A DNA stretch of 63,677 bases, filler included, from Fonticula-like sp. SCN 57-25 (taxonomy: Eukaryota), in assembly GCA_001724245.1 (NCBI GenBank). It is 9 parts of 9 records of this genome, joined end to end, with 100 filler letters (N's around TTAATTAATTAA, not from the genome) between each part and the next. Parts side by side here need not be neighbours in the genome. Positions count along the whole stretch, not along the records: positions 39,566 to 46,048 come from MEDX01000446.1; 8 more parts are not named here. One strand, written 5' to 3'. How positions within the stretch are numbered: position 1 is the first letter of the stretch; each line of letters opens with the position of its first letter. Under the pieces are notes generated by a model. It did no database searches and had not been told where the DNA came from. It saw only the letters and a list, made by a program, of their open reading frames with translations. This document shows, piece after piece, positions 1-63,677 of this stretch. The translations under genes were made by a program, and so were the position numbers.

Positions 1-2
1 TG

Positions 3-1163
3 GACATCTTTCTGAGCATCATTGGCCATGAGCACTTGAAGGAGCAGGCGGAGAAGCGATCACCGCTGGTCATGGAGCTGCTCACAGAATTTATGAGCAA
101 GTATGATGTGATGAACTCTCCGGAGCTGCTCATCAAGGTGATTGATGCTGTACTGGCCTCAGAGACACTCAATTCTGATTCTGCAACAATGTTCCTGGTA
201 CATTGTGACAAACTTGGATTGGCCAAACAGGCTGCCGGATGTGCACAGGTGCTTGCTGCCAATTTCTACACGCTGAGTGACAAGAAGTTCATCTTTGAGT
301 TGTCGTGCGATACATTTTGTTCGCTCCTCCGCTCAGACGATCTATTCATCAAATCAGAGGACAGTGTCTATGAGATTGCAAACCAGTATGTCGAGAAGAA
401 CTGTGCCGCCCTCTCCACACAGCAACAGAGGGATGTCCTATCCACTGTGCGATACACATTCTTGTCAATAGACAAGCTCCAGATTCTCAAGGACAGCACC
501 TCTGAGCTCATCGATCTCGATACAATTGTTGATGCACTCTGGGCCCGTTTGTGTCGTCTCGAAAGGGACAAGGAGGAGGAAAAGATACTCTGCGAAGCGA
601 ACTCAAACCTGCGTTTGAGAAAGAACCGCGTCTTTTTGTATTCATCAGACTTTGACAAGAACGGAATCATGTACTGGCTTGGAACAAAGTGCGGTGAGGA
701 CAAGTATATCAACCCGCATACCAGAGGCAATGTTACTGTGTCACATTCGGCCAACTGCGAAGTCGGAAAGACCCCAGATTTGATCGCATTCGACCCCTGC
801 ACCTGCAACCTTGTGAGCTCCGCCAATACCACAATTACCATTAAGCTCCATGACTACTCGGTGCTACCAACAAAGTACACACTTCGACACACCATGTCCA
901 GAGACTCTGAGTGTCTGAGAAATTGGAGGTTCCAGGGCTCCATTAATGGCACCACATTTGTCGATTTGAGTGTTCATCAGAACGATACCAGTCTCAACGT
1001 GAAGGGTGCAACAAAGACTTGGTCATTGGATCCAGTGAAGGCCTGCGACTATTATCAGTACTTCCGCATCTTACAGGATGGAAATAACTCTTCCAACAAT
1101 ACCTACCTTTCCTTGGCCGGTCTGGAGCTCTACGGTTACGTAATGAAATTGATAGCCAAGTAA
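3..1163 (+). CDS. BACK domain + C-terminal discoidin/F5-8C-like domain protein (BTB-BACK family), 5'-partial
   Basis: Frame is open from the contig start. BACK-like LLRSDDLFIKSEDSVYE...VRYTFLS, then SDFDKNGIMYWLGT and YTLRH..LRNWRFQGS..FRILQDGNNS, as in HECTD1-like and BTB-discoidin proteins. Confidence 0.8.
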   Translation, partial: DIFLSIIGHEHLKEQAEKRSPLVMELLTEFMSKYDVMNSPELLIKVIDAVLASETLNSDSATMFLVHCDKLGLAKQAAGCAQVLAANFYTLSDKKFIFELSCDTFCSLLRSDDLFIKSEDSVYEIANQYVEKNCAALSTQQQRDVLSTVRYTFLSIDKLQILKDSTSELIDLDTIVDALWARLCRLERDKEEEKILCEANSNLRLRKNRVFLYSSDFDKNGIMYWLGTKCGEDKYINPHTRGNVTVSHSANCEVGKTPDLIAFDPCTCNLVSSANTTITIKLHDYSVLPTKYTLRHTMSRDSECLRNWRFQGSINGTTFVDLSVHQNDTSLNVKGATKTWSLDPVKACDYYQYFRILQDGNNSSNNTYLSLAGLELYGYVMKLIAK

Positions 1164-1289
1164 ACACAAGACAAGAAGAGCAGTTTCAGAAAACAGGCAG
1201 TATTGCACAACAACAGTAATAATGACAGGAAGCATTAAACACAATATGTTCCATATTACCATGAGTATTAAATTCTTATTTCATAACAG

Positions 1290-1470
1290 CAGCACGAAAC
1301 ATTACAATGTGTTTCATAGCAGTAGCAGGAAGCATTACAATGTATTATTCCGTGGCAGCATTACAATGTATTATTCCATGGCAACATTACAATGTGTTTC
1401 ACAGCAGCACTACAATGTATTTCATAGCAGCACTACAATGTATTTCATAGCAACAGTACATTACATGTTA
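1290..1470. repeat. Degenerate minisatellite, core CA(T/C)TACAATGT, about 6-7 copies
   Basis: Core recurs at 23-33 bp spacing between two convergent stop codons. Confidence 0.85.
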
Positions 1471-1473
1471 TGA

Positions 1474-3639
1474 TCAGTAATTGGCACCTGCTGCTGTGCC
1501 CGTGTACGTCTCGAGACCCAATTGGACTCTCATCTTCTCCTGCCTGTCCCTCTCGTACTTTGGACATGCTGTGATACGATGTCCGAGACCACCACAATAC
1601 TTGCAACCCTTGGTACTCTTGTTACTCTTGTTCATCTGGAAGGCATCCTCCAATGGGTCATGCAACGATTGCAAGATGGGTGGGATGCGTTGTTTTGCCT
1701 CGAGCAACAAATGCTTCAAGTCCAGTAACATTTGCTCGCTACACTGGGTGCTATTGATGAAGCTGGTTGCCAACCCTGTCTGTCCCCTTCTCCCAGTTCG
1801 ACCAATACGATGCACATAGGTCTCAATGTCCTTGGCCATGTCATAGTTGATCACATGTTTAACGTCGGGGAAATCTAGTCCCTTGGAGACCACATCCGTG
1901 GCAACCAGTACATCCTTCTCAAGACCCTTGAACAGACGGATGGCTGACTCTCGATCCTCCTGGTCCTTGCTACCGTGAATTGCCACGGCCTCCACACCCC
2001 TCTGGAGCAAGTATTCCTGAATGTCATCAACGTCATTCTTGTTCTCGCAAAAGATGAGCACCGGTGGTGGTGTCTTCTGGAGAGCCTCCAGCAAATAGGG
2101 CATCTTTGCCTCCTGCTTCACAAAGTCAACCTCCTGGACAACATCCAAATTTGCAGCACCTGCACGACCAACATTGACTATTAGGGGCTCCAGCAGACTG
2201 GTCTTTGCAAACTGCTGCACCTTCTCTGGCATGGTTGCCGAGAAGAGCACCGTTTGTCTTGGCATCGGCTTGAAATAGTCAAACACCTGGCGCACATCGT
2301 CCTCAAACCCAATGTCCAGCAAGCGGTCAGCCTCGTCCATGCACACATATTTACAATTATCAAAATTGATCAACTGGGATCTCAGTGAACTAATCAAGCG
2401 ACCAGGTGTTGCGACAACCATGTGCACACCCTTGTACAGAATGGTGCTCTGCTCCTTCATCTGCGTACCCCCAATTATCAACAGTGTACGAAGTTCAGGG
2501 AACCCATCAGAGTTGTTACTGTTACCACTATTTCCACTGTTACCACTATTGATATTTCCACTACTGTTACCACCACTACTACTGCTGATATTTCCACTAC
2601 TATTACCACTGCTGCTGATATTTCCACTGTTACCACTTCCACTGTTACCACTGTTACCACTACTGATATTTCCACTTCCACTATTACTACCACTTCCATT
2701 ACCACATAAATGTTGTACATAGTATTGCACAACTTCAAAAGTCTGCCTTGCAAGTTCTCGTGAGGGACAGAGGATGAGAGCAAGAGGACCCTCACCTCGT
2801 TGCACCGGTAGCCTCAGTTCCTCCTGTAGTGCCAAGAGGATCATGGGTAACGTGAATACAAGGGTCTTCCCAGTGCCCGTGAACGCAACGCCAATCAGAT
2901 CACGCCCCGCAAGGATTGCCGGGAGTGCCTGCATCTGAATGGGAGTCGGTTGACTAATACCCTTTGCCTGCATTGCACCGAGTATCGCTCTGGGGAACTT
3001 GAACCACTCGAAACGGGGGACCGGGTTCGGTACGCGCTCCCCCTGGACCGCAATGTGGAACTGGGTGCGGAGGAGGTCCGCGTGCGCTGGATTCATCGCC
3101 TCGATGAAACGCGGTGCTCGCCAGGTGGTTGCAATTGGGGAGCGCTGGGCGACGGGCAGCAGCGGGGCGACACTCTGTGCTGCGCTCTCGAGCATCTTGT
3201 TCTCCTCCTCGAGCATCTTCTCGTCCTCGTGGCCGCTGAGCTGGCGCTTGATCTCCTTGGACTTCTCGACGAGGGTCACCTTTGCGCGAGGCCCAGATTG
3301 GATCTCTGGTTCTACTGGCACACTTGCACTCCCTGCTGCTGATCTTGATGCCGATGATGCTGCTGCACGCTCTTGTCCTTCGAGTTGAAACTGCTCGAGC
3401 AGTTGCTGTTTGCGTCGTTTCACTGGAATAAAGAGTGGCTCTTCTTCAACATCACCAGTTTCAATCTCACGGTGTTCATTTTCAATGTTGTTATTATTAT
3501 GGTGTTCAAAGTTTTTATCACGGTGTTCAATGTCGTCTTCATCATCATTGTTGTCGTCACGAGATAGTGATTGTCTGCGCGATCGTTTGAGTTGCAGTGC
3601 TTGTCTGCGTTTCCAGGCTGCAACGGGGTCTTCGCTCAT
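1474..3639 (-). CDS. DDX41: DEAD-box RNA helicase DDX41/abstrakt, intronless
   Basis: PTPIQMQ, AFTGTGKT, PSRELA, DEAD, SAT, HRIGRTGR and a C-terminal zinc knuckle CKYCGGLGHRITAC. Likely start is MSEDPV at 3639. Confidence 0.93.
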   Translation of the reverse strand: MSEDPVAAWKRRQALQLKRSRRQSLSRDDNNDDEDDIEHRDKNFEHHNNNNIENEHREIETGDVEEEPLFIPVKRRKQQLLEQFQLEGQERAAASSASRSAAGSASVPVEPEIQSGPRAKVTLVEKSKEIKRQLSGHEDEKMLEEENKMLESAAQSVAPLLPVAQRSPIATTWRAPRFIEAMNPAHADLLRTQFHIAVQGERVPNPVPRFEWFKFPRAILGAMQAKGISQPTPIQMQALPAILAGRDLIGVAFTGTGKTLVFTLPMILLALQEELRLPVQRGEGPLALILCPSRELARQTFEVVQYYVQHLCGNGSGSNSGSGNISSGNSGNSGSGNSGNISSSGNSSGNISSSSGGNSSGNINSGNSGNSGNSNNSDGFPELRTLLIIGGTQMKEQSTILYKGVHMVVATPGRLISSLRSQLINFDNCKYVCMDEADRLLDIGFEDDVRQVFDYFKPMPRQTVLFSATMPEKVQQFAKTSLLEPLIVNVGRAGAANLDVVQEVDFVKQEAKMPYLLEALQKTPPPVLIFCENKNDVDDIQEYLLQRGVEAVAIHGSKDQEDRESAIRLFKGLEKDVLVATDVVSKGLDFPDVKHVINYDMAKDIETYVHRIGRTGRRGQTGLATSFINSTQCSEQMLLDLKHLLLEAKQRIPPILQSLHDPLEDAFQMNKSNKSTKGCKYCGGLGHRITACPKYERDRQEKMRVQLGLETYTGTAAGANY

Positions 3640-3749
3640 CTCAGTTCTCTTGTGCAATAACAGCTGAGTCAACTCGTTTAACTTCAACAAGGAGATGTAA
3701 TTTAATTTCAAGCTCAACCGTAATCAAACTACAACTACTTGTTCTTCTA

Positions 3750-6506
3750 ATGATCACAGAGTCTGATATTCACGGGATTCCAATCAACGTGGTGGCTCGA
3801 ATCCACAAACCAACAGAAATATTTTCGCAACCACATTCTGGTTATCTGTCACTTCTGGATCCTAAAACTGTGCAGCTGAGAATTCAAGACGAGAAAAAAA
3901 TTATCAAGTACCCGTTTTCAAATGTTTTCGACAGTTCATCGACAATTGATGAAATTTATGAATCTGTGGTGCGGCCAAATGTTACAGATTTTTGTTCTGG
4001 TGTCAACATGTGTTTATTGTTAGGCGGAGACAATGAGGAGTCATTAGCACTCACAATGGCTGGTAAATTCAAAACCTATTGACTTGTTCCATACTCACCT
4101 CTCGGAAACAAACTTTGTTACAGAATTTGTACCACTAGTTTCACAGACCACGTTTCAATTCCTCGATGAGAAGGTTGCAAATAAGAGAGACATGTACAAG
4201 TTCATTGTCCGTGTGTCTCTTATTGAGGTTTTCAATGAGGAAGCCATTGACTTACTCAACCCCGCTGGGAGAGTGAAACTCAAGGTGAGAGATGATGAGA
4301 TAAAGGGGATCTCGCTTTTTGCATCTCAAGTTGAGGTGAACACTTTTGGTCAAGTGTTACAAGTTTTTAATGATGTACGAATAACGTTTGGTTTCTTCAA
4401 GTTTACGTGAAGGGTGTTTCTAGGAAAATGTTTACCCCAATTCCCAATATGAACTGTGAATCAGCGGAGAGGTATGTTGTGGCAGAAGAGCTTGAATTTT
4501 TTTTTTACTTGTACACGAAAGAGCTTCTTTTATTTTCCAATTGGAACTGACACAGATCTACGTGGAAACAAATAACTACACTATTTCAACATTTAATATC
4601 GTTCACTTTAACGGATTCAACCGATTATACATTCATCCCTCTGTTTTAAGATCAAGAGAAGGTGACATTCTGAACAAATCCCTACTCTCTTTTTCAATCT
4701 ATGTGAAGAGTAAGGCAGGGAGCTCATTGGGGAAATTTGTAAATTACCGAGAATCCCTCATGACCCATTTGTTATATGATAGCTTTGGTGGGAATTGTTT
4801 AACCACCGTTATTGTACAATTGTTCGACTCTGTGGAGAAAACTATGGCGTCTGAGACTGTGCAAATGCTGAGAGGGATCATGGATTTCGCAATGCTGATG
4901 AGTACGATTAAGAATTTCCCATTGGTAAATGAGGATGTGGTTTTTGGTCTGATAACTCGCCACAGGGTAAGTGTTATAGTTGATGGATAATTTCACTTTG
5001 CCAAAGAGCGAATTGATTTACTTACGCAATGTTGGGGGAGATGAAAAACCGACTGGCAATTCATCGAAGATACAAGGTATAGTTACTGAAGAACATTGTG
5101 CAGTAACCAGTTTCAGCTCTTGAGGCAAAAATTATTCAAGAAAATTTGGAAAAATTGAAGTTTGCAGAAGACCGAGGCCGAATTGTGAGCGCATTAACAG
5201 AACTAACGGAAAAGTTTGAATTCATTCAATGTCTTTACAATCTTAACATTTTGAACTTCAAGATACAAGGAACTTGTGAATCGACACACTCAATTACAGC
5301 AGTCGTTAGCTGCAGTAGATGAGAATAGACGGTCTCTCCTAAAGAGTTTAACAGAAATGCAAGACGAACACGAAAACCTAAAGAATAATACAGTTAAGAA
5401 AATACAATTAGATTTAGAGCAGCGAAACAAGCAAGTCCAATTGCTTGGTGATGCTCTCACAAAACTCAAAGGAGAGTACCAGGAACTTATCCAAGAATAT
5501 TCAATACTAAAGAAAAATTTCTCTATTTCGAATCAAGAGAACAAAATCAATAAGCAACAACTTGATGAAGTGAACATTGAAATGGTCTCTCTCATCAACA
5601 GGAATGAAGCATTGAAGGATAGCCATGCGAGTTTTCAACAATTACAAAAGCACGCTGCTCAACAAGAGCTTGATTTCAAGAATGGGCAAATTGTTCAACA
5701 AAAACTGGAAATAATGTTGCAGGAAATTCAAAAATCTGAACGAAACTTGCTTGAAAAAAACAAAGTATTGAATTCTAAACTAGAATCGGCTGAGGAAACA
5801 TACAGAACCAATCTAAAACAATGTACGAGCATATAATAACAAAACTTTACAGTAACAAACGTCTAGTTATCACACAGATGAGGAAGATAACTGAAGAAAT
5901 GCACTCTAACACTGCTCTCAATCAGGACATCGCAGACCCGACAACCCACCGTTTTTTCAAACATGTTGCTGTTTTGAGAAAAGAACTAATTGATTCATAT
6001 CAATCGAAGGAGCAATTCATGACACAAAGAATTGAGAATACCGAACACCAATACGCAATCTTGGTTGAAAAAAGCAGATCTATTTTAAAAGCGTTCTTAG
6101 CTTCTCGAACAAAGTCAGACATCGCAGTTGAATACGAGAATTGTAAAGCCCTTGCAAAGGAGTTGGATAATATTGATGAGAAGTTGAAAGAAGAGAAAAA
6201 CAAGGAACCCTCAATATTGAAAGAAAAGGTGAATGAACTTGAGACTAAGCTTACAAATCTGAAACAAGATGAAATCTTGCAAGCTGAAAACTATCAAGAG
6301 ATTGTGAGCAATTTACAGGCGAAATTTGCTAAATTGTGTGCATCCAATGAACAACCAACAAAAACCAGGCTTGAGCAACCAACTATTATGGAAGAGCAAA
6401 TGCAAAAGATGATAAACGAAATTTCGAGTTTAAAGGACCACTCTCCATCACAAAAGTTTATTCAGGCATTACAGGATGAGAGGAATGAATTGTCAAGAAA
6501 AGTCCA
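3750..6506 (+). CDS. Kinesin-like protein with degenerate motor and long coiled coil (CCDC78-like), multi-exon, 3'-partial
   Basis: Kinesin scaffold motifs INVVARI, YPFSNVF, VRVSLIEVFNEEAIDLL, LNKSLL, VNYRESLMTHLLYDSFGGNCLT. Short GT-AG introns join the ORFs. Coiled coil from about 5100 onward. Confidence 0.75.
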
Positions 6507-6606
6507 NNNNNNNNNNNNNNNNNNNNNNNNNNNNNNNNNNNNNNNNNNNNTTAATTAATTAANNNNNNNNNNNNNNNNNNNNNNNNNNNNNNNNNNNNNN
6601 NNNNNN
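6507..6606. other. Artificial contig-joining spacer (first of eight)
   Basis: 44 N + TTAATTAATTAA (stops in all six frames) + 44 N. Identical spacers at 13104-13203, 19698-19797, 26297-26396, 32883-32982, 39466-39565, 46049-46148 and 57129-57228. Genes are cut off at these points. Confidence 0.99.
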
Positions 6607-8322
6607 CTTCTTTGTCTTGTCCGTCTTTGACTTCTTCTGCTTGATGGCCTTGAGTTTCCTCGGCGGCTTGGAGAGACCAGACTGGAAGTTGACGGCGCGC
6701 TTGCCGCGCGCCATGGACATGAACTTGTCGTCACGGATGATGGGGTAGCGCGCGAGGTGATGCGCCAAGAAGCTGTAGCGACCCTTGTACACGAGGAGAG
6801 CTGCAATGACACACGGTTAGACAACGGAAAACTCACAGAAAAAAAAAATTCATGCGTACCGCCAGCGCTGCCGAGCATGATGTAAAGGTACTTGGGGTAC
6901 TTTGGCGTGTCGTAGATGCCGTGCGTGCCGAGCGGGGCGGCCGGGAGACCGCGCTCGAGCCTGCAAATGTTCCTGGCAATGGCGATGCCGTGCTGGAGCG
7001 CCGACATGGCGAGCTTCTCGTGCATGATGCTGCACACGTCACCGCCCGAAAAGATGTTGCTGTGGCCGACGACCTGCAGCGTGTCGAGCACGCTAACAAA
7101 GTCGCTGTCGTTGACAATCTCGGGGAAGCCCTTCTTGAGGAAGCCCGACACGGGCTTGGGACCAGTGGCCACGTACACCTTGTCGCAGGTGATCTTGCGG
7201 CCCTTGTTGGTGATGTACGACTGGTGGTCGTCGGCAGACACCTGCAGGATACGCTCGTTAAAGATCATCTTGACGCCCATCTTTTCGAGGGCGCGGCGGG
7301 CGAGCTGCTGAGCGCGCGGCGGCGTGCGCTTGAGGAGCGTCGAGTTGGACTCGACAATGGTTACGTTCTTGTCGGGGAACGCGCCCTTGAGCTCGGACGC
7401 CAATTCGCAGCCCACAACACCACCGCCGACGACGAGCACGTCCTTGGCCTCCTGGAGCGAGTTGAACTCTTGGTTGATACGCTTCACACGGTACGAGGTC
7501 GTCATGTTGCGGCCCTTGAGGAGCTGCGAGCGGTACGACGAGCCAGTCGCAATCACCATGTAGTCGTACGGGTACTGCACGCCGTCGGCGGTGACGTACG
7601 AGTTGTTCACGTCAGTCGCAGTCGCGGCGATCACGCGGCCGTTCCTGATGTACTCGGTGTGCTTGACGCGGAAGCCTTCCGCAAACCCGGGGTCAACCAT
7701 CGCGTGGATCATGGCAGGAGTAAACTCCCAATAGTCCTTGGTGTCGATGAGCGTCACGTGGAAGCGAGACATGGCATCGAGGGAGCGCGCAACGCCCATG
7801 GCGACAAAGCCGCCGCCAATAATAACAATGCGCTTCACGCCCGGGGGAAGATCACTAAGCACGGGAAAGAGTCAGCAAAAAGGCGGCCCAAGGGCGGGCG
7901 GCGGCGTACAGCTCGTGATCACGCGTGACCTTGCCAAAGTTTTCGCGGAAGCGGAGGAGGACAGTCGACGAGATGAGCTGCATGACCTCGTCGAGCGCGC
8001 CGTCAAAGAGCGTCATGTCGCCTTCCTCGACGGCCTTGTCGACGCGGTTGACGATCTTTGTGCGCTCCGACGCCGAAATGTTGATCTCCATGATGGCCTC
8101 GGGCGAGCAGTACTCGGCCACGAGCTCCTTGATGCGGTGACGGTCCTGCGTCTCCTTCAAGGCAAGCACGTCTTCGATAAAGAAAACGTTCTCCTCAGCA
8201 AACTCCTTTGCGGCGAACACGCGCAGAGCCGCGAGCAGCTCGGGATCCTTCATGATGGCCTGCAGGGTCATATTTGAAACGTCCACCGCGGACCGCTCCG
8301 CGACCGCTGTTATCGGCGACAT
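6607..8322 (-). CDS. RGS domain fused to AIF/AMID(FSP1)-like FAD-dependent oxidoreductase, 3'-partial
   Basis: RGS signature FAAKEFAEENVFF...EINIS. A GTACGC...GCTGAC...TTAG intron at about 7855-7909 joins it in frame to IVIIGGG, YDYMVIATG, VVGGGVVGCELASE and NIFSGGD. Confidence 0.85.
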
Positions 8323-9053
8323 TGTGGCTGTTCTGCTTCTTGCTGCTGCTGCGGCGACCGGTAGAGGGCGCAACGGCGAAAGGGCGATAAAACTAGCGGC
8401 GGGATCCCGGGTGGGTGTCGGGTTCCGCAAGGTCTGCGCGGCAACGTGTACGGCAGAAAGGTGTTTTAGTTGAGTCTCCGCCAAGACGGGTTGTCTCTCG
8501 TCGGTTCCGAGCACGCTGATTGGTCGAGCTAAAGGCCGAGGCGCCTATATGGGAGGACGATTGGTCAGCGGGATTATTGTCGAAACCCGGGGTGATCGGA
8601 CCTGTTGCGGAAAGTATTTTTGTATCCCTCGTGAATAAGCGCGCGCCTTTGGAATGTTGCTTTGAAAGGAAACTGACACGCTGCACCCGGGCGAGGCCCG
8701 GCGCCTTTGCGCGGCACCAGAGTTGCTCTCGGGGCTACGACGAGTGTTTCAATACTACTGTTGGCCCTTGGCATCGAATGGAAACTATCGGGAAAGAAGG
8801 AAAAGGGCACACGCATGCTGGCCGGGATTTGGCCGGGATACGCATCAACGGAATGTGAGCCTACAATGATGACTGTGTATAATGATCGTGCTAGATCGAT
8901 CGATTCGAGATGATTCACAGCGCAAGTTCACATGTTTGATGCACATGTACCATAGTACTGATGTTCATGTATTGATACTTACTTTGGACTTATTGACATT
9001 CCCGTGTTTACGCACCCGTGTGACGAACATGCACGCGCGTTGATGACACACGC

Positions 9054-9944
9054 CTACAAGTGAGCCATGAGCGGGCGCACGCCGAGGTACGACGCGATGT
9101 GGTGGAAGCGGTCCGACCCAAACACAAAGTGGCCCTCGTCCTGCGCGTCCTTGTACACGAAAAAGCTCGGCGCTGACGTCAGCAGTGGCGGGTCAGTATC
9201 AATATCAAAAATATGCTCGACGCACCGCCAAAGCAGCCCTTTGCGACGGCATCCTCGGTCGCGTTGCGCAGCGCAGTCTTGACCTCGTCCGTCTTGGCGG
9301 CCTCGACGAGCCGAGCGACGAGATCGTCCGACAGGCCGGCGCGCTTAAGCTCGGCAATGCACGTGGCCTCCACCGACACGTCCTCTCCGCGGCCCCAGTA
9401 GGCATTGAAAAGCCCTGTTTGCCAGGTCAGGGCAAGCCGGCAAAGATCGGGCGAGCGTACCCGCCGAGGCGCGCTCGAGGTCCGCCTTGTTGCCATCCAA
9501 GTAGAGGCGCGTCAACATGCGCATCGCCTGTATCGTGTTGGCGGGAAAGTTGCTCGGGAGGGTAAGGGGCGCATTCAGCAGCGCGGCCTCGCGGCTCGTG
9601 TCCTACGAATGATCAGCAAATAAAAAGAAGATTCGCCAGTACCTTCAACATGTACGCGCCCTTGAGGGGGACGCGGAGAGGCGGCTGGTTGCCGGCGCCC
9701 TAGCAGACAAAATGTCAGAACAGAGACGAGGGCCAAGGGCATCGGTACCTGCATCACGCCACCGAGAAAGAAGGGGCGGAGGACGACATCGACGCCCCAC
9801 GAGGCCCTACGAGCAAGCTGGTTAGGCATACGAAATGGAATCACGGCACGCGGCGTACTTGAGCTTGTTCAGGTGCAGAAACGCAAGGTATGAGTACGGA
9901 GACACGACGTCATAGAAGAACTCGATGCGGCGACCACCTGCCAT
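9054..9944 (-). CDS. GSTK1: Glutathione S-transferase kappa / DSBA-like thioredoxin, multi-exon
   Basis: Spliced model begins MAGGRRIEFFYDVVSPYSYLAF and contains RPFFLGGVM, FPANT, GCFGAPSF and FVFGSDRF. Confidence 0.85.
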
Positions 9945-10307
9945 GGCTGACAAGTCTCCGCCTGGTCAATAACAACCAACCTGATTGGTCATCTGAATCC
10001 ACATTTCCCGCCAAATTTCAAGGAGTTCAATCGTATGCTTTCGTTCTTGTAATGCATCGTGGCGTACAAAAAATAAAGCTCAGGCAACCTATTCATGCCC
10101 TCAAATGGATAAAAAAAACGCGTATCACACACGCAAAGAATGGACTTAGCTCATGAAAAATGCTCACGCATTGTACATTTTGTTCTGAAACCAGGGTCAC
10201 ATTAACAGTAATTTACTTGGAACTACAAAGGGAAACTCATCGAAACAAACTGGCTAATCACTGATAAACACTAGGGTACACTACTAAAATAACTAGGGAC
10301 TTGACTA

Positions 10308-11039
10308 TTAGAGGGCCAAAGGGCGCGCGCGGGGAAAGTGGGGAACCGCCCTGGCAAGTGCCGCCGCCTCCACACTGTCCGAGTTCGCCCGCTGGCGCGT
10401 GCAGTTGCTTGTGTCAAACCAGTCTTCCATGACAATGCCATAGTGCGTGCCGTGGTCCAGGGTCCACTCGACCTCTGAGCTGCCCTCGGGAAACGCCACA
10501 TGAATCCTAAAGTGGTAGAGCTCGCCGTCGAGATCGGGCGTCATGTAGTACGTCGTCTGCGTCCCCGCGGCCTCATCGTCGTTGACCCACACCTCGGTCT
10601 CAATGCCGCGCACGGTCTCGTTGCCCTTGTACGTCGGCTCGAACGCGGGCACGTCGTATGTCCCCTGGACAAGGCACTCCTCCTCGCCGGCAGTGTTGGT
10701 CGAGTAATACCACATGTTGTAGTGGGCATCGGCGCCGTAGACGTACTCGTACACGACGCGCAGGCCGAGCACGACCGTCGGGTCCGTCGGGTCGTCGCGG
10801 AGGTCAAACGGCCACCCGGGCGCGATCATGTACGCCTCCCACAGATGCCCATCGGCCGTCGTCTTGACCGAGAGCTCCTCGCCGACAGACAGATACAGCG
10901 CGTCTGCATAGTGGTGCGTGCGCAAAAGGGTCGTCGAGAAGGGAGAGGGGACCTCGGGGAACGTCTGCGCGCAGGCTGACGCGAGGAGCACCGCGAGCAG
11001 TGCGCCTGTCGCAGGGGAAAACAACGCGGGGCGCGCCAT
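10308..11039 (-). CDS. Secreted protein, probable ependymin-related (LolA-like fold)
   Basis: Signal peptide; P-x-x-P-x-x-F start, YKGNETVRGIETEVW and terminal F-x4-C resemble EPDR-family proteins. Confidence 0.55.
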   Translation of the reverse strand: MARPALFSPATGALLAVLLASACAQTFPEVPSPFSTTLLRTHHYADALYLSVGEELSVKTTADGHLWEAYMIAPGWPFDLRDDPTDPTVVLGLRVVYEYVYGADAHYNMWYYSTNTAGEEECLVQGTYDVPAFEPTYKGNETVRGIETEVWVNDDEAAGTQTTYYMTPDLDGELYHFRIHVAFPEGSSEVEWTLDHGTHYGIVMEDWFDTSNCTRQRANSDSVEAAALARAVPHFPRARPLAL

Positions 11040-11128
11040 GGTTCAAAACGCTGACTGATTCTTGCACTGATTTTGCTGATTTTTCTCTGATTGCGCCTAC
11101 TCACGCGGCTGTCGACCACAGCGTGGGG

Positions 11129-13103
<1,975 letters not shown>

Positions 13104-13203
13104 NNNNNNNNNNNNNNNNNNNNNNNNNNNNNNNNNNNNNNNNNNNNTTAATTAATTAANNNNNNNNNNNNNNNNNNNNNNNNNNNNNNNNNNNNNNNNN
13201 NNN

Positions 13204-13796
13204 TGAAAAGGTGAGCGGGCTGGGTCCGAATGACGTTGTTTTTGTGGAGGGATGCGCGCTGGTGGATCACCCGGAGCTGATGCAGAGGATCAAGGCGCTT
13301 GTAGTGTTGGAGATCACGCGGGAGGAGGCGAGGAGAAGGAGAGAGACGAGAGTGTGGAGACCAGACGCAGTCGATGGTGCGTATTAAGTATTGATGTCTA
13401 TTAATATGTAATTTGTGCGTTGTTATGAGAAATTTTACTCTTTTTTGATGCTTTTCATTGACAGATGTCGGTTTTAATTGCTGATGTGAATGTCATTGAA
13501 CACACTTTTTTAATGTCTTTGACTGTATATTATACCATTTTTTATCCTTTTTCATGTTTATTTGCGCTTTTTTACTGTTTTTTTCTTAATTATTAACGTT
13601 AATTTTCCACTTTACTTGTGCAGATCCGCCAAACTATTATGACGAGTTTGTGTGGCCAGCGCATCTTGCACGTGAGAGCGCACTACTCAACTGCGGGATA
13701 GAGAGGCGGCTTGTGCTGGACGGGACTGCGCCGCTTCCTGAACTCGTCGCCAAAGTGGAGCAGTTTGTGATGTCATTGTTGCAGCATGCGCAGTGA
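13204..13796 (+). CDS. Nicotinamide riboside kinase-like, 5'-partial, one intron
   Basis: VFVEG...ARRRRETR then, after the intron at about 13377-13623, DPPNYYDEFVWP, matching the NRK1 DPPxY(F/Y)DxxVWP motif. Confidence 0.75.
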
Positions 13797-13921
13797 CAAT
13801 CACGATGATCATCGTTGTACAACAGAAGAAATTTGGCGGGAAAGTATGAGTGTTGCTTGTGTTGCTATTTTGTGTATTAAGCAACATTATAATACAGTAT
13901 AAATAAGGATTAAGTATGAAA

Positions 13922-13998
13922 AATGGACTGAATATGGGCCGAAACTATACTGAATTTTGACTGAATTCGAGCCGAATACAGTCTAAATATTAACCGAA
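13922..13998. repeat. Degenerate 11-bp-period array, 7 units ending (A/G)C(T/C)GAA
   Basis: aatggactgaa tatgggccgaa actatactgaa ttttgactgaa ttcgagccgaa tacagtctaaa tattaaccgaa. Confidence 0.8.
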
Positions 13999-14247
13999 TA
14001 TTGGCGGTACTGATGATCATCAATGTAAAAAGATCCCTGTAGCTCCATATAAACTAAAAGTAAATATTAAACAAGGCTGGATACAGTAGATAGTAGACAG
14101 ACTATATCGCACAAGGGCGCTATGTTTACACCCACATTCACACAAGGGGCACATCATTCAATATGGCCCAATATGAGACTGCAATCTGCTGACAGTTCAT
14201 CTTCTGACACGGCCAACGATGAAGGTTGCGCGACGTCAGAGTTAACC

Positions 14248-16175
14248 ATGGCGGCCGTCCACCGGTCGCTGTGGCGCATCGCCGTTGTGGGACTGTGCGT
14301 GACACTTCTCGCCGACATCTTTCGCAAGCTCTGTCTTTCGTTCGATGACATTGATGCCCTGCTCGGCATTGTCAACATCCCGCTCGCCAATCATGTCACG
14401 CGCCTGACACCGAGCCAGGTCATCCTTCTCGTCGTCTTTTTGAGCCTTTTCACCGTCCTCGCAGTGTCCAGCATTATCGGCGCGCGCCACGATGCGCCCA
14501 TTCTACCCGCCGCACTCCCCGATGACTATGAAAAAGGCTCCCTACCCTCGGGATCCGATCACGATCACGCCCCCCCCCCGCACTCTTCCATCCTCTCGCG
14601 CTCCGTCAGCGAGAGCGATGCGCTGCGCAAGAGCGTCCTATTCGGCGCCGTCCTCCTCCTCTTCTACCTCACCGACGGCTCGCACGATCTCTCCGTCCAA
14701 ACATCCCCCCGCATCTACGATCGCGATCTCTTCTTCTTCGTCTGCCTCATCGTGCTCGCCATCGCCTTCCTCACGCTCCGCCCGACCTCCGCCAACACCA
14801 CATCCATCCTAAACCGCGAGCAAACCGAAGAATGGAAAGGCTACATGCAGATCGCCTTTGTCCTGTACCACTACTTTGCCGCCAAAGAAGCCTACAATCT
14901 GATCCGCGTCTTCATCGCCTGCTACGTCTGGCTCACCGGCTATGGCAATTTTTCCTACTTTATCACACAAAAAGACTATTCATTTGTCCGCTTTTTCAAA
15001 ATATTTGTCCGCCTAAACTTTCTCGTCTTTTTCGTCGCGCTCGCACTCGATCGCGACTACATGCTCTACTACGTGTGCCCGCTGCACACCTTTTACTTTC
15101 TCACCGTCTACGCGCACATGGCCATTTTTCCCAGCCTAAACCCAAGTCCCTTTTGGATGCGCCTCAAGTTCCTTGTTCACTTTTGCCTTTTAGTGGTCCT
15201 TTTTGAGGTCCCAGGCGTCTTTCAAGCCACGTGGGCGCCATTCGCCCCACTTTTATCTATCGAAAACAGCCTCCACGAATGGCACTTTCGCGCCTCGCTC
15301 GACCACTTTGCGTGCCTCGCCGGCATGCTCGCAGCCCACTTTTTCCCTACAATAGAAGGTCACGTGACATCACTTGAAGAAAGGGCGCCCGCAAGGACGC
15401 AAGTGATGGTCAAAGTGGCGATCGGTGTGGCAGCGTCGGCTGTTTTGATTGGCTGGGGCGTGTGGGCGATGACGATAGATAAGTATGAGTATAATAGGGT
15501 GCATCCGTATACGTCTGTGGTGCCGATTGGGGCGTTTGTGGTGTTGAGGAATGTGTCAAAGACGGCCAGGGGATACGTACGCAGGAGGGATGAAGGGGAA
15601 GTTGGAATATAGTGAAGAAGATATGTGGATGGAATGATTGTTATTGTGGTTGTTTAATGAAGTATTATTCCTTTTTGTGGTTGTTTAATGATGTATTATT
15701 TTGGTTGTTTAGTGATTAATTATTACTTTTTTTGGTTGTTCAATTTGAATAGATATATTTTATTTGGTTATTCAGTGATAAATTATTACTTTTTGACTGT
15801 TTACAGTTCATATTAACTCCTTTTCCACCCCTTTCTTACCCCTTTTACTCACTTTCCCTTTTCTCTCAGGTCCTCGGCGCCTTCCAGTGGTCCGGCCGCA
15901 TCACCCTCGAAACCTACGTCATCCAATTCCACCTCTGGCTCACCGACGACGCCAAATCCCGCCTCATATTCCTTACAGGTTACCCACTACTCAACTTTTG
16001 CCTTGCCAGTGCACTTTACTTGGCAATATCTTCACTCATATTTGATTGTACGACAGCGATCAGTGATGCGATCTTGCCGAGATCGATCTCGACGAGGAGT
16101 GTTTTGGAGAGAGGGGTGCTGGTGGGGTGTGCGTGGGGGGCGGCCGTGGCGGTGATTGGAATGGTGAGGGAGTGA
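14248..16175 (+). CDS. Cas1p/RWA-family multi-pass O-acetyltransferase membrane protein
   Basis: LNREQTEEWKGYMQ, YNLIRVFIACYVWLTGYGNF, YYVCPLHT, EWHFRASLDH, HPYTS. After intron 15577-15869: GRITLETYVIQFHLWL. The start could be further upstream (14122 or about 14173). Confidence 0.9.
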
Positions 16176-16491
16176 CTGGGGGTGTGTGATTGGTTGGTTG
16201 GGTGAATGGTGGGTTGTGATTGGTTGATGATGATGGTATATTGGTTATCATTGGTACTTTATGACCATTGATGTCTTATTGAATATACTTTTGGGTCTTG
16301 TTGGTGAATATGACTCGATGCTTATTGGTTGATGATGACCGTTTCATGATCCTTATTGGATAATATGAGCCATTTCATGTTCCTTATTGGTTGTTTTTTT
16401 GACCTTTTTCTTATTACTTTTCAAATGTGATCATGGGGTTTGATTCATAATAGAATTATATTATACAATATGTGCAGTAAAAGTACAAATG

Positions 16492-17698
16492 TTATGCTCT
16501 CTGTGTCATCTTGCGCGGCCGCGTATGTCCACTATCCTCGTCAGCCTGGAATAGAACACGATTCACAACAGATATTGGAATGTCATTGAGTGGCGCCACA
16601 CGCTCGTCCTTGCGCGGTATTTGCGCGGCAAAGTCAGTCACGACCGTTGCGTGTTCATCTTTAACACACAAAAGTGAATATAAAATGAATATAAAATGAA
16701 TATAAAATGAATGTAAAATGAATGTAAAATGAATATAAAGTGAATATAAAAGTGCGCACCTGTGATAGAGTAGATTGATTGAAGGGGCGGCGTGTTGTAT
16801 AGATTGACGAAAAAGGAGGCGACAAAGACAAAGAGGGCGAGAAAGATGACGTAAGCGGGTGTCGCGACGGCCCACCATCTATTAATAGAGCGTTAGTATA
16901 CAGTGAGAATGATAGGTCTATAAATAGACTGGCGTACTTGTTGGGAAAGTAGACAAGGCCGAATTCGGTGAGGGTGTCGTCGTCGACATAGGCCCACACG
17001 ACAAAACAGACTAAAAAAGGTTTGTTAGCACACAAAAAAGGCCTTAAATTGAACGAAAAAGGCAAAAAACATGCTTGTAGACGTACCAAAACCGATAATT
17101 GATAACAAATACATGACAAAGCCGTATACTTCGAGCTCGGCGGGCCCGCCCGTCTCCACCGGCACGGGATCTGCTGCCTGCGTTGCTGCCGCAAAGTAGC
17201 CGCTGCCGTGCGACGGCTGGAGCATGGGCGACTGCGGCGTGCTTGATGACGACGACAGCGACGAGTCGATGTGCGCGAACGAAAAGGATCGCGTTGCTTT
17301 TAGGGGGATCGGCGCGATGGGCGGGCGATGAGGGGGGATCGGCGGGGGGGATCGATGTAGAGGAGCGGACGTGTCATTGTCGGAGCTCTCGTCGCTCTCA
17401 TTGACTTCAAGGATGGAAGGCTCAGAGGCAGAGCCGAGCGAGCTGTAAACAAACGCGTTAGTGAGAGGCAGCGGGATGCAATCTTGCAGCGTACGTGATG
17501 GTCAAGCTGCTCGACCGACGATGCATCGGCTTGAAAAAGTATGGCAAGTTGGCGGCGGGCGACGACGCTAGATTGGTCGATGAATTGACGCGGCGCATGC
17601 TTTTAAAGTCACGTAAGTAAACACTCTTAAGTCGCACACAAGGGCATCACGTACACGACCTCATGGTGCAGGCCCTTGCCGCCCGGCGGCGTCGACAT
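16492..17698 (-). CDS. PIGP: GPI-GlcNAc transferase subunit PIG-P/Gpi19 with Ser-rich N-terminal extension, multi-exon
   Basis: EVYGFVMYL, WAYVDDDTL..GLVYFPNK, PLNDIPISVVNRVLF. Upstream exons link in frame through GT-AG introns to the ATG at 17698. Confidence 0.85.
16675..16751. repeat. Intronic tandem repeat (TGAATRTAAAA) x7, 11-bp unit
   Basis: Directly visible tandem array inside a PIG-P intron. Confidence 0.95.
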
Positions 17699-17848
17699 CC
17701 CGTCGGGTAGTTTGCAGTTTGCGCCGGTCGAGCTCGTGTGTGATTGGTCAATGGGATCCAGCGCACCAATCAGGAGCCGCCAAAATCGTCGAATGGAATG
17801 AAACGTGTGTTTGTCTGGCGCATAGCTGCGCGGCTCTAGTCAGCGGCC

Positions 17849-19182
17849 ATGGTACGCGCGGGGGACGCGCCGGCGGAGCGGCAAAGCTGACGCAATGTGT
17901 GAATTAGGGTGACAAAATGAAGCGCGTGAAAAAGTCGTACACGTACAACGTGATGGTTGCAGGTACTTTTTCCGCTCATGGTTTGCGCATTGGTGTTCTC
18001 ACCCCTGTGCGCTAGGCGGATCGGGTCTGGGCAAGACGACGTTCCTGCGCTCGCTCGGCCTCGAGTTTGACATGGTGCCGTCGGATGATCTCGCGCCTCG
18101 CCAGCTTGGCTACGAGGATCAGTTGAAGGTGTACACCAAGGAGGTGGACTACGATCGCCGCAAGATCGTCCTCTCGTTCATCGACACGCCCGGGTACGGC
18201 GATCACCAGGACAACAATGGCGTGATCAAGCTCGTGAGCGACTATGTCGAGAAGCAGTTCAAGGCGTTCCTGAAGGAGGAGTCGCGCATTCAGCGTAACG
18301 CGCAGTTCCTCGACACACGTGTGCACTGCATCCTCTACTTTGTCAACCCGAACGGGCACTGGTACGTGCTCTGATCCCGCAGAAGCTGAGCAGCGTGCTG
18401 ATGAGGGTGATGCTATGTAGTTTGACGCTGCCGGACCTTGAGTTCCTCAACTCGGTGGGCAAGATGGCCAATGTGATCCCGGTGATCGGCAAGGCCGACT
18501 CGATGGCCGTCGACGAACTCGTCGCATTCAAGAAAAAGGTACGAGTGAAACTGCATGTAATGTTGCTATTTAGTATTAGAATGTGTTTTCTATTAAATAT
18601 TTTACGTCTCTTTTGAAATTTTGCTGACATTTTCCCGGTTAGATCATGAAGCAGATCGACGATGAGCGGATCCCGATCTTTGACTTTCCCTACAACAGCG
18701 ATCTCGACGAGGACATTATCAAGGAGAACAATGCGCTTGAGGCCATGCTTCCTTTTGCCATTGTCTCGAGCGACAAAAAGATTGAGAGCAACGGCGAGAT
18801 GGTGTACGGCCGCAAGTACCAGTGGGGCGTCGTCGACAGTACGCCCTCTACTCTACAACTTTACTGTTGAATTAACCTGGAATGGACAGTCCATAATCCG
18901 GAGCATTCCGACTATAGCCGTGTTCAGTCCATGCTCTTCAATAGCCACATGGACGATTTGAAAGACTTGACGAATGACGTGCACTATGAAGCGTACCGCA
19001 AGAACGATCTCATCAAGCAGGGCCACCGCGACAGCTCCATCCACGATGCCGCCGCGGCATCGCACGACGAGTCGGGCAGCGACGCGCACGAGGACGACGC
19101 GGGCGCGCGCTCGGCGACGGCGCTGAAGAAAAAGAGCATGCGGCAGAGATCATCTAATACGCTCCATGTGCCGCAGCACTGA
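17849..19182 (+). CDS. Septin, multi-exon
   Basis: NVMVAGGSGLGKTT, IDTPGYGD, DTRVHCILYF, NVIPVIGKADS, PFAIVSS, GRKYQWG, HYEAYR. Confidence 0.95.
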
Positions 19183-19797
19183 TCAGCGTGGGGGTGAAAA
19201 AGTAGGTTTCATAGTACTTTATGTTTGTTTTCGAAAACATTGCATCAATAAACGATTTACTTTGGGATTCATGTGTATTTTGTGCACGTATCCGCGTCTA
19301 TTTCATGCGTAATACTAGCCGAAAAGAGGACGCAAAACAAGCTCAAACTACTTTGCTCAGATCCGTGGAAACAATAAACGTTTGTATCGCTCGTATGGTA
19401 ATATACAGTCGTGGTAATGCTGATTTCGTGATTATATTGCAATCCTAACTATTCGAACGCGACTGATATACTGCACTATAACTACTCATACACACGCCTC
19501 CCATGCCCATGTTAGCCATTGGAAGCTGTCGACATCACTATGGCAACAAATAGCGCGGCGATTGAAGGGGCGGCCGATGAAGAGGATGACCCGCCGGATG
19601 GATAGGATGCGCCTTCAATGTACACGCTGTAGGGGGAAACCGATTGACCATTCTGCGCAGTGCATGAAAAGATCGGATATTCAGTTGTAACGCAACCNNN
19701 NNNNNNNNNNNNNNNNNNNNNNNNNNNNNNNNNNNNNNNNNTTAATTAATTAANNNNNNNNNNNNNNNNNNNNNNNNNNNNNNNNNNNNNNNNNNNN

Positions 19798-20162
19798 CTC
19801 GCCACACCATGCTCAGCCGCTTTTGCGAGCCGCTGATTCAACGCGCTCTCTCGGGGTTCGCTAACTACCTCTTTACTAAAATTGATCTGGCAGCGCCGAA
19901 TGAGCGCGCCGCCATTGCAGATCTGCGCGTACGCTTTTCCAAGCTCATGGAGCCGCTTCCCCCAGTTCGGATGTGCGAAATTAACGAATTAGCACGCCTA
20001 TTGGGAGATATTAAAGTGGCGACTCCGGCGGTCTCCAAGTCAAGTTCAGTCACTTCCTCAAGCGTCATGCGAGTTCTTTCCGACACGTATACACTGATCA
20101 AACAAGCTCGGATTCTTTCAACGTTTCGAATCGCACTCAATAGAAAGCTGGAGGAGAGCTAG
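19798..20162 (+). CDS. 3' fragment of an unidentified helical protein
   Basis: 117-aa ORF next to the contig edge; no motif recognised. Confidence 0.45.
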
Positions 20163-20766
20163 GCAAACAAGTTCATGTTTCATCCTATCGGGAATCCATC
20201 ACTGTGACCAACGGTCCAACACAGGCACATATCAAATCGGAAAATCAAATGGTCAACCAACGTCCGGTAAAGCGATCACCGCATGTTGAACAAAGGCGGG
20301 GCATCACACGTTGTGCCATTACCGTCTTTAAAATGTTGTCGCCAGCCATGTATGAAAAATCTCGTCGAAAAGAGGGCCTCGGAAAGTGTTCAAGGACAAG
20401 CTGTTTGCCGCACCCAGGAACGTTAGCCACTGTTCAAACCGGCTCAAACAAAAGAGGCGTACGTGGTGCGGATTCCCAGCCTCGGGTCCCCTTCACGACG
20501 TTGAATTTCAGAGCGAACATCAGGCCACCACGCATCTGCTGCAAAACGACCACTGTCGGCTACTACGAACAGCGGCCAGAAAACAAAGACCCGCGGGCGG
20601 CTCGCGAAAGAAGACGACAGGTGGCAGTAATCAAGGGCCGAGTCTTGGGTATTGTGAACATTGTTGTGCCTGTCGCCTTGACCAATCACCTTCTGCAGGG
20701 CATCAAAATCCACCAATCACATCACACTGCTCAATCCAGCCCGGGCAAGACCCAGTCAAGGCAAGC

Positions 20767-21819
20767 ATGAGGTGCGCGGGGCAATGGGATGAGGCGATCT
20801 CTCTAACAGAGTTGCTTTCAGCTGTCTTACCTGCAAGGCGCCACTTCAAGTGGGCGCCAAGTTTTGCAACAACTGCGGCGCGGCTGTCGTACGTTCCCAT
20901 CTTGTCACTGTCCGCATGTCTCATGTTTGTTTCCCCGCAGGCCGCCGCTGCCTACCCCCAGGCGTACCCGGGCGCTCCCCAAGGCTACCCCGGTGGCGCT
21001 CCCCAGGGCTACCCCGGTGGCGCTCCCCCGCCGGCCTACCCCGGTGCACCTCAGGCATCGTACCCTGGTGCGCCTCAAGCCTACCCTGGCGCTCCCCCGG
21101 CATCGTATCCTGGTGCACCTCAGGCCTACCCTGGTGCACCTCAGGGCTACCCTGGCGCACCTCAGGCGTCGTACCCTGGCGCTCCCCAGGGATACCCTGG
21201 CGCTCCTCAAGCATCTTATGCCAACGCTCCTCAGGCTTACCCAGTCGCATCTGCTGCGTATCCCGGCGCACCGCCGGCATCGTACCCCGGCGCACCTCAA
21301 GGCGCGTACCCCCAGGCCTCGTACCCCGTCGGCCAGGTGAGCGTGTCTGTTCCCGGTGTTTCTGTGACGGTCCCCGGCGGCGCGCGCGTGTCGATGGGCG
21401 TCCCCGGCCTTGCCTTCACTGCCGGCGCGGTGCACGGCGCGGCGGTCTACGGCGGCAAGCACGGCAAGAAGCACGGCAAGGGCGACAAAAAGTCCAAGAA
21501 GGCGCGCAGCAAGGGCATGTGCCACGCGTGCAACGGCCTCGGCGGGCTCGGCCCCTTCGGCCCGTGCGCGCTCAACGACTTTCACTTTAAGCGCAAATGC
21601 TACTGTTGCAAGGGCAAGCGCCAGACGTCGCTCCTCAACATGTGCTACAGGTGCCAGGGCAAGGGCGGGTTCGGCACGTTTGGCCCGGACACGGTCATGA
21701 GCATGCACTACAAGACGTCGTGCAAGGACTGCAAGGGGCACGGGTACCGGAAGAGCAGCAAGCACGGGCACGGCGGATCGTCGAGCAGCTCGAGCTCGAG
21801 CTCGTCAGACTCGGACTAG
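20767..21819 (+). CDS. Zinc ribbon + YPG(A/P/Q) repeats + two DnaJ-type CxxCxGxG zinc-finger modules
   Basis: Spliced start MSCLTCKAPLQVGAKFCNNCGAAV (introns 20772-20821 and 20889-20940), then many YPG repeats and CHACNGLGG...CYCCKG / CYRCQGKGG...CKDCKGHG. Confidence 0.8.
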   Translation: MRCAGQWDEAISLTELLSAVLPARRHFKWAPSFATTAARLSYVPILSLSACLMFVSPQAAAAYPQAYPGAPQGYPGGAPQGYPGGAPPPAYPGAPQASYPGAPQAYPGAPPASYPGAPQAYPGAPQGYPGAPQASYPGAPQGYPGAPQASYANAPQAYPVASAAYPGAPPASYPGAPQGAYPQASYPVGQVSVSVPGVSVTVPGGARVSMGVPGLAFTAGAVHGAAVYGGKHGKKHGKGDKKSKKARSKGMCHACNGLGGLGPFGPCALNDFHFKRKCYCCKGKRQTSLLNMCYRCQGKGGFGTFGPDTVMSMHYKTSCKDCKGHGYRKSSKHGHGGSSSSSSSSSSDSD

Positions 21820-22090
21820 CCGCTGTGAATTGTCTTTTATGTTGTTTTGCGTCTTTTGTTTTGTGTCTTTTGTTTTACGTCTTTGAGGAATGAGCCTATG
21901 CCGCGGGCGCGAGCATCGCTGCTGCGCCGCCCCTTTAGCCTCCCTGCTGCCCATGTGCACCAGTTGTAATGCATGACCAGTTTCAATACATGTCTTTATT
22001 TCATTTATTTCAGCCCTTTATGCGCTCCCAAAGCTCATATGTTGTCCACAATGATGCCGAGAGATGCGCCCGGATGGCGTGAGATGATGC

Positions 22091-22433
22091 TCAGCACGAG
22101 TCCATGAAGCGCGCGAGCTCAATGTCGCGGACCGAGAGGCCGCTGCAGTCGTGCGTCGAGAGCGTCACCTTGACGGTGTTGTACACGTTGAACCACTCGG
22201 GGTGGTGATCCATCTTGTCCGCCTTGAGCGCGACGCGCGTCATAAAGCCAAAAGCAGCATTGAAATCGGCAAACTTGAACTCCTTTGGCAGGCATCAGCA
22301 AACGAAAATAGCAAAGAAAAGAAAGGAGCACCTTGTAAATGGCGTCGCGGTCGTTAACAAGAGTCCAGCCGTTCTGCAGAACAGCGCTCAGCTGATCGGC
22401 GCGCTCGCTTTCGGTCAGCTTCTGAACAGCCAT
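22091..22433 (-). CDS. PCBD: Pterin-4-alpha-carbinolamine dehydratase
   Basis: Spliced frame reads [56 protein letters not shown]. Confidence 0.95.
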
Positions 22434-22711
22434 GATGACGATGGTGGGTGGGTGAAACACGAATGCAGAGAAATAAGGGAGGTGGGCATCTTAATATGAA
22501 GCGCAGCCAATAAAGGCGTAAAGTGACGCTTTAATTCACGCTTTTCCCGCTTTTCCTTTCTAAAACTGCACTTTTTTGCTCATTGCACAAATATTCTCAC
22601 GTCTTTTTCAGTGTATTTTATTTTAAAATCGCGCTCTACGCTAAACGCCGGAAATAGGCAAGGCTCATCGTCGAATTATCCCCGCTCTACTCAAAAATGA
22701 ATTGAGTATGT

Positions 22712-23263
22712 TTAATAGTTGACGGAGACGAGGTAGTCCGCAAGGCCCTCAACGATGGTGTTGACGCGGCCGGGGGTCGACTTCTCGCCGTAGAGGGCAA
22801 TGAGGACGGCGGACTTGGACTTGGCGCAAATGCAGCCCTTGTTGCCCTGCGAGCAGAAAACGAGTCAGTAATGGTCCACTAAAAAATGCTTTCAAATCAA
22901 TCACACGACAGACATTGCACATGCCACAACAAAAACAATGAATAAAAAAAATATGAAAAACGTACGAGCTTGCCGTAGATGGTGCGATCCGTCGGCCGGC
23001 CGACAGAAATGTACTTGGTCTTGTTGATGAAGAGACCGTTGGCCTGGATCTTCGAGCAGTCGTCAAAGGCGGCGACAATGTTCTTGAACTCGTCGGGGGT
23101 GACCTAACCAAGCAGCGTCAGCACACGCGCGGCTCGCAGGCAAAAAGCGTACGGCGAACTTGGGGCTGGTGGCCCAGACGGAGCCATCAAGACCCATGAT
23201 GACGGCATCGGTGATCTGGCCGGTGCCAATCATGTTCGTGTCAACGTACGTCTGCCAAGACAT
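22712..23263 (-). CDS. Profilin; two coding introns plus a probable 5'UTR intron (23273-23568)
   Basis: MSWQTYVDTNMIGTGQI..GLDGSVWATS...VEGLADYL. Confidence 0.95.
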
Positions 23264-24015
23264 GATTGCGGACTAGACAAAGGCAAAGTAGGGTTAGCGA
23301 CCATGCGCCAACGGGTAATTTGACCAATTAATACAACGTGCACCACCACCTCACACCGCATGCACACACACACACAAAAGCAAACCACTGGAAATCCTGT
23401 TTTTCCTGCATGCTCACCGGATCCCGCCAACAAACGCCGTGCGGCCTCGCCCCACTCCCAAACGGTGCCCCTCTCTCTGCCCACCCCAGCACACTCCTCC
23501 GCCACGCTTACACCGGCCAGCGAGCACCTCCTCCCCTACCCAAAGTCACCCATTCCCGTCATCGCGCACCTTCTCTCTTCACAGCTGGAGGGAAAGGGAA
23601 AAAAAACACAGACGGGAAGGAAAAAGAGAAAGAGAAAAAGGAAGAACCAAATTTGGAAGGTCGCTCCTGATTGGCTGTCGTCACCGAATCCGACCAATGG
23701 GCGGTCTAGGCATCCCATCAAGATCTTGATTGGCGAATTCCTGTCTACGCGGGAATGATCACAACAATGCAGCAGCTGCTATGTTTGTTTGGCGGGCTCG
23801 CCTGATAGAGATTTTTCGCGCGCGAAAGGAAAATGCGACGGCGCACATGCAATTCACACGCACCTAGCACATTTCCTTCATTTATTGGTATTTATAATGG
23901 GTATTATAGTGTCAAAATGGGTGGTTGGTCTATTGGAATGTGTGGCAAAATTGAAGAATGTACACGAACAGAAAGTCAAATCTATCATGGCCTAGGCCCA
24001 AAAATCTCACTTTGC

Positions 24016-26157
24016 CTAGGCATTGGCGGCGTATGCAGCATCTCTCGCCTTCCTGGACAGTCTAAAGAACGCGAGCCACCAGCACAAGTTGACCGCCGCG
24101 ATGGCGAGGCCGATCGTGTCCACCTGGTACACTGTCAGACCGAGAATGTCATTGGCGTAGCCCGCAAACACCCTTGCCAGGCACGAGCTGAGCGTCATAA
24201 AAGACAGCTCGAGCGCGAAAATGCGGCCGCGCATCGCCGCCGGAAGTGTCTTTTGAAGCACGAGGGCCGCGTAGACCTGCGCGAGGCTCGTGCCGCCCGA
24301 GCGCACGAGGTTGGCCGCGAGAAAGACGTAAAAGTTTCCTACAAAGACGAGCGCAGTGCAGCCGACGACGAGCTGGGAAAGGCCGAAAATCATGACAATT
24401 TGCGTGCCGGCGGGTGTGTCGCGGACGAGTCGACGCGCAAGAATGGGCGTGAAGAGCGTGCCAAAGCCAATGACCATGTACATGATGGCCATCGACATGG
24501 TGCCGTTCTCGCCAATCACAAAGATGGTTTGCGCGAAACGGATATTCATCATATCAATCATACCAAGCGTCTATGAAAGGGTGAGTAAAGTGACAATATG
24601 ATTGAAGAAAGTGCATAATATGAACTGAACACCAGCAAGACCAATGACAACATCAACAATACCAATACCATTATCCATTATTCATTTTCCATTATCATTA
24701 TCAATGTCATTATCAATATTAACGCACCAGCCAGCATGACGCCTTGAATGTACATATGGCAAAAATGTACTTGAAGCTCCACGCGTACTGCAGCCCTTCC
24801 TTGTACGTCCTCATAAGCCGACGCGCATTCGCCCCAAACGACGCGTCCTCTTTTTCCTTTTCCTTTCCCGGCAGCAAATTGGCCGCCGACGGCGTCGCGA
24901 GCATCCTTTCCCGCGGCGGCAAGTCGACCTTTTCCTCCCGATTGAGCAGCTCGGCCTCGCTAGGGCCAACAAGCGACGCAGCAGACGCATTGTCCACGTG
25001 GTCGTCAACATGGTCGATCTGCTCGTCCACGTGGTCGTCTTGCTCGTCTGCCGCGAGCGGCTCGAGCTCAATGTTGGCGGGCGCCTTTTCGGCGCGCAGT
25101 TTAGAGCACGCCGCCATGAGGTCACGTGCGCCGCGGGCCGCCGCGCGAAAGGGCGCGAGCAGGCCGGGCTCTGTCAGCATTCCAAAGCAGTAGGCGCCCA
25201 GGAGGTAGCACATGGTGTCGAGGATAAAGGCGACGGTGACGCCAAAGAGGGACGTGACAAAGCCGCCAAAGGCGGCGCCGATAAAGATCATGCTGCTCCA
25301 GACCATCCCGTCGAGGCCGTTGGCGAGAAGGAGATCTTCCTTGTCGACGAGAGAGAGGACAATGGAAGAGCGCGCGGGGAGGTAAATGGCCCAAAAGATG
25401 GACTTTATCAGAATGAGGAGGTAGATGTACGGCACGGATGCCTCGGTCGTGCACAGGATCAGAAAGGGGATGATCACGGCGCGGCAAAGTGAGGTTCCGA
25501 CCATGATGGTGTGACGATCAAAGCGGTCGACAAAGAGGCCAATGATCGGGCCGAGAAGAACCGACGGCATCGACTGTACAAGCTGATGGCGGCGGCATCA
25601 GCACGCGATCAACGGGCCACGCGGCGTACCGTGTAATACGTGACGGCCATCGCCGTCCCGGAAAGAGACTGAAGAACACTCAGTGTCGCGACAAAGTTAA
25701 ACCTGAAAAAACATTAGAAAGGAAAAGACAATAGAAAAGAGCACACCAGTTGCCCAGCTCGGCAAAGATGTTGCCGAAAAAGATGCTGCGGTACTCGCGA
25801 TTGCGCGCCACCAGCCGAACGTACGGCATGATCAAACCTCTGCGAGGCGGTGCACTCGCCGCGGCATCGGCAGCGCCTCCACTCGACGGAGCACCGGCTT
25901 CCGCATCAGGAAGCCCGTCCCGCTCTTCATCATCACCCAGCTAGCCACACAATGTCAATGACCACCGGCCACACGCCAAGTCGCACCAATGCGTATGTCG
26001 AATTGTTTGATCTCGACAGGATTCTCAAACTACTCTCTGCAAGATCCTCCTCTTCCTCTTCAAACACACGGTCCGGCACGCCCAGCGACACCGGCGCCAC
26101 CAGCGTCACCGCCTCGCTCGGCGGCGCGTCTCGATCCTCCCCCGCGGTCCCTACCAT
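24016..26157 (-). CDS. MFS transporter (DHA3/MFS_3-like), multi-exon
   Basis: RNREYRSIFFGNIFAELGNWFNFVA, GLFVDRFDR, PARSSIV, LQKTLPAAMRGRIFA; many transmembrane segments. Confidence 0.85.
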
Positions 26158-26522
26158 GCGCGGCCCAATGAAACGCCAAAACACACAACCAGGAAGTGGG
26201 ATAGGAAATTTCCAGATTTGAGACCGACCGAAACCGACCATTTTGGTGGTGGGCGCACCCCCGACGACCGACCGCGCGGCGAAGTGCCGTACGGGGNNNN
26301 NNNNNNNNNNNNNNNNNNNNNNNNNNNNNNNNNNNNNNNNTTAATTAATTAANNNNNNNNNNNNNNNNNNNNNNNNNNNNNNNNNNNNNNNNNNNNTGCT
26401 GTGCTGACTGTGCCGTGCTGACTCGGTATGGTGAGAATAACAACACCATCCGATCACAATGAAAATCGCATGCGATTCCCGCTTTGTCTTTCCCTTTTCC
26501 CCCGTGGCGAGGCAGCACCACG

Positions 26523-28295
26523 ATGCTGCGGCATGGAAGCGGTACGTCGGGTTCCCACTGCGGTGTCGCCTGGCGGAGTTTATCCGATCAGCGCACCCGT
26601 GCATTATTTTAACACACAAGGCCGTTTTGCTCACTTGCGTTTCTTTTTTCTCCTCTTCCACAGGACGTGTGTTGTCTTTGACGCGGACCTTGCGGCATGC
26701 GTCGCCATCGCATGTAGCCGCGCGCGCCTTTGCGCCCGCCGGCCAGCTTGCGCACCGCGCTCTCTTTTCTTCCACCGCTCCTATGCTTGCCGGTGGCGGC
26801 TCGTCCCGGAAAGGCGCCAATGATGCCAGCAAGCGCGCTCCCAAGGAGACCGCGAGCGATTCCGGCGACAACGAACAGGAGCTGCGCCTCCAGGACATTA
26901 TCATCCCGCGCAAGCGGCGAGAGGATCCCGAGGACGCCGCCGACTACAGCAAGACCCGCCTCGACGAGGCTGCCCAGCTCAACCGCTTTGTGAGGCTGGG
27001 CAAGTCGACGTTTGACGATCGGTTCTCGGTCCTAAAGTACCCGCAGGGAATCGAAGACTTTGTACGCGCCCGGCATGCGATCCGTGCCCGCTTGCCTGTG
27101 CTCATGCTGAATTTTCTAGTTTCACATTACGGAGACGAACGCGCTGCTGTGCCGCAGTGAAACGCAGGATCTGATTCGTTTTGTACAGCAGAATCCCAAC
27201 AATCCTCTCCGCGTCCTTTTGGGTGCGATCCGCAGGATGAGCCCTGCGCCGCGTGGCTAACCACACAATTTTTTTGTAGATGGCACACGGGGGCACGGCA
27301 AGAGCGTATTGCTATTGCAGCTCGCGCGGCAATGCCTTGTGGACGACTGGATCGTCCTCTACATTCCTCGCTGTACGTCCCTTTTTCATTATTTTTTAGA
27401 GTTTGCCACGTTGGCCATGTCGTTTTTTGATTCAAATTTTCATGTATATTTTCGTTACTTTTCGTCACTTTTCCTTCACTTTTTGCCATTTTTGCCTCAC
27501 TTTCCCCCACTTTCCGCTCATTTTACCACCCTTCTAACCCCCTTTCCAGTGCAACACTTTACGCTACCCGATCTCCAAACCGTCCTTGTTCAGCAGAAAG
27601 GCAAGCCTAACGTGTACATGCACCCCGGCATGTGCAAGCTCATCCTCTCCCAGCTGCGCACCCTCAACGGCGAGCGCCTCTCCGAGGTCGTCCTCCAGTC
27701 CGCCGTCAATGTCCAGTCGACCGAGTTTGTCGCCGGCACGCCCGTCACCGAAGTGATTGACGCGCTCGACGACGAGCAGCTCATGGACGACTCGCTCGCC
27801 CCCTGCGACGTCTTTTCGCGCGTCATGGACGCCCTGGCGGCGCACACCAAGTCGCCCGTGCTGCTCGCCATGGACCAGGTCAACGCGCTGTACAGCGTGA
27901 CGGGCTACCGCAACACGGACGGCGCGCCGCTCTTTGTAAAGTCGTTCCCCGATTTGTACAAGCTGCGCGAGGTCATGAGCGGCGTCACCAAGCTCAAGCG
28001 CGGCGCGGTCGTCGGCGCGTCCAGCTTTAGGGACCCCGGGCTGCAGCGCCTGCCGCCGCGCCTCGAGCAGAGCGTGCACTTTATCATGATGCCGTCAGAG
28101 TTTGTGCAGGAGGAGATGAACGCTTTCCTTCAGCACTGGGCGCACACGGTCGTTGACAGGGAGATGGGCGATAAGGAGTATGGGTTCTCGCAGGAGGACA
28201 GCCCGGCGAATGATATGATTAAGAATTACCACCGGTTATCGCTGTTTACGAATCGCAACCCGGAAAAGGTCATCCACCTCTTGTCGCGCATGTAG
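26523..28295 (+). CDS. DAP3: Mitochondrial ribosomal protein mS29/DAP3/Rsm23, multi-exon
   Basis: Arg-rich targeting peptide, P-loop DGTRGTGKS, WIVLYIP, PVLLAMDQVNAL. Confidence 0.8.
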
Positions 28296-28645
28296 ACAGA
28301 CGGCAATGTGGGTGATATTTAAAGGATGCTTTTCGACTGCTTTTCTTGGTTTCAAAACACACTTTGTACAGGAATTCTTCCCCGCTACGACTCTTCTTTT
28401 TCCCATCTCTTTATCTCGCCTTTATCTCTACGAAAATGAACATGAAGAATGAATGCCGATTCTATCTATATTCCTATATATAATCCAACGGAGAGCAGCG
28501 AATAAACAACAGGACGCACACACAATATGAAAATGAAACCAAAAGTATAATCGAAAACAAACGAAAAGGGACAGAAAAAAAAAGTAAATGCGATGATGAA
28601 AATCGAACGCCGGCGGCCGTTCTCAACCATTAAAAGTGGCGACAG

Positions 28646-30302
28646 TTACTTTTTCGAGCGCCCACTGAGCGCGGCGCGAAGACCGCCCTTGCCCTTCTTG
28701 TGCTCCTCCCTATTGGACAGTTGGACAGTTGTCAGCCAATAGGAAAAGAGGATATAAAAAGGGCGCGTACGAGGCCATCAGCTCGGCAGTCTGGGCGTTG
28801 AGCGATTCAAGCTCGGCGGCGATCGCCTTGTTTTCCTCTTCGATGGCGGCGAGAATGTTTTGGCGTTCGCGGTTGCGCTATTTGGAGGGGAAAAAAAGGA
28901 GAGATTGTGAGCGAAAAAGGGGCAAAAAAGTGTCAAAAAAGTGGCCAAATGACTCAAAAAGTGGCAAGTGGCACAAAAAGTGACACAAAAAGAGTGACAA
29001 TAACTCTCAAAAAGTGACACACAAACTCTCAAACCCCCTCAAATTCTCTCTAATTCTCTCCAAAAACACAAAGAAATTCGTACCAATTCCTCGTTCTTTG
29101 TAAACTCTGCGTCCTTTTCCTTGATAAGCTTTGCATACTTTGCGTTGATCCTCTGCGACTCCTCCTCGAAATGCTTTGCCAAATTGGCGCGCTCCCTCGC
29201 GAGCTTCTCCTGAAAGTCGCTGTCGGCCGGCAGGATCGTCTCCTTGCGGCCCTGCGACTCGAGCAGCTCGGTGCGGTACGCCTCATAGTGCACCTCCTCT
29301 GTCGCGCGCCGCAGCTCGGTGCTGTGCGTCTGCAGCAGATAGTCGCGCAGCTGGCCAAAGTCGCAGTGCTCGGCGTTCTCGACTTCGGCGACGCCCCAGC
29401 GGTACTTGCGGCCGAGCACGGCCTTGCCGTCGACGAGGTGCGTCGTCTCGCTGCCGATCACGGCGAACGGGCCAGAGTGCTGATGCCATCGTCAGCATCA
29501 TCAGCATCATCAGAATCGCCCAAGCACACGCAAAAAACGGGTTATAATGACGTACGTTGTCAAAGGAAAAGATGGAAATGTCGTGCTGCTTGATGCTCGC
29601 CATGACGCGGCTCTTGTAGTCGGTGATCTCCTGCTTGGTCATCGTGTCGGCCTTGGCGATGATCAGGATCACGTTGGTCTTGCGGTGGACGGCCTTGAGG
29701 ACGGCGAGGTCCAGCTCGCGGAGCGAGTGGCCGAGCGGGGGGACAAAGTAGAGGAGCGCGTGGACGCGGCCGTCGGGGAGATTGAGGCTGCGGGATGACT
29801 TTTCCTCCTCAGAGATCACGTAGCGATGCTGCTTATCAATGTAGTCGACGAGCACTTGGACGCTCGATGCGCGGTCATCGGTGAGGCCAAAGCCGGGGGT
29901 GTCGATGACGCTCAGATGGAGACGCACGTCGTCCTCGACGAGATCGAACGCGTTCTCGCGCAGCTGGGCTTCGCGGCGCTGCACGGGGGTCATCGTGTCG
30001 TTCTCAATCAGATGGTTGCGGAAGAGCGTGTTCACAAACGTCGACTTGCCAAGACCGGCATCGCCTAGAAAAAGGAAAGAGAAATTAAGCAACATAATAA
30101 AGGCAAATACGACTAAATAAAAATAAAGTTAACGAGAGGCAAAGAACGTACCGACAAGCATGAGGTTGAGGCGAAAGCCATCGCGCGTCACGCGGGCAAC
30201 ATGGCGCGTGGGGAGCGAATCAAGGCCAAGAGGGCGATTCGTCTGAACGCGCTCGTACTTTGGCTCCGTCCACGGAGAAAGCTGCTCGCCTTGGATATGC
30301 AT
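28646..30302 (-). CDS. Septin with C-terminal coiled coil, multi-exon
   Basis: GFRLNLMLVG-DAGLGKST, IDTPGFG, DGRVHALLYF, IAKADT, GRKYRWGVAEVEN, HYEAYR. Confidence 0.95.
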
Positions 30303-30463
30303 GTCGCTCTTTTGATGACGCGTTAATGCCGCCGGAGCAATTGCAGGTCGGGGCACGCACGCACCAGGGGAGTCGTCAAGCGTGCAGCAAAACAGGCCAC
30401 GTGGATGAAAGAATGCTGGAATTGCGTTGTCAGCGTTTGACCTGTCGGTGGTGTGTCAGCAAA

Positions 30464-31688
30464 ATGTGGCGGGTGCTGCGTGGCGCGGGGCCGCAGGAGC
30501 TGCGCGTTGACACGACGCTCAACTGCGGGCAGGCGTTCCGGTGGGTCGCAACGGGCGAGAATGAATGGACGGGTGAGCTGGCGGGCATGGTGGTGAGCCT
30601 GATGCAGACGCCGACAGAGGTCCACTATTGCGTGCGATCCGATGCGGCACGCACGACCGATGCCGATGTCGAGGATGTCTTGCGGGACTACTTTCAGCTG
30701 GACGTCAACCTGACCAAGCTGTACGCCGACTGGAGCGAGCGCGACGCCGTATTCAAGAAGCGCGCGCAGTCGTTCATGGGCATTCGCATCCTGCGCCAGC
30801 CACCCGTGGAAAACATGATCACTTTTATCTGCTCATCGTGCAACAACATTCCCCGCATCACGTCGATGGTGCGCATCGCGCGCTGCTATTCATTGCTGAT
30901 ACACACTTAATAAGGTTCACAAGCTGTGCAAGCTGTACGGGAAGCCGGCGGGATCGTGGGCGGGTCGCGAGTTCTACTCGTTCCCGCCGATGGAGAGCCT
31001 CTGCGATCCCAGCGTTGACGCGGCGCTCCGCGAGCAGGGGTTCGGCTACCGCGCAAAGTACATTCAGCAGACGGCGCAGCGCGTTGTGAGCGAGCTTGGT
31101 GTGCGCCACGCGAGTGTGGCCGAGTGGCTCATGTCGCTGCGCGAGTTGCCGTACGAGGAGGTGCACGCGGTGCTGTGCAGCCTGCCGGGGATCGGCGCCA
31201 AGGTGGCCGACTGCATATGCCTCATGTCGCTGGTGCGCTGCTTTACCGCTATAAAAAAGGGTGGACTGACGCTGGCGGGCAGGACAAGCGAGGCGCGATC
31301 CCGGTCGACACGCACGTTTGGCAGATCGCCGTGCGCGATTATGCGTTCACGACAGAGAACAAGTCGCTCACGCCGCGGACGTACCGCGCCGTCGGCGACC
31401 TCTTTAGAAGCATACACGGCGAGTATGCGGGCTGGGCGCACTCGGTACGCAAAGCGATGTTGCGCAATGTCGTCTTACGTGTTGCAAAAGGTGCTGTTCA
31501 CGGCGGATCTGAGGCAGTTTGAAGGGAGGAGCGAGGTAAAAGTAGAGCGGCTGTCAAAGGCAGAGGCGGCGGCAAAGTCGCTCAAGAGAGAGCTGGAGCC
31601 GGGCGAGGCCAAACCAAAGGCGGCATCAAGAAAGCAGCCGAGCAAAAAGGTCGCCATCAAGGAGGTCGCCATCAAGGAAGAGGTGTAA
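30464..31688 (+). CDS. OGG1: 8-oxoguanine DNA glycosylase
   Basis: TLNCGQAFRW, GIRILRQ, FICSSCNNIPRI, GFGYRAKYI, HhH motif LPGIGAKVADC, PVDTHVWQIA, YAGWAHS. Confidence 0.95.
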
Positions 31689-31734
31689 GTAAATGGTAAT
31701 AATGTTGTACAGGAATAATGTATTAGTAGCATGT

Positions 31735-32040
31735 CTAGTCAATATTTACATTTTCAATTTCGGCGCGAACGATATGCCGCCCCGGCACAATGATCATCCC
31801 GACGTGCCGCGAAGCCCCTGTTTCACCGCGTTAACGATGGGCCGATCACAAAGTGCACGTACCGTCGCGGTACTCGTCGGTCGCAGAGAGGATGGTATTG
31901 GATTGCCGGTCGATGCATGTAAAGTTGCCGACCAGAATTCGCCCGTCCGTTATTGTTAGCCGCATCCGCGAGTTGAGCCAGCTCCTGAGCTCCTTCACCT
32001 GCTCCGACTCGTCGCCGTGGATCCCGACCTCGTCCGCCAT
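31735..32040 (-). CDS. NAA38: Sm-like NatC auxiliary subunit (Naa38/Mak31/LSMD1)
   Basis: LRSWLNSRMRLTITDGRILVGNFTCIDRQSNTIL, then RHVGMIIVPGRHIV after one intron. Confidence 0.85.
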
Positions 32041-32073
32041 GGCAGCAAGGTTGCAAAATGGAATGAAAGCGTA

Positions 32074-32112
32074 TGATTGGCTGTTGATCTTTATCCATGA
32101 TGCTGATTGGCC
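32074..32112. promoter_or_regulatory. Paired CCAAT boxes (TGATTGG) in the NAA38/ELP1 bidirectional promoter
   Basis: Two copies 30 bp apart. The same motif recurs upstream of genes at 8517, 8558, 9982, 17741, 17765, 20680, 20711, 22506, 23668, 23692 and 23727. Confidence 0.7.
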
Positions 32113-32164
32113 GAGAGCGCTGTCATTCCTTCTCGTCCACATCATGGCGGGCGCCAGCATGGCC

Positions 32165-32882
32165 ATGCGCAGCCTCGTGCTGCTGCATGAGAGCGCCGTG
32201 CCGCTCCCGCAGCCGGCACAGCTTATCACAGTCTATGGCAAGCGGACGATATTTGTCACAGGAAGCGGCTGGCTTCTTCAGTCTGAAGCGCAGACCGCGG
32301 ACGCCATCATGGATGCCTCTGTCGTGCGCCTCCCCGAATTCGAGAGCGACACGCCAGTGAGCGTACAGGATCTCCCCGACAGCGACAGCGTCTGTGTAGG
32401 CTGTGCGAGCGGCAACATCTTTCTCGTCACTTCGGACGGCCTCGTCGAGGTCGCGGGCAGCGTAGACGGCGGCATTCGCGCGATGCAGTGGAGCCCCGAT
32501 GGCGAGGTGTTTGCCGCCGTGACCGGCACCGGCAGCGTGCTCGTGATGACGCGCACCATGGATCTGGTCGCCGACGTCCCGCTCTCCGTCACAGACAAGG
32601 GCGAAGCGTCGTTTGTGAGCGTCGGATGGGGCCGCAAGGAGACGCAGTTTCGCGGTCGTGCTGGCAAGCTCGCCGCCTCTGACACCGACGCCCCTGCTGC
32701 CGCCGCCGCCCCCGCTTCCGCAGACGACGGCTCCGTGCGCATTGCGTGGATGGGCAGCGGCCGCTTTTTCGCCGTCAGTGCCATTGACGAGTCCAACGGC
32801 GCTGCCCCCTCGCGGCGGCGCGCCCGCGTCTTTTCGCGCGACGGCAAGCTTCAGAGCACGAGCGAGGACGCCCTGACCCTCG
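32165..32882 (+). CDS. ELP1: Elongator complex subunit 1, 3'-partial
   Basis: MRSL start, GSVDGGIRAMQWSPDGE, VSVGWGRKETQFRG..GK, RVFSRDG. Confidence 0.93.
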
Positions 32883-32982
32883 NNNNNNNNNNNNNNNNNN
32901 NNNNNNNNNNNNNNNNNNNNNNNNNNTTAATTAATTAANNNNNNNNNNNNNNNNNNNNNNNNNNNNNNNNNNNNNNNNNNNN

Positions 32983-34024
32983 AGACTTTTATGCTCACCG
33001 GCACGGCGAGCGCTACCTTTCCCTTGAGCGCTCGTGGGACGAGCAGCGCGACTGGAACATCAACTTTGCACTCGAGGCGCTTGGCCCCGACCACCCGCTC
33101 ATGCTCGAGTACCTGAATGAGCGCCTGGCCGCTGCTCGCCCGCCGACATCGCTCCCCGATCTGTCGGGGCACCGCCAGCACGCTCTGGACGATATCATTG
33201 ACCACTTTTCCGTGAGCCTCTCGTTTGACGCGCACGGTGGTATTTCCCTGCTCTCTGACGCAGAATCTGGCCGCTCGGCTGCGTCGGCGTCGCACCCGCT
33301 CGCGGCCTTTTCGTACGAGTCGTTCACCGAGGCGGACTTTGACAATTTTATGGAGTCGTACAGTTACTGCCCGTTCCCCGACTGCCCGCAGTGGGCGATC
33401 CTTGATTTTGGCAAGGTCGACCTGGACGTGCGCGCGTCGCCCGTCCACCACCACGTACGTCCGACCATCGAGGGCGTGTATTCCAAGGAGGCCGACGACG
33501 GCCGCCTGCACGTCGTCGCCGTGTCGACCATGCCGAGCGACCTCGTCGTCAATTATGGCGCGCCGAGCTTGGTTTACACCGAGGTCTGGCTCCCCACCAC
33601 GCCGGGCGCGGACATTGACATCCACGTGTCCATGTTTAATAAGACGACGACGCGGCTGCCCGAGACGCTCTGGGTGACGTTCAACCCGGTCGACTCTGGC
33701 GAGCGTCTCGACGAGTGGTCGATGCGCAAGCTCAGCACGGAGCTGTCGCCGCTCAACGTCGTCAACAACGGGAGCAAGCACATGCACAACGTCGAGGCGG
33801 TCGTCGCGCCACGCATCGCCATCACGCCGCTCGACTCGGGCCTCGCGTGCTTTGGAAAGCCGAATGTCTTCCCCGTGCCGCTCGACGAAACCCCGGACGT
33901 CGGCCAGGGAGTCAGCTTTAGCGTCTACAACAACATCTGGGGCACAAACTACGTCATGTGGTACCCGTATCACGATGACGAGCCGCACCTGCGGTCGCGC
34001 TTTGTCGTGTCGCTGAGAGACTGA
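32983..34024 (+). CDS. DUF5054 / GH38-like glycoside hydrolase C-terminal part, 5'-partial
   Basis: SWDEQR, DFGK, NKTTTRLPETLWVTF, GSKHMH, FSVYNNIWGTNYVMWYP. Confidence 0.75.
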
Positions 34025-34114
34025 CACGAAACAGTTTTTTAAATGTAAAAATAGTATATTAGGCGACTCAATACAAAATAAATATAAATACAGCAGTAAA
34101 AGCGAATAATGGGC

Positions 34115-34885
34115 CTAGTTGGCCGTCCGTTTCCCGGCCAGAAGCAGCGTATTCTCCTTCCTGAGCTGGTTCACCGCCTCCTCGGCGCTGGCGAGCGCGC
34201 CCTTCACGTCCTTGACGCCCGTCCACCCCGGCGGCAGCCTCTTTGACGCAAACCGCAAAATAGTGTTCAGCTCGTCCGCCACCAGCTTGAGCGAGTTGTG
34301 CGACTCGTACAGCTTGCGGTGCTGCTGCCAGTCCCGGTCGAGGAAGGTGTTGTCTGCGATCGTGGCGGGGGGCAGTTTGAGGTGATCGGTGGGGCGAGAG
34401 GGCGCCTCGATATGCGCTGTCGTGGAGCCGCCCACCCAGCAGCCGTCAGTGCTCGCCATGCCGTGGAGTGCCGCTTCAAAGAGGCAGCTCATCGAAGCAG
34501 ACGCAGCCAGGAGGCACCCCGAGTGCATCCAAGGAAAGATCCCGCTCGCAAGTTCAGATGGGCTGCGCATGCGTCAGCAAGGAAAAAGACGAGTGCTGGT
34601 GCCGCACGCTACCGTCCGCGACTCGCTCAAGCTCAGAATGTCAGTGGCGCGCTGAAGCGCGTATTCCAACTGCGCGCAGCTGTTGGTAAGGGATGGCAGG
34701 ATCTGTGAAACGTTAGTGGGTCAAATCACGAGAGAGTAGCCGCGTGCCCCAAGCCTATCTCGTAGCAGAGGAACTAGAATGAAAGAATCAGTATTCCTAA
34801 ACAACACTGCGGCGCAGAATATACCTCTCCGCTGATGTTTCCTGCATATCCTTAGAACGTCCGCCCATGGATCCTGACTCGTCAT
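34115..34885 (-). CDS. Hypothetical protein, multi-exon, C-terminal coiled coil
   Basis: 151-aa terminal ORF with coding-like codon bias; upstream exons inferred from GT-AG sites. Confidence 0.5.
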
Positions 34886-35123
34886 GTTGTTGAAACGGAA
34901 CTTGTCATCTGCTGACTGTGCTCTTTGATGCGGCGGCTTCCAGCGGCTTCCGGGCGGCTTAGTTTTGCAATAGTTTTATACTTCGTTGAAATTCAAAAGG
35001 GCAATATAGACACTTGGTAGGGTACATTGTACAACCGAGAATAATAACATGCAACATAAATATATATAGTACTGTATCAACCTTCAAAAATGCTCTATAA
35101 TAGTACAGTCGAACAAAACTTTT

Positions 35124-36172
35124 TTAGACGGAGGGGTCGGCGGCCACCGTCGGCCGCTCGTGAATCTTGCCGGACTCGACGTCGCTCGCCGGGAAAGCGC
35201 GCGCAAACGCAATTGCGTACGCCAGTAATTCCAGGCTCATCACAATGAGTATTGGCTGGGGCGCCCTGGCATCGCTCAGGTGCATCGTGCCGTACTGCTC
35301 GTCGATCTCAAAGCATGTTCGATAGAGGTACGCCGTTTGCCTATGGCGGGGCATTAGTGCCGCGCTAAACAATGGAAGCGTGCCGTACAGGACATTTAAA
35401 AACACCACGATCTTGATTATGCCAAACTTGGCGACGATTCGGTAAGGGCGGAGAAGCGCCGCGGCGAGTGTGTAGAGCACGAGGACCGACGTCATGCACG
35501 ACTGGCGAGCAACCGTATTAGCTCAGCATAAAAAGTAAACAAAGAAAAGTACCACAAGGGAAACGATGCGAATTGACCCAATCGCGACGGTGTACGGGTT
35601 GAACGTGTCCATCAAGGAGGGGTGCACGGCGACCCCGAGTTCCTCCAGCAACAGGCCGCCGATCGACAGCACCGGTTTCAAATAGCAGAATTGGTAGATG
35701 AGCACATGCAGGACTCGCAGCGTCGTCTCGCTGGGCTCAATGGTGATGCGCCGGCCTAGGCGAAGGGGCGACTGCCCTTTCAAGATGCGGCCCGCACTTG
35801 CGTGCCCTCCAAGATACGAGATGATGAGTTCGTAGAATTGGCCCATCACGATGCCCTCATAGCTAGAGAGAGTATGAGCAATAATGCAAATGGAAGCAAG
35901 GTAGGCGGGACGTACGACTCTATGCAGACCATAAAAATAGGCGTTGATTCCGGAAACAGCGCCATGCCAAAGAGCGCAAAGCTCATGACCTGTCACGGTG
36001 TTAACCCTCCGACGATCAACAATGGGCGTCGTACCGGCAGCATCCCCAGCACCCACAGGGTCTGGCGCTGTACGTCGGCCTTTGTATAAACCTTTAGGTG
36101 AGCCTGAAAGTTCTCCCATATGAGAATCATTGGCGTTAGCGCCAGCCCGGCCGCCACGATCGACGCCATCAT
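35124..36172 (-). CDS. TMEM184/organic solute transporter alpha family membrane protein
   Basis: HLKVYTKADVQR..LGMLP, YEGIVMGQFYELI, IYQFCYLKP, KFGIIKIVVFL. Confidence 0.85.
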
Positions 36173-36423
36173 GTCGTGGTGGGCACTTGAGGGGCAGCCA
36201 AAGTGCAATGACGAATTTTGCAATGATATGCCTTATGGTGCCACGGAAAGGCCATAGCACCAGTGCATTCTATGCTATCATACTAATACGTCATAGTACA
36301 CCGCACCACAGTGTACGCAAGCGTGTTTGCCATATCAAAAGAGGAATTTTATTCCGAAACGTATAGATGAAGGCGATAAAAAAACGTCTGAAGGGGACAA
36401 ACTAAAGAGCAACGCGCGCAGTC

Positions 36424-37549
36424 TTACTTGGACGACAGCTCGCTGGCGATCTTGTAGGTGAGAATTTTGTTCCAGTCCACCTTTGTGCGAGTGATGGGGA
36501 GCGCGCGCCGGAGAGCCTTGAAGGTGGTGTCTGAAAGCGCGGCGTACGACTCATTGAGCGCCTGCTGGTAGTCAGCCTCGGCCTTCTTAATGTTCTTGAT
36601 CAACTCGGCAGGGTTCTGTAAGCGCGCGTCAGCATCGACCGCGCAAAGGGCAAAGGGAACGGACCGAAAGGTTGCCCTGGAACTCGACCTTCTTCTCGGT
36701 CTGGAGCTGAACGTTGCCGTCCTCGTAGTAGTGGACCTGCGCGCGGAGGACGCCCTTGGCGTTTCCGCTCGCGTCAATGGTCCATTGTGAGCGCCAGCGA
36801 CCGTTCCTGCACGGCGAGTTAGCAAGGTATATCACCAAATCGTAGGCACGCACCAGTAGTTGCGGGGGTTGTACTTGTTGCCCACAATCGTGATGACAAT
36901 GTTGTCAGTGTGGCCAAAGGTCGTCGCCACGCCCGTCGGGAAGTGCTCCGCCACGTAGCTCTGCACAGCAGTATCAATGGCGGCGCTGGAAACACAAAGA
37001 GTCAGCCAGGAGTCGGCCCGAAAAAGTGCGCGGCGTCGGGAAAACATACCGGTGGCTGTTGTCCGAACCGTCGAACGCGGACGGGTCCGAGGCAACCTGG
37101 AGCGCGCAAAATAAGTCGCCGAAAAAAATCTGGCATTAAACGCACCTGGCGCATGTGGTCAAACGAAAAGACCTCCTGCGAGCGGGGGTCGATGAAGCGG
37201 CCCGCCTCGATTTGGCCAGCCGCGCACACGATCACCTACAGGCGCACAAGGGTCAGCTACTCCACCGCGCAGCGTCTTTTAGCGTACCTTGTAGTTCTTG
37301 CCGGGCATATCGACCGGCGTGAACTGCTCCATGTTGTACTCCTGGACGGCCGGGGCCACACCGCGCTGCAGGAGGCCATCGTCGCCGACAAGCACACGAA
37401 CATCTGCGCAAATGCCCGGCAGGTCAGCTAAAAAGTTTCAAATAAAAGAGGCCCCGAGACGAACCGTTAAAGACGTCGTTGAACTCGCCCGGAGGGCTGT
37501 GCATCAGATAGTCCGACACAATGCGGATCTTCTCCTCGTCGGTGGCCAT
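36424..37549 (-). CDS. CAPZA: F-actin capping protein alpha subunit, multi-exon
   Basis: [54 protein letters not shown]. Confidence 0.97.
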
Positions 37550-37746
37550 GGCTCTTCGATTTCGTTTGCCTCCGAATCAATAGGAAAAAAAGGGAAACAA
37601 AAAAAACACACAAAAGGGGACGTAACGGGGTGGCAAAATATGTCACCTCGCTCAGTGATCCAGGATGTGCCCCCCCATTCCAATTAATGGAATGCTGTCT
37701 GAGATTGTGCCGACTCTGCCCCTGACAAATCGCTGGTGCGCCCGAG

Positions 37747-38868
37747 ATGTCAAGCTTGGTAGGCGGAAACTGCTCGGTGTGCCGGGAAAAGATCACCTCG
37801 GCGGTGCTCTCCGCTGCGGGGAAGCAGTACCACAGCGACTGTTATATGTGCGTGGAGTGCTTGATGCCGTTTCCCGGTGGGAACCACTATGAGCATGGTG
37901 GTCGCCTGTATTGTCAACATGATTACGAGACGCACTTTGGCCATCGGTGCGGGCGGTGCGGCAACAGCATCGTGGGCCGCTTTGTGAACGCGCTCGATCT
38001 CAAGTGGCACCCGGAGCACTTTACATGTGAGGCGTGCGGCACGGGCCTTGCCGGAACCTCTTTCGTGAAGCGCATGGGGCGGCCGTACTGCAAGCCGTGC
38101 GTGACGGCGCTCAAGGAGCAGGAGCTTGAATTCAATCGCAGCCTCTGCGAGTCGTGCCGCAAGCCGATCTTGGACCGCAAGGACATGATCGTGTTTAGGC
38201 ACCAAAAGTACCACGCGTCGCACTTTACGTGCAGCAACCCGTCCTGCCGCGTCAACCTCACGAGCGAGTGCATGGAGATTGACGGCAAGCTTTTCTGCGT
38301 CCCGTGCCACGGCAAGCAGCTGCAGGCAACGTGCGCCGCCTGCCACAAGCCCATCGAGGGCCGCAGTATTACCGCTCTAGGGAAACAGTTCCACCCCGAG
38401 GTTCGCTTTTTGACGTTTGCCGCGCTTTTCTAACCCGCGAGTGTAGCATTTCGTGTGTACCACCTGCGGCAACGCCTTCCAAGGCGGCCAATTCTTTGAC
38501 CTGAACGGCAAGGCGTACTGCGAGCTGCACTACAACGAGCTTACGGGATCCACATGCGGCCGCTGTGGTCGGCCCGCCATCGGTCGCAGTACGTCCGCGC
38601 TCCCTTGCAGCTTGAACCTGACCCGCGCGCAGTTGTCGAGGCCCTTGGGCGTAAGTTTTGCGAGAGCCACTTTTTGTGCGTTGGCTGCGACCAGAGCATT
38701 GCCTCGCAGGAAGTGGTGAAATTTAACGAGTGGGACACCAAGCCCATGTGCAAGCATTGCTACGGGCGGCTGCCGACGAGCTTGCAAAAGAAGCTCACAA
38801 AGTACGCCGAGCTTGAGCTCAAGTATCAGAAGCAGATCGCAAAGGAGGAGAAAAAGTCAAAAAAATAG
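37747..38868 (+). CDS. LIMS1: Five-LIM-domain adaptor PINCH
   Basis: Five tandem LIM domains and nothing else. The end of LIM5 and the tail, KFNEWDTKPMCKHCYGRLPTSLQKKL, match the PINCH C-terminal signature. Confidence 0.85.
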
Positions 38869-39000
38869 CCTTTTTCAACATTCCCGCCACCATTTAATTA
38901 CTTATTCTGTAATATAATACCACATTTTCCTCTATCGATGCATTTTATACACACATTGAACTGTACAGGGAAGAAAACAAAACAAGCACGGCCGCGACGA

Positions 39001-39465
39001 TCACGCATCGTCCGACCGGCGCGAGTAGGGCATAAAACGGTGATCCTTGGTGGCCATCCGCTTGGCGCGCTTCTCGAGCGTCTTTTCGAGGCGGCCCGTC
39101 TTTTGCAGCGTGTTGAACTTGTCGACGAGCTCGACGGTCTTTTCGTCGGCTGCAGGGCATTGGGGTCAGCGCGCGCTGCAAGCGACAGAGGCATCGTACT
39201 CTTCTTGAGGAAATAAGGCTTCTTTCCGGAGCGGACGAGTTCCTTTTCCGTCTGGCGGTAGTCTGCTTGAACGCGGCGCCGCTCCGCTTCCTGCGTGGAG
39301 CGGTGCAGCAGCGTCTGCTGCTGGTCGAGCAGCCGCTTCACCTGGCTGCTCTTCTCCACGCCCTTGATCTTCTTGAGCGACTTGCGCAGCTCGTCCACCT
39401 CCTTCTCGCGATGCTCGCGCACAAAAGCGTACGACTTGCGGAACAGCTCATCATTCAGTCGCCCC
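39001..39465 (-). CDS. RRP36: rRNA biogenesis protein RRP36, 5'-partial
   Basis: GRLNDELFRKSYAFV, EKELVRSGKKPYFLKKS, KDHRFMP. Confidence 0.85.
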
Positions 39466-39608
39466 NNNNNNNNNNNNNNNNNNNNNNNNNNNNNNNNNNN
39501 NNNNNNNNNTTAATTAATTAANNNNNNNNNNNNNNNNNNNNNNNNNNNNNNNNNNNNNNNNNNNNTGTATGGCATTGTCAATTTCATTGTATGTATAACA
39601 GAATAGTA

Positions 39609-42600
39609 TTACAGTCCTTGCAGCGACGACGCAAAAGAAGAAATCTTGTTTCTCTGCTGCTCCTTTTCGCGCTTTGCCGCCTCGTACTCCTCCTTTTCCT
39701 TGAGCAGCTTTTCGCGCTCGCGCTGCATGAGCTCCGCCTCTGTCGGCGGCTGCGGCACCGCATTGTCGGCCGCCGTCTGCGCGGCGAACCTTGCCGCCTC
39801 CTCCTCGATGCGCCTCTCCATCTCGCGCTGCTTGGCCTCCTCCTGCAGCTGCTTCTCGCGCTGCATCCGCTGATTGTACTCGGCCTCGCGCGCGCGCATT
39901 TCCAGCGCGTCCGACTGGAACTGAGACCAGAGCGAATCGCTCTCGCCGCCCGCCTTGGGCGTCGCCGCCCCCGACGCGCCCGACGTCCCCGCGGCAGCGT
40001 CATCGTCATCGTCCGCCTCCAGGTTGGACCACGCCACCTCATTCGTCAATGTCACCTCCTAAACAAAGGACCAATCAAAATACAATGCTGATGTCAGCTT
40101 TTCATGAAAAAAGCCGCGCAAGCCGTACCGTGTTTTGCGGCTTGGTCGCGATAAAGTCGGGCAGCGGTGCCGTCGGGATGACGGGCTGCGCGTCGAGCTG
40201 GGTGCACGCGTGAGCCGCGAAAGGGAAATGGCGCCGCGTGCGTACGTCCATGAGCATGCTGCCGGCGCCGCTGGGGGCCGCAGCTGGGCGCGACACGTGG
40301 CCGGGACTCTTTGAGCGGTGGCGGCGCTGCTTGCGCGACGACTTGCTCTTTTCGACAAAGTCGTCATCGCCGCTGCTGTCGGACGACGAGGAAGAAGAGT
40401 CGCTGCTGGACGACGAGGACGAGGACGAAGAGGACGCAGCGCGCTTGCGCGAGTGGTGGCTCTTTCGCTTTCGGGAACGCGAGCGATCTGTGGACCGCAG
40501 CAGTGTTAACGCATGGGCCACGAAACATACACAAACAGACAGCAGATACACACGGCACAGACACGGCACAGCACGCGGTCCCTCGTAGACCGAAAGCAGA
40601 GAGCAATAGAGGGGGAAAAGGAGGAGTGGGTGAAGAAGAAAGAGGACGGAAGAGGCGGAGCGAGGCAGAGGCAAACCAATAGACACGACAACAGAGCCAA
40701 ACACCCATGCGTTTATACTTTGTGATAACCCATACTGAATATATAAATATATAGAAAAGAGACAAGCAGCTAACCTCAAAGATGTATTATTTTCGCATTA
40801 GAGGAGAAACATGCCATAAAATTGAATTGGTTTTGAATACTCGAACAAAGCGACAATGCATACTGACACAATCAATACGCACTGCCCTCAACACACGCAA
40901 ACCCTCCTCACAAAGGGGACAGGAACAACAAGAAAGCATATTGGGCAAACCCACACTGACCATGCAGATGGATGCACCGATTACAAACAGTGTATAAATA
41001 TCGCACGTTTGCCTCTCAAGCCCACCTCCAAACCCGCCCCCCTCTGCGCCCATGAAAAAAGAACAGGACAAAGACAGACAAGGAGAAAGTGCGGCCGAGA
41101 GAGCCGGCGAAAATCACGGCAAGCAAGGATGATAGCAAACATTAGATTGAAAAGAAACTGGAGCGGCAACCCCCCAAGAGAAACGAGGCAAACGAGCACG
41201 ACAAGGACGCAAACGAACGCTCAGTCAGAGTCATCACCAGATGAGCTACCTGAATCAGAATCGGAGCTGCTGTCAGAGTCCGACGACGAGTCCGAGCGCG
41301 ACTTCTTCTTGATAGGCTTGGACTTTTTGGGCTCGTCAGGGCGCTTGATGTTCTGCTTGACATAGCGCTCCATCTCGCGCAGCGTGCGCGTCTCGAGCTG
41401 GTTGATGTCAATTTCGATATCGCCAGACGAGTTCTTGAGGTGAGGATGCCTCCGGTGGATAATCTCAATAATCTTGGGGAGCTTCTCAGCCGAAAGAAGG
41501 TTAATGTTCTCGCTCAGCTGCTTCTTCTCCTCAAACGACATCTCCATATCAAGGCGGTCATCCTCGTCGCGCTTCGACTTTGACTTGTGCTTATGCTTGC
41601 GCTCGCGTTCCCGCTCACGCTCGCGTCCGCGGTCGCGCGAGCGCGAGCGGTGCTTCTTCTTCTTGTGCGACGGGGTGTCGGGAGCCTTGGACTTCTTCGG
41701 CGTCTTGGACGACGAAAGAGAGCGCGACGGCGACGGCTTGTGCTTCTTGGCCGACGAAGGCTGCGAAAGCTTCTGCACCGTGCTCTGAAGATTGGCAATT
41801 TGGCGCTGCAGCATGCTTACGCTCGAGTTGGTCGCATGGTCAATTTCGTCGACGGCAACATCCGAGTCGCTGTCGTCGCGCTTCTCAGGGACGATCTTGG
41901 AAAACTTCTTTTCAAAAGTCTTCTGAAGCTTCATCGCATACTGGGCAACGGGGTCCGTCTTGGGGTTGTAGAGCAAGCAGTTGCTAAACACCAGCCTCAT
42001 GTCCTCGGCAAAGTCGGCAGGAGTCGAGTACTCGCCGGAATCAAGCTTAAACGCGACGGTGCCGAAATCCATCGGCTTCTTGATGATGACGGGGTAGTCG
42101 GGCAGGTTGAAGCGGACATAGTCCACGGGCTCAAGGAACGGGGTATTGTACGGGTGGTAGGTGTCACCGGTCATAAGCTCAAGCAAGTGACGGCAAGCCC
42201 GCAGGGCCGGCGTCAGCTTGGCCCGCTTGACCGGCTCGGCCTTGGGGCGCTTGGAGCGCAGCTCGTCCGCACCGCCAAAGGAGCTGCGGCGCTTGCCATT
42301 CCGGGGGCTAGCGCCATCGACCAGTCCGCGCTCGGCGTCCAGCGCCTTGTTCCGCTCCTGCTCGATGGACGCATAAAACTTGGCGAGCCGCTCATCAAAC
42401 GTCTTCTCCAAAGCGTTGGCATCGAGGCAAACCGGGTGATCAGGCGCATTGTATGTCCGGCAGTTGGAAAAGACCAAGCGAACATCCTGGATCCACGCCG
42501 CAATTGACGCATACCTGGTAAAAGTCAATAACGGCCTCTAGCCTGCCCACCGACAAGCGTACTCTTTGCCATCAAGCTTCTTGGAAATCGTGCCGAGGTC

Positions 42601-43303
42601 CATCGGATGCTTAATGATTGTGTGGTAGTCCGAGATGCCCAGGCGAGCCTCATCCACGGGAGCGCTGAACCAGATGCTCTGGCGCATCTTGAGCAACGAG
42701 GAGACAATATTCTTGGCACGTTTGAGGACGTTGTCGGTGAACGGCGTTTCCAAATTGGGCGGCGGGGCGTCAGGGTGACGCTCCAGCATTGCACGGGTCA
42801 TCTCGATGGTGCCCTGCAGAGTTAAAGCGTGAGCAAACCTAAACACTACACACTCTACGACATAGAATACACACCGGCGGCTGCGCAAATTCATCGTAGC
42901 GACTCGACATTTTGCGTACACGCTTGGCGTCGGCTTCGCTGGACGGCGTTGTGACGCCGGTAGAGCCCATCGGCGGGGGAGTTCCGGGCACCGGTGTTGG
43001 TGAGCCCTGCACAAGGCGGGTTTCCAAATCCTGAATGCGACGGTCGCGCTGGCGCAACTCCTCTTCCAGCATTTTGAACCTCGCCTCAATGTCGAAAGTG
43101 GCAGGGGAAGCGACAACCGGTGCGGTCGCCACAGGGGTCTGAGGTGGTTGCGGAAGCGTTCCGCTTTCAGCTGCGGTCTCCGCGGTAGCATTCACGGGCT
43201 GTTGCACCGGTTCACTCACAACGGGCTCTGAAGGCTGAACTGGCGCCTCCGGGGCAACGGCCGGAGGCGTGCTGACAATCGGAGCATCGGCAACATCCGA
43301 CAT
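39609..43303 (-). CDS. BET-family protein (2 bromodomains + ET + SEED), with extra 3' exons encoding a BRD4-like C-terminal region
   Basis: BD1 DYHTIIKHPMDLGTI..NCRTYN; BD2 DYPVIIKKPMDFGTV..NCLLYN; ET MSFEEKKQLSENINLL..IEIDI. In-frame stop at 41221. Phase-compatible splice to further exons at 40487-39609. Confidence 0.92.
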
Positions 43304-43978
43304 TCCCAATCTAACGCGTCAGCAACGGCTGAACAAGCGGGTGCCTGGAGGCGAAGGGAACAAAAAGGTGTGGAAAGTGCAAAAGTCCTCGGGGAACACC
43401 GGATGAACACGACTGGTGAGCAAAAACTCGCTCAAGCAGGCCGTGAACAGCGAGGATGATGCACCGGGGATGGATGCAAATGCGACTTCAAATCAGATGC
43501 ACCCGCCTATTTAAAAGTCGTCAATCCATCTGAAACGGGTATCAAAGAAAGCGCATCCGCGCATCCCAAGCCCATCCAGCGTTCAGAACCACGTACCACA
43601 CACCGGCAGAGCACACTGAAATGATAGAATACGCGGAGAAGTGCAGTGCCGCCGCTCTGCTCCTCCCGACAGACCAACCGCCCAACAGAGGACTACCTCC
43701 GCTAAACTGCCCTCCCACCCGATCGGGGGTACCCTGTTCGCGACCCCCCGAAATGTTTCATGGTGTTGGTTTGCATGATACCCCTCGGCGTGGAGAGGTA
43801 GCTAAGGCGGTTCGAGAGCAAAGGCGGGCGAGCAAAGCAGAAAGTCGACAAAGTGGCCTGCGGCCTACTGGTTCCACCGCTTTAGGGCGAGTTCTTGCTT
43901 GCTATACCCATAGCCTACACGAAATAAGTGACTTCAAGCAAATGATCAGGCGTGACGTCACTGATGACATCATCACAA

Positions 43979-43996
43979 TTTGGCGCCAAACTTGAA
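43979..43996 (+). promoter_or_regulatory. E2F palindrome TTTGGCGCCAAA followed by CHR-type CTTGAA; CRE-like TGACGTCA at 43953-43960
   Basis: Motifs read directly 22-65 bp upstream of the BRCA1-like ATG. Confidence 0.6.
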
Positions 43997-44017
43997 ATCA
44001 CGGCTGCGCTACCGGCG

Positions 44018-46048
44018 ATGGCGGGCGGGTCGCTCGCCACCGAGCTGCCAAAGACGATCCCCACCGTTCTCACTGCACTCAAGAAGGAACTCCAGTGCTC
44101 AATATGTTTATCGCCATTTCTCAATCCGCAGTCTACGCCGTGTCACCACCAGTTTTGCCGCGAGTGCATTCTGCACTCTCTTCAGCTGAAACGCAAGTGT
44201 CCCCTCTGCGTCGAGTCGGTCACGCCGCGTTGCCTGACGGGCAACGAGCGTCTCGCTCGTTTGGGCGTTGCGGTGACCGACCTCATTTCCGCGTACGAGC
44301 AAGAGTTGGATACCAGTACGCCCCTTTTCTGCGTTTTCGATTCTAACCGATCACCAGCGCTTTCCCAAATTCCCGCCAACCATGGGCGGGATTATGCGTG
44401 CGATCCCATTCCCAATCTTTCCCAAGTCTTTCCCGCCCCGCAAAAATCGCAATCGATTCCTGACGACGCGGCGGCCTCGTCGTCGTCACCGGCGCCCACG
44501 CCTGCACGGCGCGCCCCATCTCCGCCACCCACGCGCAGCAGCCGCAGCAAGCGGAGTCGGACCACTCCAGCGCCAGCTTCAACAGAAACAACGACGCCAA
44601 CTCGGGTATCCAACACTAGGAAAGGGCGCGGGTCTTCTACTTCCCTGCGCAGCAGCACGATCTCCTCTTTGAACGAGGCCGCCCAGTCATCGAGTGCCGC
44701 CGAATCCTCGAATGTTCTTTCCACGGCCGCCACGTCCTCGAATGGTCTCTCCGAGGCCGCCCAGCCCAGCGCACCACCGCCCACCGACCGGTCATCGTCC
44801 CCAGTCCAAGCTGCGGCTCCGTCATCCCCTGCGCCAGCTGCGGCTCCGTCGTCGCCCGTCCCAGCCGCGGCCCCGTCGTCCCCCTTCAAAAGTACCCGGT
44901 CATCGGCTCCGATTGACGCTGCGCTGTTCAGCGACCCGCCGCCGCTCTTTTCGTCGCCGGTGCGCCCCAGGCGGCATTTGGGCGGCCCGCCGTCGTCGGA
45001 TCGCGCCGGGCACCTCGTGATGAATGCTGGCGAGGTGATGGGCGTTGGCAGCTCGCAGCCCGACGCATCGCAGGACCTCTTTTTCACCACGCGGCCGATG
45101 GCGACGGTGCTGCCGCCGCCGCCTCCCGCCTTGTCCGCGTCGCCAACAAGCACGGCCACGAACGTAGAGCTCACCGCCTCGGGCCCCGCGCCCCCGCTGG
45201 AAACAGACGAGTCGGCCGCAGTGTCCTCGTGCGACGCGCAGTCGGCGCTCATGCCTGTGGTGTCGTCATCGCCGTCGCCGTGCCACAAGCCGCCAATCAC
45301 AGAAGCCGGCCTTGCAAACGATCAGTTGCGAGACCTGCTCGACTACGTGAGCTCGGTAAGCGCGCTCGTCGAGGAAGACAGGTCATACTTTGAGCATCTG
45401 CTCACCTACTGCCACCGCGAAATCAAGACCATTGGCGCGACTGATTCACCGCCAAAGGTGATTTTTGCGCCCAATCAGGATGAAACGCTCATGGTATGCG
45501 CTATTTTTGCTCGTTCTTGCACATATTAACAATGACGCGCAGGCTGACGTGCTTGGCAATGCGACCTTCGCTCGCGCGATGCACGGCAAAGTAACGCACC
45601 TCATTTGTAGCTCTGAAGGAATGCGGACCGCGCGCTCGATCGACTACCTGACCGCGCTGCTGACCGGTGCATGGATTGTCTCCAGTGAATGTACGGCGAT
45701 GCATTCTTTTTCTTTTCTCTGACATGGCGCAGGGGTCGATGCGTGCCGCCGGTCGGCTACGGTTCTCCCCGAGGACGACTTTGAGATTGTGGGCGACGAG
45801 ACCAGCACGAGCGGCGTCCCTCGGCGCGCGCGCAGATTCCGCGCCCGATACGTACGCGAACAAGCGTACTATTGGTTTACTAATGCGTTGTTGCGCTACA
45901 GGGCCAGGGCCTCTTGACCAATGTAACTGTCGTGCTTCACGGCGAGTTCCAGTCGCCGACCTCGGCTGACCTGCAGATGCTCGTCGAGGCGGGCGGCGGC
46001 GTCCTGCTGAGCGCAAATGGCGGTGTTTCGCCGCCCGTTCGCGACGAC
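44018..46048 (+). CDS. BRCA1/BARD1-like RING + tandem BRCT protein, 3'-partial
   Basis: N-terminal RING ELQCSICL..PQSTPCHHQFCRECI...CPLC, long S/P-rich linker, BRCT VTHLI..RSIDYLTALLTGAWIVS, and a second BRCT start G.F..PTSADLQMLVEAGGG. Confidence 0.85.
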
Positions 46049-46253
46049 NNNNNNNNNNNNNNNNNNNNNNNNNNNNNNNNNNNNNNNNNNNNTTAATTAA
46101 TTAANNNNNNNNNNNNNNNNNNNNNNNNNNNNNNNNNNNNNNNNNNNNGAAAGGAACGGAATGTGCGGAAAAGTAAAATGCATTAATGGAATTGCTCATA
46201 CAAGCAAAAAGTTAGGGAATAAAGGAGAAGTTAACAAGTAGGTGAGGGAATCC

Positions 46254-47180
46254 TCAATAGGAAGCAATATCAATCTGAATAAGATCACTACCGAAATCAC
46301 GGTAGATAATATGGTCATTGTTGAGGTAACTGAAATCAAGGTAGTCGGAAATGTTGACACCGGAAGAGGGGCAGCGCTTAACGCTATGCTCCAACTCTTC
46401 ATCGTCATCGCGGCCACGCTTGCCATTCTCGTTCATATTCTCAACATACTGCGACGGCGATGCGGGCTCCAACTCGGACTGGACCTCGGTCTCTGCCGTC
46501 ATGTTCGGAACCTCGATCTCTGCCTGAATGTTCGGAACCTCGAAATCAACGACGATGCCGTTCATAGAGTCCTCAGAAAAACCAAACACAGGCTCGGAAG
46601 GACTTGCAACAGCATTGCCAGACAAACGAGCAGAGCCACCAAAGTGGTTCTTGATATACTCGTCCGCCTCGGCAAGCAAATTCTCGTCAAGGTTGGGCAT
46701 AAAAGTGATGGCAGTGTACACACAATCGGCGACATCTTGAATTACCTTGGGTGACCAGCTCAAGACATACTTGCCAAAGCCGTGCTGCCTAGTGGAGCCA
46801 CCGGCGTGATGCTTGATGCAGACAAAGAGGCGCAAAAGGTACATGAACTGGTGGTCCGAGACGGAAAAGTCCTTTTGCATGACACAATCGAAAGCATCCT
46901 CCTCGAGGACGTCGTCGCTGAGCGGACTGCCGGGCATACTCTCGGGCATCTGCGGCAGCACGCCCTTCATATGCAGCATATAGCAGCACCACTTGCCCGC
47001 GTTCTGGATAGCTGGAGAGGCCGCAGACATCTTCTTGCCGTTAAAGTGCGCCGCGACGGTATCCTTGACGGGACCAAAGACGGCCGGATACACCTTATTC
47101 ACGACCTTCTTGCCGACACGCTTGCATATCTTGGCAGACTGGTTCTTCTGGGAGGCACGGGCGGGCGAGACGTTGGCCAT
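46254..47180 (-). CDS. Orphan intronless protein with basic N-terminus and acidic C-terminus
   Basis: 308-aa ORF from MANVSP with coding-like codon bias; no family recognised. Confidence 0.65.
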   Translation of the reverse strand: MANVSPARASQKNQSAKICKRVGKKVVNKVYPAVFGPVKDTVAAHFNGKKMSAASPAIQNAGKWCCYMLHMKGVLPQMPESMPGSPLSDDVLEEDAFDCVMQKDFSVSDHQFMYLLRLFVCIKHHAGGSTRQHGFGKYVLSWSPKVIQDVADCVYTAITFMPNLDENLLAEADEYIKNHFGGSARLSGNAVASPSEPVFGFSEDSMNGIVVDFEVPNIQAEIEVPNMTAETEVQSELEPASPSQYVENMNENGKRGRDDDEELEHSVKRCPSSGVNISDYLDFSYLNNDHIIYRDFGSDLIQIDIASY

Positions 47181-47536
47181 ACTTGCGGAAAAGACGCTAT
47201 GGTTAAGACTTTTTTTTTCGAGGAGGAGGCTGCGGGGAAAAGCGCTTGGTAAAACTGAGGAGAGCGCCACCGCTTTTGTAGCCGTTTGGGTTTTCCCCCA
47301 GCCTCCCGCCGCGCGTCGCCATTGGCCAGCTCGATCCGCTTTAGGCAATCGGGCTTGAGATCAAGTGGTTGACGTATCAAAATTAACTGGGTCCAGCGAG
47401 TGATATTTCGCCATGTTACACAAGGGCCCAGCTTTGCAACCACCTTTGATCCTGTCAACCCTTCACGTGACCGCAACGCTGATCATTGTCAGGGATCAAC
47501 CTCGCAGACCATTGTCACAGGCTCCAACACCTGACA

Positions 47537-49403
47537 ATGCGGGGCACGAGCTGGATCGCGGCCGCGGTCGTCGTGATGGCGGCGATCGCGATCGCCGCCG
47601 ATGCGCACCCGGAGCGCAAGACGTTTAGAATGAAGCTTTGGAAGTATGTTTTTTCCTTTCTATTGTGGTTTCGTTCTTGTAGCTTACGCGTATCTCTAGG
47701 GATGCCGCCACGGGCGAGTGCGAGGTTCTCGAGTCGCGCTTTGGCCAGATTCACCGCCGCGCAACCGAGCCCACTTCGGTGATCATGAAGCGCTACGCTG
47801 CTGCCGTGGCCGAGGAGCATGAGCCCGTTGAGGAGTTTGGCGAGATCATTGAACTGTACGGCCGCGTTCCCGCGATTGTTGAGCGCTTTGCCGTCACCGA
47901 TGCCGGCTGCAAGTCGCTCCGCGAGCCGACGGCCCCTTCGCTTGAGGACGATTCGGCCAAGGCCGAGGCGGACGAGATTGTTCTTTTGATTGAGAGCGGC
48001 CCGCCGAGCAACCGCATCGACATTGTGTTTATGGGCGATGGCTACACTGTGGACGAGCGCGACAAGCACTTTGCCGACATGGAGCGTCTTACCGACGACA
48101 TGTTTGCGTCGACGACCTTTTTCTCGCACCTCCCGCTGTTCAACATCTGGGCCGTGTTCCGCCCGTCGGTCGAGAGCGGTGTTGGTGTCGGCGGCCGCCC
48201 GCTCGACACTGCCTTTGGCCTGTACCGCGACGGCACCGAGCTGCGCGGCCTGTACTGCAGCAAGCCCATGGCTGCCCGCCAGGCGTGCGCGCTCACCGGC
48301 GAGGACGCGTGCGACTTCCCGTCGCTCATCGGCAACGACGACTTTTACGGCGGCCTTGGCGGTGAGTTCACGATCTCGACGCGCTCGGAGACGAGCGGCA
48401 CCGTTGTGCTGCGCCACGAGCTCGGCCACAACCTCGTCGACGTCGGTGAAGAGTACGACGGCGGCCAGGTGTACTCGGGTGCCAACTTTGCCTCCTCCCT
48501 GAGCAACATCAAGTGGACGCACTGGCTCACCGAGCCCGACAACGTCGTAGCGCAGCAGGCCATGATCCGCGTGCAGGAGTACCCGTGGTACGACCTTGCC
48601 GACGGCACCTACTCGGTCACCTTCAACTCGAACGGCGAGTACGACCGCTGGCTCCTCAAGTTCTCGGCCTCGGGCGTCGAGACCCCCGGCTCTCTCGTCA
48701 TCGAGCTCGACGGCGTCAAGCTCAACTGGACCACCACCGGTGCGTGCACTCTCGCTTGCCCCCCTTGTGCTGACCTTTGATGTTGCAAGGCAACCCTGAC
48801 CGCGGCTTCCACGAGTACCACGGCGACGCTGGCTTTTCGTCGGGCCAGCACACTATTCGTTTCTCGCAGGGCTTTGCCTCTGAGACGGGTCAGATCCGCC
48901 AGCTTTGCAACCTTGTCCTCCACGAGTTCATGAACGAGACGCTCTACCACACCGACCGCGACTACGTCGGCGCCTACCCCACGTGGCGCCAGGGCGGCTC
49001 GATGGCCGGCTACCGCCCCAACCACGAGCGCTGCCTCATGCGCAACATGACCTCGGTCGATTTCTGCGTCGTCTGCGTCGAGGACATGTGGCTCCAGCTC
49101 CTCGAAAAGATCAGCCTCATCGACGACGTCGTTGTCGCCACCGCCGGCGGCGAGGTCACGACGACCCTGCTCGCCATCCCCCTGGCCCACTTTAGGGCGG
49201 AGGGACCGCGCCCGGGAGAGCTCTACGAGGTCACCTGGAAGCGCGACGGCGTTGTGCAGACCGACCTCCAGGACGTGTTCATCTGGTCCAAGCCCGCCAG
49301 CGAGGCGGCCGGCGAGTGGTCCGTCACGCTCCAGTATATCAACCCGGAGATCCGCAGCGATCCGCGCGGCTACACGGTCGATAGCTTTGACTTTGACATC
49401 TAG
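47537..49403 (+). CDS. Secreted peptidase M64 (IgA peptidase-like) metalloprotease, two introns
   Basis: Signal peptide; NRIDIVFMGDGYT, FNIWAV, YGGLGG, zinc motif HELGH..VGEEY, CLMR...FCVVC. Confidence 0.9.
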
Positions 49404-49603
49404 CCTGCTGGGCCAGACGCCTAGTCCGCTATTGTGATAATAAATCAGTATCTGAACCGGGTGGTGACATGTAGGGCGATAAACCAACATTAAAATGTAT
49501 TTCACTTCAGTTTCACTTGAAGATAAAAAGACAAAAAATGGATTCGACTCGTAATAGGACAAAAAGGTATTGAATCTCTAGCAAAAAAACCAAATGAATC
49601 GAC

Positions 49604-52416
49604 TTAATAAATATCAGGGAGAACACGGCCAGCAAAGTGCTTCTCACGGGCTTCCCAGTAGCCTCCGCTGTAGACCCACTCGCCTTTGCCCATGGTAAAC
49701 CACGTGGGCGTCCAGTCGGCGCCATTGTTCTTCTCCTCGAGCGCCTTCCTGGCGGCGCGCTGCTTCTCCTCGAGCCGGATCTTTTCTGCCTCGGCACCAG
49801 CGGCATCGCCGTTCTCGAGAAGGCGCTGATCGGGGCGCAGGCGCGAATCGGTGCGCGGCAAAAAGCCCTTCAGATCATCGGTCACCTCGTTGAGCTCGAT
49901 GGCAAACTGGGTGAAACCGTATTGCATCGCCGCGTCCGGCAGAGGCGGGTGCGCTCTCCAAACGTACTACGGGCCGGTGATCAGAATCGGACGTCGCGAT
50001 TGTGCACATGTGGCGTACCTGGAACTTGTCATTCTCAAGCTGGAGAAGAATCTCCTCGTGCCAGCGACCGGTCAGGGACCGAAGCCGCTTGCCGCTAGGG
50101 AAGCAGGGGTAAGTTGGGGGAACATAAAAGCATAAAAAGGCACGAACCTCGCGTTCGTGAGGGTTCCGGACACCTCGTTCATGTTGCTGCTAAAGTATCC
50201 AGTCTCCTTAAATTCCATCTTGCACGTGTATCCCGTGGTGTGATTCTTGACAATCATGTCGCCATAGTGCTCGAGGTACTTGCCATCGGAAAAGATGTTT
50301 CTCATGCACGTCACCACCTTGTTCCACGTGTAAGTTTCGGATCCGCCTCCGTTGATCTTGAGGACGAGATGAACGGTACCGTCGTTGGTGACCTCCATCG
50401 ACTTGCCCCAGAACTTGCTCTTGGGCCGCATGTCCTGGAAGAGGGTAAAGCTCTCCGATTCGCAGTGGCTGGCGATGATTGCGGGGTGGTGGCAAACCTT
50501 CTCGCTGATGAACCGGAACCCTTTGTCGGGCCGGACGCACTCGTACGTTTCGCCGAGAAGCGGGTTAAACGGCTTGCGCGACGGGCGGTTCAGGGTGCGC
50601 GCATACGCCGACACGGCAAATGCAGCCACGTACGTGAGGCGGTCCTCGACGATGCTCTGCTTGCTGGCAGTGTCAAGCAGCTCGCTGTACTCAAGCTCCT
50701 CGCAGAGGTGCTGGAGCATGCTGAGCGGCTCGTTGAGCGTCACGGGCATTGACACGCGCGACAGGTCCTTGCCCATGTTCTTGCGCAGCAGCGAAAAGAG
50801 GTTCAGGTCGCTCGTGACCGGCGGCGCCGGGAGCCGCGAGCGCCGGACGACAAACATCTGCGAAACCGAATGCGCAAGCGAGCCTGCTGCGACGGCCTCT
50901 GGCGGCGGCAAAGGAATGGCAGCTGCGCTTCCGCGCGGGGACGCCGGCGCGCTCTTTACGGAGGCTGCAAGTCGCGACGTGGGCGGTGTGACAGACCGCG
51001 ACGACGGCTCCGAAGTGCTGCCCGCCTCCTCTCCGTCCGTCAGGGCGTCTTCGTCCGAGTCGTCCTCCACGACAACATCCTCTTCCGACTCCTCCTCGTC
51101 CTCCATGCGGTGCATGCTGCCGGTCTGCTCCTCGTCGTCGAGGATCATCTCTGGCGCGTCAAAGAACTGCTCGTCCGAAAACACCGACGACGATACAGAA
51201 AGGAGCGAGTTGGTCCGGCGGTGCTTTCCACGCACGCCTGCCACGGCCGGGTGCACAGGCGCGCTGCGGCGGCCAAGCCGATCGTCGGCCTCGGCCGATT
51301 TCGCGTGAGACTGCAACAGGCGGAAGCAGACACTCAACTCGTTGTAAATGTCCTGCATGTTGGACAGCATGGCTGCATCGCTCGCTGCGAAAGGGGTACG
51401 TTCAGCATCAAAACGGCCAAAAAAGCAAGTGGGCAGCGTACGCGGTGCGGCGGCCGATGTAGACTTTTTCCTCACGCTTGCCCCGCTTCCACCGCCTGCG
51501 GTGTGGTTGGTCGAGCCCGAGCTGCCTGACGTTGGAATCGCTGAACCGGCGGTCAGCGCGGTCGATGCCGACCGGGAGAGGGTAAGCGCAAGACTGTCCA
51601 TGTCGACCTGGATCTTGGCAAGGCGCGACTTTGCCTCGCCCAGCGCGTCATTCTCGGACCCGCCGGCACGCTCGATGCGGCGGTGGTACGCGATCTGCTG
51701 GTACTTGCGGATACCCTCAAGCCACCGCTCGAGATCGGCCGCATTCATGGCTAATAGACAAAGAGCGCAGGTTTAGCAATGGCAGCAAACGAGTAACAGT
51801 GTAAATGAACCTTTCAAGTGGAACAGTGTCTGTCCATTGTCAACGTTGAGCTCCCGCGCGCGAACGCTCACCGCAACCGTCGCCTTGGTCACGTCGATCG
51901 TCCCGCGGCAGTAGCTGTTTGGGTTCTTAAAGTAGCTTAGCTGGCCGTTCAAAAGCGTGCACCAGCGTCGCGAGTAGGCCGGCTGAAGGCCTCGGACCTT
52001 CTTGCGCTTGAGAAGCCAGCCCGAGATCTCTGGGGCGGGCTCCACCTGCTTGTCATCCTTCACATCCGCAAAGTAGGTAACGCGCTTGGAAGTCAGCTTA
52101 GAGTATGTGTTGTCAAAAATCAAAACATAGGTGCCGGGCTTGTCCACGCGCAGAGACCCTTTCACAGCCATCCGATGCGAGTCATATCGCTTCACAGGCA
52201 CAACTTCAACAATGCTCAGATCGTCTTCGCCTTCGCGAAGGCCGACGCCAAAGGCAATGTCCTGGCAAGCAACCGTCAATATGCGGAACCGCCTGGAAAG
52301 ACCAAAGCGCGTACATTCTTCACAGTAGAAAAGCTCCAGGTTAGGTTCAGCCCTGCGCGCTCAACGACAACGGGTTGGCGACGAAGTGACCGCTTCGGGA
52401 CTTCAATCCACTGCAT
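49604..52416 (-). CDS. OSH3: Oxysterol-binding protein-related, Osh3 type (GOLD + PH + FFAT + ORD), multi-exon
   Basis: GOLD PGTYVLIFDNTYSKLTSK; PH GWLLKRKK; FFAT DEQFFDAPE; ORD GKDLSRVSMPVTLNEP, KPFNPLLGETYE, EKVCHHP, TDSRLRPDQR. Confidence 0.92.
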
Positions 52417-52780
52417 CGAGGCCAGCGACTACCAAGGACTTGCGTGGCTTGTTAGAAGACGAGTTCGGGTAGCGTCAGGCACTTCTTTGGTGGCTTGGGA
52501 CTCGCTATACTGCCGTTTGTCTGCTCAATAGGTCACACGTATCACCCTTGCAAATTTGGTATGAGGTCACACCGAAGTCAGGCCACTGTGATGATTGCAT
52601 TGCAGTTTGCACCGTCATCTTGGTATGCGAACAATGACCGCGGCGTTTTGGCGTAAGTATATATGTGGAAAGGAGGAATCAGTGTAGTGTGCTGCATTGC
52701 AAAGTAGCAGGACATAAAGTACAAAATGCTTGAAACAGGTACATCAATAACAGTGTGTTTACGAAGTTGGAATGAAAAGT

Positions 52781-54832
52781 CTAAGCGAGCAGTGTCTTGG
52801 CAGCGGCCGCAATCTTTAGTCGATTAGCGTGCATCGCACTGTGGAATGCATGATGCTCAGTGCTGGCTGCAAAGAGTGGCCAGAGCGGCGACGGCGACTC
52901 GAACTGTTTGGGAACCGGTGCCGATTCAGCGGTTGCCTCCTGCTCTGCCGGACTGTCTACATCGGGCCCGCGCGACCACTCGAGCGGAAAGATGACCGGG
53001 TCGTTGGCCGGCTTCGCCGGGATTGATGTTGGCGAGTTGCTCTTGGGGGACGCAGCAGCGGCTTGCGCCGCGTTGTCCACTTCCTGGAGAGCCGACGTGA
53101 GAGCTGCCAGCAGTGTCTGGAGTGAGCGCTGCACCAGCGTGATCCGCGTGGTGTTGCGGCCAATGTCGACGGACGGGTTGGTCGGACTCTCGAGGCAGAG
53201 CAGAAAAGGGCGCGTGGGGTCCGGCTCAAACGGCGACGTCTCCTTGAAAAAAAACATACCGTTCTCTCGCACCGAGATTCCATGCCTCATGTAATCAAAC
53301 TGATGACCGTAGAGCACAAGGAAGCGCAGGAGCGCCTGCGTGAGGGACGGCGTCGCGGCGACAAGAGGCGGCGACGGCGAAGAAATCATTGTCGTTTTAG
53401 GGGAGGAGAGCGCAGAGATCGACAGCGATTGAAGGCCAAGAATCGAGCTGCTGACGTCTTTTGAGCTCGCGTCCGCGCCTGCAGACTCCTCCTTGGAGAA
53501 CACCAGTGACGAGGGCGACGTCGGCGAAGGATGCGCCAGCGTCGGCGAGGACGCCTTTGCAGCCATGGCCGCATACGAGCGTGTGACGTTCGTCGACACA
53601 GCGGGCGTGGTTGGCGTCGGCCCGTGATACGGCGTCAGTGATGCTGTAGCAGACGCTGAGGAAGTTTTGCGGCGCATCGCAGGTTTGGCATTCGGGGGCG
53701 AGAGGGACATTGGCGGAGACGAAGACGAGATACTCAACGCGGACAACGACGGCGTGACCGGCGAGGATGCCTCGGGCATGAGCGGCGGCGACTGGTCCTT
53801 CGACGCGGTCCTGCGAACGCCGCCCGTCGCGAACTCGGTGGTCGCAGGCACCAGTGGGGGGGACATCTTCAGTGATGCCCTGCGAGCCGCAACCACTCCG
53901 CCCTTGCCCGCCTGCAAATCCTCGGCCGACTCGCTACCTCGTCCTTGTGGTGCGCGATGCAGCTGCGGATTAAATGCAAGAAGAGATGCGTAGGGAATGT
54001 GAATGCTTGTCATCGGCGTCGGCACCATTGGGACGAACGTCATCGGCGCGAGCTGCCCATCCAGTCCGGGGGCACCCGCCAGCACAAGTGTTTGCGTGTT
54101 CAGCGGGCGCGTCAATGCGTGCGCGCGCTGCATAGCCGAGCAAAGCGCGTCATTCTGAAGGTGCCGAATGGCCATGCATAAAAGAGGAAACGCGCCCATG
54201 CCGCCGAGGTTGCGGTCGTTCAGGCCATTCACGGCAATCCAATACTTTAGCAGCAAAAGCATCCGGCGAAGAACCGGAAAAGACTGCAGAGAACTCTGTG
54301 TAAATTCCACGCCCGCTTGCGCTTCGCCATAGTGACGACTAATGTCGACGGAAAGCCCCGTCAGCGTGTGCCGTAGCTTGACTAGCGGAACACGAGCCTG
54401 TGGCAGCACGCGAACATCCGACGCCCAGGATGTCTTTTCTAATGCAGCCGCCAACAGATGGAGTTCTTCTACGCCGGCATCCACGGCGGGTGTAGCACCG
54501 GCGGCGGAAGAGGTGGCCGCAGAAGTAGCTCCGGATGCGGACGCCTGGGTTGGCGAAGGAGCTGTTTGCGCGGTCCCTGACGAATGCACTTGAAGAACAA
54601 TATCAATGTCCGACAGAGGGAGAAACAGGTCCGTTCGTTGACTCCCGTACAAATCTACGCTTCGCCCAGGAAAAATTTCTCCAACAACTGCCGCTACTTG
54701 GTCTACTACGTGCTGGCGTACCGCACGCTCTTCATCGGTCGGTGAGAGGTACAAAAGAAACCGATCGAGGTATTCGTCAAGCGTAGCTCCATGCTGCTGG
54801 ACAAGACGACCAAGCGATGCCGACGGCTGCAT
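52781..54832 (-). CDS. Non-canonical poly(A) polymerase (Trf4/Cid14/TENT4-like), intronless ORF
   Basis: YGS..TDLFLPLSDIDIV, ARVPLVKL, VDIS, GGMGAF, LLRFLVLYG..FDY, LCLESP...DIGR. Confidence 0.88.
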   Translation of the reverse strand: MQPSASLGRLVQQHGATLDEYLDRFLLYLSPTDEERAVRQHVVDQVAAVVGEIFPGRSVDLYGSQRTDLFLPLSDIDIVLQVHSSGTAQTAPSPTQASASGATSAATSSAAGATPAVDAGVEELHLLAAALEKTSWASDVRVLPQARVPLVKLRHTLTGLSVDISRHYGEAQAGVEFTQSSLQSFPVLRRMLLLLKYWIAVNGLNDRNLGGMGAFPLLCMAIRHLQNDALCSAMQRAHALTRPLNTQTLVLAGAPGLDGQLAPMTFVPMVPTPMTSIHIPYASLLAFNPQLHRAPQGRGSESAEDLQAGKGGVVAARRASLKMSPPLVPATTEFATGGVRRTASKDQSPPLMPEASSPVTPSLSALSISSSSPPMSLSPPNAKPAMRRKTSSASATASLTPYHGPTPTTPAVSTNVTRSYAAMAAKASSPTLAHPSPTSPSSLVFSKEESAGADASSKDVSSSILGLQSLSISALSSPKTTMISSPSPPLVAATPSLTQALLRFLVLYGHQFDYMRHGISVRENGMFFFKETSPFEPDPTRPFLLCLESPTNPSVDIGRNTTRITLVQRSLQTLLAALTSALQEVDNAAQAAAASPKSNSPTSIPAKPANDPVIFPLEWSRGPDVDSPAEQEATAESAPVPKQFESPSPLWPLFAASTEHHAFHSAMHANRLKIAAAAKTLLA

Positions 54833-55530
54833 GTGAAGATACCGACGCGGCTACAAGGGCGGTCGCGCGAGGGATGACAACGCTATTTCGCAGGGACCGA
54901 AGCGAAATCGACAGGGTATGACTGCGACTCGGCTGCTGTAGAAATCGTGCCGTGCAGAGCAGGCGACAGAGTCACTCCGCAACCACACGCGTCTATAAAG
55001 AGATAATGGAAAGCGTGCTCTCACGCCTGACCCGTTAACACACTCCTGTACGTTTTGACACGGCCGCGACGCCCTGACCTAGCATACAACAACACCAACA
55101 ATCACGGGATTGATAGCGACACAAATATACCGACGCATGAAGCAGTTAAAACATGTGCTGTAACCGTAGGTACACCGCTCAAGCACCGCAATGAGAGAAC
55201 CGTGGGGGACCGGCGACGCTGTTTTTCCGGCGGAGTAATGTGTTCAAACCGTCCCTCTGGCAGCCAGGTCTGCTCGGCGGGTCGTTCTCCAAATCCCCGG
55301 CGGGGCTATCGGACCATGCGTTGGAGATTTTCACGGACGAAAATGCCAGCACACCAAGTACGCGCACGGATGCAAACGCGCCCGAGCACTGCCTTGACTA
55401 CTGCTTACTGCGATGCTCCAGCGTGCTCTGTGGCGAATGCTGGGTTTCCCCGCAACCCGTGGACCTGCGCAACGCGTCGGACCTCGACCCCCAAGGTTTC
55501 ACAGTCCATGTTCTCCCACACACCGACTGC

Positions 55531-56760
55531 TTAACCGTTGGTCTCGGCCCTCGGCCAGCGGATGTAGCGCAAGCGCCACGGCTCCTTAAACAAGTCCCCT
55601 TTCGTCTTGAGCTCGTAGCCGAGGTTTTTGAGACTCTCGCGAGTCTCCTTGGCAATGTCGGCTAGGCGCTTTGAGCCAACCTTAAAAATGGTCTGGTCGC
55701 AGCGGCTGCAATACGGCATGTTGTCGTTCGGGTCATACAGATCGCAGAGGAAGCGATCGTGCGTGGCACGCAGCGAATCGCCCAGAATTGCGAGCCCGTT
55801 GCCCTTTGCGGTGGGAGGTGGCGCTTCAGCGTTATGGTAGGCTGGAGCGACTCGCGACAACTCAACGAGGCACTTTGCGTTGCACGTCGTCTTTGTTGTG
55901 GCGTAAGAGGTGACGATGTCTCTGCACAGCTCATCAGGGCTACCCGTTGGGGCGTTTCCTGGGTCGTGCAGGTAGCGTGCCATCTAATGTTGGCAGGCTG
56001 CCAAGCAGGAAAACAAGCGCAGTCATTTGCGTGAGAATCCAACCTCGAGCATGACTGTCTGTGGTGTACACAATACAATATACTCGGCCGTCAAATATAA
56101 TAAGTCTCGCCTCAGTGCTGACATAGTTCGGACATGTGCGGAGCGTGTCCAGCTTGTATTGTGCAGCAAAGAGAAGTACACCTGTGCACAGGCAAATTCC
56201 ACGCTATTCAAACGGTTTGACCAGTCAGAAATACGCTGTGAGGCGCGTGCGTTGTCCTGTTGGCGTGCCAGCTGTAGTGTGATGTTGGTCCTCCACGCGA
56301 ACGTCCTAATAAACCCAGCACGTGTGTGCGCGTAAACTGCCAGCGACGGTGTTGCCTCGATCGAGCGAGGGGCGTCGTTGGGCCGATGGTTGATCATCGA
56401 GGAATCGGTCGGTGTGTGTCTTAGTGTGCGTGCGACGAGACGAGACGAGTGCTACTACTTTAACGGGAGCTGCGCACGGTAGAGGAGGACGTGGAACGTG
56501 TGGGGGTGGGGTGGGGGCATCCCTGGCAGAAGGGTTGCGTGTCTGGGCCGACGGTTGACCGTGAAGGGATCGGACGGCGACTCCTGTTGACCGTCTGTCG
56601 TGGGTGCTCGCATCTCCGCGAATACTTGTCGTAGAGCAATGATTCACAGTGCGTTCGAGAGCTCGTGACGAGGCGAGTCGAATGATGCCACTCGCGGAGG
56701 TGCTGCGCGAGAAGTCGGAGGGCGCGGCCCGTGCAGGGGTGGTAGAGGTAATTATTCCTG
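55531..56760 (-). CDS. Orphan multi-exon gene; boundaries uncertain
   Basis: Successive minus-strand ORFs (56306-56647, 56023-56397, 55531-55983) with a plausible GT...AG join at about 55984-56043; Cys pairs in the last exon. Confidence 0.4.
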
Positions 56761-57228
56761 ACAGGGCCGTGAGGGGGAGGGGAGGGTCGGTGCGGCCGCG
56801 GGTAAGTGCCGTTCCTTAAATTATCCTTTCATTTCCTAGTAGTATATTCGCCAAAAAGGTGGTAGAAGTCGTAAATGCTATCAATCGATTGGCTTGGCCG
56901 TGTGATGATGGAGGAGTTTAGATGTTGTTGAGGTTGTAGAGGTTTATTCTCAATGCAGTAGAGGAACACGAAGAATAGGAAGAACACAAAGAACAACACA
57001 TGTCCACGAAAGCTACAATATTTATACTAGGGAATTACGTAATAGAGAGAAAGGGATGGAATAGTCTAGAATGATGGAGAGCCGGTCTGAAGCAGTGTCG
57101 ATGACAGGTGACAGAGCGGAAGCTGACTNNNNNNNNNNNNNNNNNNNNNNNNNNNNNNNNNNNNNNNNNNNNTTAATTAATTAANNNNNNNNNNNNNNNN
57201 NNNNNNNNNNNNNNNNNNNNNNNNNNNN

Positions 57229-57580
57229 AGCTACAATCGAGCGAAAGCATGTGAGAAAACCCTCTAAAACTGCGGTAACACTTTGGCGGGCCGACACGAG
57301 GCGCAGCGCCGCCGTAAGGTGCTCAGAGTGACCGTGAGGACCACGCGCAGTGACTGAGGGTATTGCCGTCGTGCAACTTTGCCGCCACGCCGACAACGCC
57401 AAGTCATCTCTGCTGCCGGCGACCCCCCGCGATTCCCAGGCAACGGGGGATCACGCTGCCACTTTTTTTGCCTATTTCGCTGCCCTTTTCGACTTGCAAC
57501 CGTGTGCCTTGCACTGTAATGCAGTGATTGAAAGCATTCTCTTTCGATGCTCGCGCTTCTATGACGTGTATTGTGGATGA
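57229..57580 (+). CDS. Possible 3' fragment of an unidentified gene
   Basis: Open frames from the contig edge with a GTAAG donor near 57313; stop at 57580. Confidence 0.3.
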
Positions 57581-58590
57581 ATATGTGGATTGATATATAG
57601 GACATAGGACATGGCATACAAGGGAGCGGCTACACCGAGTGTGAACACGATCCATGGCTCAACAAAAGCAAGGGGCAAAGAGGAGCAACATGCCGTGTGT
57701 ATGAGCGGCTGTAAACACGCTTTTACGACATGCAGCGGCCACGCAGCAAGCCCCACTCCACGGCTGCAGAAACCAAAATCCAAGCAACCACCTTTGACGA
57801 GCAAGTGGCATATTCAAAAAAAAGTCATCAAGCAGCATATGCTTACCCAAAGATGTAGCCACATATATGGGCAATCGGAAAATGCGTTTAAAAGCCATAT
57901 TGGCGGCGCCAAGCGACCGCCAGGCCCCGCGGACGACAGGTGACACCAAAAATCGGCCTCGCCAGGGGCATGCTGACCCCAGCGATCAGATCGAGTCGCA
58001 CCAAGCTCTGTATACCCTCAAACGAAGCCTCTGAATGTGCTTTATGCCATTGCGGTACTGGGCACCCGCACTTGTGCGCCATACATCGACGCCACGGCAA
58101 CAAAGTCGGTGCATCGCCGATCCGTCGACCGCATCGCGAAGGCGATTTGACACGAAAAAGTCGGTCTCGGTACGTCTCAAATTTTGAAATTTACTACAAT
58201 ATGCACCCATGTTTTGCCCAAAAGCAAATAACAATCCTCGTCAAAAATCAATCTGAAATAGGAAATCTATTTTTGAGCATGGATCGGATCGAGACACCTC
58301 CGTGGTCGGGACACCTCCAAGAACGGGACACCAGTGGGAAAAATGAAACAAACGCATATTATTCGAGTTGGAGAATAAAAAAGGGCTCTTATTGTCATCT
58401 TAAATGTGAAGAACAATGCTATAAAACCCCTGTGCGACACAGGAACCCTAAAACCATGCTGAATGCAGGTAGAAAAGAGCTGTGAAAGTTTACAGCGCTC
58501 TTGTTGCCCAATGCCCACGCTTGTCCACAAATAAAATGTTACAAAAGTATCACTCTGTATTATGATATGTTTTACAATGTCAATTTGGCC

Positions 58591-60008
58591 TCAGAGCGCC
58601 GCAGCGACGTGCTTGAGCAGCGGCATGACCTCTGCGCCACAGAACCGCCCGAGCGCCCCCCTGGCCGCCGCAACCTCGTTAAACTGTACAACGCTGTCGC
58701 ATAGGACCCTGTTTTCCGTGGCGCCCTTGATGCTCATGTTGGCGACGGGGCAGAGAACGAACGGCACCGGCTCGCAGCTGTGGTCGCCGTAGATGACGGG
58801 CGAGCTGTGGTCGCCGGTCACGACGACGGCGTAGCGCTGCCCGCCGCTCTCCGGGCGCTCCTCGTCGTGCGCCAGCGCCTCAACGATGGGCGCGACCACC
58901 TGACTGTCGATGCGTGATATCCACTCGACGCGCCGTTCGACCGCGCGGTCGTGCGCCGCATCGTCGACCGCCTTGATGTGCACAAAGCCAAAGTCGTACT
59001 GCCCGCTGGTGATCTCGCGGATCGCGCGATCCGCCTTGGCCGACAGGTTGGTCGCGTAGTCGCCCGTCGCGCCATCCACCTTTAGCACGTCGAGGCCTAT
59101 CGTCGTGCCCAGGCCGGCGATGATGCACGTCGGCGCAATCATAAAGCCACGAAGGCCGTGCAGGTCCTTGAAGGAAGGGACGTCCAGCGCCGCGCCGCAG
59201 CCGCGCAAAAGGACAGCGTTGGCGAGCGGCTTGCCGGCAGACGCGCGCTCGGCGTTGATCGGGTGCGTCGAAAGAATGAGGGACATTTCCGTTGAGAGGG
59301 CGTTCACGAGGCGGCTCGTCATGACAGCTGCAGAGTCAGAGGGGTCGAGCGCGCGACACTCGAGAAGGTGCAGGCTGGGAGGCAAAGGGTCAGAAAGAGG
59401 ATCATTGCAAATACCATGGAAAATAAAGCAAATAAAAGCAGCATACGCCATTACTTCCCTCCCTCGCATGATATGCTATATGACACGTACTTGTCTTTAA
59501 GCGGGTCGGTTCCTGTGATGGCGTCGCTCAAGCCGGGACCTCGTACTCGTACTGCGCAGCGGTGCTCTGTCGCGTACATCACGCTAATTGAATGATCCGG
59601 AAAGTCCTTGAGCTTAAGGCCGTCCAGCGCGGCGCACAGCTCTGGCCCCATGCCCTCAAAGTTTCGATCCGCCCGCCTACTTGTCACGATCCCGGTCACT
59701 CGGTCCATCGTAGCAAAGTTGCTCTTGAACGCAATGTCGCCGGGCTGCATGGACAACCCCGCGCCAATGCTCTCAAAGGCGCCGCGGCCTCTATAGTGCA
59801 CGCGAGGATCGTAGCCAAAAACGCTCATGTGAGCCGTGTCGCTCCCGCACGCGCGGCCGGGCTCCACCGGATCCAAGAGGCCGTTCACGCCGCAAGACGC
59901 GAGATCATCGAGATGAGGGACGGACGCAGCTTGGAGACATGTGCGGTACCCAAGAGAAGGGACAGCAACATCGCCAAGGCCGTCGATCATAATCCACACA
60001 ATACGCAT
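58591..60008 (-). CDS. apgM: Cofactor-independent phosphoglycerate mutase, ApgM/archaeal type, one intron
   Basis: IDGLGD, ACGSDTAHMS, YRGRGAFES, GTDPLKD, NAVLLRG, HIKAVDDAAHD, TGDHSSP, DHSCEPVP. Confidence 0.93.
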
Positions 60009-60488
60009 CCTTGTACGCAACCGGCGGCACGCAGCCGACCACCACCGAACTGGGTGACACACTGCGATCACGTGGCCATATATCAGACTGACGGTCATAC
60101 TGACGGCAGTGCGACGGCCTAAAGTAAGCTGTGCGCAGGTCTTGCCCTCAACCATACATATTCGCACACAGGGGGTATATATTGCCAACTTCCCTATGGA
60201 GTAACTGGGCAGGGTTTATGCGACAAGGAACCGATGTGTTGCCTAAAAGTACGCCTGCTTTTACGTCCGCGTAAGTATTCCAAGCATGAATGGCTTGTCA
60301 ACACTATCCATATCACTCTGCCTACTGAACTGACCGCGGCTGATACTGTGAATGTGTCCCCGTTCAATTCTTTTCTTCTTCCTTCTTCCTTGATCTTTGT
60401 GTTTTCTTTTTCACTTTTCACACAGAACGGCTCGGCAACAAGGGAATAATTATCAACAAGCCCTGCATTGGGAAATAAAGTACATTTC

Positions 60489-60960
60489 TTACTGCTGGTC
60501 AGGGAGGCTGCGGAGGATGTCAGAGTCACCAGCGTCAGTGATGGCGATGACCGAGACGCGGAAGAACTTGCCGCAGGCGGTGCCGAGGTCAATGTTGGCT
60601 GCAGAACAAGAGCGATCAACAACTTGAACCACAAAGAAAAAGAAAAAACGTACTGCCGTTGTACTGGTGCACGCTCGTCTTCGAGAGCATGGCGTAGTAC
60701 TCAAGCTCCGACTTGCGGATCGGCGGGCAGTTGCCCGAGATGATCAGGAGCTTGGCTAATTATCGGAAACGAGATTAGCTACTGCTCGCACTACCACTCC
60801 ATGGACAGGAAAAATAATACGTACACTTGCCCTGGCGAAGCGACTTGAGGGTCGACTGGTAGCCAATGCTGACCTTGCCAGACTTCATGACAAGGTTCAG
60901 GCGCGAGTTGATGGACTCGGCCGACTTCTTCTGCTTCTTGGCAGCAGCGGCAGACGACAT
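60489..60960 (-). CDS. RPL30: 60S ribosomal protein L30 (eL30); two coding introns plus a probable 5'UTR intron (60965-61167)
   Basis: [51 protein letters not shown]. Confidence 0.97.
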
Positions 60961-61665
60961 TCCTCTGCAAGTAAATCAATCAGCAAAATAGTACAATGAA
61001 AACGGGAAAACAGAAAAGCAGAAAAGCAGGAAACTGAGAGAAATAAAAGGGGGAAAACACGGGATGCCAGCCTTTTTCGTGCTCCTTCAGGAAAAAGACA
61101 TCCAAGAGAAAAAGAGGTTTTTGCCTCGCGTGAAACGATCACGAAGAGCAAAACTCCGCTCTCATACTAGCCCTCCTTGCCAGCATCAAGAGGCTCCGTA
61201 GACAAAAGGTGAAGATAATAGAAAAAAGGGAACTATAGCTGGGGAAAGGCGGGCATTTCCGCGGACGTACACGGTGTTCGAGGCACGCGGGCGGAGGGCG
61301 AAAAGGGAAAGAGTTTTCGGCCCCAAGGACGACTTTAGTCTTCATCGAAATGATGATTCTGAGACGATTTCCATATATATATATCACATATTATTCAATC
61401 ATACACAAAATGTCTCAAAAACTATTTATGCCCCTCAAGTAAAAGTCGGTTTGGGACGGACGTTTTGGATGCGCCCAGCCGGCCGCGCATCCGCGACAGC
61501 CATCCGGTCACCTATATGCATCGACCGCCGGAGTGCCTGCATCCATGCACTAAGATGCTACCATCCGATAGAGGATGACAAACTTCATCAATGACCATTC
61601 AAATTGTTTGCGAATGCAAGAGGATTGGGGCAAAAACGATGATGGTTGCCACCCCGTCATATCAC

Positions 61666-63500
61666 TTATAGCGCGTCATCTTCGTCCATATCAAAATAAG
61701 CGTCCACATGCATGACGTGGTCCACCTCCTCCTGGCTATTGCTCCTAGCTTGCCCACCGTCTCCCTTGAGCCTCTCCGTGTACTCGTCGTCATAGTCGAC
61801 CTCGTCGTCGTCGTCGTCGTTTACTAGAAGCTGATGCATAGCTATCTCCTCCTGGGCCCCCTCAGCCACCCACGGCACCTTGACGCAAATGATGCCGTAT
61901 GCAATAACGCAGCAGAAGAGCGAAATACATAGCCCCCACCACAGCCCGTGAACGTCCTGCCCACCAGGGAATGCCAAGGCAAGGCCGGCGGGAATGCCAA
62001 CGACATAGAACGCGGCGAAATTCGCGATCGCGCCGTACTTTTGCTTGCCAAGCCCGCGCACAACGCCTGCAAGCACGCCCTGTAGCCCGTCAAGTAGCTG
62101 AAAAGCGGCGCAAATGAGCAACAGCGACGCCACCAGCTCCACGACCGCCTCGTCCGTAGTGAAGACGTAGCCCCACACGTGCCGCATTGCGATTAGCAGC
62201 ACCGCCTCGATGGACGTCACGAACACGCCAATTGCAAGGCCAACCTTTGAGCTTAACTTGGCCGGGGAAGGAAGGCCCGCGCCGAGCAGGTTGCCGACGC
62301 GGACGTTGACTGCCACACCAACGCCAAAGGGAACCATAAACATGATGGACGACGTGGTGAGCACGATCGTCTGACTTGCGAGCTGAATTTCGCCGAGGAT
62401 GCCGGCCGCGAGCGCAACAATCTCAAACGCCCACCACTCATTGCTAAGGTAATATATGAGAATCAAATGAAATAAGGAGCAAGAATCCGTCGCGCAAGGA
62501 CAATAAAATCACGCTATCAGTATTCCGCCCCATTCCCTATCTCGCAACCAGCCGTACCATAGCATAACCATTCCCGGAAGCGCATACTTGAAGAACGTGC
62601 CCCACTCCTTAAATGCCTCCCGCGACCACCCTCCCCACGTCCTCTTATGCAGGCCCCTCACCTTGATAAAGATCCCCAGGAAAATGGGAAGGGACGCCCA
62701 CGCGAATACGAGCGCGATGGGCGCTCCGTGCAGCCCCATCCCCGCACCGTTAACGAGCGCCCAGCACATCAAGATGTCGATCACCGAGGCGACGAGCATA
62801 GCGTAAAAGATGGGCGCCATGATGCTCTGCGACTGAAGGTACTTTTTGAGGCACTCAAACACCATGACAAAAGGAAGGCCCGGGATAAGCACGAGCGTGT
62901 AGTACCCCGCGAGGCGCGCAATGTCCTCGTCCTGGCGCAGGAGAACGAGGATGGGCTCGGTGAAGCACCACAGCACAGCGATGAAAGGAAAGAAAGAAAG
63001 AATAACCGCCATGCCACGCTGCAGGTAGACGCCCACAAGCGCCGAGTCGGGATTGCGGCCAACCTCCTGTGCGCACAAAGTGTCCATCGCCGTGGCGAGG
63101 CCGTACGTCACGGACAAGCCAGTAACACCAACGTACATGTTGGCCAAAGATACAGCGGCAAGCTCGTGCGCGCCACTCGCATGGCCGACAAAGAATATTA
63201 CAATCTAAATAAAGATTAGAATAACAAAGCTATTGGAAAAGGATGGCGTGTCGCATTCCCACAGGGACATTTAGCGATGGGCCAGGCACCCAGGCGTACC
63301 AAGTTAAGCATCATTTGCAAGAGGTAGCCGAGGACAACGGGCGCCGCAAGCTTCACCTGTAGCTTAAGTTCAGCAATAGCTCGTGTACGCCCTGTCTTGT
63401 TGGGCGAGCCATCCAAATTCTCCACGTCATCATCGAGACGCTCCGCACCACTCAGACGAAGCTGAAGGTTTGACTGAATTCGCTTCATTACAGAAGCCAT
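61666..63500 (-). CDS. MATE family efflux transporter, multi-exon
   Basis: LAAPVVL, GLATAMDTLCAQ, EWWAFEI, RVGNLLGAG, NFAAFYVVGIP, GLWWG. Confidence 0.93.
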
Positions 63501-63677
63501 GCTTGTAAAGAGTAGACTTGCAAAAATGACAAAACAAAAACACGTCCTATGTTAATAAGGCAGCCGTCCCCATGCGCAAAGAGAGGCGATGTCGAGCGAA
63601 ACGAGTGACCGGCGTCTATGCACGGCGTACGACCAGTCTCGGTCGGCAACCCACTATGCTACAAGGATGACTAACCA

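Follow-up and report, generated by a model that had tools for sequence, protein, structure and literature searches.

Discussions of the long C-terminal tail found in BRD4, BRDT and FSH-L usually treat it as an animal feature by which the reading of acetyl-lysine is linked to P-TEFb. Whether a tail of this kind, and a choice between protein forms with and without it, could also be encoded in a unicellular eukaryote is the question raised by a BET gene of the GC-rich protist Fonticula-like sp. SCN 57-25. The window, which is the whole stretch of 63,677 nucleotides analysed here, comprises nine short contigs joined via N44-TTAATTAATTAA-N44 linkers, and the gene lies on the contig at 39566-46048. 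A preliminary description had proposed that this gene makes BRD4-like short and long isoforms, an interpretation that is partly supported by the present analysis.

As described in excerpts of two papers, Drosophila fs(1)h yields FSH-S and FSH-L through alternative splicing, and a tail is common to FSH-L, BRD4 and BRDT (PMC4053998, PMC5133849). The cited papers on the tail, as far as these excerpts extend, compare animal and yeast BET proteins only. Literature searches combining BRD4 with unicellular holozoans, and BET phylogeny with the C-terminal motif (CTM), listed none that deals with long BET tails in other organisms than animals, which is not proof of absence.

The BET core and its C-terminus

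The core of the gene occupies three exons:

42875-43303, minus strand: BET exon 1, with the ATG at 43303-43301, a Pro/Ala/Thr-rich N-terminus and donor GTGTGT
42563-42813, minus strand: BET exon 2, first half of BD1; donor GTACGC, 48-nt intron
41221-42514, minus strand: BET exon 3, rest of BD1, BD2, ET and the Ser/Asp run, with the short-form TGA at 41223-41221

Translation of these exons gives a 657-aa BD1-BD2-ET protein in which the Ser/Asp run is followed by the TGA. The two tandem bromodomains of the BET family are both recognised by Pfam, the first half of BD1 in exon 2 (PF00439, E 2.7e-7, profile positions 2-47) and the remainder as two stretches in exon 3 (PF00439, E 5.1e-29), and BD2 is followed by an ET domain (PF17035, E 6.9e-22, profile positions 1-63 of 64). 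A Ser/Asp/Glu-rich run, read from the translation, comes after ET and is placed as in the BET matches. Translation and Pfam therefore confirm the coordinates and frames first described for a BD1-BD2-ET frame ending at the 41221 stop. Codon log-odds amount to 0.09 per codon in exon 1 and 0.41 in exon 3, the BET core exon.

No close relatives of the BET core were found in the protein collection, which lacks the window protein itself and where the best match is about 30% identical. In a tree built on 34 rows selected out of 241, the window BET sits on a very long branch (2.04) that belongs to the non-fungal side (SH-aLRT 96) but has no resolved neighbour. A metagenome contig of 1296 bp (L001), the sole return of the scan, is 99.6% identical to 43507-42212 and stops short of the tail.

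Translation to the short-form stop would give a BET C-terminus of canonical type. Like the 657-aa product, 133 of the 161 tail-less BET matches end no more than 25 aa past the Ser/Asp/Glu run, and the C-termini of Mucor, Spinellus, Cunninghamella and Mortierella (Mucoromycota) are nearly the same as that of the predicted short form. Ending a few residues past the Ser/Asp run, the product would resemble the short BET proteins (fungal Bdf1-like proteins, BRD2/BRD3 and FSH-S), for which the data used here reveal no downstream tail exons.

A proposed long, weakly bounded intron and the exons beyond it

Downstream of the short-form stop, the following features would make up a long form:

41232-41249, minus strand: two weak phase-1 candidate donors, GTAGCT (41249) and GTGATG (41237)
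40488-41249, minus strand: proposed long intron of 762 nt (750 nt from 41237) and, at the same time, presumptive 3' UTR of the short form; its 3' end has a TTAAC branch-like motif and a CACAG acceptor
40246-40487, minus strand: exon 4, with an Arg/Lys-rich stretch, a second Ser/Asp run and a basic stretch; donor GTACGC
40129-40197, minus strand: exon 5, 23 aa, Pro-rich; donor GTACGG, 70-nt intron
39609-40058, minus strand: exon 6, 149 aa and TAA; homologue of the long-form tail module, then a Glu/Arg/Lys coiled-coil region

The two candidate donors are the sole phase-1 GTs among the six GTs between 41330 and 41221, both being in phase 1 because both lie within GGT codons. A frame check upheld the claim that either joins in frame to the acceptor (TTAAC...CACAG) of the exon starting at 40487. 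Both had also been called weaker than is typical, and they indeed reach 2.8 and 2.9 bits, where the four other donors of the gene lie at 6.4-7.5; the 40487 acceptor scores 2.2 against 4.0-11.1 for its four other acceptors. The splice-site matrices behind these values were learnt by expectation-maximisation on 138 ORF pairs of the window, spurious ones included; they are noisy and are used for relative scores only. GTACG is the pentamer most often accompanied by a branch-like motif and a following YAG in the window (48 of 169 occurrences). The proposed intron of 750-762 nt compares with 48-70 nt for the other four introns of the gene.

The gap between the short-form stop and exon 4 (40488-41220) was originally put at about 730 bp of non-coding DNA with an AT-rich core. 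It measures 733 nt, its codon score is below zero in all six frames, and its AT-rich core lies at 40666-40898, with a 120-nt GC minimum of 0.29 that resembles the troughs after the stops of other genes. GC is 0.49 in the first 100 nt past the short stop, above 11 of 18 other ORF ends, and 0.28 after the 39609 stop, like other gene ends in the window; the flank available after this long-form stop is 43 nt only, because the contig begins at 39566. No Rfam match was found on 39566-43400, and the gap has no repeat or mobile-element signature and no copy elsewhere in the window.

Two further observations concern the gap and the flanks. TGTA-type words recur in 3' flanks, with one TTGTAA about 235 nt past the short stop; such words are expected by chance at this length and are therefore not used as poly(A) evidence. 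First exons initiated by an ATG within the gap are arithmetically possible in 42 combinations, none of them convincing because all need non-coding-looking sequence.

Three further exons joined by canonical introns had been described, and this layout was reproduced down to a TAA at 39609, with introns of 48 nt (GTACGC) and 70 nt (GTACGG) between exons 4, 5 and 6 and long models of 901 or 905 aa, depending on the donor. Exons 5 and 6 look like real coding sequence, with a strong coding signal in the model frame (0.47 and 0.43 per codon). The signal of exon 4 is weak, at 0.12 per codon, and an antisense frame scores higher. Its first in-frame ATG comes only at 40257, with 0.07 per codon upstream of it, and since all three sense frames are open across exon 4, its open frame proves nothing. 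A DNA repeat, D3, connects the Ser/Asp runs of exon 4 and exon 3.

The position of the split between the predicted forms has close parallels. It falls directly after the Ser/Asp run, as in the short/long pairs of insect fs(1)h and fish BRD4, and the insect and fish long forms continue past it with a basic stretch, as does exon 4. Two Basidiobolus orthologues are 82% identical until 8 aa past the Ser/Asp/Glu run; beyond that point one has 18 more, unrelated residues before its stop, and the other runs on into a tail.

The last exon and the BET long-form tail

Two motifs in exon 6 recall the long BET proteins:

40017-40058, minus strand: tail motif 1 (EVTLTNEVAWSNLE), matching V-K-L-K-N..S-W-S-S-L of long BET proteins
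39879-39941, minus strand: tail motif 2 (SDSLWSQFQSDALEMRAREAE), matching D-S-F-x-Q-F-K-x-x-A-x-E-K-E

The exon thus reads V-x-L-x-N..W-S-x-L, linker, [F/W]-x-x-F..A-x-E and coiled coil. The motifs occur in this order at a spacing within 15-35 aa, a Glu/Lys/Arg coiled coil follows them, and the whole lies C-terminal to ET and the Ser/Asp run. All three peptides quoted in the preliminary description come from this last exon alone.

These features, together with the searches below, indicate homology between exon 6 and the segment of the BRD4, BRDT and fs(1)h-L tail that lies ahead of the C-terminal motif, a relationship that is new here. With a tail HMM built from 27 non-redundant tails of 75 found, exon 6 takes the top rank among 1230 window ORFs, with E 2e-4 and 17.7 bits, and none of 2000 global shuffles reaches its score; hhalign of exon 6 against the tail gives P values of 0.0033 and 0.0014. 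By BLASTP, the exon aligns from its first residue with the tail of P0006, a protist BET protein, at 30.8 bits over 78 aa (pairwise E 3e-5; E 2.5e-4 against all 240 BET matches). Tail-bearing proteins make up 20 of the 24 subjects matched, compared with 79 of the 240 in the database, and the alignments are collinear and lie 87-145 aa from the C-terminus in 17 of the 20 tail-bearing subjects. When only the 62 residues ahead of the coiled coil are used, composition-adjusted BLASTP gives 31.6 bits, a score reached by none of 500 global shuffles (maximum 26.2) and one of 500 block shuffles. All 79 tail-bearing relatives have the tail on the same chain as the BET-core match, and Pfam confirmed bromodomains and ET on the four that were rescanned.

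The tail-module scores are moderate and sensitive to composition. The HMMER bias for exon 6 is 18.6 bits, making the profile scores heavily composition-dependent; with the null2 composition correction an N-terminal sub-profile scores 2.2 bits, which 24 of 2000 shuffles reach, and a 72-column sub-profile -1.9 bits. Adding the Basidiobolus protein P0016 to the profile gives 10.7 bits and no HMMER gain, and with null2 the real score of such profiles is reached by 72 and 251 of 1000 block shuffles. Searches with exon 6 returned no match among longer proteins or among 1.84 billion representatives, Pfam gave only noise at E>1, and the ESM Atlas held no usable match for the whole exon or its residues 1-75, the structure rows being generic helical proteins.

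The end of the tail is another matter, and here the resemblance to the BRD4 C-terminal domain that had been put forward stands in part: it holds for the module upstream of the CTM, by BLASTP and HMM, and fails for the CTM itself. Pfam BRD4_CDT (PF17105) has no match in exon 6 even at E<=10, whereas fish BRD4, used as a control, scores 79.9 bits. Our own CTM profile scores -20.3 bits with null2 and 12.9 bits without it, the latter from coiled-coil Glu/Arg stretches only, and it detects in exon 6 no basic helix followed by the hydrophobic I-D-M-N-x-Q-S-D-L-M-x-x-F-E-E-x-L end. As judged by these profiles, the terminal P-TEFb-binding motif is either lost or unrecognisable in the window tail. Neither CDK9 nor cyclin T of this organism is encoded in the window.

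Comparison with known systems brings out the same two-sided picture. For Drosophila fs(1)h, excerpts of the literature describe the long form of one BET gene as a C-terminal extension of the short (PMC4053998); its tail holds W-S-S-L and F-x-x-F motifs, to which W-S-x-L and W-x-x-F correspond in the window. Insect tails, however, end in a motif recognised by Pfam BRD4_CDT, which is not detectable in the window, and the isoforms are demonstrated by experiment in the fly and predicted in the window. The distance from the Ser/Asp/Glu run to W-S-x-L also differs, with a median of 351 aa in the tail-bearing matches and about 70 aa in the window. Vertebrate BRD4 and BRDT share the domain order and the tail module, although the bromodomain/ET core is only about 30-35% identical. 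According to an excerpt of a preprint, BRD4 binds P-TEFb via two helices, residues 1318-1342 and 1349-1362 (10.64898/2026.09.03.749171); no counterpart of these helices was detected in the window tail by Pfam or the CTM profile.

The best matches to exon 6 are three non-animal long BETs: P0006 (EukProt label Nk52, 1022 aa), P0009 (ENA, 905 aa) and P0016 (Basidiobolus ranarum, 765 aa). Nk52 is probably the ichthyosporean Chromosphaera perkinsii; the label does not occur in the main text of PMC5560861. In these proteins the Ser/Asp run is 72-92 aa from the W motif, close to the approximately 70 aa of the window, and P0016 has W-x-x-Y where the window has W-x-x-F. Unlike the window tail, all three keep a CTM-like end: Pfam BRD4_CDT scores 16.5 bits on P0006 and 24.7 bits on P0009, both below the 27-bit cut-off, and P0016, with no BRD4_CDT match at E<=0.1, is found by our own CTM profile at E 8e-5.

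A proposed single gene with two products, its rivals and its meaning

How, then, might the core and the tail be related in expression? At roughly even confidence, we read the locus as one six-exon BET gene. Exons 4-6 would be a diverged C-terminal extension of the BRD4-L, BRDT and FSH-L type placed after the exon 3 Ser/Asp run, comprising in order a basic stretch, a second Ser/Asp run, W-S-x-L, [F/W]-x-x-F..A-x-E and a Glu/Arg/Lys coiled coil. The long protein (901/905 aa) would require the use of one of the two weak donors, which lie within the final GGT codons of the Ser/Asp stretch, and the removal of an intron that exceeds the gene's other introns in length more than tenfold. If this intron were kept, translation would end 4 to 9 codons later and give the 657-aa short form. 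Both products would be made, in a ratio set by the efficiency of splicing the long intron versus 3'-end formation inside it. We infer that one mRNA contains all these exons, that a short form is produced beside the long and that the tail may have a function; by analogy, the short/long logic would be the same as that of fs(1)h and BRD4.

Constitutive removal of the 750-762-nt intron, with the long form as the only product and the in-frame stop merely intronic, would accommodate the tail homology, the fused architecture of all 79 tail-bearing relatives and the AT-rich flank of the long-form stop (GC 0.28), which is more typical of gene ends than the 0.49 past the short stop. It nevertheless seems quite unlikely, since both donors are far weaker than the others of the gene, the intron is out of scale by more than tenfold, and the read-through codons prolong the Ser/Asp run up to the kind of C-terminus seen in 133 of the 161 tail-less BETs. 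The GC trough of 0.29 in the gap, similar to those past the stops of other genes, also speaks against it. The AT-rich core of the gap, which is like intergenic 3' regions, and the weak donors and acceptor would suit two genes that arose by fission of an ancestral long BET, the BET gene ending at 41221 and a tail-only protein of about 176 aa starting from the ATG at 40257 on a transcript that begins in the gap. Exon 4 has almost no coding signal upstream of this ATG (0.07 per codon), and its frame, open like the other two sense frames, is uninformative. However, all homologous tails found are attached to a BET core, no stand-alone tail protein appeared among longer proteins or the 1.84 billion representatives, exon 4 has the basic stretch and Ser/Asp run with which animal long forms continue past the split, and the 42 conceivable first exons in the gap offer no convincing start; fission is thus unlikely.

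It is also conceivable that the likeness of exon 6 to the tail is a chance product of low complexity and coiled coil, the downstream exons being an unrelated small gene or decaying sequence. The large HMMER bias, the weak motif-only sub-profiles under null2, the block shuffles that reach the real score (up to 251 of 1000 in one setting) and the lack of any Pfam hit or usable language-model atlas match in exon 6 all fit such an explanation. We consider it very unlikely in view of the composition-adjusted BLASTP score of 31.6 bits, which compares with at most 26.2 among 500 global shuffles and is reached by one block shuffle of 500, the collinear alignments from the first residue of the exon with consistent C-terminal placement (17 of 20) and the strong coding signal of exons 5 and 6. 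The position on the same strand directly downstream of the BET gene, which entered into no score, points the same way.

Tails with a CTM-like end occur in non-animal BETs, in the fungus Basidiobolus and in the EukProt protist protein, and the long tail therefore predates animals regardless of the window; the earlier suggestion of a switch that may be older than animals is thus borne out for the tail itself, through P0016 and P0006/P0009, and does not rest on the window. Like these proteins, the locus places the tail before the origin of animals, and probably the split point as well. The tail appears separable in two, an upstream module that is conserved in the window and a P-TEFb-binding end that is not, so that the function of the module becomes a testable question. 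Moreover, the locus would offer a simple case of isoform choice, with a single oversized intron of weak donor strength in a genome whose introns measure 40-70 nt.

Finally, it may be suggested, though only tentatively, that the switch between short and long BET forms goes back to the ancestor of opisthokonts or further, and that it was kept in the window protist, Basidiobolus and ichthyosporean-type protists and lost in yeasts. The switch would then consist of an intron that immediately follows the Ser/Asp/Glu run and that, when spliced out, brings in a basic stretch together with the W-S-x-L/[F/W]-x-x-F tail. If this holds, the tail module, kept without a recognisable P-TEFb-binding end, would serve a separate function that does not depend on P-TEFb.

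The BET gene and its surroundings

The 63,677-base window comprises nine contigs of 6.4-11 kb each, linked by N44-TTAATTAATTAA-N44 at 6507-6606, 13104-13203, 19698-19797, 26297-26396, 32883-32982, 39466-39565, 46049-46148 and 57129-57228. Contig 1 (1-6506; GC 0.435) and contig 3 (0.493) have a lower GC content than the others (0.54-0.585), so that the nine contigs may come from more than one organism. The BET gene occupies the contig at 39566-46048 (6483 nt, GC 0.585), and a 1296-nt metagenome contig, L001, matches window 43507-42212, spanning BET exons 1-3, at 99.6% identity (5 mismatches), which points to a closely related strain or a haplotype of this organism. The sequence appears to stem from the environmental assembly of a eukaryote. 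In a 34-row quick tree, the BET core falls on the non-fungal side with a branch length of 2.04. The coordinates of the preliminary description all proved correct on re-checking, and the gene model reads as follows.

Exons of the BET gene model
43303-42875, minus strand, BET exon 1 (gene model)
42813-42563, minus strand, BET exon 2 (PF00439, E 2.7e-7)
42514-41221, minus strand, BET exon 3 (PF00439, E 5.1e-29; PF17035, E 6.9e-22; terminal Ser/Asp run)
40487-40246, minus strand, exon 4 (gene model)
40197-40129, minus strand, exon 5 (gene model)
40058-39609, minus strand, exon 6 (gene model)

Exons 1-3 encode a product of 657 aa with two bromodomains, an ET domain and a Ser/Asp run at the end, and the predicted long models reach 901 or 905 aa. 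All three features tested for the BET family (tandem bromodomains, ET domain, Ser/Asp/Glu run) are present; by the Pfam definition, the gene does not belong to the BRD4_CDT family. The Ser/Asp-coding DNA at 40366-40425 in exon 4 is a direct repeat of 41260-41289 in the terminal Ser/Asp run of exon 3 (family D3, 70-73% identity), so that the acidic run flanks the proposed intron on either side.

On other contigs of the window, Pfam matches include septins, LIM, RGS, oxysterol-binding protein and DAP3. Divergent to the BET gene, on the plus strand at 43946-46048, lies a gene for a C3HC4 RING-finger protein (Pfam E 2e-9) that includes a long region rich in Ser, Pro and Ala and continues past the contig edge; its extra exons are apparently linked via GTACG introns of 42 and 50 nt near 45691-45732 and 45852-45901. 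An ORF at 47683-48777 (plus strand) matches Peptidase_M64 (IgA peptidase M64, E 2.2e-23). On a eukaryote-like contig, two neighbouring ORFs at 58594-60215 (minus strand) match Metalloenzyme (PF01676) and PhosphMutase (PF10143), and these matches indicate a putative cofactor-independent phosphoglycerate mutase.

The short-form stop and the proposed oversized intron

The stop of the short form had been described as natural-looking, and it does look natural when set against the ends of BET proteins that lack the C-terminal tail of the long forms. Among tail-less BET hits, 133 of 161 end no more than 25 aa from their last Ser/Asp/Glu-rich stretch, and the proteins of Mortierella, Mucor, Spinellus and Cunninghamella have ends nearly identical to that of the window's short form. 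In insects, the short form stops two residues past the run and the long forms go on from there into a basic stretch, which the Arg/Lys-rich beginning of exon 4 resembles; short and long fish BRD4 diverge at the point corresponding to the insect split, after the Ser/Asp/Glu run. The Basidiobolus orthologues P0016 (B. ranarum) and P0143 (B. meristosporus) share 82% identity until 8 aa past the Ser/Asp run. Beyond the shared part, P0143 ends after 18 unrelated residues, and P0016 has 257 further residues, comprising a tail with both motifs (W-A-A-L and W-x-x-Y) and an end like the P-TEFb-binding C-terminal motif (CTM). Judged from the annotations alone, the two look like short and long gene models of the same fungal locus, as would arise if one model retained an intron that the other removed.

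Within 41330-41221, only two of the six GT dinucleotides are in phase 1, 41249 (GTAGCT) and 41237 (GTGATG); both lie within GGT codons, and each is in frame with the exon beginning at 40487. These donors are indeed weak, as had been claimed, scoring 2.8 and 2.9 bits on a donor matrix (noisy EM on 138 ORF pairs) against 6.4-7.5 for the other four BET donors. The acceptor at 40487, with TTAAC 20 nt upstream, scores 2.2 against 4.0-11.1 for the others. The proposed intron, at 750-762 nt, is exceptional in length too, the gene's other four measuring 61, 48, 48 and 70 nt, of which the last two, between exons 4, 5 and 6, have GTACGC and GTACGG donors. GTACG tops the GT-pentamers for a downstream branch-like motif and YAG at short-intron distance (48/169), and GTAAG and GTGAG occur there less often than expected, at 0.52 and 0.66 of the expected frequency. 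Across contigs 6607-63677, donors are chiefly GTACG or GTGCG, and many candidate introns are 40-60 nt long with a CTNAC/TTAAC-like branch motif.

Exon 6 and the tail of long BET proteins

The tail common to long BET proteins consists of V-K-L-K-N..S-W-S-S-L, a linker of 15-35 aa, D-S-F-x-Q-F-K-x-x-A-x-E-K-E, a Glu/Lys/Arg coiled coil and the CTM. A regular expression finds it in 75 of 240 BET-core hits, and a profile in four more. Exon 6 starts with EVTLTNEVAWSNLE, followed 26 residues on by SDSLWSQFQSDALEMRAREAE and then a Glu/Arg/Lys-rich stretch, so that the order and spacing of its motifs match the conserved tail. Taken alone, it matches no Pfam family, finds no match among longer proteins or 1.84 billion representatives, and gives no usable feature match in the ESM Atlas, which contains its ORF from the fourth residue, read as M.

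Scored with a profile of 27 non-redundant tails, taken from the 75 by a 4-mer filter, exon 6 comes first among the 1230 ORFs of the window at 17.7 bits (E 2e-4), the bias term being large (18.6). This score is reached by 0/2000 global shuffles and by 3 to 20/1000 block shuffles that keep local composition. With hhalign, exon 6 against the tail gives P 0.0033, or 0.0014 once the Basidiobolus tail is added. Composition-adjusted BLASTP aligns residues 1-73 with 858-932 of the EukProt-labelled protist protein P0006 (30.8 bits, 36% identity, pairwise E 3e-5), and residues 1-62 reach E 2.5e-4 against all 240 hits (226,499 residues). Of the 24 subjects matched, 20 bear the tail, compared with 79 of the 240 database entries, and in 17 of the 20 the alignment begins at residue 1 of the query and stops 87-145 aa short of the subject C-terminus. 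Homology of exon 6 to the BET long-form tail is likely rather than proven.

Passages in PMC5133849 place the P-TEFb-binding part of the BRD4 tail in the last 34-54 residues, and a preprint (10.64898/2026.09.03.749171, 2026) resolves it as two helices, at residues 1318-1342 and 1349-1362. Pfam BRD4_CDT has no match to exon 6 at E<=10, and a custom CTM profile scores -20.3 bits with null2 and, without null2, aligns solely to Glu/Arg stretches within the coiled coil. The proposed resemblance to the P-TEFb-recruiting domain is therefore limited to the conserved region upstream of the CTM.

Gene models and the reach of the tail

We give about an even chance to a single BET gene in which removal of the weak-donor, oversized intron would yield the long form and its retention the short form. 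That the long form is the only product is quite unlikely; fission into two genes, in which translation of the tail would begin at an ATG at 40257, is also unlikely, if a little less so. A codon log-odds table was built from the other GC-rich contigs (5415 codons in 17 ORFs with Pfam support). In the model frame, the scores per codon are 0.09, 0.36 and 0.41 for exons 1, 2 and 3, and 0.12, 0.47 and 0.43 for exons 4, 5 and 6, so that exons 5 and 6 look no less coding than the BET core. Exon 4, a low-complexity stretch, is weakly supported, with one antisense frame outscoring it and all three sense frames open. The 733 nt past the short stop, rightly called non-coding, score below zero in all six frames. 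GC falls to <=0.45 in the 100 nt past the stop in 11 of 18 strong window ORF segments reaching a stop. It is 0.28 across the 43 nt left on the contig after the long-form stop (39609), and 0.49, 0.59, 0.44, 0.45 and 0.31 in successive 100-nt bins past the short-form stop, which is initially less typical and is followed, 400-500 nt further on, by a terminator-like trough. This profile agrees with a main gene end at 39609 and would allow a secondary 3' end in the gap, and does not discriminate between the models. AT-rich troughs (GC 0.27-0.45) lie directly past many stop codons in contigs 6607-63677.

A chance likeness to an unrelated coiled-coil gene is very unlikely. The BLASTP score of 31.6 bits is reached by 0/500 global shuffles (maximum 26.2) and 1/500 eight-residue block shuffles. 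Other results speak against the homology: motif-only sub-profiles with HMMER composition correction are weak (2.2 and -1.9 bits, reached by 24 and 1432 of 2000 shuffles); with P0016 added to the profile, the null2 score is reached in 72 and 251 of 1000 block shuffles, and BLASTP against P0016 alone gives E 0.30 at the right location.

The layout of the locus, known here from DNA sequence, is like that of fs(1)h and BRD4. According to passages in PMC4053998, alternative splicing of fs(1)h yields FSH-S and FSH-L, and FSH-L, BRD4 and BRDT have the tail in common. BRD4_CDT scores the ENA protein P0009 at 24.7 bits and P0006 at 16.5, both under its 27-bit cut-off, and does not match P0016 at E<=0.1, which the custom CTM profile finds at E 8e-5. 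By these profile matches, BRD4-like C-terminal motifs are present in non-animal P0006, P0009 and P0016, missed or under-scored by BRD4_CDT, and the BET long tail is accordingly not confined to animals; a surface-level literature search found no report of such tails outside animals. The observation first made at this locus is confirmed, and its interpretation partly supported. The main value lies in dating the long tail of BET proteins, and probably the point of the split, to before animals, and in telling the conserved upstream tail module apart from the P-TEFb-binding end.
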